Below, piece after piece: positions 1 through 64,000 of a DNA stretch of 64,000 nt. The first letter of the stretch is position 1; each line of letters opens with the position of its first letter. Under the pieces are notes generated by a model. The model saw only the letters and a program-made list of their open reading frames with translations. It was not told the origin of the DNA and searched no databases. Both the position numbers and the translations under genes were made by a program. Source of the DNA: Lepidodermella squamata (taxonomy: Eukaryota > Animalia > Gastrotricha); the NCBI GenBank assembly GCA_047495785.1, contig JBLDXI010000002.1, forward strand, positions 2,542,001 to 2,606,000, written 5' to 3'.

Positions 1-11
1 TGCTCAATTTT

Positions 12-3000
12 ATGGCTAATACAGCAAACCTGGCAGATTTAGCTCACCGCGAGTACCAAGCCGGGAATTACGAAAGAGCGGAGCATTATTGCCTTCGCTT
101 GTGGCAACAAGAACCCGATAACACAGCTGCTCTACTATTGCTAGCTTCAATTCATTTTCAAGCTGGCGAACTCGACAAATCTTCACACTACAGCCAGTTG
201 GCGATTCGGTTGGATCCAATGTTAGCAGAAGCCTACAGCAATTTGGGCAATGTTCATAAACAGCGCGGACAGTTGGTCGACGCATTGCGAAACTATCAAA
301 ACGCCGTTCGTTTAAAGCCAAATTTTGTGGACGGCTACTTGAATATGGCAGCTGCCATGGTGGCTGCCGGAGACCTGGAACAAGCGATTCAAGCATATAT
401 CACAGTCTTAACAATCAATCCAGTGAGTTTAAATTCAAATGAGTTCGATTGATTTTTATATTTCTGTGCGATATATTTCAGGATCTATATTGCGTTCGAA
501 GTGATTTGGGGAATTTATTCAAGGCCCTTGGAAAGCTCGATGAAGCCAAGGTTTGTTGTGTTTCTCATCTTATTTTATGTATAGGCCACTAACATAGCTT
601 CACTATTTATGATTTCCTATATGGTTACGGCTTGAAAGATATATGAGATCACTTAATAACATGTTTATTTTGATGCTTTTCTTCACACCAACAACAGGCA
701 TCAGCTCGAGTATCAAGTTGTTATCTATTGACTACGTAGAAAATACCCAGAAACTCGAGCTGTTTCACGGGGGCTTGAAATTGCAAAATTTGTGGGTTTC
801 TAATTTCTTTCTTCAAAGAAATTCATGATGTGTTAAACGGCTTGGGTTCTATGTATAAATGAAGTCAAAGTGGAGGTGATGCCCGCTTCCTACTCGATGC
901 CGAGCCACGCGCAATCTCTTCTCGCCTGGAAAGGTTTAAATTGATTCTTTCTGCCTGAAGGTAAGGCGGCGGTCTCAATCACTACCACGCTGATTGTATG
1001 TTTGCTGTTGATATCATACACATAACGGCTTGCGATTTTGATCCGCTATACCCAATCTCAAAAAACTTGAAATCTGGATCAACTTGAAGAATTTTACATT
1101 TTCCTGCAATTTGACGTGATTACCCCGACCATACGTTATGGAACCATCTTTGCAATGTTTGAACGAGTCGCGAAATCAGTCCAATCAATTGTAAATGAAC
1201 CTAATTTTACGTGTGATGTTCGAAATTGGACTGGAGACGTGACATAGTGTGGAGTTCTTCGCAAAGATTTGAATGGCTGTTATTCAAATATAAGTGAATC
1301 AGCCAAATTTATTGCGACGAGTTTCACTGAATTTTTCTGCAAAAGTGGTTTTACAACGTTGAAGGCGCCGTTAAAATCGCATGCAATTGTCTAATAATTC
1401 CATTTCAGGAGCTGGTGTGATATTGAGAACTTGACATTAATATTGTTTTTATTGCGGCTGATCCAGGCTTGTTACGTGAAAGCTATCGAATCTCAGCCGA
1501 CGTTTGCTGTCGCCTGGTCAAATCTGGGTTGCATTTTCAACGCCCAGGGCGAAATTTGGCTAGCGATCCATCATTTTGAAAAAGCCGTCCAGCTCGACCC
1601 GTCTTTCGTCGACGCCCACATCAACCTCGCGAACGTCCTTAAGGAGGCTCGAATTCTCGACCGAGCAGCTACTGCCTATGTCAGAGCGTTACAGTTGTGC
1701 CCGAATAATGCTGTTGTACTCGGAAACCTGGCCTGCGTGTATTACGAGCAGGGCCACATTGAATTAGCCGTTGAAACTTACAGAAGGGCGATAGAATTAC
1801 AGCCTAATTTTCCTGACGCCTACTGCAACTTGGCGAATGCTTTGAAGGAACAAGGACGGGTGGCTGATGCTGAAAGGTGTTACGAAACTGCTTTACGGCT
1901 ATCCCCAGGTCACGCGGATTCACTCAAGTATGAATGATTAAAATTAAAAAATTTTAAGGCGGAATTTTATATTTTTTTCAGTAATCTTGCCAATATCCGT
2001 CGTGAACAAGGCATGCTGGATGAAGCAGCTCGTTTGTATCGGAGAGCTTTGGAGTCTTGCCCTCATTTTGCGGCGGCTCACTCGAATTTGGGCAGTTTAC
2101 TACATATGCAGGGCCGTCTGGATGAAGCGCTTGTTCATTACCGCGAGGCGATTCGTATCGCGCCAACATTTGCTGATGCCTACTCAAACATGGGTAATAC
2201 CCTGAAGGAAATGGGCGATGCGGCCGGGGCGCTACAATGCTACATACGTGCGATCAGTATTAACCCATCATTCGCCGATGCTCATTCTAATTTGGCGAGT
2301 GTTCACAAAGATTGCGGCCAGATTCAGGAGGCTGTCGTCGCCTACCGCACTGCCCTTCGCCTGCGACCTGATTTTCCCGATGCGTATTGTAATTTAGCGC
2401 ATTGCCTTCAGATGATTTGCGAGTGGTCTGACTATCAAGACCGGATGCGACGAGTTGCGACTATTGTGAAAGAGCAGCTTGAACGCGGCCGGCAACCGTC
2501 AGTTCATCCTCATCACTCGATGTTGTACCCTCTGTTAACCCATGAGCAGCGGAGAAAGATAGCCGCAAGTCACGCTCAGTTGTGCCTCGACCGGGTCGCC
2601 CCGCTTCGAGCGCTTTTTCAGCCAAAACCTGAGATTATTTCCTCGAGTAACGGACAGCGGCTGAGAATCGGCTATGTCTCGTCAGACTTTGGAAATCACC
2701 CAACTTCACACCTTGTTCAGTCAGTTTTCTTCAACCACGACCGCTCGAGGGTTGAGGCGTTCTGTTACGCGTTGAATGGCGACGACGGCACAGCTTTTCG
2801 CTCGAATATCACCCAGGAGGTTGAGCATTTCGTCGACCTGAGCGCCCCGGCTTTCACCTGCCCCCGCCGGGCGGCCGAACGAATTGCGGCTGATGGTATT
2901 CAAATCCTCCTTAATCTAAACGGCTACACTAAAGGCGCCAGAAACGAGATATTCGCCTTGAAACCAGCCCCGATACAAGCGTTATGGCTTGGCTATCCGG

Positions 3001-4686
3001 GTACCAGTGGCGCGTCATTTATCGACTATTTAATTACTGATACGATAACATCGCCGCCAAATGAGCCAAGTTCGGATGAGCAGTACTCGGAGAAATTGGC
3101 TTTTATGAGTTCTACGTTTTTCGTCGGTGACCACATGCGAATGTTTCCGCACCTTCGTAATCGATTGGATGTGACTTTTGTCATAAATCAGGCCGACCCG
3201 GCCGTCTCTACGTCACTCACCGTTGTATTCAATAGCTGTAATATCGACACGATAGTTCGTGCAGTTGTTGCCGATGTTTCTCGCTTGAGTGGAGTTGCCC
3301 CGGTCCCAGTTGCCGTTACCTCGGCTAGTAATATCCCGGAGCCCGTTGTTTGCCAATGGTTTTCAGCCAGGATCGAATGCCCGCCCGGGTCGTTTCAACA
3401 CCCTATTGTTTCTATGCTTCAAAACGGGCAGCCTCATGTGTTATGGAACGGCGTGCTTGTGATAAATGGTCTTCACTTAGCCGCATTGAGGCCTCGAGTC
3501 GGGTCGGGCGAAGAACCGTTCCCCCACAGTGCCTGTGTCCCCAATTCGAGCCCGGCTCAAAGTGATGAGAAAAGCGATTTCTCGCAACTGACCTACCCAC
3601 TAGCCGTAGCAACTGCACGTTGTCAGTACGGTTTCCGCGAAACTGGACCGATTCTCGGCAACTTCAACCAGCTGTATAAACTAGACCCGGAAACTTTTTC
3701 AAGTTGGATGCGAATATTGCGTCAAGCTCCCACTGCCATGCTTTGGTTGTTGCGTTTCCCGGCTGCTGGGGAGCAGAACGTCCTGCTGGCCGCTGATCGC
3801 GAACAGCAGCAAGCCGACTTTCAATCGAACAAAATCACTATCCCAAATGATTTATTAAGGAGGAGAGTTATCTTAACGAACGTTGCGACTAAGGAAGAGC
3901 ACGTTCGACGCGGCCAGTTGGTCGATGTTGGTCTAGACACTCCTTTGTGTAACGGCCATACTACGGTAATTTTTATGAAAAAATGTGAAAAATTAAAAAA
4001 ACCCACCTTAATTTTTTCAGAGTGCTGATTTGCTATGGACCGCCGCTCCTATTGTTACGCTGCCCTTGGAGACATTCGCGAGTCGGGTAGCTGCCAGTCA
4101 ACTCGCGGCTCTCGGAGTCGGAACTGAGTTGACGGCGATTGATCGAAATAATTACGAACAAATCGCGATTAATTTGGCGACAAATTCGTCATTGCGGCAG
4201 CAGTTCCGCACCAAGATCTGGGCCGCGCGGATTAGGTCGCCGCTATTTCGAGTAGATTTATACGCAAAAGACCTGGAGGATGTGCTGGCGAAAATGTGGC
4301 AAGCGCACGAAGACCAGAATAAACATTCTCCAGTCCCTGCTCAACCACAACAGCAGCAACAACTGCATCCTCACCACTCGTCTTCAGTCGAAATTCAGTT
4401 GAGGCAACCCAGTAGTAATAATCCGGTGCAACAAGCTGCGGTAGAACCCGACCACTCATCCGCTCACAACTTAGCAGAAGATCATCGAATTCGTAACCCG
4501 GGCCACGCGTTCAGTTCGGTCGCTGTTAGTCGTAGCTCTCTTCGCTCGACGGTTTCAGCCTCGTCTGCCTCGACCGTCCAGCCGGCTGGTTCGTTGAGCA
4601 ACAGCCCTGGGCGGTTGGTGAATAACCACAACACGCACGACTACTACTCGTCACACACGCTCGATACAAACATTGGCTCGCACTAA
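12..4686 (+). CDS. OGT: O-GlcNAc transferase (TPR repeats + GT41 catalytic domain), 5 coding exons: 12-422, 482-550, 1467-1927, 1982-3965, 4021-4686
   Basis: The spliced translation matches animal OGT: [108 protein letters not shown]. All four GT..AG junctions keep frame. Confidence 0.97.
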
Positions 4687-5076
4687 AGGTGGCGGCTGAC
4701 TCTTCTTCTGCTTCAAAAAATTATAGTTATTTTTCTGAAAAAATTGAGTGTGAAATTACAGTTTTTTACAGTCGTGTTACTTCCTCGACACTGAGTGGGT
4801 GGCTTTGCGGTTTCTTCTTTTCTTTATCTCGCTCTCTTTGTACGGTGTTTCAGAAGCATTGTCGGCGAGCTCGCGCTTCTTTCGATTATTTGATGAGATG
4901 ATGATACAAGTAATTATTGTTGTTTTTGGTTTTAAACTCGCGCAAAACATCGAGTGTTATATATATTTGATGGTGAACACACACTGCTTTGATGAAATAA
5001 AAATGGGTATAGCTGTAAAATAAATTATTTCGCGAATATAATGTTGAAATAGAAGTTAATTAACGAAAACCGAACA

Positions 5077-7797
5077 ATGGCGTCTGCTGCAGCGCTCTCC
5101 GTGGAGCTGCTGCTCAGTGATATCAAAAGAGTAAGGAAAATGAGACGCCCGTGCGGTAATTGCTTCATTCTACACTAGGAAATGACGTGCACCGTCTGCC
5201 GGCATTTGTTCGAGGAGCCGAAAATTTTGCCGCAATGTGGACATACGTTTTGCGAAATTTGTGTCCACGACTTGGTGAAAACGCAAGAAGATGGCGTTAA
5301 GATAGTGAACTGTCCGAGTTGCCTTTGCAGGAATCAAATTTCAGGAAGTAAAATTTGATCAAATTTTATTCGAATATCTGATTTTTCGATTCTGCATGAA
5401 GATCTCGCTCCCGATTTGAAATCAGCACAATGCGTCGGAATGATCAAGATGAGCTGTGCCAACTCTGCTGATGATGTTAAAAAATCGGATATCCAGAGAT
5501 TTCAGACGGTAAACTTTCACTATTTCGTGTTAACTACAAGCTTGAAAATCGTTTGATTGATAAGTTCATGGATTCGAAATCGTTTTTTGAAGAGAGATTG
5601 CAGGACAGTGCCGACCGAGCTAGATTCGAAATCGCTGATCTTGCTTTTGAATTGAAGTCGTTTTTCAATAATCTGGTCGATGAGAAAACCAGCGAACTGA
5701 CCCATCACTTGGACCAGCTTTTATCTGTCAATCAAGAAAGTTTTCTTAGGGAGGACGATCCAGATGATGGCCAGACTTCATTAGCAACAGTACCTATTTA
5801 TATTTTCTGATTAATTAGAATCTTCTTTGATGTTTCAGCTTATAGAAAGGATGACTATCGAGGCTAAGGAAATAAAAGAAAATGATAACGTTAGACCCTC
5901 GACCCTTCTAGCCTTCCATGACAATGTTGCAGCTCTGAAGAAGGTTTAGCGAATTTTTTTCCAAGGTGTAAAAAATTGAATTTTGCTATTTTGAAGATAT
6001 TAGCCTCTCCGAAGGTTTTGCCCCAGGCACTTGTGTACCTACGTGATGGTTGCTTGAAGGAGAGACTTGAGGAACTCCTCCAACTTGGCCTTGGACATTT
6101 TCAAACTGATCTCGATAATGGCGATTTCGTAATCTCCTATGCTCTCTCATTTCTCATACAATTTTTCGATTTTCAGATTTCCAAACCGTATCGGTCTACG
6201 CATTTAGTTCGCTGTGCATTCGTTAACCTTCCGAAGAAAGACGAAGCGCCATCATCCGAGGAGCAAAATTCAAAGAAGCCAAATCGAAAGCCGGGTGAAG
6301 ACTACCTAAACCCTTGCAACGTTTGGGACTTTCCCGGCTCAACTTCAATACTGGCCTTGCATTCGCCGGAAGGAATTACAACCGGCTATCAATACCTAAT
6401 GGTTGGGTTTAGAATTAAAATGACTGAAACGTATTTTTCTGATACTTCAGTTAGTCGATGCCGCGAGCCATACATGGCTTGCTTCTATCACACTTTTCGA
6501 TTCCGCCGAAGTGGACAAATTGAAATTGGACACACCCGAAATCGAAGAGGCAGAGAAGGCTTACGCGTTATCGATTAGTGTCTTGACTACCTCTTCAGAT
6601 GGCTCCGTGTATTTCGTCGACGAAGCTAAAGATTTTCAGATTTTTACGTTCAAAATTGATTTCAACAACACTGGGAAGCATTTGAAAGTCGTACCTGAGG
6701 TGTTTGCCGCTCTTGATGATTTTGAAGAGAAGAAAGAGGAAAATGGAGGCCAATATTTTGGCGGGATTTCTTTTGAAGAAAATCGCAAAGAAATATGGGC
6801 GTCGGTGAACAATTTTTGCAAGGACGTGAAGCGAGAAAGTTGGCTCTACTGCTATTCGGACAGTAAAGAACTGAAATTGCGGGTTGAATTGCCGTTCAAT
6901 TCGCCGGATGTTATCGCTGTTCATCGCCAGTCCAGGGATTCTGATCCTTTAGTAGCGATTTCGGTATTCGGAGGAGACTCAGTTCCTTGCCTGCTAGCCT
7001 GTGGCCAAATTTCAGGCGATCAAGTTGAGGAATTGAAGTATATTCAGCCTCGCCATTCCGGTGACGAAAAAACCATTCGAGATCCGTTAGCTTTACAGCA
7101 CATTCGAAATCTAAGGTTCGACCCGGCTGGGAATCTGCTGGTTCTTCATAACTGCGGTCCTTGCGATTCCCGTATAGAGGTCAGCTTTGCAATTTCCCGA
7201 ATTATTAATTAATTCCGGGATTTTTCAGGTTTACACCAGCCCAGACTTCACGTTGTCCGGATTCATTCCCAGATCAAACACCCTGTTTTCGACTGTTCTA
7301 GGGGGTAATTTTATGATCTTCGATAATATGATTTTCTAGTTATTTTCTGATTTTTTTTAGAATCTGGGGATTTGATCCAAATGAACGGAATCGCTCTAAT
7401 AAAAAATGATAGGAACCAGATTGATCTTCCTCGATTTGCTCACGGATCTTACAACTATTGCGCGTCTGGCGACGGTCAAACCGTGCTTGAAATTCTAAAA
7501 ACAAACTACAGGGAAGAGTCTGACTACGACGAAATGGAGCTGGAAACTGCTTCGGACGGCAGCTATTTGGAAGATACTGACGAGGGCAGCCTAGACGAAG
7601 AAAACCCGAATCCGAGCAGTGAAGATGCTCAAATGGAAATTGAAGCGGAAAATGAAAGCGATAGCGACGAATCGATAGCCGAGCTACTAGACCCGCAGAC
7701 ACATGGCCTATGGGATCTTACGGCCTTCGTCACAGATTTCACTCGCAACCCTGTCGTTATTGTTGCTCGCGGTGATAGGCTGCTGTATTTCAGCTGA
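5077..7797 (+). CDS. RING (C3HC4) + coiled-coil + NHL-like beta-propeller protein, TRIM-NHL-like paralog A (~10 exons)
   Basis: ATG 5077, intron 5131-5178, then CTVC..FEEPKILPQCGHTFCEIC..CPSC. A helical region follows, then beta-rich repeats including QHIRNLRFDPAGNLLVLHNC..DSRIEV, an acidic loop and terminal LLYFS*. Confidence 0.8.
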
Positions 7798-8006
7798 ACC
7801 TTACTAAAATTTCATGTTATCCCGTTTTTAATAAATGACCTTTGTCACAGCAGAAATGAGTCGTTTTTAAACGCGTGCTTGCAAGCTGCTGCAAACTGAA
7901 AAGCGAAAACTGAAATAAAATTCTACATCTTTGACCAATTTTATTTTAACAATATTGTAGACGTGCTTAAATTTTTGTTGCTTATACCTAATTTTTCTAC
8001 CTAAAA

Positions 8007-10956
8007 ATGACAACTTGCCTGACCACTGAATTGTTATTGAGCGATATCAAACGCGAGCTGACCTGCGATATTTGCTCTCAGTTGTTCGAAGACCCGAAAA
8101 CTCTACCCAGCTGTCGGCATACATTTTGCGAAAAGTGCATCAAAAGCTCGACGAAAGTATGCAACGATGAAGAACCAGAATTTGCCTGCCCAAGCTGCAA
8201 TGCCGTGAACAAAATCAAGCTGAATAGTATTTGATTTCAAAATGAAGAAATCTTTGAAATATATTTCGTCATTTTTTAGGCCTAGTTTGTGATCCTGTTA
8301 TCGCGAGGTGCGTCGGAATGCTGAAATTGAACGAGAATGCGACAGCTGACAAAATTAAATCAGGCGATATAGCAAAATTTAAGGAGGTTCGATCGAAAAA
8401 AATATTTTTTTTAGAAAATTTCGAACTTTCATTAATTAGTTCATGGAAATGAAAACGCTCTACGACAGTAAGTTGGACGACAGTGCTGCTGCCGCTAAGC
8501 GTGAAATTCTGAAGCGAGCCGCTGATCTGACTCACTATTTTGGAACTTTGATTGCCGAAAAGGCGGATGATCTATGCGCCGAGGTCGATAAAACTCTGGC
8601 CGCCAATCGTAACAAAATTCTAGAGGACAAAAATTGCAAAGGCTCGGAAGAATTTCTCAAGGTATTAAAAATGATGTTTTTTCGTAAAATTTGAATCAAA
8701 ATTGTATTAAAGCTGCTCGAGAAAATGGCTGATGAGGTTGAAGAAATAAGCGGGGCTGAAGTTACCAAGCCGTCCTTGCTCCTGTCTTTCCACGAAGACG
8801 TAGCTCTGTTGGACAAAAAGGTTCATTTTCTTTTAAAATTTGATCGCGCTACTATCAACTTTTCGGACAATTTTAGAGGTCTGAGATGCCTGAAGTTCTT
8901 CCGAGTAGCATTACTTTCCAGCCTGATGGGGACTTTGATCGAAAGGTTCGGGAAATTTTCGACTGGAACTTTGGTCTCGTCAACGTTGCCCTCGATGATA
9001 ATAATATGGTCGGTTTCATTTTCAATTGAAATGATTAATTCAATTTTTTTAACTATAGATTTCTCCTCTCTACTCGGCGTTGGACCTTATCGACGAGATT
9101 TTTATCAAAACTTTGGAGGAAGGAGTTGAGGAAAAAGCAACTGATGGCCAGATATCGTTTGGCAATGCTAAATGCCACGATATCACAAGTGTCTGGGCTA
9201 TTCCCGATACTCATATGATCCTCGCTTCTGCTTCGGGAAGCAAAGGATTACTGGTAAGATATAATTAGAAAAAGATTCAGTAAAACAGAGCGAAAATGTT
9301 ATTTTTCGTAGACTTAATTGTTGAAATTGTTTAAATAATTGTTTCAAGACTTCTGATATCGAAAAAATCACTTATTTGTAAAATCGATACTTGAAATCGA
9401 TATCGGCCTTGTTGGTCGAAGTATAAGTCGTAAACCGACCGTTCAGAGCGCAAAATGCGAGTAATAGTAGGATCTAAGGAAAATACTGAACTCGGAAAAA
9501 ATTCTGAGGGAATATATTGAATAGATTCTCAAAGTTGAGGCCAGAATCCTAAATCCCTCAAAAAGTTGATAATTGGCCATTTGAATTTTATTTTTGGGAT
9601 TTTTTATTTCATCAAATATCAATTTTATTATCGGCAGGTTTTCGACGTGAAAAATGAGTCCTTGCTGGCAGAAATCGAGCTGCGTAATCCTCTGAGCGAT
9701 CAAAATTCGCAACCCCTTCAAAAGTCCGCAAAAGGAGACGATTCAGAGAAAGATAAATGCGAGGACAAAAAGGCATCTATCAAAGAAGATTCAACCTTGA
9801 CCATTGATGACCTAGTGGTGACCTCAGACGGCCAAGTTTTCTTCATCGATGAAACTTTCGACTCGATAATCTTCACTTTCGATCTTGATTTCACGTCTAT
9901 CGAGGAGAGAATTATGATCATCACGCCGAAAGTTTTCGTTAAGCTGGCACGTGGTGATGAAAACGACACATCTGCGTGGAATTTCTTCACCGGGATCGGT
10001 TTAGACGAATCGCGAGGTGAAATTTGGGCCAGTGTCAAGAAATGCAACGGCTCCAACGGCTGGCTGTACCGGTTTTCGATGGCATCTGGTAAAATGTTAA
10101 CCGGCATCCAATTACCGTTCGCCCAACCCGATGTTTTCGCGATCCACCGCGATCCGATCAATTCTGACCATGCCTTGATCGCGATTTCAGTCGTCGATGA
10201 CGAAAAGCCGACTTCGTGCTCAATCGCTACTGGAATTGTGTCGGAACAGGGTATTTCAGAGCTGAAATACTTGCAACCTCGTCATCACGGGCTAGCCGCT
10301 AGTAACCCGTCGGGCTTTCTAGAGCTCTACCAACACGTGAAAACACTGAAATTTGATTCATATGGAAATTTGTTGGTCCTGCATCAGTGCGGTCCATTCG
10401 ACAGCCGCATTGAAGTGGGTAGCACTTACCATTTTTAATTTCAAAAATTATTTTAATTTTTTTAGATTTATGCTTCCGAATCGTTCGCGTTCAGAGGATT
10501 TATTCCGAAATTTAATGATAATTTAGTGAAATCGAGTGAGTTTTTTTTCAAAATGGTTTTCTCAACCTTAAAACTTTTTTCATAGTTTACTCGCGATCTG
10601 TTACATTGAAGGGTATTGCCGTTTTGAGTGCTGATGCCATCGATTTTTCTCGTCGATTTTCGTATACCAACCCTCGACTTGTCGGCCGAATTACTGCCCC
10701 TAGTAAAGTTGAACTTGTCGAGATGAATTCGATCGACGACCGCGAAGCTTCGGAAGACGAAGCCGACAGCGATTCGGGAGACTGTTGTGAAACCACTGAA
10801 ACTGAACCCAGTTGTAGCAGCGCGGCCGCTGAATCAGAAGAGACTGACGAAGGAACGGCCGAGTCCTCCGAAGCTCAACCGATTGACCAAATTGATAAAG
10901 GAAACAGCGCTCTTGTGATTATCGCATCATCAGGCGCACTTTTGTATTTCAGCTAA
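8007..10956 (+). CDS. RING + coiled-coil + NHL-like propeller protein, paralog B
   Basis: CDIC..FEDPKTLPSCRHTFCEKC..CPSC; QHVKTLKFDSYGNLLVLHQCGPFDSRIEV; acidic loop; ends LLYFS*. Exon structure is colinear with paralog A, with one longer intron (~9254-9637). Confidence 0.8.
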
Positions 10957-11107
10957 ATGCTTTCGAAAATGACTGATCTTGAAAAATCAAATTTTATCTG
11001 AAATTTGCTCAAATTGTTATAAGCCACATTCTTTGTTTCAAATTTCACGCATGAAGACATAAAGATTCAACCCCGACGAAATTGTCATGATTTTTAGAAA
11101 TTTAGAA

Positions 11108-13784
11108 ATGACGGTTGAAATGAACGGTGATTCATGGGCTATTACTGGCCCGGCTGCTCTTCAACAGGTAAAGTCATGAAATTAATTGAAAAATCAAATT
11201 TTTAATCGCTTGATTAGGAAATAACCTGCTCTATTTGCTCGAATCTGTATGCCGAGCCGAAAATGTTGCCAGACTGCTATCATTCGTTTTGCGAAAAATG
11301 CATCGTAAATTTGGCGGAGGGCAAGGAAAACGGCGAGCGTTCTCTGGAATGTCCAAGTTGCCGCACAGTCAACACGATCGCTAAAGGCAAAGGTTAGAAA
11401 CTTGAAGTAAAATTTGTGGTTTTCAATTCATTTTTTATTTTGAAGACCTTGCTTCTGACATCGTGCTTGGAAAGGTTCTGGGGGCTATTTCGACCGACAA
11501 AAGTCAACTAGACTCCGAGCTGAAGCAGGTTAAAACGGAGGATCTAGCGAAATTTCAAAAGGTAACAAAATTATACTTTTAAAAGTTCAAATATCTCAAA
11601 TTTCAAATTTTCAGCTTATGGAGGCGAAATCCAAGTTTGATGATTTATTGGACGAAAGTGCCGCTAAGGCGAAGCGCGATATTTTGAATCGAGCTGACGA
11701 ACTGATGCGAACTTTTCGCAATCTGGTCCTTGCGAAAGCGGACGAGCTATGCGTCGATGTTGACCGATCTCTAGCCGCGAATCGCCGGAAATTTCGCCAG
11801 GACGAAAGCGAAACTGACCAATCCAAACATCTTGAGGTTTTTCAAATTTTAAGCTGGAGTTTTTAAAATAATTTTCCGATTTAGCTGCTGGAGAAACTTG
11901 TCGATCAGGTTGAGGATATGGAAGAATCAGACGCTCTGAACCCAAACGCCGTGATATCGTTCCATCAAGACGTTTGCCGGCTGGAAAATACGGCCACTTC
12001 CGATACCAAAAACCCACCTGCTGGTCTGATTTTCGCCTCTGATGACGACTTCAGCTCTAAATTGTCCGAGCTTTTCGAGCTTAGTTTCGGCTGTGTTCAA
12101 ACTTGTCATGAGGATGGTAAAATGGTAAGTTCGATTTCCCTTAAATCATCGATTTTTTTTAATTATTAGTTAAAATTAAGGTGGCTCCTTTATACCAATC
12201 AATGTCGTTGGTTGACGAGGTGATCCTGCAAATGCCGAGCGACATTCACTCGCTGCATTACTCGAGTCTTCAGGAAAAATTGGACAACTACGACATAACT
12301 AATGTCTGGGAAATTCCTGGGACTAAGCTGATTTTAGCTCTGCATTCGTACCAACAAGAACGGCCGAAATTTTCGTGTTTCAATCGACGCAAGTTGAAAG
12401 ACGATCGTCTTGTGGTATGAGCCTTGCTTCAACTAAAAAATTTAGCTAAAATTTGCGTAAATTTCAGGTTTTTAATGTTGAAAAATCGAAATTTGTGACT
12501 GCTGTGACGCTTTTCGACCCGGCTCATGAGGATTTTATCAATCTGGACGTGGAAGACAACGGTTATGTAAATGAAGATTACGTGCTATCCGTATCAGAAC
12601 TCGCGATTTCTTCGACTGGCCATGCGTTTTTCATCGACGACGAGCAAGATTCGAAAATATTCTGGTTCAAACTCGACCTCGAGGCTGAGGAGTACCGACT
12701 GAAACTCATGCCTAGCGTTTTCGCTGAACTGCCCGTCGACGAACTGAACCCTGAATTCGGCAAATTTTTCGCCGGTCTCTACCTTGATGAGAAATTGAAC
12801 GAGTTATTCGTGACTGTTCGAAGCAGTGAGGAAGAGCGGTTCGAAGGTTGGGTTCACGTTTATTCGATCCCAAGTGGTGAGTTGAAGAGCAGCATCAAGC
12901 TACCCTTCGACCAGCCTGATATTATCGCTGTCTACCGCGAATCGAAAGAAGCCGACCCTGTTGTCGCTATTTCAATTGTTGACGATGAAAAGCCATTTTC
13001 GTGCCAAGTTGCGGTTGGAACTTGGTCGGGAGATGCGATCGAAAATTGGGTTTATTTGACGCCGAGACATCGCGGTCGTAATATTCGCCAAAACCTGCCT
13101 TATTCTTACCAGCATGTGAAAACGCTGAAATTCGACCAAGACGGCAATTTGATGGTTCTTCACCAGTGCTGCGCATTTGATACCCGGATCGAAGTTTGTC
13201 ATTTTTATTTTTTATTCTCGATTCACATTTTTTTTTTAATTTTTAAGATTTATCGTGCTGAGGATTTCAAGTTGAAGAGCTTTATCCCGAAAAATAGCGA
13301 TGCCCTGTCAACCAGCTTAAAGAGTAATTTTATTAATTTTATCAATTTTTTCAAACATATTTGAAAAATAGTGGCGCCGCCTGTTTGCCTAGCTAATTTG
13401 AACGGCATTGCGTTGCTGACTGGAATCACGGCTAAAAAGTCTCGTTTAACGGAAATCGATACGGGGCCTCGATTTGTTGGCATCTTCAACGACTATTACG
13501 CTTTTGATGAAAACGGCGAAATTGACGAAGACGATGATGCCACGCGAATAATCGAAGCTCTGGACGAGAAAATTGAGGCGGAAGAGGAGAGTGAAATCGA
13601 GGAGGAGGAGGAGGAAGACGAAGACGACGACGAGGAGTCAGAAAATGAATCTGATGACGACGGCAGCGACGAAGCTGAATTTTCGAACTCTGGTATTTTA
13701 AGGATGATCTCGGGCGATTTGGAACAAGGATCTCAACCGACTGTGGTTGTTGCGTGCTCAGGACGACTGCTGATTTTCCGTTGA
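11108..13784 (+). CDS. RING + coiled-coil + NHL-like propeller protein, paralog C
   Basis: ATG 11108, intron 11168-11217, CSIC..YAEPKMLPDCYHSFCEKC..CPSC; QHVKTLKFDQDGNLMVLHQCCAFDTRIE; poly-E/D loop; ends LLIFR*. Confidence 0.8.
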
Positions 13785-13953
13785 TTAGAGAAAAGAACCG
13801 GTTTTACCTTGCCTACAAACTCATTTTGATCCATCTTAATTTTACTTAATTTAATCTCCAGTTATTAAATTATGATTCGACAGAGAACTAATAAAGTTTT
13901 TTCGTGAATATTTATTTCGCTTCGATTGATCAAAAGTTATCGTTAGTCAATTT

Positions 13954-16365
13954 CTATTTATTTCCAGAGCGATGCCTGTGAATGTTCACCAGAGAAGGTA
14001 TTGCCACGATCACGCTTGTGCTAGCTGAAAATACGAGAATTCCATATGATAGCGCACTCTGCTGTAAACTAGTCGAGTCTTTAGAGGAGTAAGCGATCAA
14101 ATTCACTAAAACCACAGCTATGTAGACGGCAAAAGCGTTCAAAGCTGCGACGCGGGCTGCCCGGAAATCGAAGGCCATAGAAATAGGCGGAATCTTTTTC
14201 CTTACCTCGATAGAAATTAGTGCGGCGAGCAGCAGCAATAAGCCATTGAGGCCGATGATAGCACCAAGCCATCCATGCAAATCAGCCGAGTGACACATAT
14301 AAGTTTCTATTAGGAAGTAAACGTCTTGATCCGCATCAAATTGCACTGGGGTTTCATATTTGAAAGCTGATACTGGATCGAGACTGAACCATATAATCAA
14401 TAAGATGACCGTGATTCCTGTGAAGGCGCAACATCCTACGTTTATAAATAGATTTGCTCTCCACCTTAAAATTATTCTGTCCACCAGGGCTAAATTTCTG
14501 GCACCATCCAAGTGGAAATTCGAAGTTTCATTAGTCCGTACCGTCTCCCAATGCTCAAACGCATTGCTGACGCCGCCTGCAGACATACTTGAACCCCGGA
14601 TCAAGCCAGAATACATACCAGACTCTGATACCGCTGACTCAACTTTTCTGCCCTTCCGACGTCGGCGCATCAAGCTTCGATTTCCACTCATAGAAATCAT
14701 GAGCATTCTTGAAAATAGATTCCCATTGACTATAGTCACTCCGACGGCTCCAAGGATGAGCAATGAAATACACGAGTTGGTGTTATTAGCTCCCTCAATA
14801 GAATTCAACGAACCACTTGCGATAGCTGCTCCCGTCATGATACTAGCACCAATGTACAAAAAGCAATTCGCAAATTTGCTATTATAGTCAAGAGGGGCTT
14901 TTTTATCCACCATAGCGATGCAGCAGAATATTGTTTCCCCGAGAATCATTACAGCGGCTATTGATGTTATAGCGTAAAATGAGCTTGAAGAGTACTGAAA
15001 TCGGATTCGACGAATCGTCGATAAATCTTTCGGGGGCCCACCTGAATGGGACATCCATAGCAGCGGTTGCTTTTCCAAGATGCTAACATTCCCCGAGTCA
15101 TCGAAAGCCATTTGCTGCGCTAGTCGAAGACTTCCGTTGAGAAATTGCGCGACATGCAATGGCTCACCGTCGAACTCGAGCCTTTTTGAATAGAAGATGC
15201 GACCAGCTCTCAAACCATTGAAATCGGTTTTCGCAGCACTTTGATTGAGAACTCGCATGACAAGCTCTGGGTATTCGGTGAAATTCTTCAAAGTCAAGTT
15301 GTGGGTTGTCTTTAATGTTCTTTCGGCTTGATCTAAAGCCATTAATGCTAATATCGCGCCATCGTGACAAAGGTGACGAGTTTGATAGTCCATGAATCGG
15401 GAGTTGTTGATGGCAACATCCAGAGCTGAGTCGAAATATTTTGTGTCATAGCCAAGGACTGAATTTCCAGTCGGTACTACAGCATAGAAGAAATTCCCGA
15501 TCCAAATTGCGATTTTAAATTGATTAACGAGAACTTCTGATGGGCAGCCTGGTACGTTGACTGTGAAGGGAGAGAAAAAAGATGTCGAAGGAAGGACCCA
15601 GGCGAATCGAGGTCCTGTGATTGAAGCGTAATAGGCCTGGCATAGAATCTTCGCCACCAAAACCGTGCTGGACGTTGAAGCTATTGCCACCACCCTGGAT
15701 TTGGTTCTTTCTATTTCCTTGAAGAGATCGGGGGTAACATCAGTAATACCGACCAACATGCTAAATTTGAGCCCGATCTTCAAGCCCTCTTCGTACATTT
15801 CTTTCGTGCTGAGAGGTTCGTTAAGGTTACCCATATTTATGATAACTCCAATCTCATTCCAATGACCAACGAGCTTCGAAAAATGAGCAATGGCCGCAAA
15901 CATTTTGTCGGCAGGCATGATAGATTTGTATAGATTAGGTAGCAATTTTCTGTTTGCGGTTAATGTTGGACCTGTACACGCGTAAGAAAACTGAACCATG
16001 TTATGATAGCGCACAATGCCTGCTATTGTAGTGCACAAGTTGCTGGTGCCAATGACTGCCGGGGAAATGAAACTATTCCCTGTAGTGTTAACATTCCCGT
16101 AGAAATCCATAAGTGTTCGAGGAGCCAAAGTAGCGAAAGGGCCTTCGTTGACCAAAGTTAGATTGATATGATACTCCTTCAAATATGAATCCTGCCGATT
16201 GAAAAGGTCCACCGCTAGCTTTATCGCAGCTGAGCATGTTCGACCGTCCAGTGTTTCTCGGGCTGGAAAAAACGCTATTGTTTGCAATATGAATGGCTTT
16301 GCAATCTGACTTCCAACAGCGCTGAACAAAGCAAGTAAAAGCGAAGAAATAAATTCGTGTGTCAT
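13954..16365 (-). CDS. Class C GPCR, GABA-B-like (Venus flytrap + 7TM, no cysteine-rich domain), copy 1; coding sequence intronless
   Basis: Signal peptide MTHEFISSLLLALFSAVGS; VFT N-terminus (AIKLAVDLFN..LKEYHINL); PPKDLS stalk; seven hydrophobic segments with ECL2 Cys (YMCHS). The ATG at 16365 is immediately preceded by a splice acceptor (tccatag|aATG). Confidence 0.88.
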   Translation of the reverse strand: MTHEFISSLLLALFSAVGSQIAKPFILQTIAFFPARETLDGRTCSAAIKLAVDLFNRQDSYLKEYHINLTLVNEGPFATLAPRTLMDFYGNVNTTGNSFISPAVIGTSNLCTTIAGIVRYHNMVQFSYACTGPTLTANRKLLPNLYKSIMPADKMFAAIAHFSKLVGHWNEIGVIINMGNLNEPLSTKEMYEEGLKIGLKFSMLVGITDVTPDLFKEIERTKSRVVAIASTSSTVLVAKILCQAYYASITGPRFAWVLPSTSFFSPFTVNVPGCPSEVLVNQFKIAIWIGNFFYAVVPTGNSVLGYDTKYFDSALDVAINNSRFMDYQTRHLCHDGAILALMALDQAERTLKTTHNLTLKNFTEYPELVMRVLNQSAAKTDFNGLRAGRIFYSKRLEFDGEPLHVAQFLNGSLRLAQQMAFDDSGNVSILEKQPLLWMSHSGGPPKDLSTIRRIRFQYSSSSFYAITSIAAVMILGETIFCCIAMVDKKAPLDYNSKFANCFLYIGASIMTGAAIASGSLNSIEGANNTNSCISLLILGAVGVTIVNGNLFSRMLMISMSGNRSLMRRRRKGRKVESAVSESGMYSGLIRGSSMSAGGVSNAFEHWETVRTNETSNFHLDGARNLALVDRIILRWRANLFINVGCCAFTGITVILLIIWFSLDPVSAFKYETPVQFDADQDVYFLIETYMCHSADLHGWLGAIIGLNGLLLLLAALISIEVRKKIPPISMAFDFRAARVAALNAFAVYIAVVLVNLIAYSSKDSTSLQQSALSYGILVFSASTSVIVAIPSLVNIHRHRSGNK

Positions 16366-17769
16366 TCTATGGATAGAAGGATTGAATTTTGATGCGTTTT
16401 GATGATTGACTTGAGCTAGAATTAAAGTTCGGGGTAATCCTTTATTCTTCATTCCTCCGCAGGTTTGCTCGGGAGAAATATCAGGCTTTAACAGCAATAA
16501 GCAATTAAGATATCTGGTTTCATAATTTTACATTGGCATTTTAGTTGCTGTCATATCATATTCTACGTGCTGTTCACTGCAGAGTGGCGGGAACACGATG
16601 GAGAAATTTTTTACAATGCGTGTTGAAAGCTGATATATTTGTTTTGATTTGAAAAATTCACAAGCGAAAATTCATAAATTGCCCTTCATTCGGACAATTT
16701 TGATTTCCAATGCCTATGTTCAGCTCAATGTAAAAGCTTGTATAAATGTAGAAGAGGTCGCAATACCTTTCTTAAAATATACCTAGAGAGGTTCTGATGC
16801 CAACACTCAGACACCATCAGGAAAGGCGTTTACGGGTACAAATTAGTTCTTCACCCTCTTAATATTGTTATCTTTACCCAACTTTATCTTTATTGATTTA
16901 TTGATTTATTTGTTTGAGAGCTATAACACCCAGGAGAGAGCAGCTCGACATGGTTGGAAATTGAAAGGAAAAATATAACTCCAGGACAGTAACAAAGATA
17001 TAGGACAATGGCAAATGATATATACGAACAATAAATCATAAACAAGTGACGTAGATAGTAAGGCTGATCAGCAATTTAAAATGATATAAACAAAATGTAA
17101 CAACAACAAAAGCAAAACACGGGATTTGATTTTAGCAATGTAAAATACAAAAATGTAAATATTTTATTTGAAAGAAGTGGTAAGAAATTAGGTATTTGAA
17201 TTTAGCAGAATTCTTTTCGAAAATATGCGAGTGGGTGGCTTCCCGACATGCCAGGGCCGTCTAGCCGTCTCAGACTGATTAACACTCATCGGCAGTTGAT
17301 TCCTAAGGTCGGGACCTCGATAGCTAATAGTGCGTTCACAAACTACTTCGGAGAGGATCTGGCACGTCATCAGGCTCCAGCGACTGCAAGATGGCTCGCA
17401 GCATCGGGTCTTCCTCGTTCTCACCGTTGTCACCGTTGCGCCGCTTCTTGGCCTTCTTGTAGCCGTTGGTAGCGACAGGTGTAGCGCTTTCCGCCGGCAA
17501 TGCGGCACTGGGCTGAGAAGCGGATGGCGGCAAAACTTCACCTTGGGTGTCATCGATCGGCTGTGCGGCGGCTTGATCGAAATGCGGCAGGTTGTCGTCG
17601 CCAGCGGTAGACAAGTCAGCGCGATTGACGGCGGCAGTGGTGGCGGCGACGGCGGCGGCGTTGCTTTGGCGGGAGACAGATGCCGGTGCAGAGTCAGCGG
17701 CAGATTTCCCTTTGTTCTAGAAGAAAAACATTATTTTATTTATGAAACCAAAATTCATGATTTTTTTCA

Positions 17770-18135
17770 AGGCACGTACTCTATTGTGTTGATGGCCGTA
17801 GTCGACGCCAAGTATCGATTTGTTCTGGTGGACGTAGGCGCTCATGGACGTTTCAGCGACGGCGGCGTCTTCAAAAACAGCGGTTTGCTAGATTACTGCA
17901 ACCAAACGACTCCAACCGAAGTCATGTCTCCGCCCTCTCACATCAATAGGCGAATCACTATTTCCTGATAGCTGAAAGGCTGATGCCGCCTTTGGCTTAG
18001 ATTGGAACCTACTCTCTCCGTACCCGGGCCAAACCACCGGCAATTTACCCGCCAACAAGCATACTTTCAACTACCGTTTGTCGCGGGGCCGTCGTGTCGT
18101 CGAAAATGCTTTTGGCATCTTAGTCTGGATATGCA
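17770..18135 (+). pseudogene. Harbinger (DDE_Tnp_4/HARBI1-like) transposase fragment
   Basis: [35 protein letters not shown]...ADAAFGL...[16 protein letters not shown], split across frames by frameshifts. Confidence 0.88.
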
Positions 18136-18137
18136 GT

Positions 18138-18340
18138 GTCAAAGTCCAACTACTTGTTGCTGGGTCGGTCGCGATAGTGGGGCTGGTCGGGTTGGTGGGT
18201 GTGATTTTTTTCATACTAGATTACTCAATTGATAGAATCGCGTGCTGCCAAGCCCCATTGATCCCATTGATGCTATCATATCGACTATCAGAGCAACACG
18301 TAGTTGGACTTTGACTCCGTAAAATCCGGCCTAAGATGCT
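18138..18340. mobile_element. Small hairpin (MITE-like) repeat, copy 1
   Basis: 24-bp inverted repeat GTCAAAGTCCAACTACTTGTTGCT (18138-18161) / AGCAACACGTAGTTGGACTTTGAC (18292-18315), 1 mismatch. A diverged second copy lies at ~40781-40968. Confidence 0.75.
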
Positions 18341-18534
18341 GGCATCGCATCAGCCCGATTTCGGCTGCTGCGCATAACTATGGAGCTGTCGCCCGAGATG
18401 GCCGAGGACGCAGTTCTAGCGAGGGATATAGTGAAATCATTACCAAATTATTGAATTCAGTACCAAACATCATTGAATTTCGTACCAAATTATTCCAAAC
18501 AGTTCCAAATCCCCAATTTGAAGACCCAGTCTTC

Positions 18535-18607
18535 AACCCTAACCTAACCCCAACCTAACCCTAACCTAACCCTAACCATAACCCTAACCCTAACCCTAAC
18601 CCTAACC
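18535..18607. repeat. Interstitial telomere-like (TAACCC)n / TTAGGG tract, imperfect
   Basis: aaccctaacctaaccccaacctaaccctaacctaaccctaaccataaccctaaccctaaccctaaccctaacc, read directly. Confidence 0.9.
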
Positions 18608-19859
18608 AGTTGAAAAACGAATAAAATGGTTAGGTATTGAATTAAATGAAATTTGGTACCGGCGTAAGATTTTCCCTTCTAGCGATCCCCGCTCTTCATA
18701 ACTTTGCAATGGCCGAAGTCTCATCGTACCAAATCAGTGATCGAGAGGTGTGGGAGAGCTGGGAAGAGATCCAGAGCGAGGGCGCGCTGCCGAGTTTCAT
18801 CCCTGAAAAGGTGCGCGACACCGGGAAGAAGGGCCTCGAACATGGTCAGCAGCTGCGATCAAATCTCACGTTGTGGTTTCAATCGGAGACGGGCATGGTT
18901 GATTGGCAGAGCAAAATGATAAATAAGAAGTATTGATCCTCTTTGAAATATTGCTGAAATTTGTGCGACCGTTGTACTGCTGTTTCTCTCTTCGAAAATT
19001 GTTTGAGCGGTTTCCTAGTTTTGCTTAAAATTGAATGACGCCTTTTATGTACTGCTTTCATGTACTGTTTTTCGAAAAAATATTGATTGAGAAATATTCA
19101 TGGCGCAGTTGGAAGACGTTCAGAGCAGGGTCATTCTTAGAAATCAATACAAATATCATTGTTGGAGGTTTTCGAAAATCGCAGAAATAAATCAGGAAAA
19201 AATCATCCAAGTTCGCTCCAAGTATCAAAAGATAGCTCTTGAAATGAAGAATCTACTCTCCTGAAAAAGTCCTTCAATTTAGCTTTCTTAGAATCAGTTT
19301 TCACGGTTTATTTCCGAATGCGAAAAATTCTTTCCCAATTTTTGATCAGTTCTTTCATTATTAAAATTTTGAAAAAAATACTACCGTGTTCCTCTTGAAG
19401 AGATCTATCAGATGAAATTTGGTTCTTTCTCACGCGACCTTTCGTCCCCAAGAAATTGATGGAGGAAATTTCGAATTTCTCGATATTTGGCCTCCAAGAA
19501 ATTGATGAATCAGCAGACCATCTGGCGCCCATGGCGTTACACCCCTTTTCTCGTGAGTAGTCAGTCTATACTGATATTATGTCTATGCAAACAATAGAAA
19601 CTTCGGTCGTCACGCTGCACGCGCGCGTAGAAAATGCCACTGATAAGGCCTCCGAAGTTTGTACTTCGCTCTCCGAAGCGTTCGGTCTCCGAAGTAGTTT
19701 GTGAACGCACTATTAAACATCAGCTCATGGTGACGGGTGTTGTAGCTGGAAGGGTCTTTCATTACGAATTGCACTATGATTGCACGATGACAGAAGCTTG
19801 TTGATTTAAGCAGTTCCACAAAGATGTAGCTAAATGAATCGCGTGCTTTTGTTGCACAA

Positions 19860-20040
19860 CGAACCATACGAGGCGATGTCGAAGAGGAGCTGCGTCGGCG
19901 TGAGGATGAGCGCCGCGTATGATTCGAACTGCGCGATCTTGAGTTGATTGGAGCCGATGCAACGTTGTCGGTGCTGCCTGTCCCAAAGTCAAGTCGCCAT
20001 ATAATATGCTGTTTTGCGGTCGAAAAATGTTGTTGTTTGT
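19860..20040 (-). mobile_element. Non-LTR retrotransposon (CR1/L2-like) C-terminal RT fragment
   Basis: Minus-strand YGDLTLGQAAPTTLHRLQSTQDRAVRII resembles the 'DYG..W...L..LQ..QNRA.RII' tail of LINE ORF2 proteins. Confidence 0.55.
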
Positions 20041-20309
20041 TTGAGCGCGAACAGGCCATGAAACGTACTATATAGGACGCCGCGGCTCGCAGAGCATCAA
20101 CAATGATGTGATTTTTTTAATGAGGTGCAAAGTCCAACTTGCTGATTTTTGATATAAAAAGTGTGATTGTTCACATTCCTGGCTCATTACTTTTGTCCCG
20201 AGGAAATATTAATCATTGCTACGAAGCCGCAGCGTCCTGTAGTACGTCTCATGCTTTCCGCGCCTTGCTTTTAACGCCTTTGATGTGTTGTTTGAACGTA
20301 ACGGTTGAA

Positions 20310-21520
20310 TCGTTGCAACCAATCAGGAATAAGGAAGGCGAGCTTGTTACAGACTTAGACAAAATACTCGATGTGATGAAAGATTATTTCTCGGAACTCC
20401 TCGAGGGTTGTGAGATAGATGACTTCATTGCCGAGTGTGAAGCAAACATTGGCAGCGAAGAACACCCCCCCCCCCCCCTGATTCGAATAGAATTAGTTCT
20501 CAAGAAATTAGATCTGCGTTAAATCATATGAAAAATGGCAAAGCTGCCGGCATCGATGATGTTACCCCGGGGATGCTAAAAGCCTTAGATGACGCTGGCT
20601 TTGAATGGCTTAGTCAAATTTTGAACCAAGCTTGGTCGAAGAAGACCATTCCGGAGGAGTGGTCGACGGCGATCAAAGCCCCGCTCTACAAAAATAAAGG
20701 TGAACAATCTGATTGCAAAAATTACCGAGGTATTAGTTTAATCAGTGTTTTAGGCTAATTATATGCTATTATTTTAGAACGGAAACTGCGAAATATCATT
20801 GGCTCTAAAATATCGAAACGTCAGTTTGGTTTCCAACCCAGAAAAGGTTGCCGCGATTGTATCTTTATTTTGCGCAGGTTAATTGAAAAGGTGATTTTTT
20901 GCAGCGGAAAAGAAATGCATCTAGTCTTTATTGATCTGGAGAAGGCCTGCGACCTAATAGATCGCGAGAAGGTCTGGACTGCACTCGAGCAACTAGGTGT
21001 CGATGCTATTACAAGTACTTAATCGCAGCTATTACAAGTTTTTATGAAGTCAATAAAGTTGCTATTAGGATCAAATCAATTGTCGGATTACTTCATTGTG
21101 AAGAGGGGCTTACGGCAGGGCTGCCCTTTTTCTCCGCTCCTCTTTATTGCAACTTTCGATTTAATTTGTCACAAACTCATGTCTACCCCGGGTGGTTTCC
21201 CGATTTCAAAAGATGAATTTCTGAACCTTATTGCTTTCGCTGATGATGGTACTCATATTGGTATGAGCCATGAGGAAATAAAATTGCTTTTAGAAGTTTT
21301 CGACAGGGCCTGTAAGGAATTAGGATTGAAAATAAGCGTGAGCAAAACCCAATACATAGTGATTGGCGAAGATAGGGATTACCAATTAGAGCTTGAAGGT
21401 AACATCCTGGAAAAGGTCAAGTCTTTCAAATATTTATATAGGTAGCATCATTACATCAGATGGCAAAATGGAGGAGAAACTGAAGGCTCGCAGAGCGCAA
21501 GCTGGCAGCTGCTATGAAGG
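20310..21520 (+). pseudogene. RTE-clade LINE reverse transcriptase, disrupted
   Basis: MKNGKAAGIDDV, IPEEWS, DCKNYRGISLISVLG*, QFGFQPRKGC, FIDLEKA, GLRQGCPFSPLLF, AFADD, FKYL. In-frame stop at 20756-20758 plus frameshifts. Confidence 0.92.
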
Positions 21521-21719
21521 AGAATTTTAATTTTTCAATTTATTGGCAATTCAAAGTGAAGCGGTCACATTTATCTTTTCATTTCATAATCTTGTCGAAT
21601 TTTTAAAGCTTCATTCGTCATCGTCAACTAAACTCCAGCTAAATCAGTTATTATATTATAAGGTATGCGTGTGGCGCGTCCGCGAGAAATAATCATTTCA
21701 AGTTATCGCGATTCAATTA

Positions 21720-24131
21720 CTACTTATTTCCTGAGCGATGCCTCTGAAAGTTGATTAGAGAGGGTATCGATACGATCACGCTATTAGTAGCTGAAAAAAC
21801 CAGAATTCCATATGACAATGCACTCTGCTGTAAGGTGGTCGAGTCTTTAGCGGAGAAAGCGATCAAATTCACTAAAACCGCAGCTATGTAGACGGCAAAA
21901 GCATTCAAAGCTGCGACGCGGGCTGCCCGGAAATCGAGGGCCATAGAAATTGGCGGAATCTTCTTCCTGACCTCGATAGAAAACAGCGCGGCCAAAAGCA
22001 GCAATACACCATTCCAGCCGATGATCACACCAAGCCATTGCTGCAAATCAGCTGAGTGGCACGTATAGGTTTCTATTAGGAAGTAAACGTCTTGATCCGC
22101 ATCAAATTGCACTGGGGTTTCATATTTGAAAGCTGATACTGGATCAAGACTGAACCATATAATCAATAAGATAACCGTGATTCCTGTGAAGACGCAACAT
22201 CCTACGTTTATGAATATATTCGCTCTCCACCTTAAAATTATTCTGTCCACCAGGGCTAAATTTCTGTGACCTTCCATAAGGAAGTTCGAAGTTTCATTAG
22301 TCCGTACCGTCTCCCAATGCTCAACCGCATTGCTGACGCCGCCTGCAGAAATATTTGAACCACGGATTAAACCGGAATACATCGCAGACTCTGATACCGC
22401 TGGCTCAACTTTTTTCTCCTTCCGACGTCGGCGCATCAAGCTTCGATTTCCACTCATAGAAATCATGAGCATTCTTGAAAATAGATTCCCATTGACCATA
22501 GTCACTCCGACAGCTCCAAGGATTAACAATGAAATACATGAGTTGGTGTTATTAGCTCCATCAAAAGAATTCAGCGAGCCACTCGCGATAGCTGCACCTG
22601 TCAGGATGCTAGCTCCAATGTATAACAAGCAATTCGCAAATTTGCTATTATAGTCAAGAGGGGTTTTCGGATCCATAAGACCAATGTAACAGAAGATAAC
22701 TTCTGCGAGGGTTATTACGGCGGCTATTGATATTATCGTGTAAAATGAGCTTGAAGAGTACTCAAATCGGATCCGGCGAATTGTTGATAAATCTTTCGGA
22801 GGCCCACCTGAATGGGACAGCCATATCAGGGGTTGTTTTTCCAAAATGGTTACATTCCCCGAGCCATCGAAAACCATTTGCTGCGCTAGTCGGAGACTTC
22901 CGTTAAGAAATTGCGCGACGTGCAATGGCTCACCGTCGAACTCAAGCCTTTTTGAATAGAAAATGCGACCAGCTCTCAAACCATTGAAATCGGTTTTCGC
23001 AGCACTTTGATTGAGAACTTTCATAACTAGCTCTGGATATTCTGTGGAATTCTTCAAAGTTAAGTTGTGGACTGTCTTTAAAGTTCTTTCGGCTTGATCT
23101 AAAGCCATTAATGCTAATATCGCGCCATCGTGACAAAGGTGGCGAGTTTGATAGTCCATGAATCGGGAGTTGTTGATGGCAACATCCAGTGCTGAGTCGA
23201 AATATTTTGTATCGTAACCAAGGACTGAAATTCCAGTCGGTACTACAGCATAGAAGAAATTCCCGATCCAAATTGCGATTTTAAATTGATTAACAAGAAC
23301 TTCTGATGGACATCCGGGTATATTAACTGTGAAGGGCGAGAAAAAAGCTATCGAAGGAAGGACCCAGGCGAATCTAGGTCCTGTGATTGAAGCGTAATAG
23401 GCCTGGCATAGAATCTTCGCCACCAGAACTGTGTTGGAAGATGAAATTATTGCCAGCACCCTGGATTTGGTTCTTTCTATTTCCTTGAAGAGATCGGGCG
23501 CGGCTTCAGTAACGCCCGCCACCATGCTAAATTTGAGCCCGATCTTCAAGCCTTCTTCGTACAAGGATTTCATGCTGAGAACTTCGTTGATATTAGCCAT
23601 ATTTACGATAATTCCTATCTCATTCCAATGCCCAACAAGCCTCGAAAAATGAGCCATAGCCAAAATCATGTTGTCAACAGGCGTGACTGATCTGTATAAA
23701 TTAGGTAGCAACTTTCTGTTTGCGGTTAATGTTGGACCTGCACACGCGTAAGTGAACTGAACCATGCTGTGGTAACGCACAATTCCTGCTATTACATTGC
23801 ACAAGCTGCTGGTTCCAATGACTGCCGGGGAAATGAAACTATTTCCCGTAGTGTTAACATTCCCGTAGAAATCCATTAATGCTCGCGGGGCCAAAACGGC
23901 GGAAGGGCCTTCGTTGACCAGAGTTAGATTGATATGATATTCCTTTAGGTATGTATCCTGTCGATTGAAAAGTTCAACTGCAAGCTTTATCGCAGCTGTG
24001 CATGTTCGACCGTCAAGCGTTTCCCGGGCTGGAAAAAACGCTATGGTTTGCAATATAAATGGCTTTGCAACTTGACTTCCAACAGCGCTGAACAAAGCAA
24101 GCAAAAGCAAAGCAATACATTCGTTTGTCAT
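21720..24131 (-). CDS. Class C GPCR, GABA-B-like, copy 2 (recent duplicate of copy 1)
   Basis: Near-identical to copy 1 over long stretches. The ATG at 24131 is preceded by an acceptor (ttctatag|aATG). Upstream sequence ~24270-24480 is also homologous to ~16490-16700. Confidence 0.88.
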   Translation of the reverse strand: MTNECIALLLLALFSAVGSQVAKPFILQTIAFFPARETLDGRTCTAAIKLAVELFNRQDTYLKEYHINLTLVNEGPSAVLAPRALMDFYGNVNTTGNSFISPAVIGTSSLCNVIAGIVRYHSMVQFTYACAGPTLTANRKLLPNLYRSVTPVDNMILAMAHFSRLVGHWNEIGIIVNMANINEVLSMKSLYEEGLKIGLKFSMVAGVTEAAPDLFKEIERTKSRVLAIISSSNTVLVAKILCQAYYASITGPRFAWVLPSIAFFSPFTVNIPGCPSEVLVNQFKIAIWIGNFFYAVVPTGISVLGYDTKYFDSALDVAINNSRFMDYQTRHLCHDGAILALMALDQAERTLKTVHNLTLKNSTEYPELVMKVLNQSAAKTDFNGLRAGRIFYSKRLEFDGEPLHVAQFLNGSLRLAQQMVFDGSGNVTILEKQPLIWLSHSGGPPKDLSTIRRIRFEYSSSSFYTIISIAAVITLAEVIFCYIGLMDPKTPLDYNSKFANCLLYIGASILTGAAIASGSLNSFDGANNTNSCISLLILGAVGVTMVNGNLFSRMLMISMSGNRSLMRRRRKEKKVEPAVSESAMYSGLIRGSNISAGGVSNAVEHWETVRTNETSNFLMEGHRNLALVDRIILRWRANIFINVGCCVFTGITVILLIIWFSLDPVSAFKYETPVQFDADQDVYFLIETYTCHSADLQQWLGVIIGWNGVLLLLAALFSIEVRKKIPPISMALDFRAARVAALNAFAVYIAAVLVNLIAFSAKDSTTLQQSALSYGILVFSATNSVIVSIPSLINFQRHRSGNK

Positions 24132-24834
24132 TCTATAGATAGAAGATAGAAGGCTTAATTTGCGATTCGTAAAATAGGGTTTGATTTTAAGTTCGGAAGA
24201 CAAAGGGTTGTCCATAATTTTTCCATCTACTTCATGTTTGCTCTTTGCTCAGGACAAAAATAGCACGTTTTAGCAGCAATAAAAGTTCTCTAGTTTCATA
24301 ATTTTACCTCGGCATTTCAGTTGCCGTGTCATATCAAAACCGACGTACTGTTCAATGCAGAGTGACGAGAACACCGCGAAGACAATGTTTCTATAAGTTT
24401 GTTGAAAGCTGATGTATTTGAACTTTATTTGAACGAGTCAAAAGCGAAAAGTCATAAATAGCCCTTATTTCGGACACCTTCGTTTTCCGACCGAATTCCT
24501 GTACTCGCAGCCCTGTTAACAGTTGATCATTCAAGATGTTACCATTAATGATATCTTGGGATTTGGGATAATATCGATCAATTTCTTTTACCGAATGCTT
24601 TTGCTCTGGAAGTTTTAAAATGAGACAAAAGGAAAAGGTTATTCCCGATGTCACTGAATATTTTTTTAAATTCATTTTTATGCCTCATAAAAGACATCGG
24701 TTCGTAACTTTTACAGGCAATCGATTTTTGCTCTCCACACCTTGAGTTTGCTTTCCAGTAACAGTTGGAAATGAGAATTTGAATGTCGGATTTGTGAAGC
24801 TTTATTCGTCAACGTTTGAATGAGTATTGAGTAT

Positions 24835-27126
24835 TCAATCAGGCTTGTCCACCTTAAGCATTCGGTGAACCCAGTCTGCAATAGTTGGCAGAGCGAGGAT
24901 CACACTTGTCGACATCGATAGCAGTACCGCCGCGTAGGCATGAACGGAAATGCGCAGCGTTATTTGGTCTGAACTGACGAGCATTTCGAGTGCTGCAACG
25001 GCCGCGAAGATCCACGCAGCATTAGCAACGGAAATCCGGACAATGTTGGATTCAAATGACAGCACGGAGTAGCGATCGACGTTACCTGAAAACATGAGCA
25101 CGGCTGCGAACATGGCGAAGTGAATGCAAAACAGACACAGCCAAAATATTTTTTCGAAACGCGCGGTGCAGTGAAGCGTGGTTTCAGTGAAATAAGACTC
25201 CAAATCCGCGTCGAAGGTGATGGGCGATGTTGAACTAATTATTTCGTAACCTCGAGTGATGCTCAGCCAGATAACGGTAGAAAACAAATCTACCAAGAAA
25301 AGTGAAGCTGTCCCTGTGAAAACGAAGCGTCCGTGATGGTGCTTGAGCTCGGGTTTGAATGCCACTCTTTTCCTATTAGGAGCTCTCCTACCTTCTTGCA
25401 ACAATTTCGAGAGTCTCAGCAAAGGAGCCTTTCTCGGTCGCGAGATTTTCGCAGATTTCACGAGAAAAAGAGCCCGGCAGCATAAACTGCCCACTATCAT
25501 GCTTAGACCCATAACTAATCCGAAGGTTTTTGAGTAGCAAGAAATCAACGAAGGGTCGGAATGGCTGGTGACGCATGCTATTGAAGAAATATTAAGGATT
25601 AATCCGCCTATATTTGCCAGGAGATCCGCCATTCGCGTGTTTAACAACGGCGCCTTTGTTGTTATAGATTTATAGCCAAGCAGGAATTGAATCATAGATA
25701 CAACAAAGGTGACGAAGATGAATCGATAGTATGACCAATGAGGGTAGAAGTATTGCTGGTGCAAGACCGTCGATAGGTCTTTAGGAGGCTCGCCATTCTT
25801 TGTCACCCAAAAAGGCGAGTTGATCTGCTCCACGGTGTATCTGGAAAGGTCGAATAGATTCCCGTCCTTCTCATTATCGCCATTATAAACCAATTTGTAT
25901 AAGAGTTTCAGCTTTCCCGCAACAATCTGTGATATCCATAGAGGTTCGAAATCAACTTCAAGCCTTGATGAGTACTTGAACTCTCCAGCCCTGAGGCTAC
26001 GAAAGCCGCCCTCAATTATTGATTTATTAAGGAGGTCGATCACCAAATTTGGATCATGAGTTCGGCGTAGCGTCCTATTATGCCGTAGTAGCTTGTCTGT
26101 TTTGTCCAGCGCCAAAAGACCCTGCATGACTGCATCATGGCATATGTGCCTAATCGGGTAATCAAGAGGCTGGGACCCATTAAGGCGCATCCTTAGCTTC
26201 TGGTCGAACTCGGCGGGTCCGTATCCGAAAGAAGATGAACCAGTATCTTCAACGGCACTGAAATAATGGCCGACCCAGAAAGTAACGCTGAACTGTTCGT
26301 CAATTATCTCCTTAGAGCAGCCGAATTTTTCAGCTGGATCGGCGTTAAATGCGGCAAATGAAGGGATGACAAAAAGAAATTGAGGCCCACGAACCTGGTT
26401 TGCGTGAGCTTTGCACAAAAAGGTCACTAGGATGCGGATGTTTGAAGTTGCCACGAAAACAACACGTGCTGAGTTATTTCTTAATTTCGAAAAAAGCTGA
26501 TCGCCAATGTCAAGAGGAAATTCTATCGAAGTTATTCTTAATCCAGCAGAAATTAGGCTGGGATGAACGTATTTTATGCTGTAAAATTCAGTTTGATCTT
26601 CCGGGCTTCCGATTATAACGATCTCCCTTAATTTTGCAATAAATTTTGTAAAATATAATCCGGCGATGGCAGATAACTCGGCGGGTTGAGCGACGCGAAA
26701 AAGGTTGGGAAATCGTCGCCTGTTCTTCGTAAAAAGCGCTGAAACGCAGCCGTAGCTCAGCTGAATCATTTTGAAATGATGAATTATTGGCGCAACGAAT
26801 TGACATTTTCTCCAGGGTCCTATTACCAACGGAGCTACGTAAACCAGATCGGAGGTGTAAGCCTGTTGAATGAAGTCGACCAGCTCTCTCGGACCATAAT
26901 CACCTTGATGACCTTCCTCTCTGAAAACTGGTTTCAAGCTATATTTTTGCAGAATGTTGAGGTGTTGAGCTGCTTCAAATGCGATTTCCATCGCTGATTT
27001 ACAAGCTCGCCCATCGAACTCATTTTCAGACGGAGTAAGTACTAGCAGCCTCAATTCTTTGGGAGCTTTCAAGGCAAATGGTCCGGGTACAAAAATTATA
27101 AACAAAATAAGAGTTATGCCTGTCAT
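24835..27126 (-). CDS. Class C GPCR, GABA-B-like, copy 3 (alternative upstream ATG at 27159)
   Basis: Signal peptide MTGITLILFIIFVPGPFA, DGRAC, RHICHDA, PPKDLS, 7TM. Confidence 0.87.
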   Translation of the reverse strand: MTGITLILFIIFVPGPFALKAPKELRLLVLTPSENEFDGRACKSAMEIAFEAAQHLNILQKYSLKPVFREEGHQGDYGPRELVDFIQQAYTSDLVYVAPLVIGPWRKCQFVAPIIHHFKMIQLSYGCVSALFTKNRRRFPNLFRVAQPAELSAIAGLYFTKFIAKLREIVIIGSPEDQTEFYSIKYVHPSLISAGLRITSIEFPLDIGDQLFSKLRNNSARVVFVATSNIRILVTFLCKAHANQVRGPQFLFVIPSFAAFNADPAEKFGCSKEIIDEQFSVTFWVGHYFSAVEDTGSSSFGYGPAEFDQKLRMRLNGSQPLDYPIRHICHDAVMQGLLALDKTDKLLRHNRTLRRTHDPNLVIDLLNKSIIEGGFRSLRAGEFKYSSRLEVDFEPLWISQIVAGKLKLLYKLVYNGDNEKDGNLFDLSRYTVEQINSPFWVTKNGEPPKDLSTVLHQQYFYPHWSYYRFIFVTFVVSMIQFLLGYKSITTKAPLLNTRMADLLANIGGLILNISSIACVTSHSDPSLISCYSKTFGLVMGLSMIVGSLCCRALFLVKSAKISRPRKAPLLRLSKLLQEGRRAPNRKRVAFKPELKHHHGRFVFTGTASLFLVDLFSTVIWLSITRGYEIISSTSPITFDADLESYFTETTLHCTARFEKIFWLCLFCIHFAMFAAVLMFSGNVDRYSVLSFESNIVRISVANAAWIFAAVAALEMLVSSDQITLRISVHAYAAVLLSMSTSVILALPTIADWVHRMLKVDKPD

Positions 27127-27275
27127 TCGTGTAGGAGATCGACATATTTCGCGTTTCATTTTCGTAAGAAAAATTCACGAATTATTGATTTCGAGCGTCA
27201 ATGCGTGAGGCAACTTCCTTTCTACTCACTTTACCGGACTTTACAAAGAGATACAAAGACGTCATTATTATTTTA

Positions 27276-28488
27276 CTAATAATTAAGCTGGATTACAGTT
27301 TGAGTGAAATTTGCCATCTCAACAAAATCAGCAATACAAATCGCAAATTTATCGAAATTAGATTCCGGGAACAAGTATTTCCCATTCAAAGAAGTTTCCT
27401 CGTTTATATCGACGTATTGAGGCACAGTGGTACTGGCGGGTTGTCGAACAGTTCTGATGACAAAGCCTCGTGACAGAGATCGCAGCCAGGCGACGAAAGC
27501 AGGCGTCGCTTTTCCAGCCAAATCTGTGCGCGTTGACCCGGAACCAAACTGGGACACGCCCATCCCGGATGATGGTGTCAAGACACCTTGGTAGACAAAA
27601 AAGCGGCGGATAATGTCACCCCGTTCACGCATCCTCTGGACAAAAATAGAAATTCAATAATTAAGGTTGATTGACGAGGAATCTCACCGTATCGAGAAAA
27701 GAGATCATTGTATCGACGTCTTGCGCCTCTGCGTATTTGCTGTAAACCGCGCCATGGGGCCAAAAACGATTACCTGAAACTCGCATTCCATAGGTATTGT
27801 GATAAATAATTATAACTTGCTGCCCTTTCGCCTGAAGTTTATTAAGCGTTAACAGGTCCAAACGGCCCCATTTCCGATATGAAACAATGCGATTAGCGAA
27901 AGTCATAACGAGGTAGACTGCGAGTTGCCGGTGATTCTCGTACTTCATCCCGTGAAAGTGGTTGAAATCCAAGATAACAACTTCATAAGGATGGGCCGTC
28001 AGAAACGCGTTGAGTTGATCCAGCTCGAACCAAACAGGTCTGCCCCAAAGTAAATGAGCGAATCTGATCTGGTTTGTCTGCTCGTCGAAAGCGACTCGGG
28101 CGTCGAAGTAACGAATGCCAGCGTGTAGTTGTTGTGTAATATCTAGCGACTGCGTTGTAGCCCATTTTTTCAAGATCGAGCGAAAATTATCCCGGCCATA
28201 GAAAATCGACATGAGGTTGAGCATTCGCATCTGAGTAGCGGTGATATCGGGCGAATATTTCAGGTCGGGATTGTCATCGAGCCAATAACTGAATGAGTCG
28301 TGAGATCCAGGAATTGCCAAGTTCAGCAGTAAACGATGTCGAACTTGAAGCGACGAACAAGTCATCCAAAATGCCGGGGACATGGCGAAACAGGCTTCAG
28401 GTTGATCAGGTGTATAGTAATCCTCGAAAATGTGTCCATTTATAATCAAAATCCAGGTAAAAAATAAGGCAAGAGAATTAAAGTGCAT
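27276..28488 (-). CDS. PI-PLC X-domain-containing protein (PLCXD-like) with signal peptide; exons 28488-27688 and 27635-27276
   Basis: LAIPGSHDSFSY, TQSLDITQQLHAGIRYFDARV, FAHLLWG, HPYEVVILDFNHF, FFVYQGVLTP, ICIADFV. A 52-nt GT..AG intron joins the two ORFs in frame. Confidence 0.9.
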
Positions 28489-28586
28489 TTCACATTAAAT
28501 TTTATTTCAATAAATCGAAAAACATCAAACAATTATGACACCGCATTACGTAACAACTGTTCCTTTGTGTAAACAGAGTCTACTTA

Positions 28587-31150
28587 TTATGAAGCACGAT
28601 ATTTTCCCATTCGGCTTGGAGTTGCAATCGTAACCGTTCGTTTTTGAGTTTTCCTCGCTATGGCAGGAAAGGCTGATATAAAACCAGTGCTTCCAGTGAG
28701 AATTAGGGTTCCAAAAGAATAAATGCTCGTCTGCATTGTGGTTTGCTCCGAGTGAACAACAGCAAGAAGGAAAGCAATGCAATAAAACATAACCGTATAA
28801 TTAACGACAGCCAGACGGGTGCAAAGGTACTCCATTTTCAGTTTTCTCCCTGTCTGATACGATCTGAGGACATAGGCGAAGAAGGAACCGATCGCCAACA
28901 TTAGAACATTGAAACCTCCGATTGAGGCCAGCCAGGCAAAGCTCGACTCCGTTCCACAGTACAGGGTAGTAACATCGACATAGGAGTCAAATACAAGATC
29001 GAAATACACAGGGCTAGAAATAGGTCTCATGCGAAAAGGGGAGCCCTCCATCCACACGATAAGAATCAAAGTTGCAACGATCATCGGCAGGAAAAATGCA
29101 GCGGCGAGTAAAGTGCCTTTGAATGTGAAAGTGGGCTCTTCCATCAATCCCGCCAACGCAGAAGCACTGAATGAAGAACCAGGTCGAGATGAAGTCACTG
29201 AAGGCTTCAGCTTCTTAGACGGTGGCATTTTCGGAGGTTTCAGAATTTCTCCCCCTGAATCAGATGATACAGTTGCCTTAGTTGATCGATTATTACTTTG
29301 CTGCGTGCTTAGTGGGGTATGTTGTTGGGGGGCGTTAGCCATCGCCCACCGGACGATGTTCATGACAGTTCGGGCACGTTGCAGCTCTGTTACAGCATTG
29401 TGTAACATCCAAACTTTTCCGAACAAGCTGCTGGACATTGCTGTTAAGCCAAGAATTGCGAAAGTCACCCTCGCTTTATGAAGAGCGACATTCGTGAAGT
29501 CTTCCCGAAAATAGAACAGCATTCCGAGCAATGATGATATTTGCGTGAACACAGACCCGCCAATAATGCCGTAGGTTGCCAGATCAATAGGGTAAATTTT
29601 GCGCGAATATTTAGCAATTAGCGTAATGAATACGAAATTCGATACAAAGCAGATGAACCATATAGGCAGCCCCGTGAAGAAGACACCGTCGGGGTATCTG
29701 TAGTATAAATGGACAACCTCTGACAAATCTTTCGGTGCTTTGCCTGATTCTGTAAACCAAACTGGGTTTTGAATTGTCCGCATCTGGTAGTCTGACAAGT
29801 TTCGTTCTTGAATTGGAGCGTCACTAGATATGTTCGGTTCGATTTTGTAGATCAGTTTAGGAATGCCATCAACAGCTTGCATGGTCCATGTTGGTTCGTA
29901 ATCCATTTCCAATCGCTTCGAGTACTTCATCAAACCCACCCTGAGGCCTCGGAATGACGTTTCAGCGGCGCTAGTGTTGACAACTTGCATTACAAGTTCA
30001 GGCTCATTTCTGAAATCGAGCAAGCTTTTGTTGTAGCGGGCTCGCAAAACTCGATCACTCCGGTCCAGGGCCATGAGAGCTTGCAGAGTAGAGTCGTGGC
30101 AGGCGTGGCGAATGGCGTAGTCCGTAGGCCTCGATCCATTCAAAATCGTGTTCAGGCGAGCATCAAATGTTAGCATGTCATAGCCGAGCGAAGAATTTCC
30201 CGTGTATTCTACGGCACTGAGAAAAACCCCGACCCATAACGAGTGCTTGAATTGCTCGAGGATTTTCTCCCGTGTGCAGCCTGGTATACCGAAAAACTTG
30301 ACAACATCAGGAGAAAAGTAGGCAAAAGCCGTGATGAGGAACATGTATCGCGGGGGTCGGATTCCAGCATCGTAAGCCATGCACAGAAACTTGGCAACCA
30401 TTGGAATGTTGGCAGTACCTATCGAGATCGATCTTGCCCCGCTATCTTTGAATGCTTGGATGACAGAACTGTCTACGTCAATTTCAGACGTGAATATGGC
30501 GAATCTAATTCCGTTGTCCACCGTGACTCTGTAAATTTTCCTATTGCTCGGGTATTCCTGTATCAAAAAAGCTCAATAAGTTAACAGTGAAAAAATAATA
30601 CGCAGCTTACATTTGAATTTCCAGCCCAGGTGAGCATGCCAACCTCTTTGTGGCCAGCAATGAATTTCGAGAAGATTGTACCCGAAGCACCAGTCTCTTC
30701 AGCTGGCAACAAAGCTCGGTATAGATTCGGGTACTCCTTCCTGTTCGCCGAGAATACAGCGGCCGTGCATCCATAGCTGAACTGAACCATTTTGTAGAAC
30801 AGCGACAAGTGCGATGAGTATTGGCAGAAGCTGAAGGATCCGACAAAGGCTGGGGCTAGATTTACCTCAGGATCATCAGCCAGCCGCATAAAATCGAGTA
30901 TTGTTTGTGGAACAAGAATAGCATTGACCCCTTCCTCCTTAAAAACGGGCACGATATTGTAATCGGGTAGGATGCCGGGGTGTTTGTTAACTGCATCGAA
31001 TGCGATCTGCATTGCACCAGTGCAGGATCGGCCGTCCAGCGACACCTTCGATGGAGTGATCGCTAAAAGTTTCAGATCGTAGGGTTTTGCCGCGTAGCAA
31101 GACCAAACTGCTGTCAAAGCGGAAAGGAACAGAAACGGGTTTATAGCCAT
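28587..31150 (-). CDS. Class C GPCR, GABA-B-like, copy 4; exons 31150-30611 and 30557-28587
   Basis: Signal peptide, DGRSC, YGC, RHACHDS, APKDLS, 7TM. A 53-nt GTAAG..CAG intron joins GNSN|EYPSN in frame. Confidence 0.87.
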
Positions 31151-31642
31151 ATTTAATTTGAAAGAAAGAGTTGATCAACGCCAGTTAATCTCGCGCTTAT
31201 ATACAACTCAGAACTCAGAGTCTGCATGTCAGCTTTTAATAAACTTAAAACACATTTGATGAGAAGTTAAGTGGTTTCATCACGCGGGGAAACGAACCTC
31301 CGCGATTTCAATCAACCGAAAGTGATCTTGCGGATAAGAAATTTGACCAAGAAAAAACGCTTAAAACATCTTTAATCTCATGTCTGGGTTACTAAAATGC
31401 CTGGAGCCAGCAGGAAAGTGATGGGATCTTTGGAGTAGGGCAACTCAGCTAAGTGCATCACTTAATGCATTAAGTGGCTCCATCATAAGTTATTTTTTGT
31501 CATGTTCTCCGGTGAAGTCTTCAATCAAAATTAATTGTCCCTCCGACCTTTTCGCTAAATTCCATCCGATAATAAACAAACTTGTTATCGATCAGCTACC
31601 ATAAAAAGCAAACTTCATGGGGTTACATGCATTTTTATTCAT

Positions 31643-32134
31643 CAGAGTGGCTATTCGTACATATATATGTACGCCATTTTGGCTATTCGTACATATATAT
31701 GTACGCGAAAATGACTATTCGTACATATATATGTACGTGATTTTGGCTATTCGTACATATATTTTTAGAAAAAAATTGAACTGGTGCCATGTGTACAATT
31801 TTTTAGGTAACACGTTGAATTTTTTACTACAGATCGGAAATTGGGTGAATTTAGAACCCTGAAATTTTCAGCTCCGTGGGCACATCTCTAAGGAAACTAG
31901 AGGGGTAAATGATGCATCGGTTTTAGGCCCATACCAAAAGGTAGGTTGGTCCCAGCATGTCAAATTTTTTGGCACAACTTCTGCACAATTAGGTATATCT
32001 TCCCCTAAATTCTCAAGTCTCTATGAGCTACCGTTGAAATTCAGCATCAAATTCAATATCAGCAAAAAATCAGCTGAAAATATGTACGAATAGCCAAAAT
32101 GGCGTACATATGTATGTACGAATATCCGCACTCT
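31643..32134. mobile_element. Non-autonomous DNA transposon (MITE, probably hAT-type) with ~55-bp TIRs and 8-bp TSD TTATTCAT
   Basis: The left end CAGAGTGGCTATTCGTACATATATATGTACGCCATTTTGGCTATTCGTACATAT is mirrored at ~32080-32134. TTATTCAT flanks both sides (31635-31642, 32135-32142). Confidence 0.85.
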
Positions 32135-32234
32135 TTATTCATTTTCCAAATTTTCATAAAGTTTAAGAGATTGCTTATTAGAGTAAGCTTGAAGACGGAC
32201 TAAATGGTATACAGCCAGGTTTTACAAGGATTAT

Positions 32235-32283
32235 CATAAGAACATTCCATAAGAACATAAGAACATAAGATTCATAAGAACAT
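32235..32283. repeat. Short tandem repeat (CATAAGAA)n
   Basis: About 5 imperfect copies, read directly. Confidence 0.7.
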
Positions 32284-32561
32284 CCCTGTTACGCTCAACA
32301 CAAGAGACTAATCATTCTTTAAAACTAAAGAGTTACAGAGCACTCAAGTTTTAAGCACACCTAGAGAGAACGATCAAATAATCAGGTAGCATTCCGCCAA
32401 ATTTTAAAACTTGATTCTAAATTATCAGGTAAAAAGCGAATCCAGCCTTCAATAGACATTTTTTTATCATTTTTGCCAACATTTTTAAGCGGCGTTTCCA
32501 GACAACAAATCGCAAAGAAAACAAAACAACTATTTGATGGCAGTATTCGTGAGTTGTTTAT

Positions 32562-33218
32562 TCAAATTACATAATAACAATACAATGTCATGGTTCGCTC
32601 CGGGTATCGGAGCGCCAACTTCTGCAGTGCCTCAATTGTCTGGTGGGCGCAACAAGTAGCTTCAATCAAGGTCATTTTAGGCGTTTCGAAAGTTGTTCGA
32701 TCAATTGGATACCATTTCAGGTCTCCAAGGATCTCTTTTCGATCAGAGTAATACGCCCTATCCGAATCCTTATCTGATTTGTCACATTTCGCCATCAGTG
32801 GAACGGCCTTTGTCTCGAACTTGGTGGCGTTGGACATGTAGTTTGAAGCAGCGTCGACCGGTTCGTCCTTCGCTATTTTAGTTGCGATCAAGCCAGCCGC
32901 TTGGCAAGATTTTCTCTTCCGACCAAGGCGACCAGGCAAATCCGTTCTGTCACTCAGCAAATGCAGATGTAAGCGGATGACAGGACTGTCGTCGCTGAAG
33001 GCGCTGTACTTCATGAGAACATCCTTGATCCATCGCCATTCATAGCATTTAATTCTCAAATGACCCGTTTGCCCTAATCCCATATTTCCGGATAGAGCGT
33101 ATGACCTGAGGATAGATTGAGCCACCGAGGCGGCAAGTAATCCGGTCAAATAGACCGGCGTAGAACTGTTCGGATGCCTTCCCTCTTGATATATCAATAA
33201 AGTGTATGTTGAAAGCTA
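32562..33218 (-). CDS. Hypothetical protein exon (~215 codons); 5' end unresolved
   Basis: A long open frame with higher GC than its flanks, preceded by a GTAAGT...TTTCAGCTAG intron-like segment. No domain recognised and no clear ATG found. Confidence 0.4.
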
Positions 33219-34840
33219 GCTGAAACGATGAATTAGAGAGTTGAAATGGCAGCACAACTAAATGAGAGCCGATCATATATACAGTAACTGTAAAGACTTA
33301 CAACGAACTGATGTTTACTTTCGGTGATAAAGAACAGAAAAGTTAGATGTGATGAAAAATTCCTATCTTTGAATAAATCCGATGCTTGTCCAAACGTAAG
33401 GCGCACACAATGTAGTTAATATGTCTTACTAAGCTGCTGCAGTTCTATCAATCCTAACAACAACAATTCACGCACTAGAAATGTATTATTCAGGGAGAAA
33501 GAACGGCGAAATGAAAGCTCCTAACCGCAAAACCACGCCTTATATAGGCTGCGTGGGGGAGTATTGCATCATCTTCGATGAGTCATTTTTCTAAAAAATA
33601 TCACTTCATTTTCAATTTTGTAAGCTTGACGGATTTCGATTAAAAATAGAAAATTTCAAAAAATATCGGTCAAGGTCATTTTTTTACTATATGAAACACG
33701 TTGCGCAATAGTAATATCTATATATTACATTAGAAAAGCGCGCCGATGAATCATCATTCTGCGATTTATATATGTATGTATGCGGCAAAAAATCGATATC
33801 AATGTAAAACAAGTTATACCGCTGTACATTCCTTGACTTCATTGTACCTTCATTGTAGCACCCTCCCTTGCACATGCGATTCAATTTTTTTTTTTATTTT
33901 ATTTCGAAAAATATATTCATGAAAAAAAATATATGATGGTACAAAATTCGAGGAAACAGAAGGGCACGCAGGCCACTAACTCTGAACCGTATAGCGGGTA
34001 ATGTAATGATATAAAACAGTTCTGAAGAGGGAGAATGTAGTTTTGATGAGCATGAAGTAGTAAAATTAGTTAGTAAGAGTGCAGTGTTTAGAAAAATCAA
34101 GTTTACGTATGTTTGATTTAAAATATGTCAGATTAGTATCAAAATTCATGCTAAAAAAGCGATCGGCGGTAATTATACCGTTTTGCGCCTTTTTCATATG
34201 ACAGGAGTTTAAACAGCAGCTCCTGCTAACTCATTTTCAAGGCAGCTGAAATTGATAAAAAGTCTGATTTAAAACATGAACCTAATTTTCATGGACACAG
34301 CGTATATCGTCATGCCATGAGTATGTACATTAACGAATTCTTATTTACTGACAATTCGTTATTTTTGTCGTGTCTCGCAATTCTTTTTTCAGGCCAAAGA
34401 AGTTACCTGAGATGACAAAGTGAAGCTTAATTGGACGCAACCATTCCTGAGGCGATTATAGGGCTGTCGAGGGGAAAATTAATTGCTTCTTCCAGACTCC
34501 GTACCGGAAATATAACAGTCAGAAAGTACACATTCTGACGCATGACGCACACAGATTCTGAGCGATGTTTCCAGGCCACATTGAATATACTGTCACGTGT
34601 TTCAGCTGTTATGCTTTCGCTTTACCGAATTTCAATTTTACTCAGCGTTGAACCAAGACGTCTATGCGAAATCGATTGGCTAGTACCATCGAAGCTTATA
34701 AATTTATCTTTTGTTTATTTAAGATCCGTTCAACGGGTAATGAATATTTTATCAAGTTACCGCACGCTCATGCGCCGCTGCTTGGAAAAGCAGCGAGACA
34801 CTTCATTCGCGAAATAATAACTAAATTGGGAGCAATAGTC

Positions 34841-36899
34841 ATGGTTATATTCAGATTTGCTTTAATCGCTGTTCTCTCCGGGTTGTCATATACCCAGCTC
34901 GATAAGGCTAACCGCCCTAAAGCGCTTTGCGACGGGCCAAGATCTAACGGTACGGCTTCGGAACAGCAAGTTGCTGATAAGTATTTCGCGCCATACGGCA
35001 GATGGCAGCGACCGAAAATCAACGGTACTGAGTCGATTCTGATAAACCTTACTTTCGTGCTTTCGTCAATCAACGATGTGGTAAGTTAAAAAAGCTGAAT
35101 ATCTTTACGGTTATTTAATGGAATTAACAGCTCGAGCGGGAAAGAATTATGCAGCTATCAGGTTACCTCAGCATTGTAAGTTGAGAATGAAGAGTCGCGA
35201 TGTGTTAAGAGCTGTTGTTCCTCAAATAGCGTTGGATGGACGAATACCGAGTTTGGAAGGATGACTTTCCGTACAATTGCGTCGATTATGTCGGTAAGAA
35301 CGAGTAATAAAGATGAGCTTATTGTTTGAGGTGCCATCTAATTTTAACCTCAGTTTTAAGGTAACAGGTGGCAAGTAGAAAGTGTTTGTATTTGACCTTC
35401 TATTCTTATAGTAGAAAAGTGCAATATCCACTTGTCACCTTAAAGCTGACCTAAACAAGCTTATATTCGTCTATTTCTATACACCTTTCCCTGTATTTCA
35501 TCAAGTTCTTCCGGCGACTGACATATGGCTGCCTGACATTGCTCAGGTAAACCTTAATTAAGTGTAAGTGGAACACTTCTGGAATCTATTTCCAGATGAA
35601 TTCGGAGGGCCGTTACACCTTAATGGGCAAAGACAACGAAAAAGTCCGCGTGTATTCTAACGGCTATACGATGTACAGCCCAGGGGGAACAGTATCAGTC
35701 TACTGCAGCTACGACCTTACCGATTTCCCATTCGATACCCAAACCTGCGCTCTTGAACTTGAAAGGTACCTGCTTTCATTAAATTTTCCAATTTCATAAT
35801 TCCTTGCTGTTTCGGAAAGCTGGCGTTACACCCGCAGCTACATGACATTCAATGTCTTTAAAAACGTGACGGTAAAATATTTCAAGGAGAATGAACAATG
35901 GGACCTGATCGAGACGTCTTACTCCCTTGTTGCTGCATCGTACTTGGAGCCATGGAATGCTTTTGACCATGTGGAATTCTATTTCAAAATCAAAAGGAAG
36001 GTCCTATATTACATGTAATACCAGCCTTAAGCATTAGCTGATCGCTGAAGGCTGAATTTCGCTTGCATTTCATTTAAAGGATGAATGTTGTTGTGCCAAG
36101 CATCCTCATTGCCGTAGCGCATCTATCGGTATTTGCTGTTCCTGTTGGTGACATCGAAAAGATCAACATCTCCTTTACGTGTCTACTCGCGTATTCAGTT
36201 TTTCAAGTTATGGTGATTCAAGACATGCCGAGATCGAGTAAACATATCCCTCTATTGTCAATATTCATAAATTTGCAAATGGGTTACATCACCCTTTCGA
36301 TGGTATGGCATTTCAGTTGGTATTCTGATAGCATAATTTACCCGATTTCTTAACAGCTTGGAGAGGGTATAGCTCTTCTGGCTTTGCGAAAAGCGTATCC
36401 CGACGGCCTATCTGTGCCTTCAAGGGTTCCGGATTGGCTATTCAAGACTGCTAGTGTTCTTGCTGTTCCACTTTTCTTCAAGTTGGATTACTACACCTAC
36501 TTAACGGAGAGCCTCCAGCCTAAAGAAGTGATCCACGTTGATATCGATCATGACGTCGGTGACCACATCAACAATGGTCATACCAATGGCGACTCAAAGA
36601 ATGGTATGATAAATAACCACATTGAGCGGTTGGATTCATTCAGCAGCGGCCGAGTTACGAACGGCTTGGGATCGGCTCAACCAGTTAGGCCTCAAAATCG
36701 GGGTAGGCAGTTGGCCGCTCATCAGAAAGCAAATGGTTTATCCGATCATCACCAACCTCAAAAATACGAAGCTTGGCAGATGAGATGGCTCTTTTTAGCC
36801 CACGTTCTGGAGCGTCTCGTTGCGGCCTTGTATGTTACCTTGATAATCATCACTCCGCTGGGAATGTTTGCCATCAAGCCACTACTCAGCCCCGAGTGA
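34841..36899 (+). CDS. Cys-loop ligand-gated ion channel subunit (nAChR/5-HT3-like, non-alpha, predicted cation-selective), ~8 exons
   Basis: Signal peptide; RP motif; W.DEY..W; IWLPDI; Cys-loop CSYDLTDFPFDTQTC; SWRY; ENEQWDL; KRKVLYY; M1-M3 with DIEKI at the M2 start; M4 preceded by W.FLAHVLERL. Confidence 0.92.
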
Positions 36900-36998
36900 T
36901 CACATGCCAAAAACCTAACCATACGTTTTCAATCTATTTTCATCAGGATTTTATTCGAATGTTATTGAGTTTCGATAGTAAACCCAAGTTTTGGGCGC

Positions 36999-39554
36999 CT
37001 AAATTAACATGGAACTACTGGGACGCGTGATCATGGGCCGATTCCCAGATCCTAAGGAGATAGCTAACGGGATGAAAATTATCATGCAGTTACTCTCTGC
37101 AAAAATCATAGTTCCCAAAGAGAATATAGTTGCATGGAGAGTCGTTTGCTCCGTGTGGACTATGAGCAGGAGTGCCAGGACACAACAGTAGATGACCAAA
37201 CCATTAACCGCTGCAAGACGAATCGACCGATATTCACATTGCATGAAACTACCTGGAGAATACTTCCGCAAAGAATATGCGAAGAAAGAGGCAAGTGTAA
37301 GCAAAATGAGATTTATAAATGCCAATGCCCCTATCCAAGCTATATCAAAATTAGACCCACATCGATATGCAGTGATATCGAAATACGAATCTTCCAACAA
37401 ATCGTAGAAAACAGGTGACGTTACCGGATAAAGTTGAGCTGGATCGACGATTGCGAGCCACAATACAAGGGCAAATCCACAGACTAACATTTGGATTAAG
37501 CTTATGGCGATCAGCTTCCTGTGGTAATTTGAGACAGGAGAGAAATTGCTCTGAACATTTGGTTTGGCAATAGATGAAACTTTGCTAATAACGCTTTGAT
37601 GAGGTGATATTGTAACCTTCGAAGTTCGCGAAGACGGCAAGTTGATGGAAAACATAGACGACTTCCTCTTGCCATCATCATTGCTCTCTAATGGATACAT
37701 GGGCGAGACAACAATCAATCTCCCCCGCGACGACGATGAATTTTGCCGCGTACCCTCGAATTTCGAAGCAGCAAGCGTAGTGCCAGTACTTGACTTGTTT
37801 CTTTTCACTTCTCGAGCCGAACGCATTAGCAGATTCGCTCTAGCGAAAATATTGCCCACGACTAGCGATATCCCGATAGAGGATGTTATGGTTCTCAAGT
37901 TGCAAATGACCAACTTCTCTTGTGTCAAACTCGAATAGATGAAAACGTCCGATACGTGCAAAATTGCACCGATGTTCACGAAAAAAGAACCTGCACACAT
38001 TAATACATCGCCTGCCAACGTGACGAATACAGCATCTTTCATTCTTGCGGAAACTGCCGCTAAAATCACGGCAGCCACGAGGAGGGACATAGTAAACGCT
38101 AGGGATAGCACAATCGTAGGCCAAAAAAGAAAATTCGGGTATTGGTAGACCTGATGAGTAACCGAAGACAGGTCTTTCGGTGGTCTCCCAGACGCTGTCA
38201 TCCAAATCAGAGGGTTCACAGGCTGAATTAGGTAGTTGGAGAAATCATAACGTTCGCTCTTGTTCAAGGAATCTGTCGTATTCATGACGAGTTTGAACAA
38301 AAATCTCAAAGCGCCTCGATGAAATTGCACCAACCACACAGGTTCCGAGTCCAATTCCATACGACTGGAGTATCCCAACCTGCCGGCTCTCAGGCTGTTG
38401 AATGAGAGCTCTGCGGCAGTGCTCTTGATAACGTTCAAGACATCTCGCGGTGAAGTTTGATAGTCGCGTAGAGATTTACCTTGTCTGTTCAATCTTTTCT
38501 CGCTCTCGTCGAGATTAAGCATGGCTTGCATCATTGAGTCGTGGCAAACATGCCGAAACGGGTAATCGAGTGGCCTCGCGCCGTTGAAAGCTGAATCTAT
38601 AGATCTGTCTAATGTCAACATGTCATAGCCTAGCGGAGATGGCCCGTTGTATGAAACAGCGCTGAAGAAAATTCCAGCCCAGAATGTGATTTGGTATTGG
38701 ACCAGAATTTTCTCCCTAGTGCATCCTGGAATCCGCAGCTGAGAAACAGCCTCTGGGGCAAAGTAGCCGAAAGTTGAAAGAATGAACGCGTATCTCGGTG
38801 TATTTAATCCTGCATCATGACATAAACACATGAGTCGAGCAAGGAAAGGGAGGTTTGTCGAAACGATAACAATTATCCTGGCCTGGCTATCGATAAGATT
38901 TTTGATCATGCTCTCACTGGGTTCCAGCGCAACCGTGAAGTAGGTCACCTTCACGCGATGTGCTATGGTCTGTAGATAAACCTGTTGTGTGCTGGCATAT
39001 TCCGCTGGGTTTCCAGCGAAGCCTATAAAAGCAACTTCTTTCCAGTTAGCAATTTTAGCAATTAAGAAAGTGGAAGCTAAAGCCGTATCTTCAATAGGTT
39101 TCGTGCCCCGAAACAAATTCGGATAGTTGACTCGGTCTTCGGTAAACATGGCCGAAGAGCACCCGTACGTGAACTGGGCCATGCTGTAGGACGATGACAA
39201 AGCTGAAACCTTCTGACACTGCTGGAACGGCCCGACCAGAACTGGTGAAAAATAACTGCCGTTCGTTAAGGTGAAGCTGAAATGATCAACAATCACACGC
39301 GGACCAGCGGCGACATTGATACCTTCATCTTTGAATGAAACGACGATTTCATAGCCAGGCAAGAGCGAAGTTTGGTTATTCATCGCTTCGACTGCGAAAT
39401 TCATTGCTGCCGTACAGGACCTACCGTCAAATGCGTCGCGATTCGGCGTTAGTGCTAGCAAGTGAAGTTTCTCGGGCTTTTCTACCTTAGCACATGCCAG
39501 TATGATGCGCAACAGAAGAAAAATGACAATTGAAGGAGTGGTGTTGTGCATCAT
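36999..39554 (-). CDS. Class C GPCR, GABA-B-like, copy 5; coding sequence intronless
   Basis: Signal peptide, DGRSC, YGC, YPNLFR, RHVCHDS, PPKDLS, 7TM. Confidence 0.88.
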   Translation of the reverse strand: MMHNTTPSIVIFLLLRIILACAKVEKPEKLHLLALTPNRDAFDGRSCTAAMNFAVEAMNNQTSLLPGYEIVVSFKDEGINVAAGPRVIVDHFSFTLTNGSYFSPVLVGPFQQCQKVSALSSSYSMAQFTYGCSSAMFTEDRVNYPNLFRGTKPIEDTALASTFLIAKIANWKEVAFIGFAGNPAEYASTQQVYLQTIAHRVKVTYFTVALEPSESMIKNLIDSQARIIVIVSTNLPFLARLMCLCHDAGLNTPRYAFILSTFGYFAPEAVSQLRIPGCTREKILVQYQITFWAGIFFSAVSYNGPSPLGYDMLTLDRSIDSAFNGARPLDYPFRHVCHDSMMQAMLNLDESEKRLNRQGKSLRDYQTSPRDVLNVIKSTAAELSFNSLRAGRLGYSSRMELDSEPVWLVQFHRGALRFLFKLVMNTTDSLNKSERYDFSNYLIQPVNPLIWMTASGRPPKDLSSVTHQVYQYPNFLFWPTIVLSLAFTMSLLVAAVILAAVSARMKDAVFVTLAGDVLMCAGSFFVNIGAILHVSDVFIYSSLTQEKLVICNLRTITSSIGISLVVGNIFARANLLMRSAREVKRNKSSTGTTLAASKFEGTRQNSSSSRGRLIVVSPMYPLESNDDGKRKSSMFSINLPSSRTSKVTISPHQSVISKVSSIAKPNVQSNFSPVSNYHRKLIAISLIQMLVCGFALVLWLAIVDPAQLYPVTSPVFYDLLEDSYFDITAYRCGSNFDIAWIGALAFINLILLTLASFFAYSLRKYSPGSFMQCEYRSIRLAAVNGLVIYCCVLALLLIVHTEQTTLHATIFSLGTMIFAESNCMIIFIPLAISLGSGNRPMITRPSSSMLI

Positions 39555-39734
39555 GATACTGCTATAGAAACAAGGCGCAATGATAAAAATTTATCAAATA
39601 ATTGCTTAAGTTGAAAGAATTGTCAATATTTTAAAGTCTTTTCCGTTCATATTCATTTGAGCGTTTAAAACCACGTAAGTTGGGACAAAAATAGCTGGTC
39701 ACGCACGAATGATATATCCGCACATTTGCCATTT

Positions 39735-39912
39735 TTCCGCTTCAACCTGGCCGACATTCCTCACTTTCCATTACATATTACCTTTTCGCTGAAAGCTGAG
39801 ATAAAATGTTCATGTACTTCATTCCGCTTCAACCTGGCCAATATTATTACTGACTTTCCTATAATATGTAATAGCCCTTCACTGAAAGCTGAGATAAAAT
39901 GTTCATGTCCTT
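39735..39912. repeat. Two-copy tandem duplication (~87 bp unit)
   Basis: TTCCGCTTCAACCTGGCC...CTGAAAGCTGAGATAAAATGTTCATGT occurs twice in succession. Confidence 0.8.
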
Positions 39913-40780
39913 CCGCAGGGTTTTGAAATATGACTCGATATAAACAACTATTTGGCTCCGAAACAAAAAGTTTCGTGCTCTGCACCGGAAATTTCTAGCA
40001 ACTTAGAACTTCTAGCTACCGCGAGGAGCCTCCTGGTGGCATGGGTAATACAGACATCAGACATCAGACTCTCATAAACTGGTCTCCATAACATAACCAG
40101 GTTTGCAATATTGCGGAAATTGATGATTCGAGCTAGGAGGAGCTATTTCCATTCTCTTGGAGATCGACGCTGTTTCTTCCAGTAACAGTGAAATCATTGC
40201 GTAACGAATTTGGAGAGCAACGGCTTCCATAACTTAGGCTAAAAAGCATGCTGAAAACTAAGGATATTTCAAGTGCATTATTTTACGTGGACATTCAGGC
40301 ATTGCGGGTAAATCACGTGGCGAACCGTTGGGAAATTAACATTTTATCCACCCAAACATATACAGCTTTAACATTTTTCGTCTATAATTAGGCGCGCATA
40401 AGCGATGTTGATGGTTTATGTTCAAGAAAAGTTCAAGCCAGCTAATCACATAGCTGGAATAGCTCACTCGAGGAATTTTGATCTAATTTATAGCTAATTT
40501 CTTTCAGCTATGCTACCGTGGGTGGTTTTTTCTGTCGGCAGAGGCTACTAAATCATTCGATACGTCCGAAATGATGATTGGTTCAACATACCTTTCTTTA
40601 ATTTGTCTGATTTTCACCAGGTTCGACCTCAATAGGTACGCCACATCGCGACATTTGTGTTTAGTCCACTTCGACCTAAAACAGATACTAGCTACCTTAT
40701 ACCTCCGATACTAGCTCTTCCGTTTCCAATAGATAAGCTGAAAAGCTGACTCCTGGGAAATACATTCTAGTCTCGATATG

Positions 40781-40968
40781 AACTACGTGTTGCTGGCTCG
40801 GTCACGGTAGTGGGGCTGGTGAGGTTGGTGGGTGTGACTTTTCTCATATACAATATTAATCAATTGAAAGAATCGCGTGCTTCCAAAAGCGCCATTGATG
40901 CTAGTATCATATCGACCATCAAAGCAACAAGTAGCTGGACTTTGACTTCGCAAATCTGGCCCAAGACG
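40781..40968. mobile_element. Hairpin/MITE-like repeat, copy 2 (left end truncated)
   Basis: Clear similarity to 18148-18340: TAGTGGGGCTGGT..GTTGGTGGGTGTGA..AGAATCGCGTGCT..GGACTTTGAC. Confidence 0.75.
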
Positions 40969-41246
40969 TAGGTTGAGCTCCAGTTAGCTCGGCTATTTCG
41001 ATTACATTCCCGAGTCAGAAAAACATGGTATCCATTATCTTCAATTTTCAATTAGCAAGGATATTTAGCGCTCAATTATCAATTATCGTAACACCTCGAT
41101 TGCATGAGGTCTGTAAGGTGACTCCTGCCAAAATAGCGACACACGCTAAAAGCCTCAAGTTAAACAAAATCGCAAGATGAAGGTATTTTTTCTTTCGTAG
41201 AGTGAACAGTTTATTTATAGCACAACTATAAGGCTAGAAGAAGACA

Positions 41247-43559
41247 ATGATCCAGCAACTTACTTTCATTTTCATTATTGCATCTCTTGTTGGGGTTTCT
41301 GATGGAGGAAAGAAGTATAGCCTAAATCTATTGAGCCTACTTCCGGCAAACTACCCGACTTGCGCAGTGGCTTACCAAGTGGTAATCGACCGCGTCAACA
41401 GTCGTAATGACGTTCTTGCCGATTATCATGTCCTTTTGGATCTGAAAGACCAGAATGGCAACACCGCCGCAGGATCAAATCTTGCAGTAGTGTCGTTTGA
41501 CGACAAACCTCTTGGAGAGAATAACTACAGCGCTCCTGTTATTCTTGGACCAAGTGGATCTTGCAACGTCGTTGCACCAACAATGAAAGCTTTGTATTAC
41601 ACAGAGGTGTCTCTGGGCTGCACCGGAGCCTACATCTACTCCAGGAAGTCTTTTTTCAACAACCTTTTCCCTGTATCCATGTGGACAGTGCTTCAAAATT
41701 ACGCTATCAACGGTGTCATTGATATTGGGGGTTGGCGTCAAGTCGGCCTGATTGCGACCTCTTCAAGTGCTAACGCCATAATAACAGCTCAGGAGCTTCA
41801 CGCTTATCTCACTAAACAAGGAGTGGATGTCGTTCAGTACGTCAGCGAACCGGATCTGAGTTATTCAGGAATCGAATCGTTTAGATCAAAAGCTACAATC
41901 ATCGTGGTTTTCCTGATCTTTGCGGATGATACCGTCAGATTCTTTTGTATGGCGCATTCGGTTGGGCTTCGACCTCCACTGTACAACTTTATTATCTACG
42001 CTTCAGTTCAAGCTATGTATACGGCTATTAATGCTATCAATAACCCTCCCCCGAACTGCGACGGAGCTGGGATTGAACTCATGCTTACCGGGAGTCTCTT
42101 TCTCGGCATCTCATTCGTACCCACTGGGAATTATTCAACTGCACTTGGCTATGGCAATGCGGAATTCGAAGCAGAGATGGAACAACGGCTAAAAAACGTT
42201 CCTAACTTCGGGCTGGATTTCTCTGAACGATTCAGATGTCACGATGCCGCTTTGTCATCAATACTTATTCTAAACAAATCTGAGGCGATTTTGCAGCAGC
42301 AATATAATATATCGCTGCGCGACTTCAAAAATCACCGTGAACTTGTGCGTAAAGTAGTCAACTCTAGCGCGGCAAACAACGACTTCATGGGTTTGCGAAT
42401 CGGCCGAATAAATCCTGACGCAAACAACAACATTCTTGAAGAGCTCCAAATCTACCAAGTTGTTAACCGGCAACCTATACTGAACTACAAAATGTTTTAC
42501 AATCGCGAAAATGCAAGAAACCGCAATAGTTTTCCGTATGATGTTGTTAAAATCGCTGACGTGATTTGGCCAACCAAAAATAATCAGCCACCGAAGGATT
42601 TGTCATCAATCGAACACCGACAGTCAGTGTGTGGCTTGAAACTGATTGGCGCTGCTGCTGCTCTAGCTTCAGGAATATCTGTCACCCAAGTAATGGTCTT
42701 CGGCATACAAATTCGTAAACCGAACGCAGATAAGTTGTACAGAATCGCTGAAAAAGCTGCGATTCTTCTCGCCTGTTTGCTTTTGAACGTGGCAGCTGGT
42801 GTCAACGTAGTAGGGTGGGATTATTTTACTGAGCTGGAGTGTCTCAATCAACCAGTCCTTGTTACTGTTGCATTATCGTTAATTCATGGAATGATAGCAG
42901 CAAAACTTCATGGCTTATCTGAGTTCGCTCGAAGTTTTGCTCTGACACGAGTCATGGATGTCTCGGCTTCAACGGCTCGAATTAAAAATAGTGACGAGCA
43001 GAACCTCGTGCACCGACAATCGGAGCTCCTAGGAATTAGGAAGAGGTCAATAAAGTGGCGGAAATTCGTTCCAAGCGACATAACATCATTGCGCAATCGA
43101 ACACTCGCTCTCGGAATGTTCTTGACCACCGTGAGCGTTCTTACGATGATTCTCTGGGTTGCTATACACCCTTCGAAAGTTTCGAAACTGCGCACCGAGC
43201 TGGCGTTTGATGAGCAGGAGGTTGTATTTTACGACATTGAGATCACCAGTTGCGAGTCCGAATTCGAAGCCTACTGGTTAGGGGCATTATTGGGCTTGCA
43301 TATTGCCATGCTTCTCTCAGCTAACTTCTGGTCGTTAAATCTGCGCCAGTTTGCTTTGCCTAACGAATTAGCGTATGGAGCAAAAGTGATGCGATTGGCA
43401 GCTGTGAATTCTATTTCCATTTTTTGCGCTGTTTTTCTGATCTTACTAGTCGTGGGGTCATCTACTAATTCATGTGTGGCCCTTGCAGTTTTGTCTATCG
43501 GAGAACTTTGTTATTCCGGCTCGACATCGTTGATCCTTTTATTCATGACTTCAAACTAA
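41247..43559 (+). CDS. Class C GPCR, GABA-B-like, copy 6 (most divergent, opposite strand); coding sequence intronless
   Basis: Signal peptide, VIDRVNSRNDVLADY, APVILGP, RFRCHDA, PPKDLS, 7TM ending directly after TM7. Confidence 0.85.
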   Translation: MIQQLTFIFIIASLVGVSDGGKKYSLNLLSLLPANYPTCAVAYQVVIDRVNSRNDVLADYHVLLDLKDQNGNTAAGSNLAVVSFDDKPLGENNYSAPVILGPSGSCNVVAPTMKALYYTEVSLGCTGAYIYSRKSFFNNLFPVSMWTVLQNYAINGVIDIGGWRQVGLIATSSSANAIITAQELHAYLTKQGVDVVQYVSEPDLSYSGIESFRSKATIIVVFLIFADDTVRFFCMAHSVGLRPPLYNFIIYASVQAMYTAINAINNPPPNCDGAGIELMLTGSLFLGISFVPTGNYSTALGYGNAEFEAEMEQRLKNVPNFGLDFSERFRCHDAALSSILILNKSEAILQQQYNISLRDFKNHRELVRKVVNSSAANNDFMGLRIGRINPDANNNILEELQIYQVVNRQPILNYKMFYNRENARNRNSFPYDVVKIADVIWPTKNNQPPKDLSSIEHRQSVCGLKLIGAAAALASGISVTQVMVFGIQIRKPNADKLYRIAEKAAILLACLLLNVAAGVNVVGWDYFTELECLNQPVLVTVALSLIHGMIAAKLHGLSEFARSFALTRVMDVSASTARIKNSDEQNLVHRQSELLGIRKRSIKWRKFVPSDITSLRNRTLALGMFLTTVSVLTMILWVAIHPSKVSKLRTELAFDEQEVVFYDIEITSCESEFEAYWLGALLGLHIAMLLSANFWSLNLRQFALPNELAYGAKVMRLAAVNSISIFCAVFLILLVVGSSTNSCVALAVLSIGELCYSGSTSLILLFMTSN

Positions 43560-43695
43560 AGTAACTCAGATGATCAAAAGGGAATGAAGCTGTAAGGCAG
43601 AAGTGAACATATATTTCGAAAACTTTGAAATGGTATTATGGTAAAACCGGGTAGACTAATAATTTTAGAAGTGTCGTGTCATGTCTGTCGTACGT

Positions 43696-44948
43696 TTAAT
43701 AACCCATAATCGAGGCTACTTTCGTGAGAACTGCTTTCTCTTGGCTTTTCAGATTGATTCTTTCAGCCTCCTCGTCTACTGCGTCCATAACAACACGATA
43801 AGCATCTGCTTCACTCAGATTTAGGCTTATTCGAACGCTGTTCTACAAATTGAGATCAACAAAGAGTTTCGAAACGAATGTTTACGGCCGTAATAAAACT
43901 TACTATTGCTAGTTCTTTAAATGCTTCGTCCATCTTCGACTGCATTTCAGCATCGTCATCATCTACCTTGATCTTGCCAAGTCTGATTGGATTAGTGACA
44001 CTGATTCGATAATTGTAGATGCAATACCAGCCGTAATACTGTGACAGTAATCAGTATGGACTTGTATATATGGATGCGAAATTAACAAACATTCATGGCT
44101 ACTCGCATTATCCAGTAGATCATCATAAATTGAAGCCCAAAAGTAAACCAGTGTTCGTGAGAAAGTGCCTGGTAATTATAAATTGACGTAGCATACCTAT
44201 GTGAAATGAAATCTCACGTATAGACTATCAACTCGCATGAGAATGTAGAAGAAGTAGAACCGATACCCCGCATCGATTATCAAGTAAGGCGCTATCAGCA
44301 CCAGCCATGCCATCAAAATAGCTGCCGATGGCTGTGATAAATAATCAAAATTGTATTTTGTGTTTGTCAGTGAAGCGTCAACCTACAAAAGATACTCCAC
44401 AGACTAATGATAGAGATACCACAACGCCGTAAATGTCAGCGCCGAGCATCAGATCAGCACTAAAACATATCAGCTCTATGAACATTTTTAGAGAATATTA
44501 TGCATAACGATGAAAGGCGAGACTCACCTCGCTCATCTACGGTTAGAAGCGGGTCGTATAGGCCGGTAGTCGTTGTGGAGACTCGTACTGTCGAAGCGGT
44601 TACTCTGTTAGGCCGATGCGAAATGATGATTGAATCTATTGGAATTTTGTAGGTGTAGGTTTCAGGCTGGTCTGCGCTTGTCAAGTTCTGGTAGAATTTG
44701 CGAAAGTCGACAGCTAACGCTATGCTTTCGCTACTGGCGTAGTACTCCCCTAAGATGTGAACTGTTAAGCAGAACAAGGCGTCGAATAGGCTCGATATCA
44801 TAACAAAAACGACTGTTGCTACGGATCCTCTGTACAGCGAGTCCCAACAGCAGCACCAGTCTTCGACTTCTCGCTTGGGACGAAGATACTGTTGCTGCTC
44901 GGGTTCTTCCTTGTCCTTCTTAGCAGCTTCGACATCTGCAGGTGGCAT
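43696..44948 (-). CDS. Four-TM membrane protein, LAPTM4/tetraspan-like, ~6 exons
   Basis: Spliced translation: MPPADVE..WCCCWDSL-TM1, a Thr-rich loop, TM2 (DIYGVVVSLSLVCGVSF), TM3 (ILMAWLVLI), TM4 (..YYGWYCIYNY) and an acidic tail ending IMGY*. Junctions stay in frame. Confidence 0.7.
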
Positions 44949-45474
44949 TAAAGATTTTAGCAAATATTATTGCTGCCAATTTCTGAATCTTTCCCCGCTT
45001 ATAAAAAACTGCGGAGGCTTTCGCGAGTGTTTCCCCTCGGGAGTAGCCCAGATGATAAGTCAACTTCTCAATTATTAATTTGTATCACATTTTTCTGTAA
45101 GTAATCATTGATTTTATTGAGGGAGATCAAGTGAACCATTCGCGCATACCTATGCTTTATACGCACTCAGCTACTATGTAATGTGTACTGCTACGTAAGG
45201 TGAACGCTTCACGCTAATGCCATACATTCGGGGGTTTCTCACACCGCATGCATGTATGTTGTTTCGACAAATGTACCGAGAGATGAAAATTACTCAAACG
45301 CAAATAATACTACAGAGAAGTTAGGGTTGTTTCAAAAATAAACATAGAATGGCAGCCAAGTCGTGTGTGTGACTATGCTGGATCCACGCACGGTTATAAC
45401 AAAAGAGGTTTATGCGATAATGCGTTAGTAATACTGCTCTCAATTAATAAACAGGAAAATTCTGAGGTCTAAAG

Positions 45475-48400
45475 ATGGACCTCGATAGTGTTAACACGTC
45501 GAATAACTCGCGGATTGTCCCGCGAAAGAGCAATCCGAACACATGGCTCATGGACAGGCACCCATTATACGCGAACCGAATGTTAGATCGGTATGGTCAG
45601 TTTATCGGTAAACACCCTATATGGTTCTTAGTCATCCCTGTGGTACTGCTGGCCGCCTGCTGTCCTGGTGTTTATCGGCTGAAACGATTGGACAATGGCG
45701 ATACAATGATCTGGATGACATCTCAGAACAATGCGAAGAGAATTAACGACGTGAGAGCAAAAAGATGGTTTGATGATTTGGTTAACGCCTGCACCTGCGA
45801 TGACTCGACCGGTGAATGCTCGGGAGTTGTACCGCCAGGGTGTATTGGCGTAGAAAACACACAAGACCTATTAGGCTGCAATCGTATGCAAATCATGGTA
45901 TTTGCGAGAAACAATAGGAACATTGTTGGTAAGTCAAGGGAGAATCCCAGTTTTTCATATATGAGAACTTGCTATTCTGCTTGTAGCGCAAGACGTTATG
46001 GCGGAGATCATCAAGTTCGAGGTAGACGCCACATTGAAATTCAACGCCGCATCTCCAGATTCGAAGGCGATTATGTACGAAAACCCCGAGGACCCTGCCA
46101 ATTCACTCTGTCAAATGCGTAAAGATGGCAGTTGTATTCACTTTTCAGTCCTAACCGGGGTAAGATCAGCGCTTACTAAACAGCTTGGTATCAGCGATCG
46201 GCAAGTGCAAAACGACTTAATGATCAATCCGGAGCAGCGCGAGCAATTCGATCTGCTATTAAAACAAGGCACGCCTAAGCTCTACTACCCTTATGACTCT
46301 TCCGGGTCTTTCATCGGGCAAATTTATGGCCGCGTGAAATACGCTAACGCAAGTGACGCCTGGACGAACGACGTTAAAAGCGGACTGGTTCAGTCCATTG
46401 GTGGTATGCACATGTTCTACTGCTTCAAAAAAGACAGAGCAAGCGATTCGGCACTGTATGTCCGGAAATTAAAAGCCAGCGTCAAGAAGCGGTACTCCAG
46501 AAACAAAAACTTCGAGTATGAGCTACAGCTAAAATTATGCTCTTTCATTGATGGTTTTCGTTTAGGATTGTTATCGCCTCGACCTGGGGCCCCGGCGAAG
46601 CTAATGACCAAGCAATTCTTGAAGTGGCAGTTCGTTTCGCAATATGCTTGGTTGCTGCGCTGTTTTTCGCAGCTCTGGCTAGTTACGGTCTCGGCGGCAT
46701 TCGAACAGCGAAGCCATGGTTTGCAGTCATAGGAGTTTTGATGCAGCTACTATCAATCATTGCTGTGTTTGGTCTGATGGGATGGGTCGGGATTTCGATC
46801 ATTGATTTCAGTCTAATGACTGCACTTCTAATGTTCGCGCTTGGCATAGGCGACGTTTTCGAGTTTCTGACGGAATGGTCCACAAGCGATCCAACTATCA
46901 GTGTTCCTCGGCGCCTAGGACGAGTGATGCGATCGACAGCTTACAGTATCGCATGTGTCGCCTTTATGAACATTTTGTCATTCGCATTAGGTAATTGACA
47001 CATTAATTCTCAGTTCCTACCTTCAATAATTTGTTTCGTAGACATCGCTTTTGTCGACGCTGCAGCTATCAAAGCCTTTTCTACAGTCGCCACTATTGGT
47101 TTATCGTTCCAGGTCTTCCTCAATATGACGGCTTTACCCGCATGCTTGGCTCTGTTTGGCCGACTTGAAGTCCATTATCATCACTCCTGCTGTTGCGCCA
47201 TCACCTTAACGCCAGGAAGAGTGTGGTGCTGGGAAACTAAGGACAAAGAAAAAGAAACATCGAAAATTTGGAGCGTAATTTACGAGGAAGAGAAAAGGAT
47301 TCCTGGATTTTTCTTTCATCAAGGCGGCATTGTCCTAGGAAGGTCCATCTCCGGACTGCGGAAGTTAACACGGGAGTTGCTATTCAAGAACGTGATGCAT
47401 TGGAATTTCCGGAAATTTCTCGTCCATCCCGTGACCTCCGTCGCCTTCCTCTTGTCTTATTTTGGTTACATCGCCTTAGCTGGATACTTGTGCTCAACAA
47501 TTGAAGTCGGATTAAGAGCTGAGCATCTCGCCCCATCAGTTCCTAATGGGCAGAACGAAATTGAGGCGTATATTAAAACGTTCCGCACCTTCTCTTTCAA
47601 CATCGATGTGATCATGAGAAACACAGATCGAAGCGCTGGATTGGAACTGTGGGACCCAGGTATGCGGGTTTTGATCATCAACGACGTCATGGCAGACCTT
47701 CATCGCATTAAAAACGTCGCTCCGCTGTCGATCGGGCGCAACTGGTTGCAAGACTTTGATGACTATGCGTTCGAAAGGCAACTGGACATCGATTCACCGA
47801 AGAACTTCACTGACGTATTGCTGGACAAATATTTCCGAGAGAAGAAGCTTGAAAGAGCCCAATTACTTGATGTTGGCTTCGACGACGACGTCACCGTCGT
47901 CCTAGCCTCTCGTGTTACCCTGTGGGCTGTAAATGCCGTTGATGTGACCACATCAGGTAAAATCGTCGATGCGCTGCGCGACATTGCCGTCAAATACAGG
48001 GCTTACAACCTTGATATCAGATACTACTCCAACGATTTCAATCTCGTGGAACCAATGAAGGTAACTGTGCCATCTTTCAGAGGCTAGAAGTTCATAAACA
48101 TGTTTAGGGTGTTATGATGTCAGCTGTTTGGATGATCATGGTTCATTACACTGTCATCACCGCGGTTTCCTTAGTGGTTTGGAATAGACCTGTGAGTTTG
48201 ATTGCATATCACCCTTCTCGATGATGGTTTCATTTTGCATAGATCGGGACTTTTATGATGGGTTTCGCTACGGCGAGTTTAACCATCGGAATCATTGGTC
48301 TTACACTCGGCTGGAATGTCCAGCTAGATCCTGTCTCGGTAGGGCATTTCGTTTTCTATGATTGTCCTTTCTTATACCTTTTTCTGTCATAAAAAAGACT

Positions 48401-48712
48401 TTCGGAATCCTGTCATCATTGTCCCTCGCAATCAGTTTTGCTGTCAAACTAACGAGTGCACTAGTAGACGCAGACGTGCCGATTCGAATGCGATTTCAGC
48501 GGACAGTTACGAATATAGCGCTATCAGTGATACACTGTTTTGTTACGACCTTGATAGCTGTTTGCGCGCTGGCCACGAGCCCAATTTACCTCGTGAACAC
48601 CTACTTCAAGTTTACATTTATCACGTTGATCATTTCCGTTTACCACGCAGCATTCCTCATGCCAATAATCGCCTACTATCTGCGAGTTAAAAAGGAAAAA
48701 CTGAGAGCATAG
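45475..48712 (+). CDS. Patched-related / PTCHD-like sterol-sensing-domain protein, multi-exon
   Basis: RYGQFIGKHPIWFLVIPV (TM1); SSD-like helices (ALGIGDVF..W..RRLGRVM..A.SI..SFALG); NWLQDF; GWNVQLDPVS; YHAAFLMPII. Confidence 0.82.
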
Positions 48713-49573
48713 TTGTTTTGATTTTGTAATTGAATCAATAAATGCAGTTAAAGAAGGCTAGACTTATGTGGCCTCGCAATGACGGGTGTCTTCCACGGTA
48801 CAGGGTTTCATTCAATTAGACAAGTTATTGTGGGTGATACTCAGCTGTCAAGACACATTTTGTGCGATATAGCGCTAGTTCTAATTGAGTGATACCTCGC
48901 ACGTGCTGCTGTCATGATGCACAAATTTCTACGCATAAGTTGTGTTTAGCTTGAATATTTTTATCTGCCGTCTGCTCACATTTAATTTCCGGTGCTAAAA
49001 CAAGCTGAAACGATTGATGGAACTGAAGGTGAGCTCAAGTACACATAAGCTTCGTCACTTATCACGCCCCGACAAAATTCGCGTTATACTATCGATCGAT
49101 CTTTTCCAGGTCAAAGACACAAACTCAGCATCACGAGTGTTTATAGCTTGAGAAAATTATATGCGCGAGACATATTGAACATACCTTTTTTAGATTCGGA
49201 AGTTAGCAAACAACTTTCCGCTGGCGGGAGACCGCCTGCGAAATGATACAATTTTCATGATTCCAAGCGCATAGCAATGCCATCGGACATGTTGATCCAT
49301 CCAGTCCTCAACGATGTCTGCCTTTACTAGGTTTACTACGCACGTGTCAGCTAACTGATCATAATTCAAGGCGGCAAGACTTGCTGTATAAAGCCGTGAA
49401 AACTGTTAACTAACCATATCACTTTTTCCCTGTCCTACTACAAGACAAGAAGCATCCATACCAATTATAATCGCGAACCTTTGTATAGGTTAAATTGTCC
49501 CTGTTTTAAGATTATCCAATGACATGCATCCTCATGCGCATCGACCACTCAATCGTTTTGACTGATCGGTGAT

Positions 49574-51457
49574 ATGGATTTGCAAACGACAAAGAGAGAC
49601 TGTAAGGCTTCGTCGAGCCCCCACGACTATCTTTGCATGGTTGGTTTAATTTCCAAATAAATTTACGCGGTAATTAATCACGTTGTTTTCAGGTATGCAA
49701 CCGGAAAATTGAAGCAACTGCCCAAATTTCACCGCTACCTAATGATGGTTGCCCAGACCAGCTTCCCCTTGTTTGTGGAGCTTGCAAGGTATAAACAATA
49801 TTCCCCGCGTTATGCCATTTTTCCAATGCATTTTCTCTCACAGAAATTCTATTGGCGCAACCGCAGAGCTGACGCAAAAACTCTTGGCAAGTGCACATGC
49901 GCAAACCGCTCCTCTCTCGCATCGAGGCCATCTTCTTCCAATGCCCAACCTTATTCGAGCAATTTTATCATGTGCAGGACTTGCCGATACTTTCGTTGCG
50001 AAGCAGCCATCCTACGCCAACAAAGTGACTATTCTGTCAATCAACAGCTGTCGAGTGGCGAACCTGACCTAGAGAGCCCAGACCCGTCGGGGAACAATAA
50101 GAGGAATTCACTTCAACTGGTTCCATGTCAAGTCTGCGGTGCATCCAGTTCGGGATATCATTTCGGAATTATCAGTTGCGAGGGTTGTAAAGGGTTCTAT
50201 CGTCGGTCGCTTACAAAGCATACTGAATACAAATGCTCCTTGGAGTTTGCTCCGCCTTCATCAGCGAATCCTCGGCAGCATGATAGAAAGAAATGCAAGC
50301 GGTGCCGCTTTAATGCCTGCGTAAAGGCAGGTATGTCCAACGAAGCTGTGAGAACCGGCAGGCATTCAATGCAACGGCGAATGCAGACGACCCTGTTTGT
50401 GAAAAAGCTAGCTGCTGAGAATCGATTATTGCTCAGTAGAACCTTCCGGAGGCGCCGAAGGAAGCGACTTATTGTGAAAGAGGACGAACGTGGCAGCACC
50501 ACGGACGAGTCTAAACGAAACAGTGGTTCGAGTGGCGAGTCTTACGAATGGAAGCCTGATTTATCTCAGCTTATACCGATAGCAAGACAGCCGCCTAAAG
50601 TCGTTCGGCTGAGTGAGTATCTTCAACGTAACCCTATCCCGCCCAGCTCACCTGACGTTGACGTTGACTGGTCGCATTTGAATATAGGCGACATGCCTTT
50701 CAGCGTGCAAAACGTTGCGCAATCTGCAGTTCGAGCTCTCGATCACTTGACACCACTCGTCGGCATTCACGGCAAACCTCTAAAGCGAGACATGCCCCCG
50801 CAGGAAATTTGGTCCACCTATATCGCTTCATGTTTCGAGCCACACCTTAATTGCGTTCTTGGGTGCGTTCGGTCCCTACCCGGATTCAATAATATTGCGG
50901 TTCAAGATCGGACAAAGCTCTTCAGCCACGCGTTTTTTCCGCTTTTACTGGCTTATGTTTCTTTGAGTTACGACGAAAATAGCGCGGCAGTGAACCTCTT
51001 GTCCTTTGCTAATGAAGAATCAACGGAAATCATATCTGAGCTGTTGCAAATGACCCAGGAGCTGGAACTGTGCCGCGAGCAGCTCAGAGACGCTGCTACC
51101 GGCATGAAAAATTGGAACCCAAGCAAGACAGAATTCGCCATGATGTGTGCTCTCTTGTTCTTCAACCCTGATGTGCCTGATTTGGCAGACCCTGGTAAGG
51201 TCAACGTCATGCGGCAGGTCTACGAGTTCGTGGATGCTCAAATCAACCCGGCGATAAGTGGGAAACCCTTCACAACTCGTGCTTCAAATTGCTTCACCAG
51301 TCATCGCTTCACAATAATTGTCGGCTATTTTCAGCAAACCGTTCAACTATTTGCCCATTTACTTTCAAATATCAAATCGAGAAGACCTGAATTCCTGCGA
51401 AGCCATCCGCTATTCGCGGAGATTTACAACGGAATCGCAGGGCATCTTCAAGACTGA
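49574..51457 (+). CDS. Nuclear receptor with two tandem DNA-binding domains (2DBD-NR); exons 49574-49639, 49693-49788, 49844-51457
   Basis: Spliced DBD1: CMVC..CGACKKFYWR..CTC..CRTCRYFRC. DBD2: PCQVCG..GYHFGIISCEGCKGFYRR..CKRCRFNACVKAGM. LBD signature: VRSLPGFNNIAVQDRTKL, ALLFFNPD, AF-2 PLFAEIY. Confidence 0.88.
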
Positions 51458-51875
51458 TTGTCCGCTGTCACTGATTTTGTCGCTTTTAACCAGGTCGTCC
51501 TAATTAGATTACTTCTGCGTCTATTTGCTTTTTTTACGGCGCGTGCGAACAGCCCTAATATGATTATGCCCATGTACCGAGTATGAAAAATTATTTGAAT
51601 GCGCAGGCAAATTATGACCTTCTTTATCCGTCCAATTTTATAATATTTTGTTAGAGATGAGAATTGGAGAAAACAATCATCAAAATATCGAACTCTCATG
51701 AAGAATAAAGGTCTAGTTGTTACGTTACTGCATGCTACAATAGTGAGAAACCGAACGCATCGACCCACACTGTTGGCTGAAGCAAACTTGCTCACAAAAA
51801 ATTGAAAACTGAGCAAATAAATGTTGTGTCTTAACCAAATTGTCATCTTGTTCTAAACACTTTGAGTGCGAAAAA

Positions 51876-53474
51876 ATGATCAGAACATTGCTTGTATTCA
51901 GCGCTGTTTGCTCGCACTTCCTTTCCACCACGGATGCCAAAGCTCTTCCGCCTGACGGTGTCCTGGTATGACCGCTACATTTGTGGATATTAGGGCAGTG
52001 TAATTTTTCTGATACATAGGAACGCTATGACAAACAGCTGTGGCGAGCTGCTTTTTACGGTGATACATCTGCGGTAAACTTTTGGATAAATGCAGGAGCT
52101 CGTCTTGAGAGTAAGGGTATGGCGGGTTCTACGCCTTTAATCATTGCGGCGAATAACAACCATACTGAAGCAGCTAAAGTTTTGCTGGACGCCGGGGCTA
52201 ACGCTAACGCGAAGGACTTGTGGCTTAACACAGCTCTAGCAAGATCAGTTGCCCACCTGCCCACAGCTCAACTTCTTCTGAGCAAAGGAGCAACAGTTAA
52301 CAACATCGATTGGAAAGGCGATACAATCCTGATGTTGGCTTCGTCAGCAGGTGCCACCGACGTTGTCCCTCAGTTGATGGACAAAGGTGCAGGAGTGAAC
52401 GAGAGAAACGAGAAAAATGGTTGGACTCCTCTTATGTATGCGGCTCTCTACGGTTTTCCTGAAACGGCGAAGGCTCTCATTAGCAAGGGTGCCGATCTCG
52501 AAGCTACTGATTACTTCGATGGCAAAACGGCATTGTCAATCGCAGCTGAGAATGGGCGACTTTCTACAGTTCAGGCTCTGTTAGATGCGGGGGCCAAAGT
52601 AAATCCGGTATCTGAAACAAAAGGGACAACTCCACTGATGTTAGCAGCGAAATACAGGCGAAATGACGTGGTCGCGTTGTTGCTTGAGCGTGGAGCTGAG
52701 GCGGACACTTTGGACCCCGGTGACGGAAAGACGCCCCTGATGAAAGCTGCTTCCGCTGGTTCCTTGGCCAGCGTTGCAACTTTGTTATCAGCTGGCGCTA
52801 AGGTAAACCGGAGGGAGAAAACGCGTGGCTGGAGTGCACTGGACTTTGCCTTGCGAGATGGCGATAACCCAGCGGTTGTGAAATTACTCCTTGATAACGG
52901 AGCCAACGTTTCTGGCGTAGACCTACATGGCCAAACCCCGCTGTTTCACGCCGATGGTTTTGTAAATCTGGAAGCGATAGACATGTTGCTAAATGCATCA
53001 GCTGACATCAACGCCCAGGATTCGAACGGCGCCACCCCTCTAATGGCAGCTGCATCGAATGGCGATGATAGGAAGTTGTCCCGATTGTTAGAGGCAGGAG
53101 CGAATGTCAACTCAACGACTGGAGACGGCAGCACGGCTTTGATGTTCGCGATCAAACGAGGCCGGCCTCAGGCTGTCACCATGCTTCTTGATAATGGAGC
53201 CAATGTCAACGCGAAAAGATCTGATAGTTTTACGCCCCTTTTAGTGGCAGTTGATTCTGGTAAAACTGACTTGGTCGAATTATTACTTCAACGTGGGGCT
53301 GATCCAAGGATGAAGGATGAAAATGGAATGACTGCGGCGGATATAGCTGCAATTCGAGAGTATCGCTGCATGGCTTCAGTCTTAAACCAGGCGATCAGCA
53401 AGGACTCGCTGATCAAAGGAAACGGAACAATCGTCGTCCAACGTTTGCCTTGCTTACACGACTACGACTATTAA
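51876..53474 (+). CDS. Ankyrin-repeat protein (~12-13 repeats) with N-terminal signal peptide; exons 51876-51965 and 52020-53474
   Basis: Repeated G.TPLM.AA..G....V..LL..GA.VN units. The upstream exon MIRTLLVFSAVCSHFLSTTDAKALPP joins in frame through a 54-nt intron. Confidence 0.88.
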
Positions 53475-53531
53475 AATATTATTTGCTTTATTTTGATGTA
53501 CCGAGAAATCAATGATTTTGATAAGACGGGT

Positions 53532-55235
53532 TCAAATTTTATCATCTGCTTCACCGTCGATTATTGGTACTGAAATGGTTTGAGGAATAAAAGCAAGTTT
53601 ATAAGATTGTGCCCTTTCTGATCTTGACTGTCGATACGTCGGATGTGCCGAAAAGGAAGAATTGGCTGAATGGGCCTCGTCGCATTTTGCGATCCTTAAA
53701 CATGGCGGCAACATATCACGAAACATCTTGGCAATTGATCTAGTTGAAACAAGATACATGTATTTTTGTCAGTGTCAGCGAAGGCGGCGGTATCAGGTTA
53801 CCTTCGAACAGAAGACAGTCTCGCGGCATAAATCAAAGGGTCGATCAGTGGATATGCATACATGAAACTGTTTAGAACTATTCACGTGATTTAAGTATTG
53901 AGAAGTATGGAAAGCAAAAAAGTCGCACCTGTATGAATTCTAAGCATCTGTGTGAACGTGTGGTCAGCCTCACTCCGCTTGGCAACAATCAGCATTGAAA
54001 GATCGAACAGAGAAACCGGGACCCAAGCGAAAAAGAAGGCGCCGAGAAGTAGCATTGTAGTAGTGACTAATCTACGCATACTTCTTTGCGGTAACTTCCG
54101 TTCCCTATAAACCTATGAAAAAAAAAGAGTTTCCAACTAGCAGAAAAGCAGGGGAAGCACTTACCTTGGTAAATATTTTGGTGTAGCAAACTAATAGGAA
54201 GATGAAAACGAATGCCGCTAACGACTGTGTAATAATCCGTACTTAAATTACTTGAACAGGAGGATGATATAAACTTACCATCGTGATGCTCTCAAGCCAC
54301 AGGTTGTTGAAATTAGGAGTGATAGCACAGCTTGTTTGTTCTAGCTTTGAAAGGCCGTCATTTTCCTTGTAAAGCTGCATCAGCGTCTCCTGAAGCTCAC
54401 AAGCTGTCATGTCTGAAGTGGCCGAGGTTGATCCGTTGGAATTGCCAAGAGGAATCTCTGATGAAGAAACGAATGTCGAAGAAATGATACTAATATCAGT
54501 GGCGTTTGCGGAGTCTGGCGAGGGAGTAAAAAGCCCTGGGGACGTCAGCCGGCTAACTGATTGGTTTGAAAGATATTCTGAAAGTAGTGTCCACGCCTCA
54601 TCCGGGAACTCGATGATTCCAGGATCACTGGTTTCCGTGCATTTTCGTCTGAAGTCAAATGTATCAATGGGACTCGGCGGCTTATTGGGTTCGAACAAAG
54701 AAATTATCTTTGCGATTAAATAGTCTGAGAAGCCGAACAAGAATGAGAAAACCCAAATGAAAACCAGAATCATGTAAATGTTTCTCTGCCTCATAAGCTG
54801 ACAGTATTGAAATGGATGAAGCTAAACAAATTAATTTTAGAAATTTTGGAAGCAGATACAAATGGTAAAACATACGATCCCTATGAAATGGTCAATGCTC
54901 ATGCCGCAAAGTGTGAGCATGTTTATGCTGAAGCTGACAATTTGAAGGCATCGAAAGAGCTGAACCAAGCAGTGTTTGATCATTTCGTTACCTCCAGATC
55001 GCCCGCCTGGAAAACCTCCGACTTGCATTGAATAACTGCCGATATTCACTAGTGACGCGTAAAGATCCGAAAGAACAAGGCTGATGAGGAAACATTTGTA
55101 CCCCTTGAGACTGAGCCTGGCTTTTACAACCCCAGCAAGAACCACAGCGTTGAGAACTGCAGCTACTGCCGAAACGGCGAAGTCGAAAATGATGAAGCGC
55201 CCTTTGATGCCGTCGTCTTGTTCGAGCTCCATCAT
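53532..55235 (-). CDS. Class A (rhodopsin-like) GPCR, paralog 1, multi-exon
   Basis: TM1 LNAVVL, TM2 SLVLSDL, TM3 C..LCGMSIDHF, TM4 W, TM5 CYTKIF, TM6 FFFAWVP, TM7 YPLIDPLIYAAR. Confidence 0.88.
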
Positions 55236-56026
55236 TTTAAAATTTAACAGATCCACGATTCATGTGCCCCATTAGTTTTACTTTAAAAAAGAACGAGATA
55301 AAATTAGTCAGGAATATTTTGCGAAAGTATGACTATTAAGACTGTCGCAGCCGTGCACTTCAATAGTTATCTTGCTCCAGATCAATGTTTTTATTAGCGA
55401 TGGGAGGAATTTAATATAGCGGCATAAGCATCAGCAATACGTGGTACTACGCAAGTTGGTGAGGGTGTACGGAAGGCTGCCTTGCCATTTAGCTGACGAT
55501 GGATCAATAGTATATGCAGCGCGCGATGAAGAATTATTAACGCCGAATAGCCTGTAAATCACAATAAGCTAACAGCTAATTTAACGGGGTTGTGAGATAA
55601 AAAAACTCGTCAAAACAAATCAGTAGAAGCAGCCCTGGTTTAGTGCGATACTCCAGCTACTACTCGTTTGTCCCGCTAGAAAAACCATGCTATAAACAAG
55701 GCGAATTCATTATTGCAAATAATATAATATTCATACCGTCTCCATCACCGAAGTTTAATAGCTATTGTTCGGGATTGCGTTTTTTCACAACGTCGTCGCG
55801 GGATATTGCTACCTTATTTCTAGCAAAGCCACGTGAGTAGGTTAGAGAAAGCTGTGTCACATGGCTCAATGGCCTAGTAGCAGACTCGCGCCAGAACGCA
55901 GTATTCCGTGACTTCAATGTATACTCAATATACCTATACTTCAATATATACTCCGTCAAATATCTTTTTTATTGACAGACAGTTCTGTCGCAAAGTAAAA
56001 ATCGTCGACTATATAATAATCAATAG

Positions 56027-58098
56027 CTAGGTAAACGGATTCCCGGAATCACAATTACTATCACTGCTTGTCTTCCGCATCTCTATAACGTCGGGCTCAG
56101 TTTGATACAAATTGTCACTTTCCTCGTCGTTATCGTTCCTACACTCTGCTCCGTCGGTATTTAGAGCTTGAAAAGCAGGCTCGATCGCCTGCAAGTTCGG
56201 AACAGTACTGAGAATTATAGTACTATTCGCTCGCCGGACGGAAACGGCAGTTCGCCGTTCTGAGCCATACATCGTAGTCCAAGTCACCGCAGACTTGCAA
56301 TGCCGGGTATCTTCGTCGATGCAGCACCACTTTTCGTAATACAGCGCTCTTTTGATGATGTTGTACACGCCTCGTCTAATCGTTGACACTCGGGCCGCGT
56401 AAATAATCGGATCTGAGTGCGAAAAACGAGCACATTCTTGAAACGTTATAATACATAAACTATACTTACCGATCAATGGATAGCTCATAAGCATTGAGTT
56501 GAATACTAGATTCAGGAAGTTCTAAATCTGTTAATAATAGATAATCAGGTCACAAACCATTATGGATAATGAGCAGACTCGTTGAGTTGTCCGCGTTCCA
56601 TAGATTGAAGCCCTCGCGAACCGCAATGAGCATCATTAATTCGTAGCACATAAACCTTTCCGACGTAGCAGGTGAAAGAGGTCATTTATTGACAAGTTAT
56701 TAAAGATAAATACTTACGGCATCCAACATACAGTGAAGGCCCCGAGTAATAGAAAAGTTGTAATAACAAGTTTGCGAGCATTTCTTTCCGGCGAATCCCG
56801 AACGCAGAAAACCTATATAAATCAGTCCTTTATCAAATAGATTTATGACAAATAATCCCTAATACCTCAGTAAAAATCCGGCCATAGCAGAAAATGAGGA
56901 AGAGAAAGCAAATGCCTGCTAGGGACTATGAAAAGGCAAAATTCAGTCAAGAGTAAAAGCATGATGAAAAAGTGAACAAACCATGACAGAAATCTCCAGC
57001 CAAATATTGCTGTCATAGGAAATCAGGAAGCAGGATGTTTCTGTGTTCTGACTCTCCTTCGCCATTCTGTAAGCTTCCGCCAACTTTTTCTCCATCATGC
57101 AGGCTTTCCTTCGCTCTTCCTCCAGGTCGACCACGACGTCCATAGGGGAAACAGTAGGGGGCGGTGAAACTGTAGTCATAGTTGTTGTTTGAGTCGTTAA
57201 TGACGTAAGCGTGTCTCTAGTCCTTCTCCTCCTCCGTCGAGCTGTCCGGGATAGCTCTGTTGTAGTGATGAACTCCTTCAGGTCATCTTCAGACGTACTA
57301 TCATGCGCTGCGTTGTTCTGCTCGAACATCAACTGTAGGAGTAAATTGCTGCTTGTGTCATTATCGTCACCGCTGCCAACAGTCTCGTGTTGCTTCACCA
57401 AGTCGAGAAGAGCGAAAAATAGTTTATTCTTTAAACCTGGCTGACCGGCGGCACAATTGTTATCTTCACCAGGGTTGACTGACAAAATGTCATCGTCGAC
57501 ATTGCTGAAAGAACTAACTCCACCTTTGCTGTTGGTTATCTGCGCTTGAATCAGCGAGACTGGAACGTCGATAAATCCCAGTACAAAAGAAAAGCACCAG
57601 ATGCAGATAATGGAAATCCTAACTAATCTCTTGGTCATGATCTATCAAGAAAGAATTATTAAAAATGAATTAATCAAACTAACTGGACTAACCCTGTGAT
57701 AAGACAACGGCCGGACCTGGTTTTCAAAGTAAAACGATTAAATTGTCAATGCACCTCAATATTAGACTTACGATTCCCATAAAGTGATCAACGCTCATTC
57801 CACAGAGGTTCAGCATGTTAGCTGTGAAGCTGACCACCTGGAGACTGCGAAAAAGTTGTAGCCAGCAGTGTTTGTCATTTTCGTCAACGATACGCTCCAT
57901 TGCATAGTGACCAATATTGACTAGGCAAGCGTAGACATCGGACGTAGCAAGTGAAACCAGGTAGTATTTGTAACCGGTTAGGCTGAGTCTCGCATTCAAT
58001 ACCCCGGCAAGAACTGCAATGTTGAGCAAAATCGCGAGGATCGACACGGCGAAATCGAACAGCGCGAAGCTGCCTTTCACCCCGCTCTGGTCTATCAT
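56027..58098 (-). CDS. Class A GPCR, paralog 2, multi-exon
   Basis: LNIAVL, SLATSDV, NLCGMSVDHF, CYGRIF, FTVCWMP, YPLI|DPIIYAAR. Confidence 0.88.
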
Positions 58099-60860
58099 TC
58101 AACGATTCAATCCAGTTAATAGCCGTCTTCCGATTTTCCACCGGCAATAGGATCACTCGTTATAGTAAAAAATGGCTAAAAAAGATGAATCGATTATAGA
58201 CAGTTCGTTCTCAATAATAAGTGAGGCTGATCCCTTGTGAGTATGAAATCAGTTCGAGTCATCTATACGATGACGATAGCTAAATTTATTTACGCTCTGA
58301 ATAATACGAAGGCCCGGGTTTGTTTTGCGACGAAATTTGATCGATAATTTATTACTTCTGATTGAATTATCGGATCAGCAGTTGCCTCTTTTGTTTTGCT
58401 AAATTAATGCGCTACGGCATGAAAAAACGAAATCTAAATTGAGAGGCAGGCGGACATAGAGGCGGACATAGGACATAGGATAACTTCTATATGGATACTT
58501 TTATATAAACTTCAATATAGATATATGTATATATAACAGTAATTCCTAAGGATACATTTTCCGCATTGAAAATATTTCCAAGTGTAAGACGTAACAAGAT
58601 TGTAGAGAAACATCTAGCCAAAATCGAATTTACGCGCTGATGGAGAAACTTCAATGAGATGGTGTCGCTCATTTGATCTATTCAGATCAATGACGTGGAC
58701 AAGTCGAGGTTAAACAAAAAAATAGCTGCTGTTTCTTCGTAGCCATGAGCTGAAGAATCACGGAAAACTCTCGTTAATTGTAATATTGAGAAATCGAGAT
58801 GATCACGGCTTTGCGTCGCATATCTGGGTATAAGGATTAGAAGCATGAAGCATACATATAATCGTTGAAATGGAGGAATGCAATGCTTATGCGTCCTTTG
58901 CGATTTCCTATTCCGGAAGCTTTTACGATCAAGCAGAATATGAGCCAAAGTATTATTTGTTGAATCAATTTAGCCGTTGAAATGATTATTTAAAAAAGGT
59001 CATTCGATTTTGTTCAGGCTGGCATTCAGTCTGGCAGCGAAAATCCCATACGTACTCTTTTACGTATACTTTTCACGCTTAATAGGCTCAAAATTACGTT
59101 CGTGTTGAATAGATACATGCGCTTTCAATTGAGTTTGTTAGAAAAAAACGAAAGCAATTTACCGAGCGCAAAAAAATCAGAACTACTTAGTCCCGGAGGG
59201 CTACTCAAAAGCGGTGATAAATGTCACAAAAACAAACTCAATGAGAAGACCTATACCTAATATAAAAAGCGTTTCCAATCCCTCGTCGCTCTAGTCTGAG
59301 AGGGATCGATAGGTGATAACACTAAAAGATCTTCTTGGTAAGACTTGGGAACATTACCGACAAGCTTTCGGACAAATCTATTTTCATCTTTAAAGTCCCT
59401 TTCATTCAAGATTAGAGTGTTAAAACGAGCAAATTATTAGAGTTGACACGATTGTCTCGCGCAGATGGATGAAAATTAAGGGGCATGTAGACCTAATAAG
59501 CCACAATTTAGAGGCTGATATCTAGAACGAATCTACTTTCAGCGTGATATTCGACAAGTATATGCTTTAATGTGCTAATGGACATTTACCTGTGAGATAG
59601 ATATATGCCAAGGCGATCTTTCGATGAACAATGCCACATGGGCTAGAAGTGAAATATTTAGCAGCGAAGTTGTTTACCATGACGCCTGGAGCACTCGCGA
59701 TCTAATAACTGAAGCTTGTTTTTTGTGCCGCACTGTTTAGCAAAAGCCTGAATTATAACGAAAATAATAAATAAGTCTCAATGTATATATCTCGCGAGTA
59801 TATGGTACTATGTACTCAGTCCTTTACTTTTATGGTACATTTTGCGATGAAAACGACAACGAATAAGACATGCAAGAATATCATATTAGATTTTGCCCCG
59901 TTAGTCAAAGAACGTATGCAGAGGATGGGTCGGAATTTTTTTATTTCAAGATACAAGTAGCCCAGGTAATTGATTAATTGCTTTATTGTTTCTTAATATT
60001 TCAAGCAGCCTTCGCCTAAAATTTCTTTTCAAAGCAATTGAGTTGTCCTCTGCTGTAATTTTCCAGAGCAGGAAAGCCAATAATTTATTTTTAATTATAT
60101 CTGTTAGCAACATTTTACGCATATCGAGGAGCGCTGCTGAAAAAATGAACCAAAGAAGAAAGGCCATTTTAATATGAAATCGAAAAAAACCGGGATGAGT
60201 TTAATGGGGCCGTTGATATACAGAATCTTACGAAAACTGAAATTTGTGGTATTATTTCGCTGTAGAGTTGAATAGGGTGCGCATCGTCGCGCAATTTTGC
60301 AGCGGGGTACTTTTACCGACGACCGGTTATAGCGGCATCGATAATCGATGTTCGAATGATACAATGGTACAAAAGAATACTTGATCAGTTGTAACTTTCA
60401 GTTCATTTAGTAAAACAAATTGTTTCGCAAATTAATGGGGCAATATAACCGATGTTGTTTCTAAGAATAGCGGCGACTAGTGGGATGTATAGCGGAAATT
60501 AAATTAGGATCGGAAAAAAGAGGCTGATGAGTGTGAGACGGCTGCGGAAATGGTTTACCCCCAGATCAATTACGGCGATCATGAGAACGTTATGCGAGGT
60601 AAAACCCATGTAAACCTTACCAGTTTCATCCCAATTCAATCAATTTGAGAGGGAAAATAATCACGACACTCTTTCGTCTCGAAAAATGTGGCCTGTTTAA
60701 TAACAGACACCTCATAAACGTTGTAATATTTTAATACCTGTCTTCCGGCAATTCTACTCATTTATTGCTTTCGTCGGGAAGCTTCCCACTTTTACACAAA
60801 AATCAGTGTACGAAAAATTAAAAAATATTAAAAATAGCGCTTGATCAAAAATGAAGGCGT

Positions 60861-63042
60861 TCACTCGGGCAACGTCCGCATTTTAGGTGATTCTTTGGGC
60901 AGCGTAAGGCCGTAAACTGATACAGATTTTACGCCGCAAATTTTCGCTTGACGTGAACGCTCGGGGACGTCGAGATAACGCAGGGAACACGCTGTAGCCG
61001 AGCGACTTCTGACCATTGATGGGTGCAATCCGTTTTTCTTGTTAAGATCAGGGCTCACTCCGGTCAATGGTCTCAGCGAGTCATGTTGCCCGATACTCGA
61101 AGAAGATCTCAGAGATGAATGCCTCGCCGCGATGTCAAGCAAATAGGTACGGCAACACGGCGAGAAACTGGCCAGGGTAATGCAAATGTGTTTTTTAACG
61201 CTCGGCAGCCGAGCGGAATAAATTATCGGATCGAACAAGGGATAGCTGAGCAAAAGCGAGTTCAACACTAGAAAAAAATTGACGTAATTATATAATTATG
61301 CGTATTTTTTCAAATTACCATTGTGAACGATTAAAACAGTTCGGGATGTGCCGAGAAATGCTATGTGTTCCACATTTTTCGAGACGATTGCCATTGAAAA
61401 TTCCCAAGTCATGAAAGGCAGATAGCACACGGCAAACGCGCCGAGTAGAAAACACGTTGTCACGACAAGCTTCGATGTCTTCCTCTTCGGCCCAGTTGAT
61501 GCCGAAAAAATCTTTAAATTATAAATAAAATTTATTTAAGGGTTAAAAAATAATAAAATCATTCAATTTTTTCCTAAATTTGTAAAATTTAATTTAATTT
61601 ATCGTTTCAAAAAGGATTTATCAAAGTCAAAAATTCCCAAACGATTCCCTAACAAATTTATGGCCCTGGAAACTGATTGTCCTCAACCGCAGGGAATTCA
61701 CTTATAGGACATGAAAAATCAGTATAAAATTGTATAAAATAAAAATAGAACATACGCTGACGAAAATTTTGCGGTAACAAATAGCGAGAAAGACAAAGCA
61801 GGTGAGCGTAAGAGCGATGACGCAGTACTCGAGGAGGCTTGAATTTTTGTAGTGCGTGCACCACGTGACCTGATGCGGCGACCCGGCCGGCGCCCGGTTG
61901 TCCACGTTGCAGAGTGCGTCGTTCAACTCCGTAAAATTACTCATCAATTCCTCGTCGATTGTGAACAACGGCTCGCCGGGCAGAGTCGTTCCGGCACTCC
62001 GCCTTAAAAAAACGCGCTTTTTTATTTCACTCATTAATTTGTCCAGAAATTACCGTGTTCTTTCTGGCGATGAATCATCATCAATCGGCATCATGCCTGA
62101 GCCCAAGTCCGGAAACGGAGGTACGGCAAACGCCTGGTTCGTTGCATTTTCACGCGACGGGTTCCAATCGTCGGAAATCGACATGAGCAAGTCGTCCTTC
62201 AAGTTGTTGAACATGGCCGATAGCGGCGAGTCAGCGCAACTCCGCGTGACAGCTACTGGCGATCGGTTGTAGCCGAGCGCGAACATTGTCGCTGAAACCG
62301 GAACGTCGAGAAAACCTACAGCATTACGAGAGAAAATCAATTTCCTGTTTCATCGTGCTCATTGAAGCGTGTATTTCAGGGTTTTTTGACATTTTGCGAT
62401 GGACAAAAAGAGGGACAGCCTTAATAAATTAGCGCTCACCTAAAATGAAGGAGATCATCCAAATGCTGACGACGGCTAGTTTAGCGAATCGTTTCTTTGA
62501 AAGCTGTTAAATAGCAATCGATTAAAGATTGCAGAACGCAATATTGATTTCAACTCACATATTGATATTTGAGAGGGTAAATCTGAAAAATTTAAAGGAA
62601 AATAATTAATTAAGATTAGCCTCGAAAATAAAGCCATTATATAGGGACAATCATAAAATAACCAGGAAAACCGGACCAAACATACCAAGCCAATAACGTG
62701 ATCGACAGACATTCCGCAAAGATTGAGGAGGTTCGCGAAAAAGCCGACAAGCTGTAAACTGCGCAAAATCTGGGTGACACAAACGCCCACAGCCTCGTCA
62801 TTCGCGAAAACCGGTGAAATCTGAAGGACGAATTGCAGAAGATTGATGCCGCAAATGTAAAGATCCGAAATTGTGAGTGATATCAAAAATCGCCGGTAGC
62901 CTTTCAGGATGAAGTTCGATTTCATGATACCATCGAGCACAACCAGGTTACTAGCGACTGCCAGTAAGGAAATGACGTAATCGAAGAGAACAAAGACACC
63001 CTTCGGGCCTTCGAAGACTTTGTCCAAAACGCTACTCTCCAT
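60861..63042 (-). CDS. Class A GPCR, paralog 3, multi-exon
   Basis: SNLVVL, SLTISDL, NLCGMSVDHV, CYRKIF, FAVCYLP, YPLFDPIIYSAR. Confidence 0.87.
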
Positions 63043-64000
63043 GTTCCGAAGTAGCAAGCGAAATTTGAGAGATTAACCCATGATTCAAAAATAGCTGATC
63101 TAAGAAAATTATAAAGCTAAATATAGCGATGAGTTTGAAGATGAGACGGCTAATTTTAGCGTGGGGAGGAAGCAAAGGTTCAACCCGTCGGCATATCAAA
63201 TTCGATTATAGCGGAATCCCATACGAAAATATGCAAAGGTGTTTGTGAGAAATGAATGAAAAAAGAAAATATTCTCTATGCAATTAATGTCAACTCCGCA
63301 TCTTCTGCGACTTGCGACCTTGTAATTGCCACAGCCCGTAGCCGTTAAGTCTATGGATTTATTTGAACGAAATAATGTGGTGATTTCCACTCTTGTCAAA
63401 AGCTAAAAGGTAAATGTGCTATAGTGCGCGATGGAAAAAAATGCTCTTTTGCGGAAGAGAGTGCGCGATTAATCGAAAATATTATTCCCTTACACATTAT
63501 TTTGTGTGTTTTTTAATGCATGGTATACTGCTGCGCTTATATAAACGGCTTTTCTACGAGCTGAATATGATTTGCATTGAAAATCAATTTACGCTCTATT
63601 TGCAAAGCACAAGGAACACGACTTTTCTCGAAAAAATATGTTGTTCTCGGAAGGAAAACAAACACCTGTTTCTTCGATAATTGAAAGACAAAAGAAATTT
63701 TGTAAATTCGCTAGTTCAAAGTTCAAAGTTTTAATTCAGTTACTTTTTAGGGAACGTCTGAAATATCAGCACGGATTATTTCGGGGACATGCTGTCTATC
63801 AGAAAACGTATATCTTTCCATTGCCGTAGGGTTATTTGTTTTGATGATCGAATCAGATGAAAAAATTAACGAGACTGCTGGCTTTATTTTTCATTCACCG
63901 TATATTATATGATTTTCATTCTGATATATAATCGTCATGGGAAAGGCGATTATCGCGATATTATGGCACTAATTATTTGAGCACAAGAATTTAGATTTCA

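Follow-up and report, generated by a model that had tools for sequence, protein, structure and literature searches.

The 916-nt intron of the OGT gene of Lepidodermella squamata (positions 551-1466, plus strand) is, in the reading that we favour with modest confidence, this animal's copy of an ancient and special OGT intron that in vertebrates is called detained intron 4, and would have kept its length for an internal cassette that serves dosage feedback. Three lines of evidence point to a circuit that is widespread among invertebrates: this intron is the longest in most of the genes that were mapped, it is the sole intron kept in crustacean-, mite-, annelid- and mollusc-like contigs, and stop cassettes of approximately the human size are found in it. 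A self-regulating OGT switch is thus probably much older than the vertebrates. We regard it as an even call whether a more far-reaching proposal is correct, namely that selective detention of this OGT intron, together with its stop-bearing decoy cassette, is ancestral to bilaterians rather than a vertebrate invention, was kept where all other introns shrank to ~55 nt, and survives in the 916-nt version as nearly the smallest functional unit of an O-GlcNAc-sensing switch that dates back more than half a billion years.

The stretch of DNA that was analysed (64 kb, referred to as the window) opens with the OGT gene on the plus strand, which was modelled as five exons separated by introns of 59, 916, 54 and 55 nt. 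The first visible coding exon (12-422; 137 codons, containing TPRs) was defined by its open reading frame and by homology, with a cDNA contig extending over 81-422. Intron 1 (423-481; GTGAGT..TTTCAG) is removed at a cDNA joint which skips its 59 nt (422/482), and is followed by exon 2 (482-550), whose 69 nt encode 23 residues ending in ..KLDEAK and are flanked by phase-0 introns on both sides. The long intron (551-1466; GTTTGT..CCAG, phase 0; cDNA joint 550/1467) leads into exon 3 (1467-1927), which begins with ACYVKAIE and was placed by its reading frame and cDNA. The remainder of the gene comprises intron 3 (1928-1981; 54 nt, cDNA joint 1927/1982), exon 4 (1982-3965; 661 codons that include TPRs and most of the catalytic region), intron 4 of the window gene (3966-4020; 55 nt, placed by frame and homology only) and a last exon (4021-4686) with a long low-complexity tail and a TAA stop. 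The three joints, all with GT..AG ends, come from contigs of a cDNA run (X1) in which a SMART-type adapter is present as a loose end; a second run (X2) contains DNA from a slightly different isolate. A contig joins 550 directly to 1467, which shows the 916-nt intron to be genuine and to be removed at the sites predicted for it. Its donor (GTTTGT) is missing the usual purine at +3. Gene model and cDNA joints together bear out the first-pass annotation in its description of three OGT introns of 54-59 nt set against one of 916 nt that follows a 69-nt exon. The encoded protein forms a long branch, with ~54% identity to the OGT of other animals. For sequence searches the OGT exons were used as queries one at a time; two protein word searches, one with exon 4 and one with the exon-4 reading frame extended to 696 aa (reaching proteins of up to ~1218 aa), returned no match above 55% identity, and a close relative of this animal was likewise not found in a scan of a metagenome collection.

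The position of the long intron was compared with that in eight annotated invertebrate OGT genes (Lingula, Helobdella, Elysia, Ridgeia, Drosophila simulans, the mites Oppia and Brevipalpus, and the wasp Ampulex), after mapping the annotated proteins exactly onto their own genomic loci. An intron is found at the same place in all eight, in phase 0 between ..LDEAK and ACY.., and the 69-nt exon between two phase-0 introns is likewise present in every one of them. At the protein level, the 23 residues match the human segment that ends in ..LEEA(176)K and continues with A178CYLKAIE (PDB chain 7yeh_B). The start of human mOGT lies inside intron 4, and its product retains nine TPRs, the first three being absent (PMC4901358); the same number remains past the ..EAK/ACY boundary, which agrees with the placement of human intron 4 in the literature. 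The earlier claim that human OGT exon 4 encodes these same 23 residues therefore finds agreement in the protein segment and in the published gene structure, with the human boundaries taken from protein and literature. These comparisons support the assignment of the 916-nt intron as the ortholog, by position, of vertebrate OGT intron 4.

The intron at this place is also the longest of its gene in seven of the eight annotated species. It measures 2501 nt in Lingula (longest of 21 introns), 2175 nt in Elysia (longest of 20), 2592 nt in Ridgeia (longest of 18) and 3277 nt in Ampulex (longest of 12), and it stands out from uniformly short neighbours in Helobdella (3152 nt, others 89-305), Oppia (1661 nt, others 61-232) and Brevipalpus (274 nt, others 65-195); only in Drosophila simulans, at 149 nt, is another intron longer. 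Counting the window gene as well, a naive calculation puts the probability of such a pattern at ~1.6e-9, a value that shared ancestry makes less extreme. Exon 3 of the window gene, used to scan the metagenome collection, yielded 80 OGT loci, and genomic contigs of compact genomes among them show the same contrast between long and short introns as the window gene: 2541 nt vs ~60-120 (L051), 2012 nt vs ~62-67 (L069), 2439 nt vs 68 (L012) and ~1845 nt vs 56-110 (L052). At this intron the donors are weaker than those elsewhere in the same genes (p=0.012), with a G at +5 in 55% vs 78%. It is unlikely, given this recurrence in annotated genes and in independent compact genomes, that the intron is unconstrained and has come to lie at this position by chance. 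Such a reading gains something from the small number of introns (with four, the prior chance of this position is 1/4), from internal splice-like sites that are jointly at chance level, and from the lack of retention in the single cDNA run, but it also has to accommodate a central 438 nt that is invariant between isolates whose flanks differ by ~3-4%.

Further evidence comes from the state of this intron in the metagenome contigs. In most of the 80 OGT loci, the coding sequence runs uninterrupted from Lingula residue 165 to ~1020, which means that all other introns are missing from them. Since related genes have 8-22 introns and these contigs have none elsewhere, we infer that the contigs derive from RNA. 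Thirteen contigs are spliced at this intron as well, and ~19 otherwise spliced contigs are not. The whole intron with both flanking exons and GT..AG ends is present in six contigs (1741 nt in L010, 2641 in L019, 2550 in L026, 2246 in L033, 1707 in L035 and 1326 in L043); ~10 start within the intron and reach the AG just before the exon that follows it, exon 5 in the human numbering (L015, L016, L022-24, L029, L037, L038, L042 and L044); and in two (L013 and L018) the preceding exon 4 is joined to an internal acceptor with the remainder of the intron kept. Retention of any other OGT intron was not seen in these contigs. Spliced and retained versions from one species occur as pairs, L009/L010 and L025/L026, each 99.8% identical. 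Two contigs carry inserts at this place, of 145 nt (L028) and 170 nt (L036), which contain an in-frame stop, lack GT/AG ends and have lengths that are not a multiple of three, and on these grounds they are spliced-in cassettes. The cassette of L036 can be aligned with a central part of the Oppia intron that is preceded there by ..TGATAG/ and followed by /GTAATA. Three related species have in common invariant blocks in which splice-site words overlap, AAAGTCAGTAAATGGTATGAGC, GGTAGTTTCAGG and TTGCAGGTTTCT. In a tree, the retaining contigs fall with Daphnia, near the insects, among the mites, with the clitellate annelids and next to Elysia, with two further, slowly evolving marine groups unplaced; L028 is clearly not vertebrate.

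Four RNA forms have been described for human OGT, namely the productive mRNA, the detained intron, exon 4 joined to the poison exon and the poison exon included (PMC7261177, PMC6097662, PMC12017769). Collected across the invertebrate contigs, counterparts are present for all four. Between phyla, blastn and tblastx of the orthologous invertebrate introns gave low-complexity matches only, with no coding sequence in common. A search inside the introns for a mutually exclusive duplicate of the flanking exons found none, a result of little weight with two short consensus peptides as the query. Taken together, the longest-intron pattern in seven of eight genes and in compact genomes, the selective keeping of the intron in ~19 contigs and the stop-bearing cassettes inside it make accident a very unlikely cause of the 916-nt length, as judged from sequence comparison.

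The contigs that begin within the intron allow a different interpretation, to which we give a limited but real chance: the intron would house a DNA-level element, either an enhancer or an internal promoter producing an N-terminally shortened, mOGT-like OGT, and its length would be conserved for transcription. The intron does lie near the 5' end of the gene, the ~10 contigs that run from within it into exon 5 could mark internal starts, and the human mOGT start described above provides a precedent within intron 4. However, at least six whole-intron contigs with both exons, the two joins of exon 4 to an internal acceptor and the two cassettes are splicing events and not starts. The window gene has no in-frame ATG between 1409 and the last codon of exon 3, and shows no loose end of leader type at 1467; mammals themselves do not all keep the mOGT frame (PMC4901358). 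An internal promoter or enhancer may possibly coexist with splicing control, and would leave the whole-intron, half-spliced and cassette forms found elsewhere unexplained.

Within the 916-nt intron itself, potential splice sites were scored with a matrix that we derived from 109 mapped OGT introns, and significance was assessed with dinucleotide shuffles. The most prominent is a donor on the plus strand, GAAG/GTAAGG (961-966), which scores 10.0 and so exceeds all four real donors of the gene (7.2-9.6); 3.4% of shuffles contain a donor as high (p=0.034), and a cDNA junction was not seen at this site. An acceptor, TTTCAG/, with a score of 8.3 precedes a possible 58-nt extension of exon 3 (1409-1466) that would read E L V stop. 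Both the donor at 960/961 and the E-L-V-stop acceptor at 1408 had been picked out in the first-pass annotation and hold up on scoring. The acceptor at 697, which had been called good, turns out to be weak (697/698, score 3.9); the longer cassette proposed with it is 698-960 (263 nt, with a stop after 13 codons). The acceptor at 818/819 is better, with a score of 5.4. The best candidate for a decoy or poison cassette is 819-960, which follows a pyrimidine-rich ..TTTCTTTCTTCAAAG/ acceptor, is closed by the strong donor and would be translated as K F M M C stop. Its 142 nt may be compared with 143-153 nt for the human cassette and 145-187 nt in other invertebrates. Further donor-like sites lie at 876 and 934 within this candidate, and the matrix scan gave a further acceptor-like site at 585. 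As a set, the sites do not have the decoy-like character attributed to them earlier, at least not beyond chance: the pair formed by the best acceptor and donor, 819-960, is equalled by 17% of shuffles (p=0.17).

In the single cDNA run, only the spliced form is seen at both boundaries of the intron. No contig crosses either boundary in unspliced form, which, for one small run analysed as contigs, in which rare forms are lost, is weak evidence of absence. The contigs of run X1 also contain no junctions at 698, 819, 961 or 1409, and the use of 697, 961 and 1408 as alternative junctions, put forward as a check of the original idea, is accordingly not seen among them. Intronic cDNA cover is patchy. 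It is zero over 561-770, is comparable to that of exons only at 777-977 (plus strand; depth 19 vs 31 for exons), and has a depth of 1-4 over 1051-1330. The cover at 777-977 consists of one strand-switch chimera, in which 881-977 is joined to the reverse complement of 777-860, and strand-switch joints are seen again in the shallower region. This pattern fits self-primed fragments of unspliced or excised intron. We weighed the 777-977 cover as proof of a retained decoy region and rejected this reading, since the cover amounts to one strand-switch chimera and the library contains further chimeras as well as adapter read-through.

The same confined cover, at depth 19, is what a small stable RNA hosted by the intron at ~777-977 (a snoRNA or similar) could produce. 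We consider this quite improbable: Rfam at E<=1 gave no match in the first 6 kb (1-6000), and the intron searched alone gave only a chance match on the minus strand (E=7); a pattern scan found the combination of C box, D box and terminal stem on neither strand; the predicted fold of 770-985 is ordinary (z=-0.77); and the cover itself is the one chimera, in a library that holds others.

Comparison with the second isolate (X2) reveals an uneven distribution of differences along the intron. The central block 622-1059 shows 0 differences, compared with 12 in 1060-1441 and with 5 plus an insertion in 561-621 (on one haplotype), and the flanking non-coding DNA differs by ~3-4%. Such a distribution points to constraint on the central part of the intron, although a shared haplotype could also produce an invariant block. 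The whole 916-nt intron is present and collinear in X2, which speaks against a recent transposon insertion as the origin of its length. We find that origin scarcely credible on other grounds too: by self-BLAST no part of the intron recurs in the 64-kb window, direct, inverted and tandem repeats amount to chance matches only, and a Pfam scan of the seven longest intronic reading frames identified no domain.

Under the feedback reading, the intron is by default removed between the GT at 551 and the AG at 1466. Its extra length would most likely have been kept for an internal cassette with ends that resemble splice sites, the most likely being 819-960, which is closed by the donor at 961 and lies inside the invariant block 622-1059. 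Engagement of the cassette by the spliceosome would leave the flanking halves unspliced and the RNA detained; alternatively, the cassette could be spliced in, which would introduce an early stop codon. Either outcome, detention or cassette inclusion, would lower the amount of productive OGT mRNA and thereby exert negative feedback on OGT dosage. The operation of the same switch in this animal, the choice of cassette and O-GlcNAc level as its signal are inferred. In vertebrates, O-GlcNAc homeostasis by way of the intron 4 circuit has been studied intensively. The original proposal, that the intron escaped genome compaction through conserved splice-based feedback, is therefore upheld in part. 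The orthologous place, the length, and the retention and cassettes in other invertebrates agree with it, but in this animal there is neither retention nor an internal junction among the cDNA contigs, the sites are jointly at chance level, and no sequence similarity of the intron to those of other species was found. Were the circuit indeed widespread among invertebrates, this would account for the resistance of one intron to genome compaction and would open the OGT switch to study in small, tractable animals, where its essential elements could be narrowed down by comparing very short versions, such as the 916 nt found here and the 274 nt of a mite.

In vertebrates, the detained intron 4 of OGT is controlled by an intronic splicing silencer and a decoy or poison exon (Park 2017, PMC5588854; Parra 2018, PMC6097662; Tan 2020, PMC7261177; Govindan and Conrad 2025, PMC12017769). 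Conservation of the intron 4 circuit is described in the papers searched only as far as jawless fish (PMC5588854, PMC4901358), and for the silencer or ultraconserved element no homology was reported in fly, worm or zebrafish (PMC4901358). In the literature searched we found no published report of OGT intron 4 detention outside vertebrates. The fly gene is described as being without an ISS-like element, and its control has been ascribed to a different long intron (PMC5588854). Drosophila sxc/OGT has the same 69-nt exon and phase-0 introns as the window gene, but its intron at this place is only 149 nt and other introns are the long ones; the short intron in Drosophila is probably a loss and not the invertebrate rule.

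The window intron resembles vertebrate intron 4 in belonging to the same gene, in lying at the same position (after ..EAK and before ACY..) and in being far longer than its neighbours. In other invertebrates the likeness extends to the four RNA forms, to stop cassettes of 145-170 nt (human 143-153 nt) and to clusters of overlapping weak splice sites. The intron described here differs in its size, 916 nt vs ~3.7 kb, and its likeness to the vertebrate intron, so far as seen here, is one of position and relative length. A second parallel is provided by the decoy exon class represented by SR proteins, ARGLU1 and SF3B1 (PMC6097662), where a non-coding cassette with competing sites likewise lies in a long intron and unproductive splicing or detention sets the dose of mRNA. 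The products of that class bind RNA or take part in splicing and act on their own transcripts, whereas OGT is an enzyme and must act via modified factors.

The intron that follows the codons for ..EAK is kept, whole or as its 3' part, in whole-locus OGT contigs from the metagenome collection (L010, L013, L015, L016, L018, L019, L022-L024, L026, L029, L033, L035, L037, L038 and L042-L044). These contigs come from Daphnia-like and insect-like animals, mites, annelids, gastropods and unplaced marine animals. All remaining OGT introns are absent from them, and among these retaining contigs no intron other than the one after ..EAK is retained.

Two further loci of the collection carry a spliced-in cassette with an in-frame stop between exons 4 and 5 (vertebrate numbering), of 170 nt in the mite L036 (737-906) and of 145 nt in L028 (606-750). 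The mite cassette is conserved within the corresponding intron of Oppia (L006), at intron positions of about 901-1087, where the copy is preceded by AG and followed by GTAATA. Three related species (L019, L026 and L033, compared in alignment A1) share invariant intronic blocks, located at L019:1620-1930, L026:1520-1830 and L033:1020-1330. The blocks are built from overlapping acceptor-like and donor-like words, and one of them is a 22-nt run, AAAGTCAGTAAATGGTATGAGC.

In the Lepidodermella cDNA run, a SMART-type library, cover of the long intron (window 777-977 and 1103-1236) comes solely from contigs that switch strand, with joints at window 860/977, 1103/1217, 1112/1186 and 1162/1236. The depth over 777-977 is 60% of that over exons. 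This strand-switching cover fits self-primed cDNA of non-polyadenylated intron fragments. A cDNA contig spanning window 25-110 has a SMART-type adapter ahead of position 25 and 23 unrelated letters beyond 110; since the library holds chimeras, lone odd contigs merit little weight. A strong acceptor-like site, TTATTTTATGTATAG| (window 584-585, score 9.3), lies 34 nt inside the long intron and is too near the donor of that intron for the two to be used jointly.

The DNA run X2, from a slightly different isolate, carries two haplotypes (window 441-466, 457, 561-621 and 1703-1826). One of them combines a 2-nt deletion at 457 with an insertion of TTCTC after 561 and 7 differences over 124 nt of exon 3 (1703-1826); local heterozygosity is therefore high.

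At ~1196 residues, the OGT protein of the window exceeds the length range covered by the first exon-based protein search. Its C-terminal end (4300-4686) is a long tail of low complexity in which Q, S and H abound. About 390 nt past the OGT stop begins a downstream gene (5077-5350) with introns of ~48 nt, which encodes a RING-type cysteine pattern, C..C..C.H..C..C, as read from the sequence alone.

In Drosophila simulans the orthologous intron measures only 149 nt (L004:9278-9426), with other OGT introns reaching 5.5 kb, and the fly looks like a lineage in which the long version of this intron has been lost.

Follow-up and report, generated by a model that had tools for sequence, protein, structure and literature searches.

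A predicted two-DBD nuclear receptor with a remodelled first DNA-binding domain in Lepidodermella squamata

Nuclear receptors that carry a pair of DNA-binding domains (2DBD-NRs, NR7) form a little-studied subfamily. In the catalogue of Wu and LoVerde (2023, PMC10497141), the group 2DBD-NRA, or NR7A, comprises the Schistosoma receptors 2DBD-NR alpha, beta and gamma, and members from Owenia, Crassostrea and rotifers. The P-box of these receptors is CEACKK in the first domain (DBD1) and CEGCKG in the second (DBD2), the zinc ligands are spaced C-X2-C-X13-C-X2-C in finger I and C-X5-C-X9-C-X2-C in finger II, and 17 to 22 residues separate the two domains (PMC10497141). Within 2DBD-NRA the finger spacing is nearly uniform, the first P-box is nearly fixed as EACKK, the G-box follows the consensus RXGRQ(P/S) and the pre-grip has 5 residues. 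A His-containing finger is reported in none of the two-DBD receptors of that catalogue, which makes no mention of gastrotrichs (PMC10497141). An earlier note on the DNA analysed here had proposed that two small upstream exons complete a hidden first DBD in what would be a divergent member of this subfamily; the P-boxes and canonical spacing it used for comparison agree with the published ones.

The window, that is, the whole stretch analysed, is 64,000 nucleotides of Lepidodermella squamata DNA (G000:C2:2542001-2606000; animal DNA, 43% G+C). The 121-Mb assembly to which it belongs contains well over 150 nuclear-receptor DBD matches. At the locus of interest, the ORF list gives a single long frame at 49709-51457. 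When three exons are joined, the gene extends from 49574 to 51457 on the plus strand and encodes a predicted protein of 591 residues, with the following parts (window coordinates):

49574..49639, plus strand: exon 1, with the start codon, a short A/B region and the first DBD1 zinc ligand (Cys 49634-49636, in ...YLCM), from translation
49640..49692, plus strand: intron 1, 53 nt, GT..AG, phase 0, donor GT at 49640, in-frame TAA as codon 7
49693..49788, plus strand: exon 2, with the second Cys of C-X2-C (VC), the 25-residue finger-I loop and the start of the P-box (CGACK), from translation
49789..49843, plus strand: intron 2, 55 nt, GT..AG, phase 0, in-frame TAA as codon 2
49844..51457, plus strand: exon 3 as a whole, beginning KFYWRN, from translation
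49844..49999, plus strand: DBD1 part of exon 3, with KFYWR, C-X-C in KCTC (49892-49900), a 24-residue loop and C-X2-C-RYFRC (CRTCRYFRC, 49973-49999)
50000..50125, plus strand: linker between the two DBDs, 42 residues from Cys to Cys, with disorder predicted
50126..50335, plus strand: DBD2, with a canonical finger I, P-box CEGCKG and a finger II without Cys6 (C-X19-C-X2-C); Pfam zf-C4
50336..50368, plus strand: C-terminal extension (CTE), with the 5-residue pre-grip SNEAV and the G-box RTGRHS, from translation
50741..51457, plus strand: ligand-binding domain (LBD), its start at about 50741 being an estimate (the Pfam match covers only 50807-51193), with the AF2 core LFAEIY at 51410-51427 and the stop codon at 51455-51457

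Direct reading and exon-by-exon translation bear out the exon and intron layout of the earlier note, with introns of 53 and 55 nt that preserve the frame, and reproduce every element of the motif chain it had put forward, C-X2-C-X25-CGACKK-FYWR...C-X-C-X24-C-X2-C-RYFRC. Stop codons fall within the first seven codons of both introns, so that only splicing yields a continuous frame. Exon 3 is open over 537 codons in this 43% G+C genome, and the AF2 core ends 9 residues ahead of the C-terminus. An in-frame TGA lies 15 nt 5' of the ATG at 49574.

Several features of the surroundings may be recorded here. Upstream, the closest AG that has a pyrimidine tract (region 49509-49573) is a candidate acceptor, possibly for trans-splicing, 63 nt 5' of the ATG. 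Between this site and the start codon there are three upstream ATGs, and one uORF of 17 codons that stops 1 nt short of the start codon. Immediately 3' of the receptor, a single ORF (52119-53471) encodes a 451-residue ankyrin-repeat protein. Elsewhere in the window are an O-GlcNAc transferase gene (2013-4025; Glyco_transf_41 and TPR repeats) and, on both strands of 13957-43556, a cluster of class-C GPCR-like genes, in which five long ORFs have ANF_receptor and two of the five also 7tm_3.

That the two upstream exons belong to the gene is supported by several comparisons. The window contains a single motif of the exon-2 type, compared with 0.005 per Markov-1 shuffle, and one each of the motifs of the exon-3 type, compared with none in 200 Markov-1 shuffles. 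Four loci, from two species, have the junction CGACK/gt..ag/KFY: the window gene with an intron of 55 nt, L045 (a metagenome contig from a related species) with one of 58 nt, and L046 and L047 (two tandem genes on contig C48) with introns of 846 and 681 nt; the sequences of these four introns are mutually unrelated. Intron 1 interrupts C-x/V-C at a codon boundary that is identical in L041 and L049, the latter being the own-genome orthologue of metagenome protein P0002, 220 kb further along C2, and the homologous intron of L041 is 48 nt long and in frame. Overall, splice-site positions are kept in four or five related genes. Finally, the paralogue L050, on C24, carries this region in one exon (MEVMER..FTCQVC-X91-CGACKKFYTRCKAK..ECTC): the segment L050:3059-3484 (G000:C24:5297058-5297483) contains finger I, the 91-residue loop, an uninterrupted CGACKKFY and C-X-C without any intron. 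The joined peptide predicted by splicing of the window gene thus exists unspliced in a relative. We consider that the upstream exons are real; the junctions are predicted by comparison among loci, and this comparison is strong.

Two word-index protein searches, with the whole of exon 3 and with its first 180 residues, gave no protein from this organism and returned only relatives from metagenome contigs, at 52-59% identity. As a separate observation, 16 residues of P0002 correspond to a read-through of the 48-nt intron inside the first C-X2-C of DBD1 (L041:2660-2707), which means that database proteins of such animals, when they come from prokaryote-style gene finders, can carry retained introns.

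Exon 3 matches Pfam zf-C4 (PF00105, exon-3 residues 94-165, E 1.8e-20) followed by Hormone_recep (PF00104, exon-3 residues 322-450, 50807-51193, E 2.7e-7), the succession of zf-C4 and receptor-type LBD that characterizes the nuclear receptor superfamily. The DBD2 model (residues 92-174) is well formed and matches solved receptor DBDs at Z 9-9.8, with an rmsd of about 2 A over 64-73 residues. For placement within the superfamily, a maximum-likelihood tree was built on DBD2 and LBD, DBD1 being left out; it is unrooted, with a modest outgroup of 15 classical receptors of the NR1, NR2 and NR4 types, and one of its rows, L022, was trimmed to DBD1 rather than DBD2, which leaves the branches cited here unaffected. 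A 100/100 branch sets the 15 classical receptors apart from a side that contains the window gene and the two-DBD receptors of Owenia and Crassostrea. The phylogeny with 2DBD-NRs that the earlier note had proposed therefore puts the gene on the two-DBD side. There, it groups with metagenome protein P0001 (98/99), inside a 100/99 clade that includes L007, a canonical two-DBD receptor of this genome, and the tandem-array receptors of C54 and C24 belong to the same clade as the window gene and L007.

This placement, which is obtained outside DBD1, is joined by a second C4 module on the N-terminal side and by an LBD with an AF2 core, as is typical of the 2DBD-NR (NR7) subfamily. The marks of the 2DBD-NRA group, on the other hand, are only partly present. 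In place of the P-box module EACKK-EGCKG, DBD2 has EGCKG but DBD1 has GACKK, and spacing is non-canonical in both domains (X25 and C-X1-C-X24 in DBD1, C-X19-C-X2-C in finger II of DBD2). The linker, which the earlier note had put at about 40 residues, counts 42 from Cys to Cys, compared with 17-22 in the published group and, by the same counting, 22 in Owenia and L007. The pre-grip SNEAV has the expected 5 residues, and the G-box RTGRHS departs from RXGRQ(P/S) by a His for Gln, as in L007 (IGRHT). Because these marks are incomplete, we assign the gene to the two-DBD subfamily and regard it as a divergent offshoot, not as a regular 2DBD-NRA. The conserved splice positions, the intron-less paralogue peptide, the tree made without DBD1, and a G-box, a pre-grip length and an AF2 core of 2DBD-NR type agree with the divergent two-DBD receptor initially claimed, and support the conclusion, drawn from sequence, that the gene is a two-DBD nuclear receptor (NR7) from a lineage-specific offshoot in which DBD1 has probably been remodelled.

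How far has DBD1 been altered? All eight zinc-ligand Cys are kept, and so is the motif of the reading helix, C-x-A-C-K-K-F-x-x-R. The finger-I loop, however, has 25 residues versus the canonical 13, finger II is C-X-C-X24-C-X2-C versus C-X5-C-X9-C-X2-C, the D-box is down to one residue, and the first P-box residue is Gly where canonical domains have Glu; the translations (CGACK; X25; X24) thus confirm the Glu-to-Gly change and the lengthened loops that had been reported. The 13-residue loop of finger I normally touches the DNA backbone, and the residues that do so are not recognisable in the finger-I loop of DBD1. The domain was rightly called hidden: when the DBD1 pieces are searched one by one, Pfam gives zero matches with E allowed to rise to 10. 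With hhalign, the second halves of DBD1 align to classical receptors at 29% probability (E 5.9e-4), with Cys7 to Cys9 in the right register.

Comparison with relatives indicates which parts of DBD1 are constrained. In the alignment of exon 2 with 7 relatives (A2), C28, A30, C31 and K32 are invariant, and in that of exon 3 (A6), F2, R5, K16, C17, C19, C44, C47, R48, R51 and C52. Among relatives that are 20-50% identical, the invariant set therefore consists of the Cys ligands, the Ala and Lys of the P-box, and the Phe, Arg, Lys and Arg of the helices. The eight Cys and the helix also align with DBD1 of canonical members (alignments A1, A2 and A3). Loop length varies: finger I has 25 residues in the window gene and 42, 43, 45, 79 or 91 in relatives, finger II has 21-27 residues among relatives, and the inter-DBD linker ranges from 25 to about 110; the loop sequence is also free to vary.

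AlphaFold models, also proposed in the earlier note, were obtained for single-exon pieces, namely the first 180 residues of window exon 3 and the paralogue L041, which has seven of the eight DBD1 Cys and lacks the first. In the exon-3 model, one helix spans residues 2-8, where the reading helix ends, and another spans residues 45-69, from Cys7 of DBD1 onwards; pLDDT is below 50 in the DBD1 loop (22-40) and in the linker (70-87). In the L041 model, one helix coincides with the P-box (49-62) and a second with Cys7 (102-111), their pLDDT being about 82-83, and the finger-I loop is disordered. With both models, the match lists of Foldseek and VIA were filled by DBD2 and speak neither for nor against DBD1. 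This check is thus answered in part: in these models of a half-domain and of a paralogue, the helices stand at the positions expected for DBD1. The models fit a receptor-type module with floppy insertions, in which zinc binding is putative.

The Gly-first P-box is common to five genes, four of them from this genome (the window gene, C48-A, C48-B and C24:5299k) and one from a related species (L045), and the Gly codon is GGA or GGC in the four loci checked. In an unrooted tree of DBD2 and CTE these five genes make up one clade (91/91). Since the Gly is shared by the whole clade, the substitution is old and has been retained, and does not reflect private decay. GACKK had no match in the 8.4 million papers and preprints searched, nor in the P-box table, alignment and supplements of PMC10497141.

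DBD2 is also peculiar in this clade. In the four readable members (the window gene, P0001, C48-A and C48-B), it is devoid of Cys6 and has one His near Cys7. In finger II of the window gene (50234-50305), the single His (50279-50281) stands five residues before Cys7 (QHDRKKC), and in the other three it stands four residues before (LHQSKC, EHQMKC and NHMARC among the three). A reasonable interpretation of these motifs is that the second zinc site of DBD2 is a putative Cys-His-Cys-Cys site.

P0001 was considered as a possible orthologue of the window gene, and rejected: the DBD1 exons of its contig (MEVIER.../VWLNFKVPLLCGACK) mark it as the orthologue of the C24 paralogue, L050 being the own-genome orthologue of contig L045, which encodes P0001. 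As P0001 pairs with the C24 paralogue, no orthologue of the window gene is known from the databases searched. Two further observations concern the family in this genome. A related receptor on the minus strand of C2 (L048, G000:C2:2465000-2474999) has the AENRLL motif and a DBD2 with Cys6, and its N-terminal ORF is without the DBD1 motif. Either this receptor derives from a two-DBD form and is left with one DBD, or its DBD1 may be located further upstream. The tandem receptor pair is present twice, at C48:551601/564006 and C31:89648/75611, with near-identical scores, so that C31 and C48 look like haplotypes or duplicate copies of one region.

The question is then what such a domain could do. 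The earlier note had left the choice between an altered specificity and a protein-interaction module. We hold it most likely, with some reserve, that DBD1 is a working two-zinc module that enters the DNA major groove with an altered half-site preference. DBD1 would fold as a two-zinc module despite floppy loop insertions, and the Lys and Arg conserved in its helix would still make the contact to DNA. We propose that its half-site preference changed because the contact from Glu to base was lost, a precedent being the 3-ketosteroid receptors, whose Gly-first P-box CGSCKV goes along with a half-site change from AGGTCA to AGAACA (PMC3908500). DBD2, with CEGCKG, would read an AGGTCA-type half-site, the long flexible tether would permit variable spacing between the two sites, and the LBD, with its intact AF2 core, would provide dimerisation and activation.

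A possible but less probable scenario is that DBD1 is a zinc module that is spliced in and does not read DNA, serving in protein interaction, dimerisation or autoregulation, while DBD2 alone binds DNA. Much of what is unusual in DBD1 would fit: the base-contacting Glu is gone in the entire clade, the 13-residue finger-I loop that normally touches the backbone has given way to loops of 25 to 91 residues, the D-box has a single residue, a tether whose length differs among paralogues, between 42 and about 110 residues, speaks against a fixed two-site geometry, and Pfam and hhalign barely see the domain. However, the Lys-Lys and Arg with which helix 1 reads DNA are invariant beside the Cys among paralogues that otherwise share 20-45% identity, and would be needless in a pure interaction module; moreover, steroid receptors do combine a Gly-first P-box with DNA reading. 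It is this conservation of the reading helix that leads us to favour altered specificity over an interaction module.

A bolder extension of the altered-specificity reading, for which we have little confidence at present, is that the Gly-P-box clade as a whole constitutes a new DNA-recognition variant. DBD1, with GACKK and a C-X-C finger II, would recognise a non-AGGTCA half-site, DBD2 would carry the Cys-His-Cys-Cys site, with the conserved His in the place of Cys6, and the tether lengths of the four paralogues would set distinct half-site spacings. If this were true, duplication together with tether length would diversify composite response elements.

Could the upstream exons instead lie outside the mRNA? 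The protein would then start within the long ORF, for instance at the ATG of MHFLSQKFYW or that of MCRTCRY, and would be a one-DBD receptor with a relic half-finger. Such in-frame ATGs do exist, three more ATGs lie upstream in the putative 5' leader, and the two word-index searches returned no transcript-derived protein of the organism. Nevertheless, CGACK/GT and AG/KFY recur at four loci of two species around introns that differ in both sequence and length, the junction is uninterrupted in L050, and the exon-2 motif is expected by chance only 0.005 times per window, so that we tend to dismiss this explanation as very improbable. Equally hard to credit is that the locus is a decaying duplicate, a pseudogene of the receptor expansion whose odd DBD1 results from erosion, for in spite of the well over 150 receptor DBD matches in the genome and of the want of a close orthologue in the databases searched, exon 3 is open for 537 codons at 43% G+C, the eight DBD1 Cys, DBD2, G-box and AF2 core are all intact, and the odd features are conserved characters shared by the clade and not private lesions.

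The window gene and its paralogues show what DBD1 can accommodate: both finger tips have taken up insertions that are tens of residues long, the D-box has shrunk to a single residue and the base-contacting Glu is lost. Kept throughout are the zinc ligands and, on the helix, its Lys-Lys...Arg face, so that the constrained parts of the domain are set apart from its unconstrained ones. As the most compact natural version, the window gene is a convenient construct for probing DBD1. In addition, where annotation relies on domain matches, receptors of this kind are wrongly counted as having one DBD.

Nematode 2DBD-NRC receptors likewise combine two DBDs with divergent P-boxes, in genomes where the receptors have greatly expanded (PMC10497141). 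The window gene differs in its 5-residue pre-grip, its RxGR G-box and its AF2 core: 2DBD-NRC receptors have an 8-residue pre-grip and lie outside the spiralian/deuterostome group, and the A. avenae members have the G-box RDRRGP and are without an AF2 core (PMC10497141). The 3-ketosteroid receptors (GR, MR, PR and AR) resemble it in the Gly at the first P-box position, where a half-site-contacting Glu otherwise stands, yet they belong to an unrelated subfamily and have a single DBD. Their other discriminating residues, Ser and Val, are Ala and Lys in the window gene, and its target sequence can therefore not be deduced from theirs.

Closer to the gene, L007 (G000:C17:2780674-2781270) and its metagenome relative P0012 share the 100/99 clade and a GRH in the G-box region, with a DBD2 identity of about 41% between the window gene and the L007/P0012 type. 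L007 differs by its textbook C-X2-C-X13-CEACKK, C-X5-C and CEGCKG, and its 22-residue linker, which all lie within one exon, and by having two DBDs that Pfam recognises. The closest genes are the Gly-P-box paralogues, C48-A and C48-B (with twins on C31) and C24:5299k, which are alike in the long loops of both DBD1 fingers and in the C-X-C of finger II; an AAENRLL motif after the CTE is common to the Gly-P-box genes. Long DBD1 loops, C-X-C and common intron positions are also found in a CEACKK paralogue, C2:2816k, and in the metagenome orthologue P0002. Among all these the window gene is the most compact. Its finger-I loop has 25 residues, compared with 42-91 in the other relatives compared, and its linker has 42, where the other Gly-P-box genes have between 50 and about 110. 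It carries both introns, whereas the other relatives have one or none.

With 2DBD-NRA, finally, the gene shares the pair of receptor-type zinc modules that precede a single LBD, the DBD1 helix C-x-A-C-K-K-F, a DBD2 in which F-[FY]-R-R comes after EGCKG, a pre-grip of 5 residues, a G-box of the RxGR type, the AF2 core and its position in the tree. It differs by GACKK instead of EACKK, a finger-I loop of 25 instead of 13 residues, a DBD1 finger II of C-X-C-X24 instead of C-X5-C-X9, a linker of 42 instead of about 22 residues, a DBD2 without Cys6, and the His for Gln of its G-box (RTGRHS), and none of these departures is found in the published alignments searched (PMC10497141). The two-DBD receptor class is thus a known one; what is new, relative to the literature and catalogue searched, is the GACKK, long-loop variant of its first DBD.
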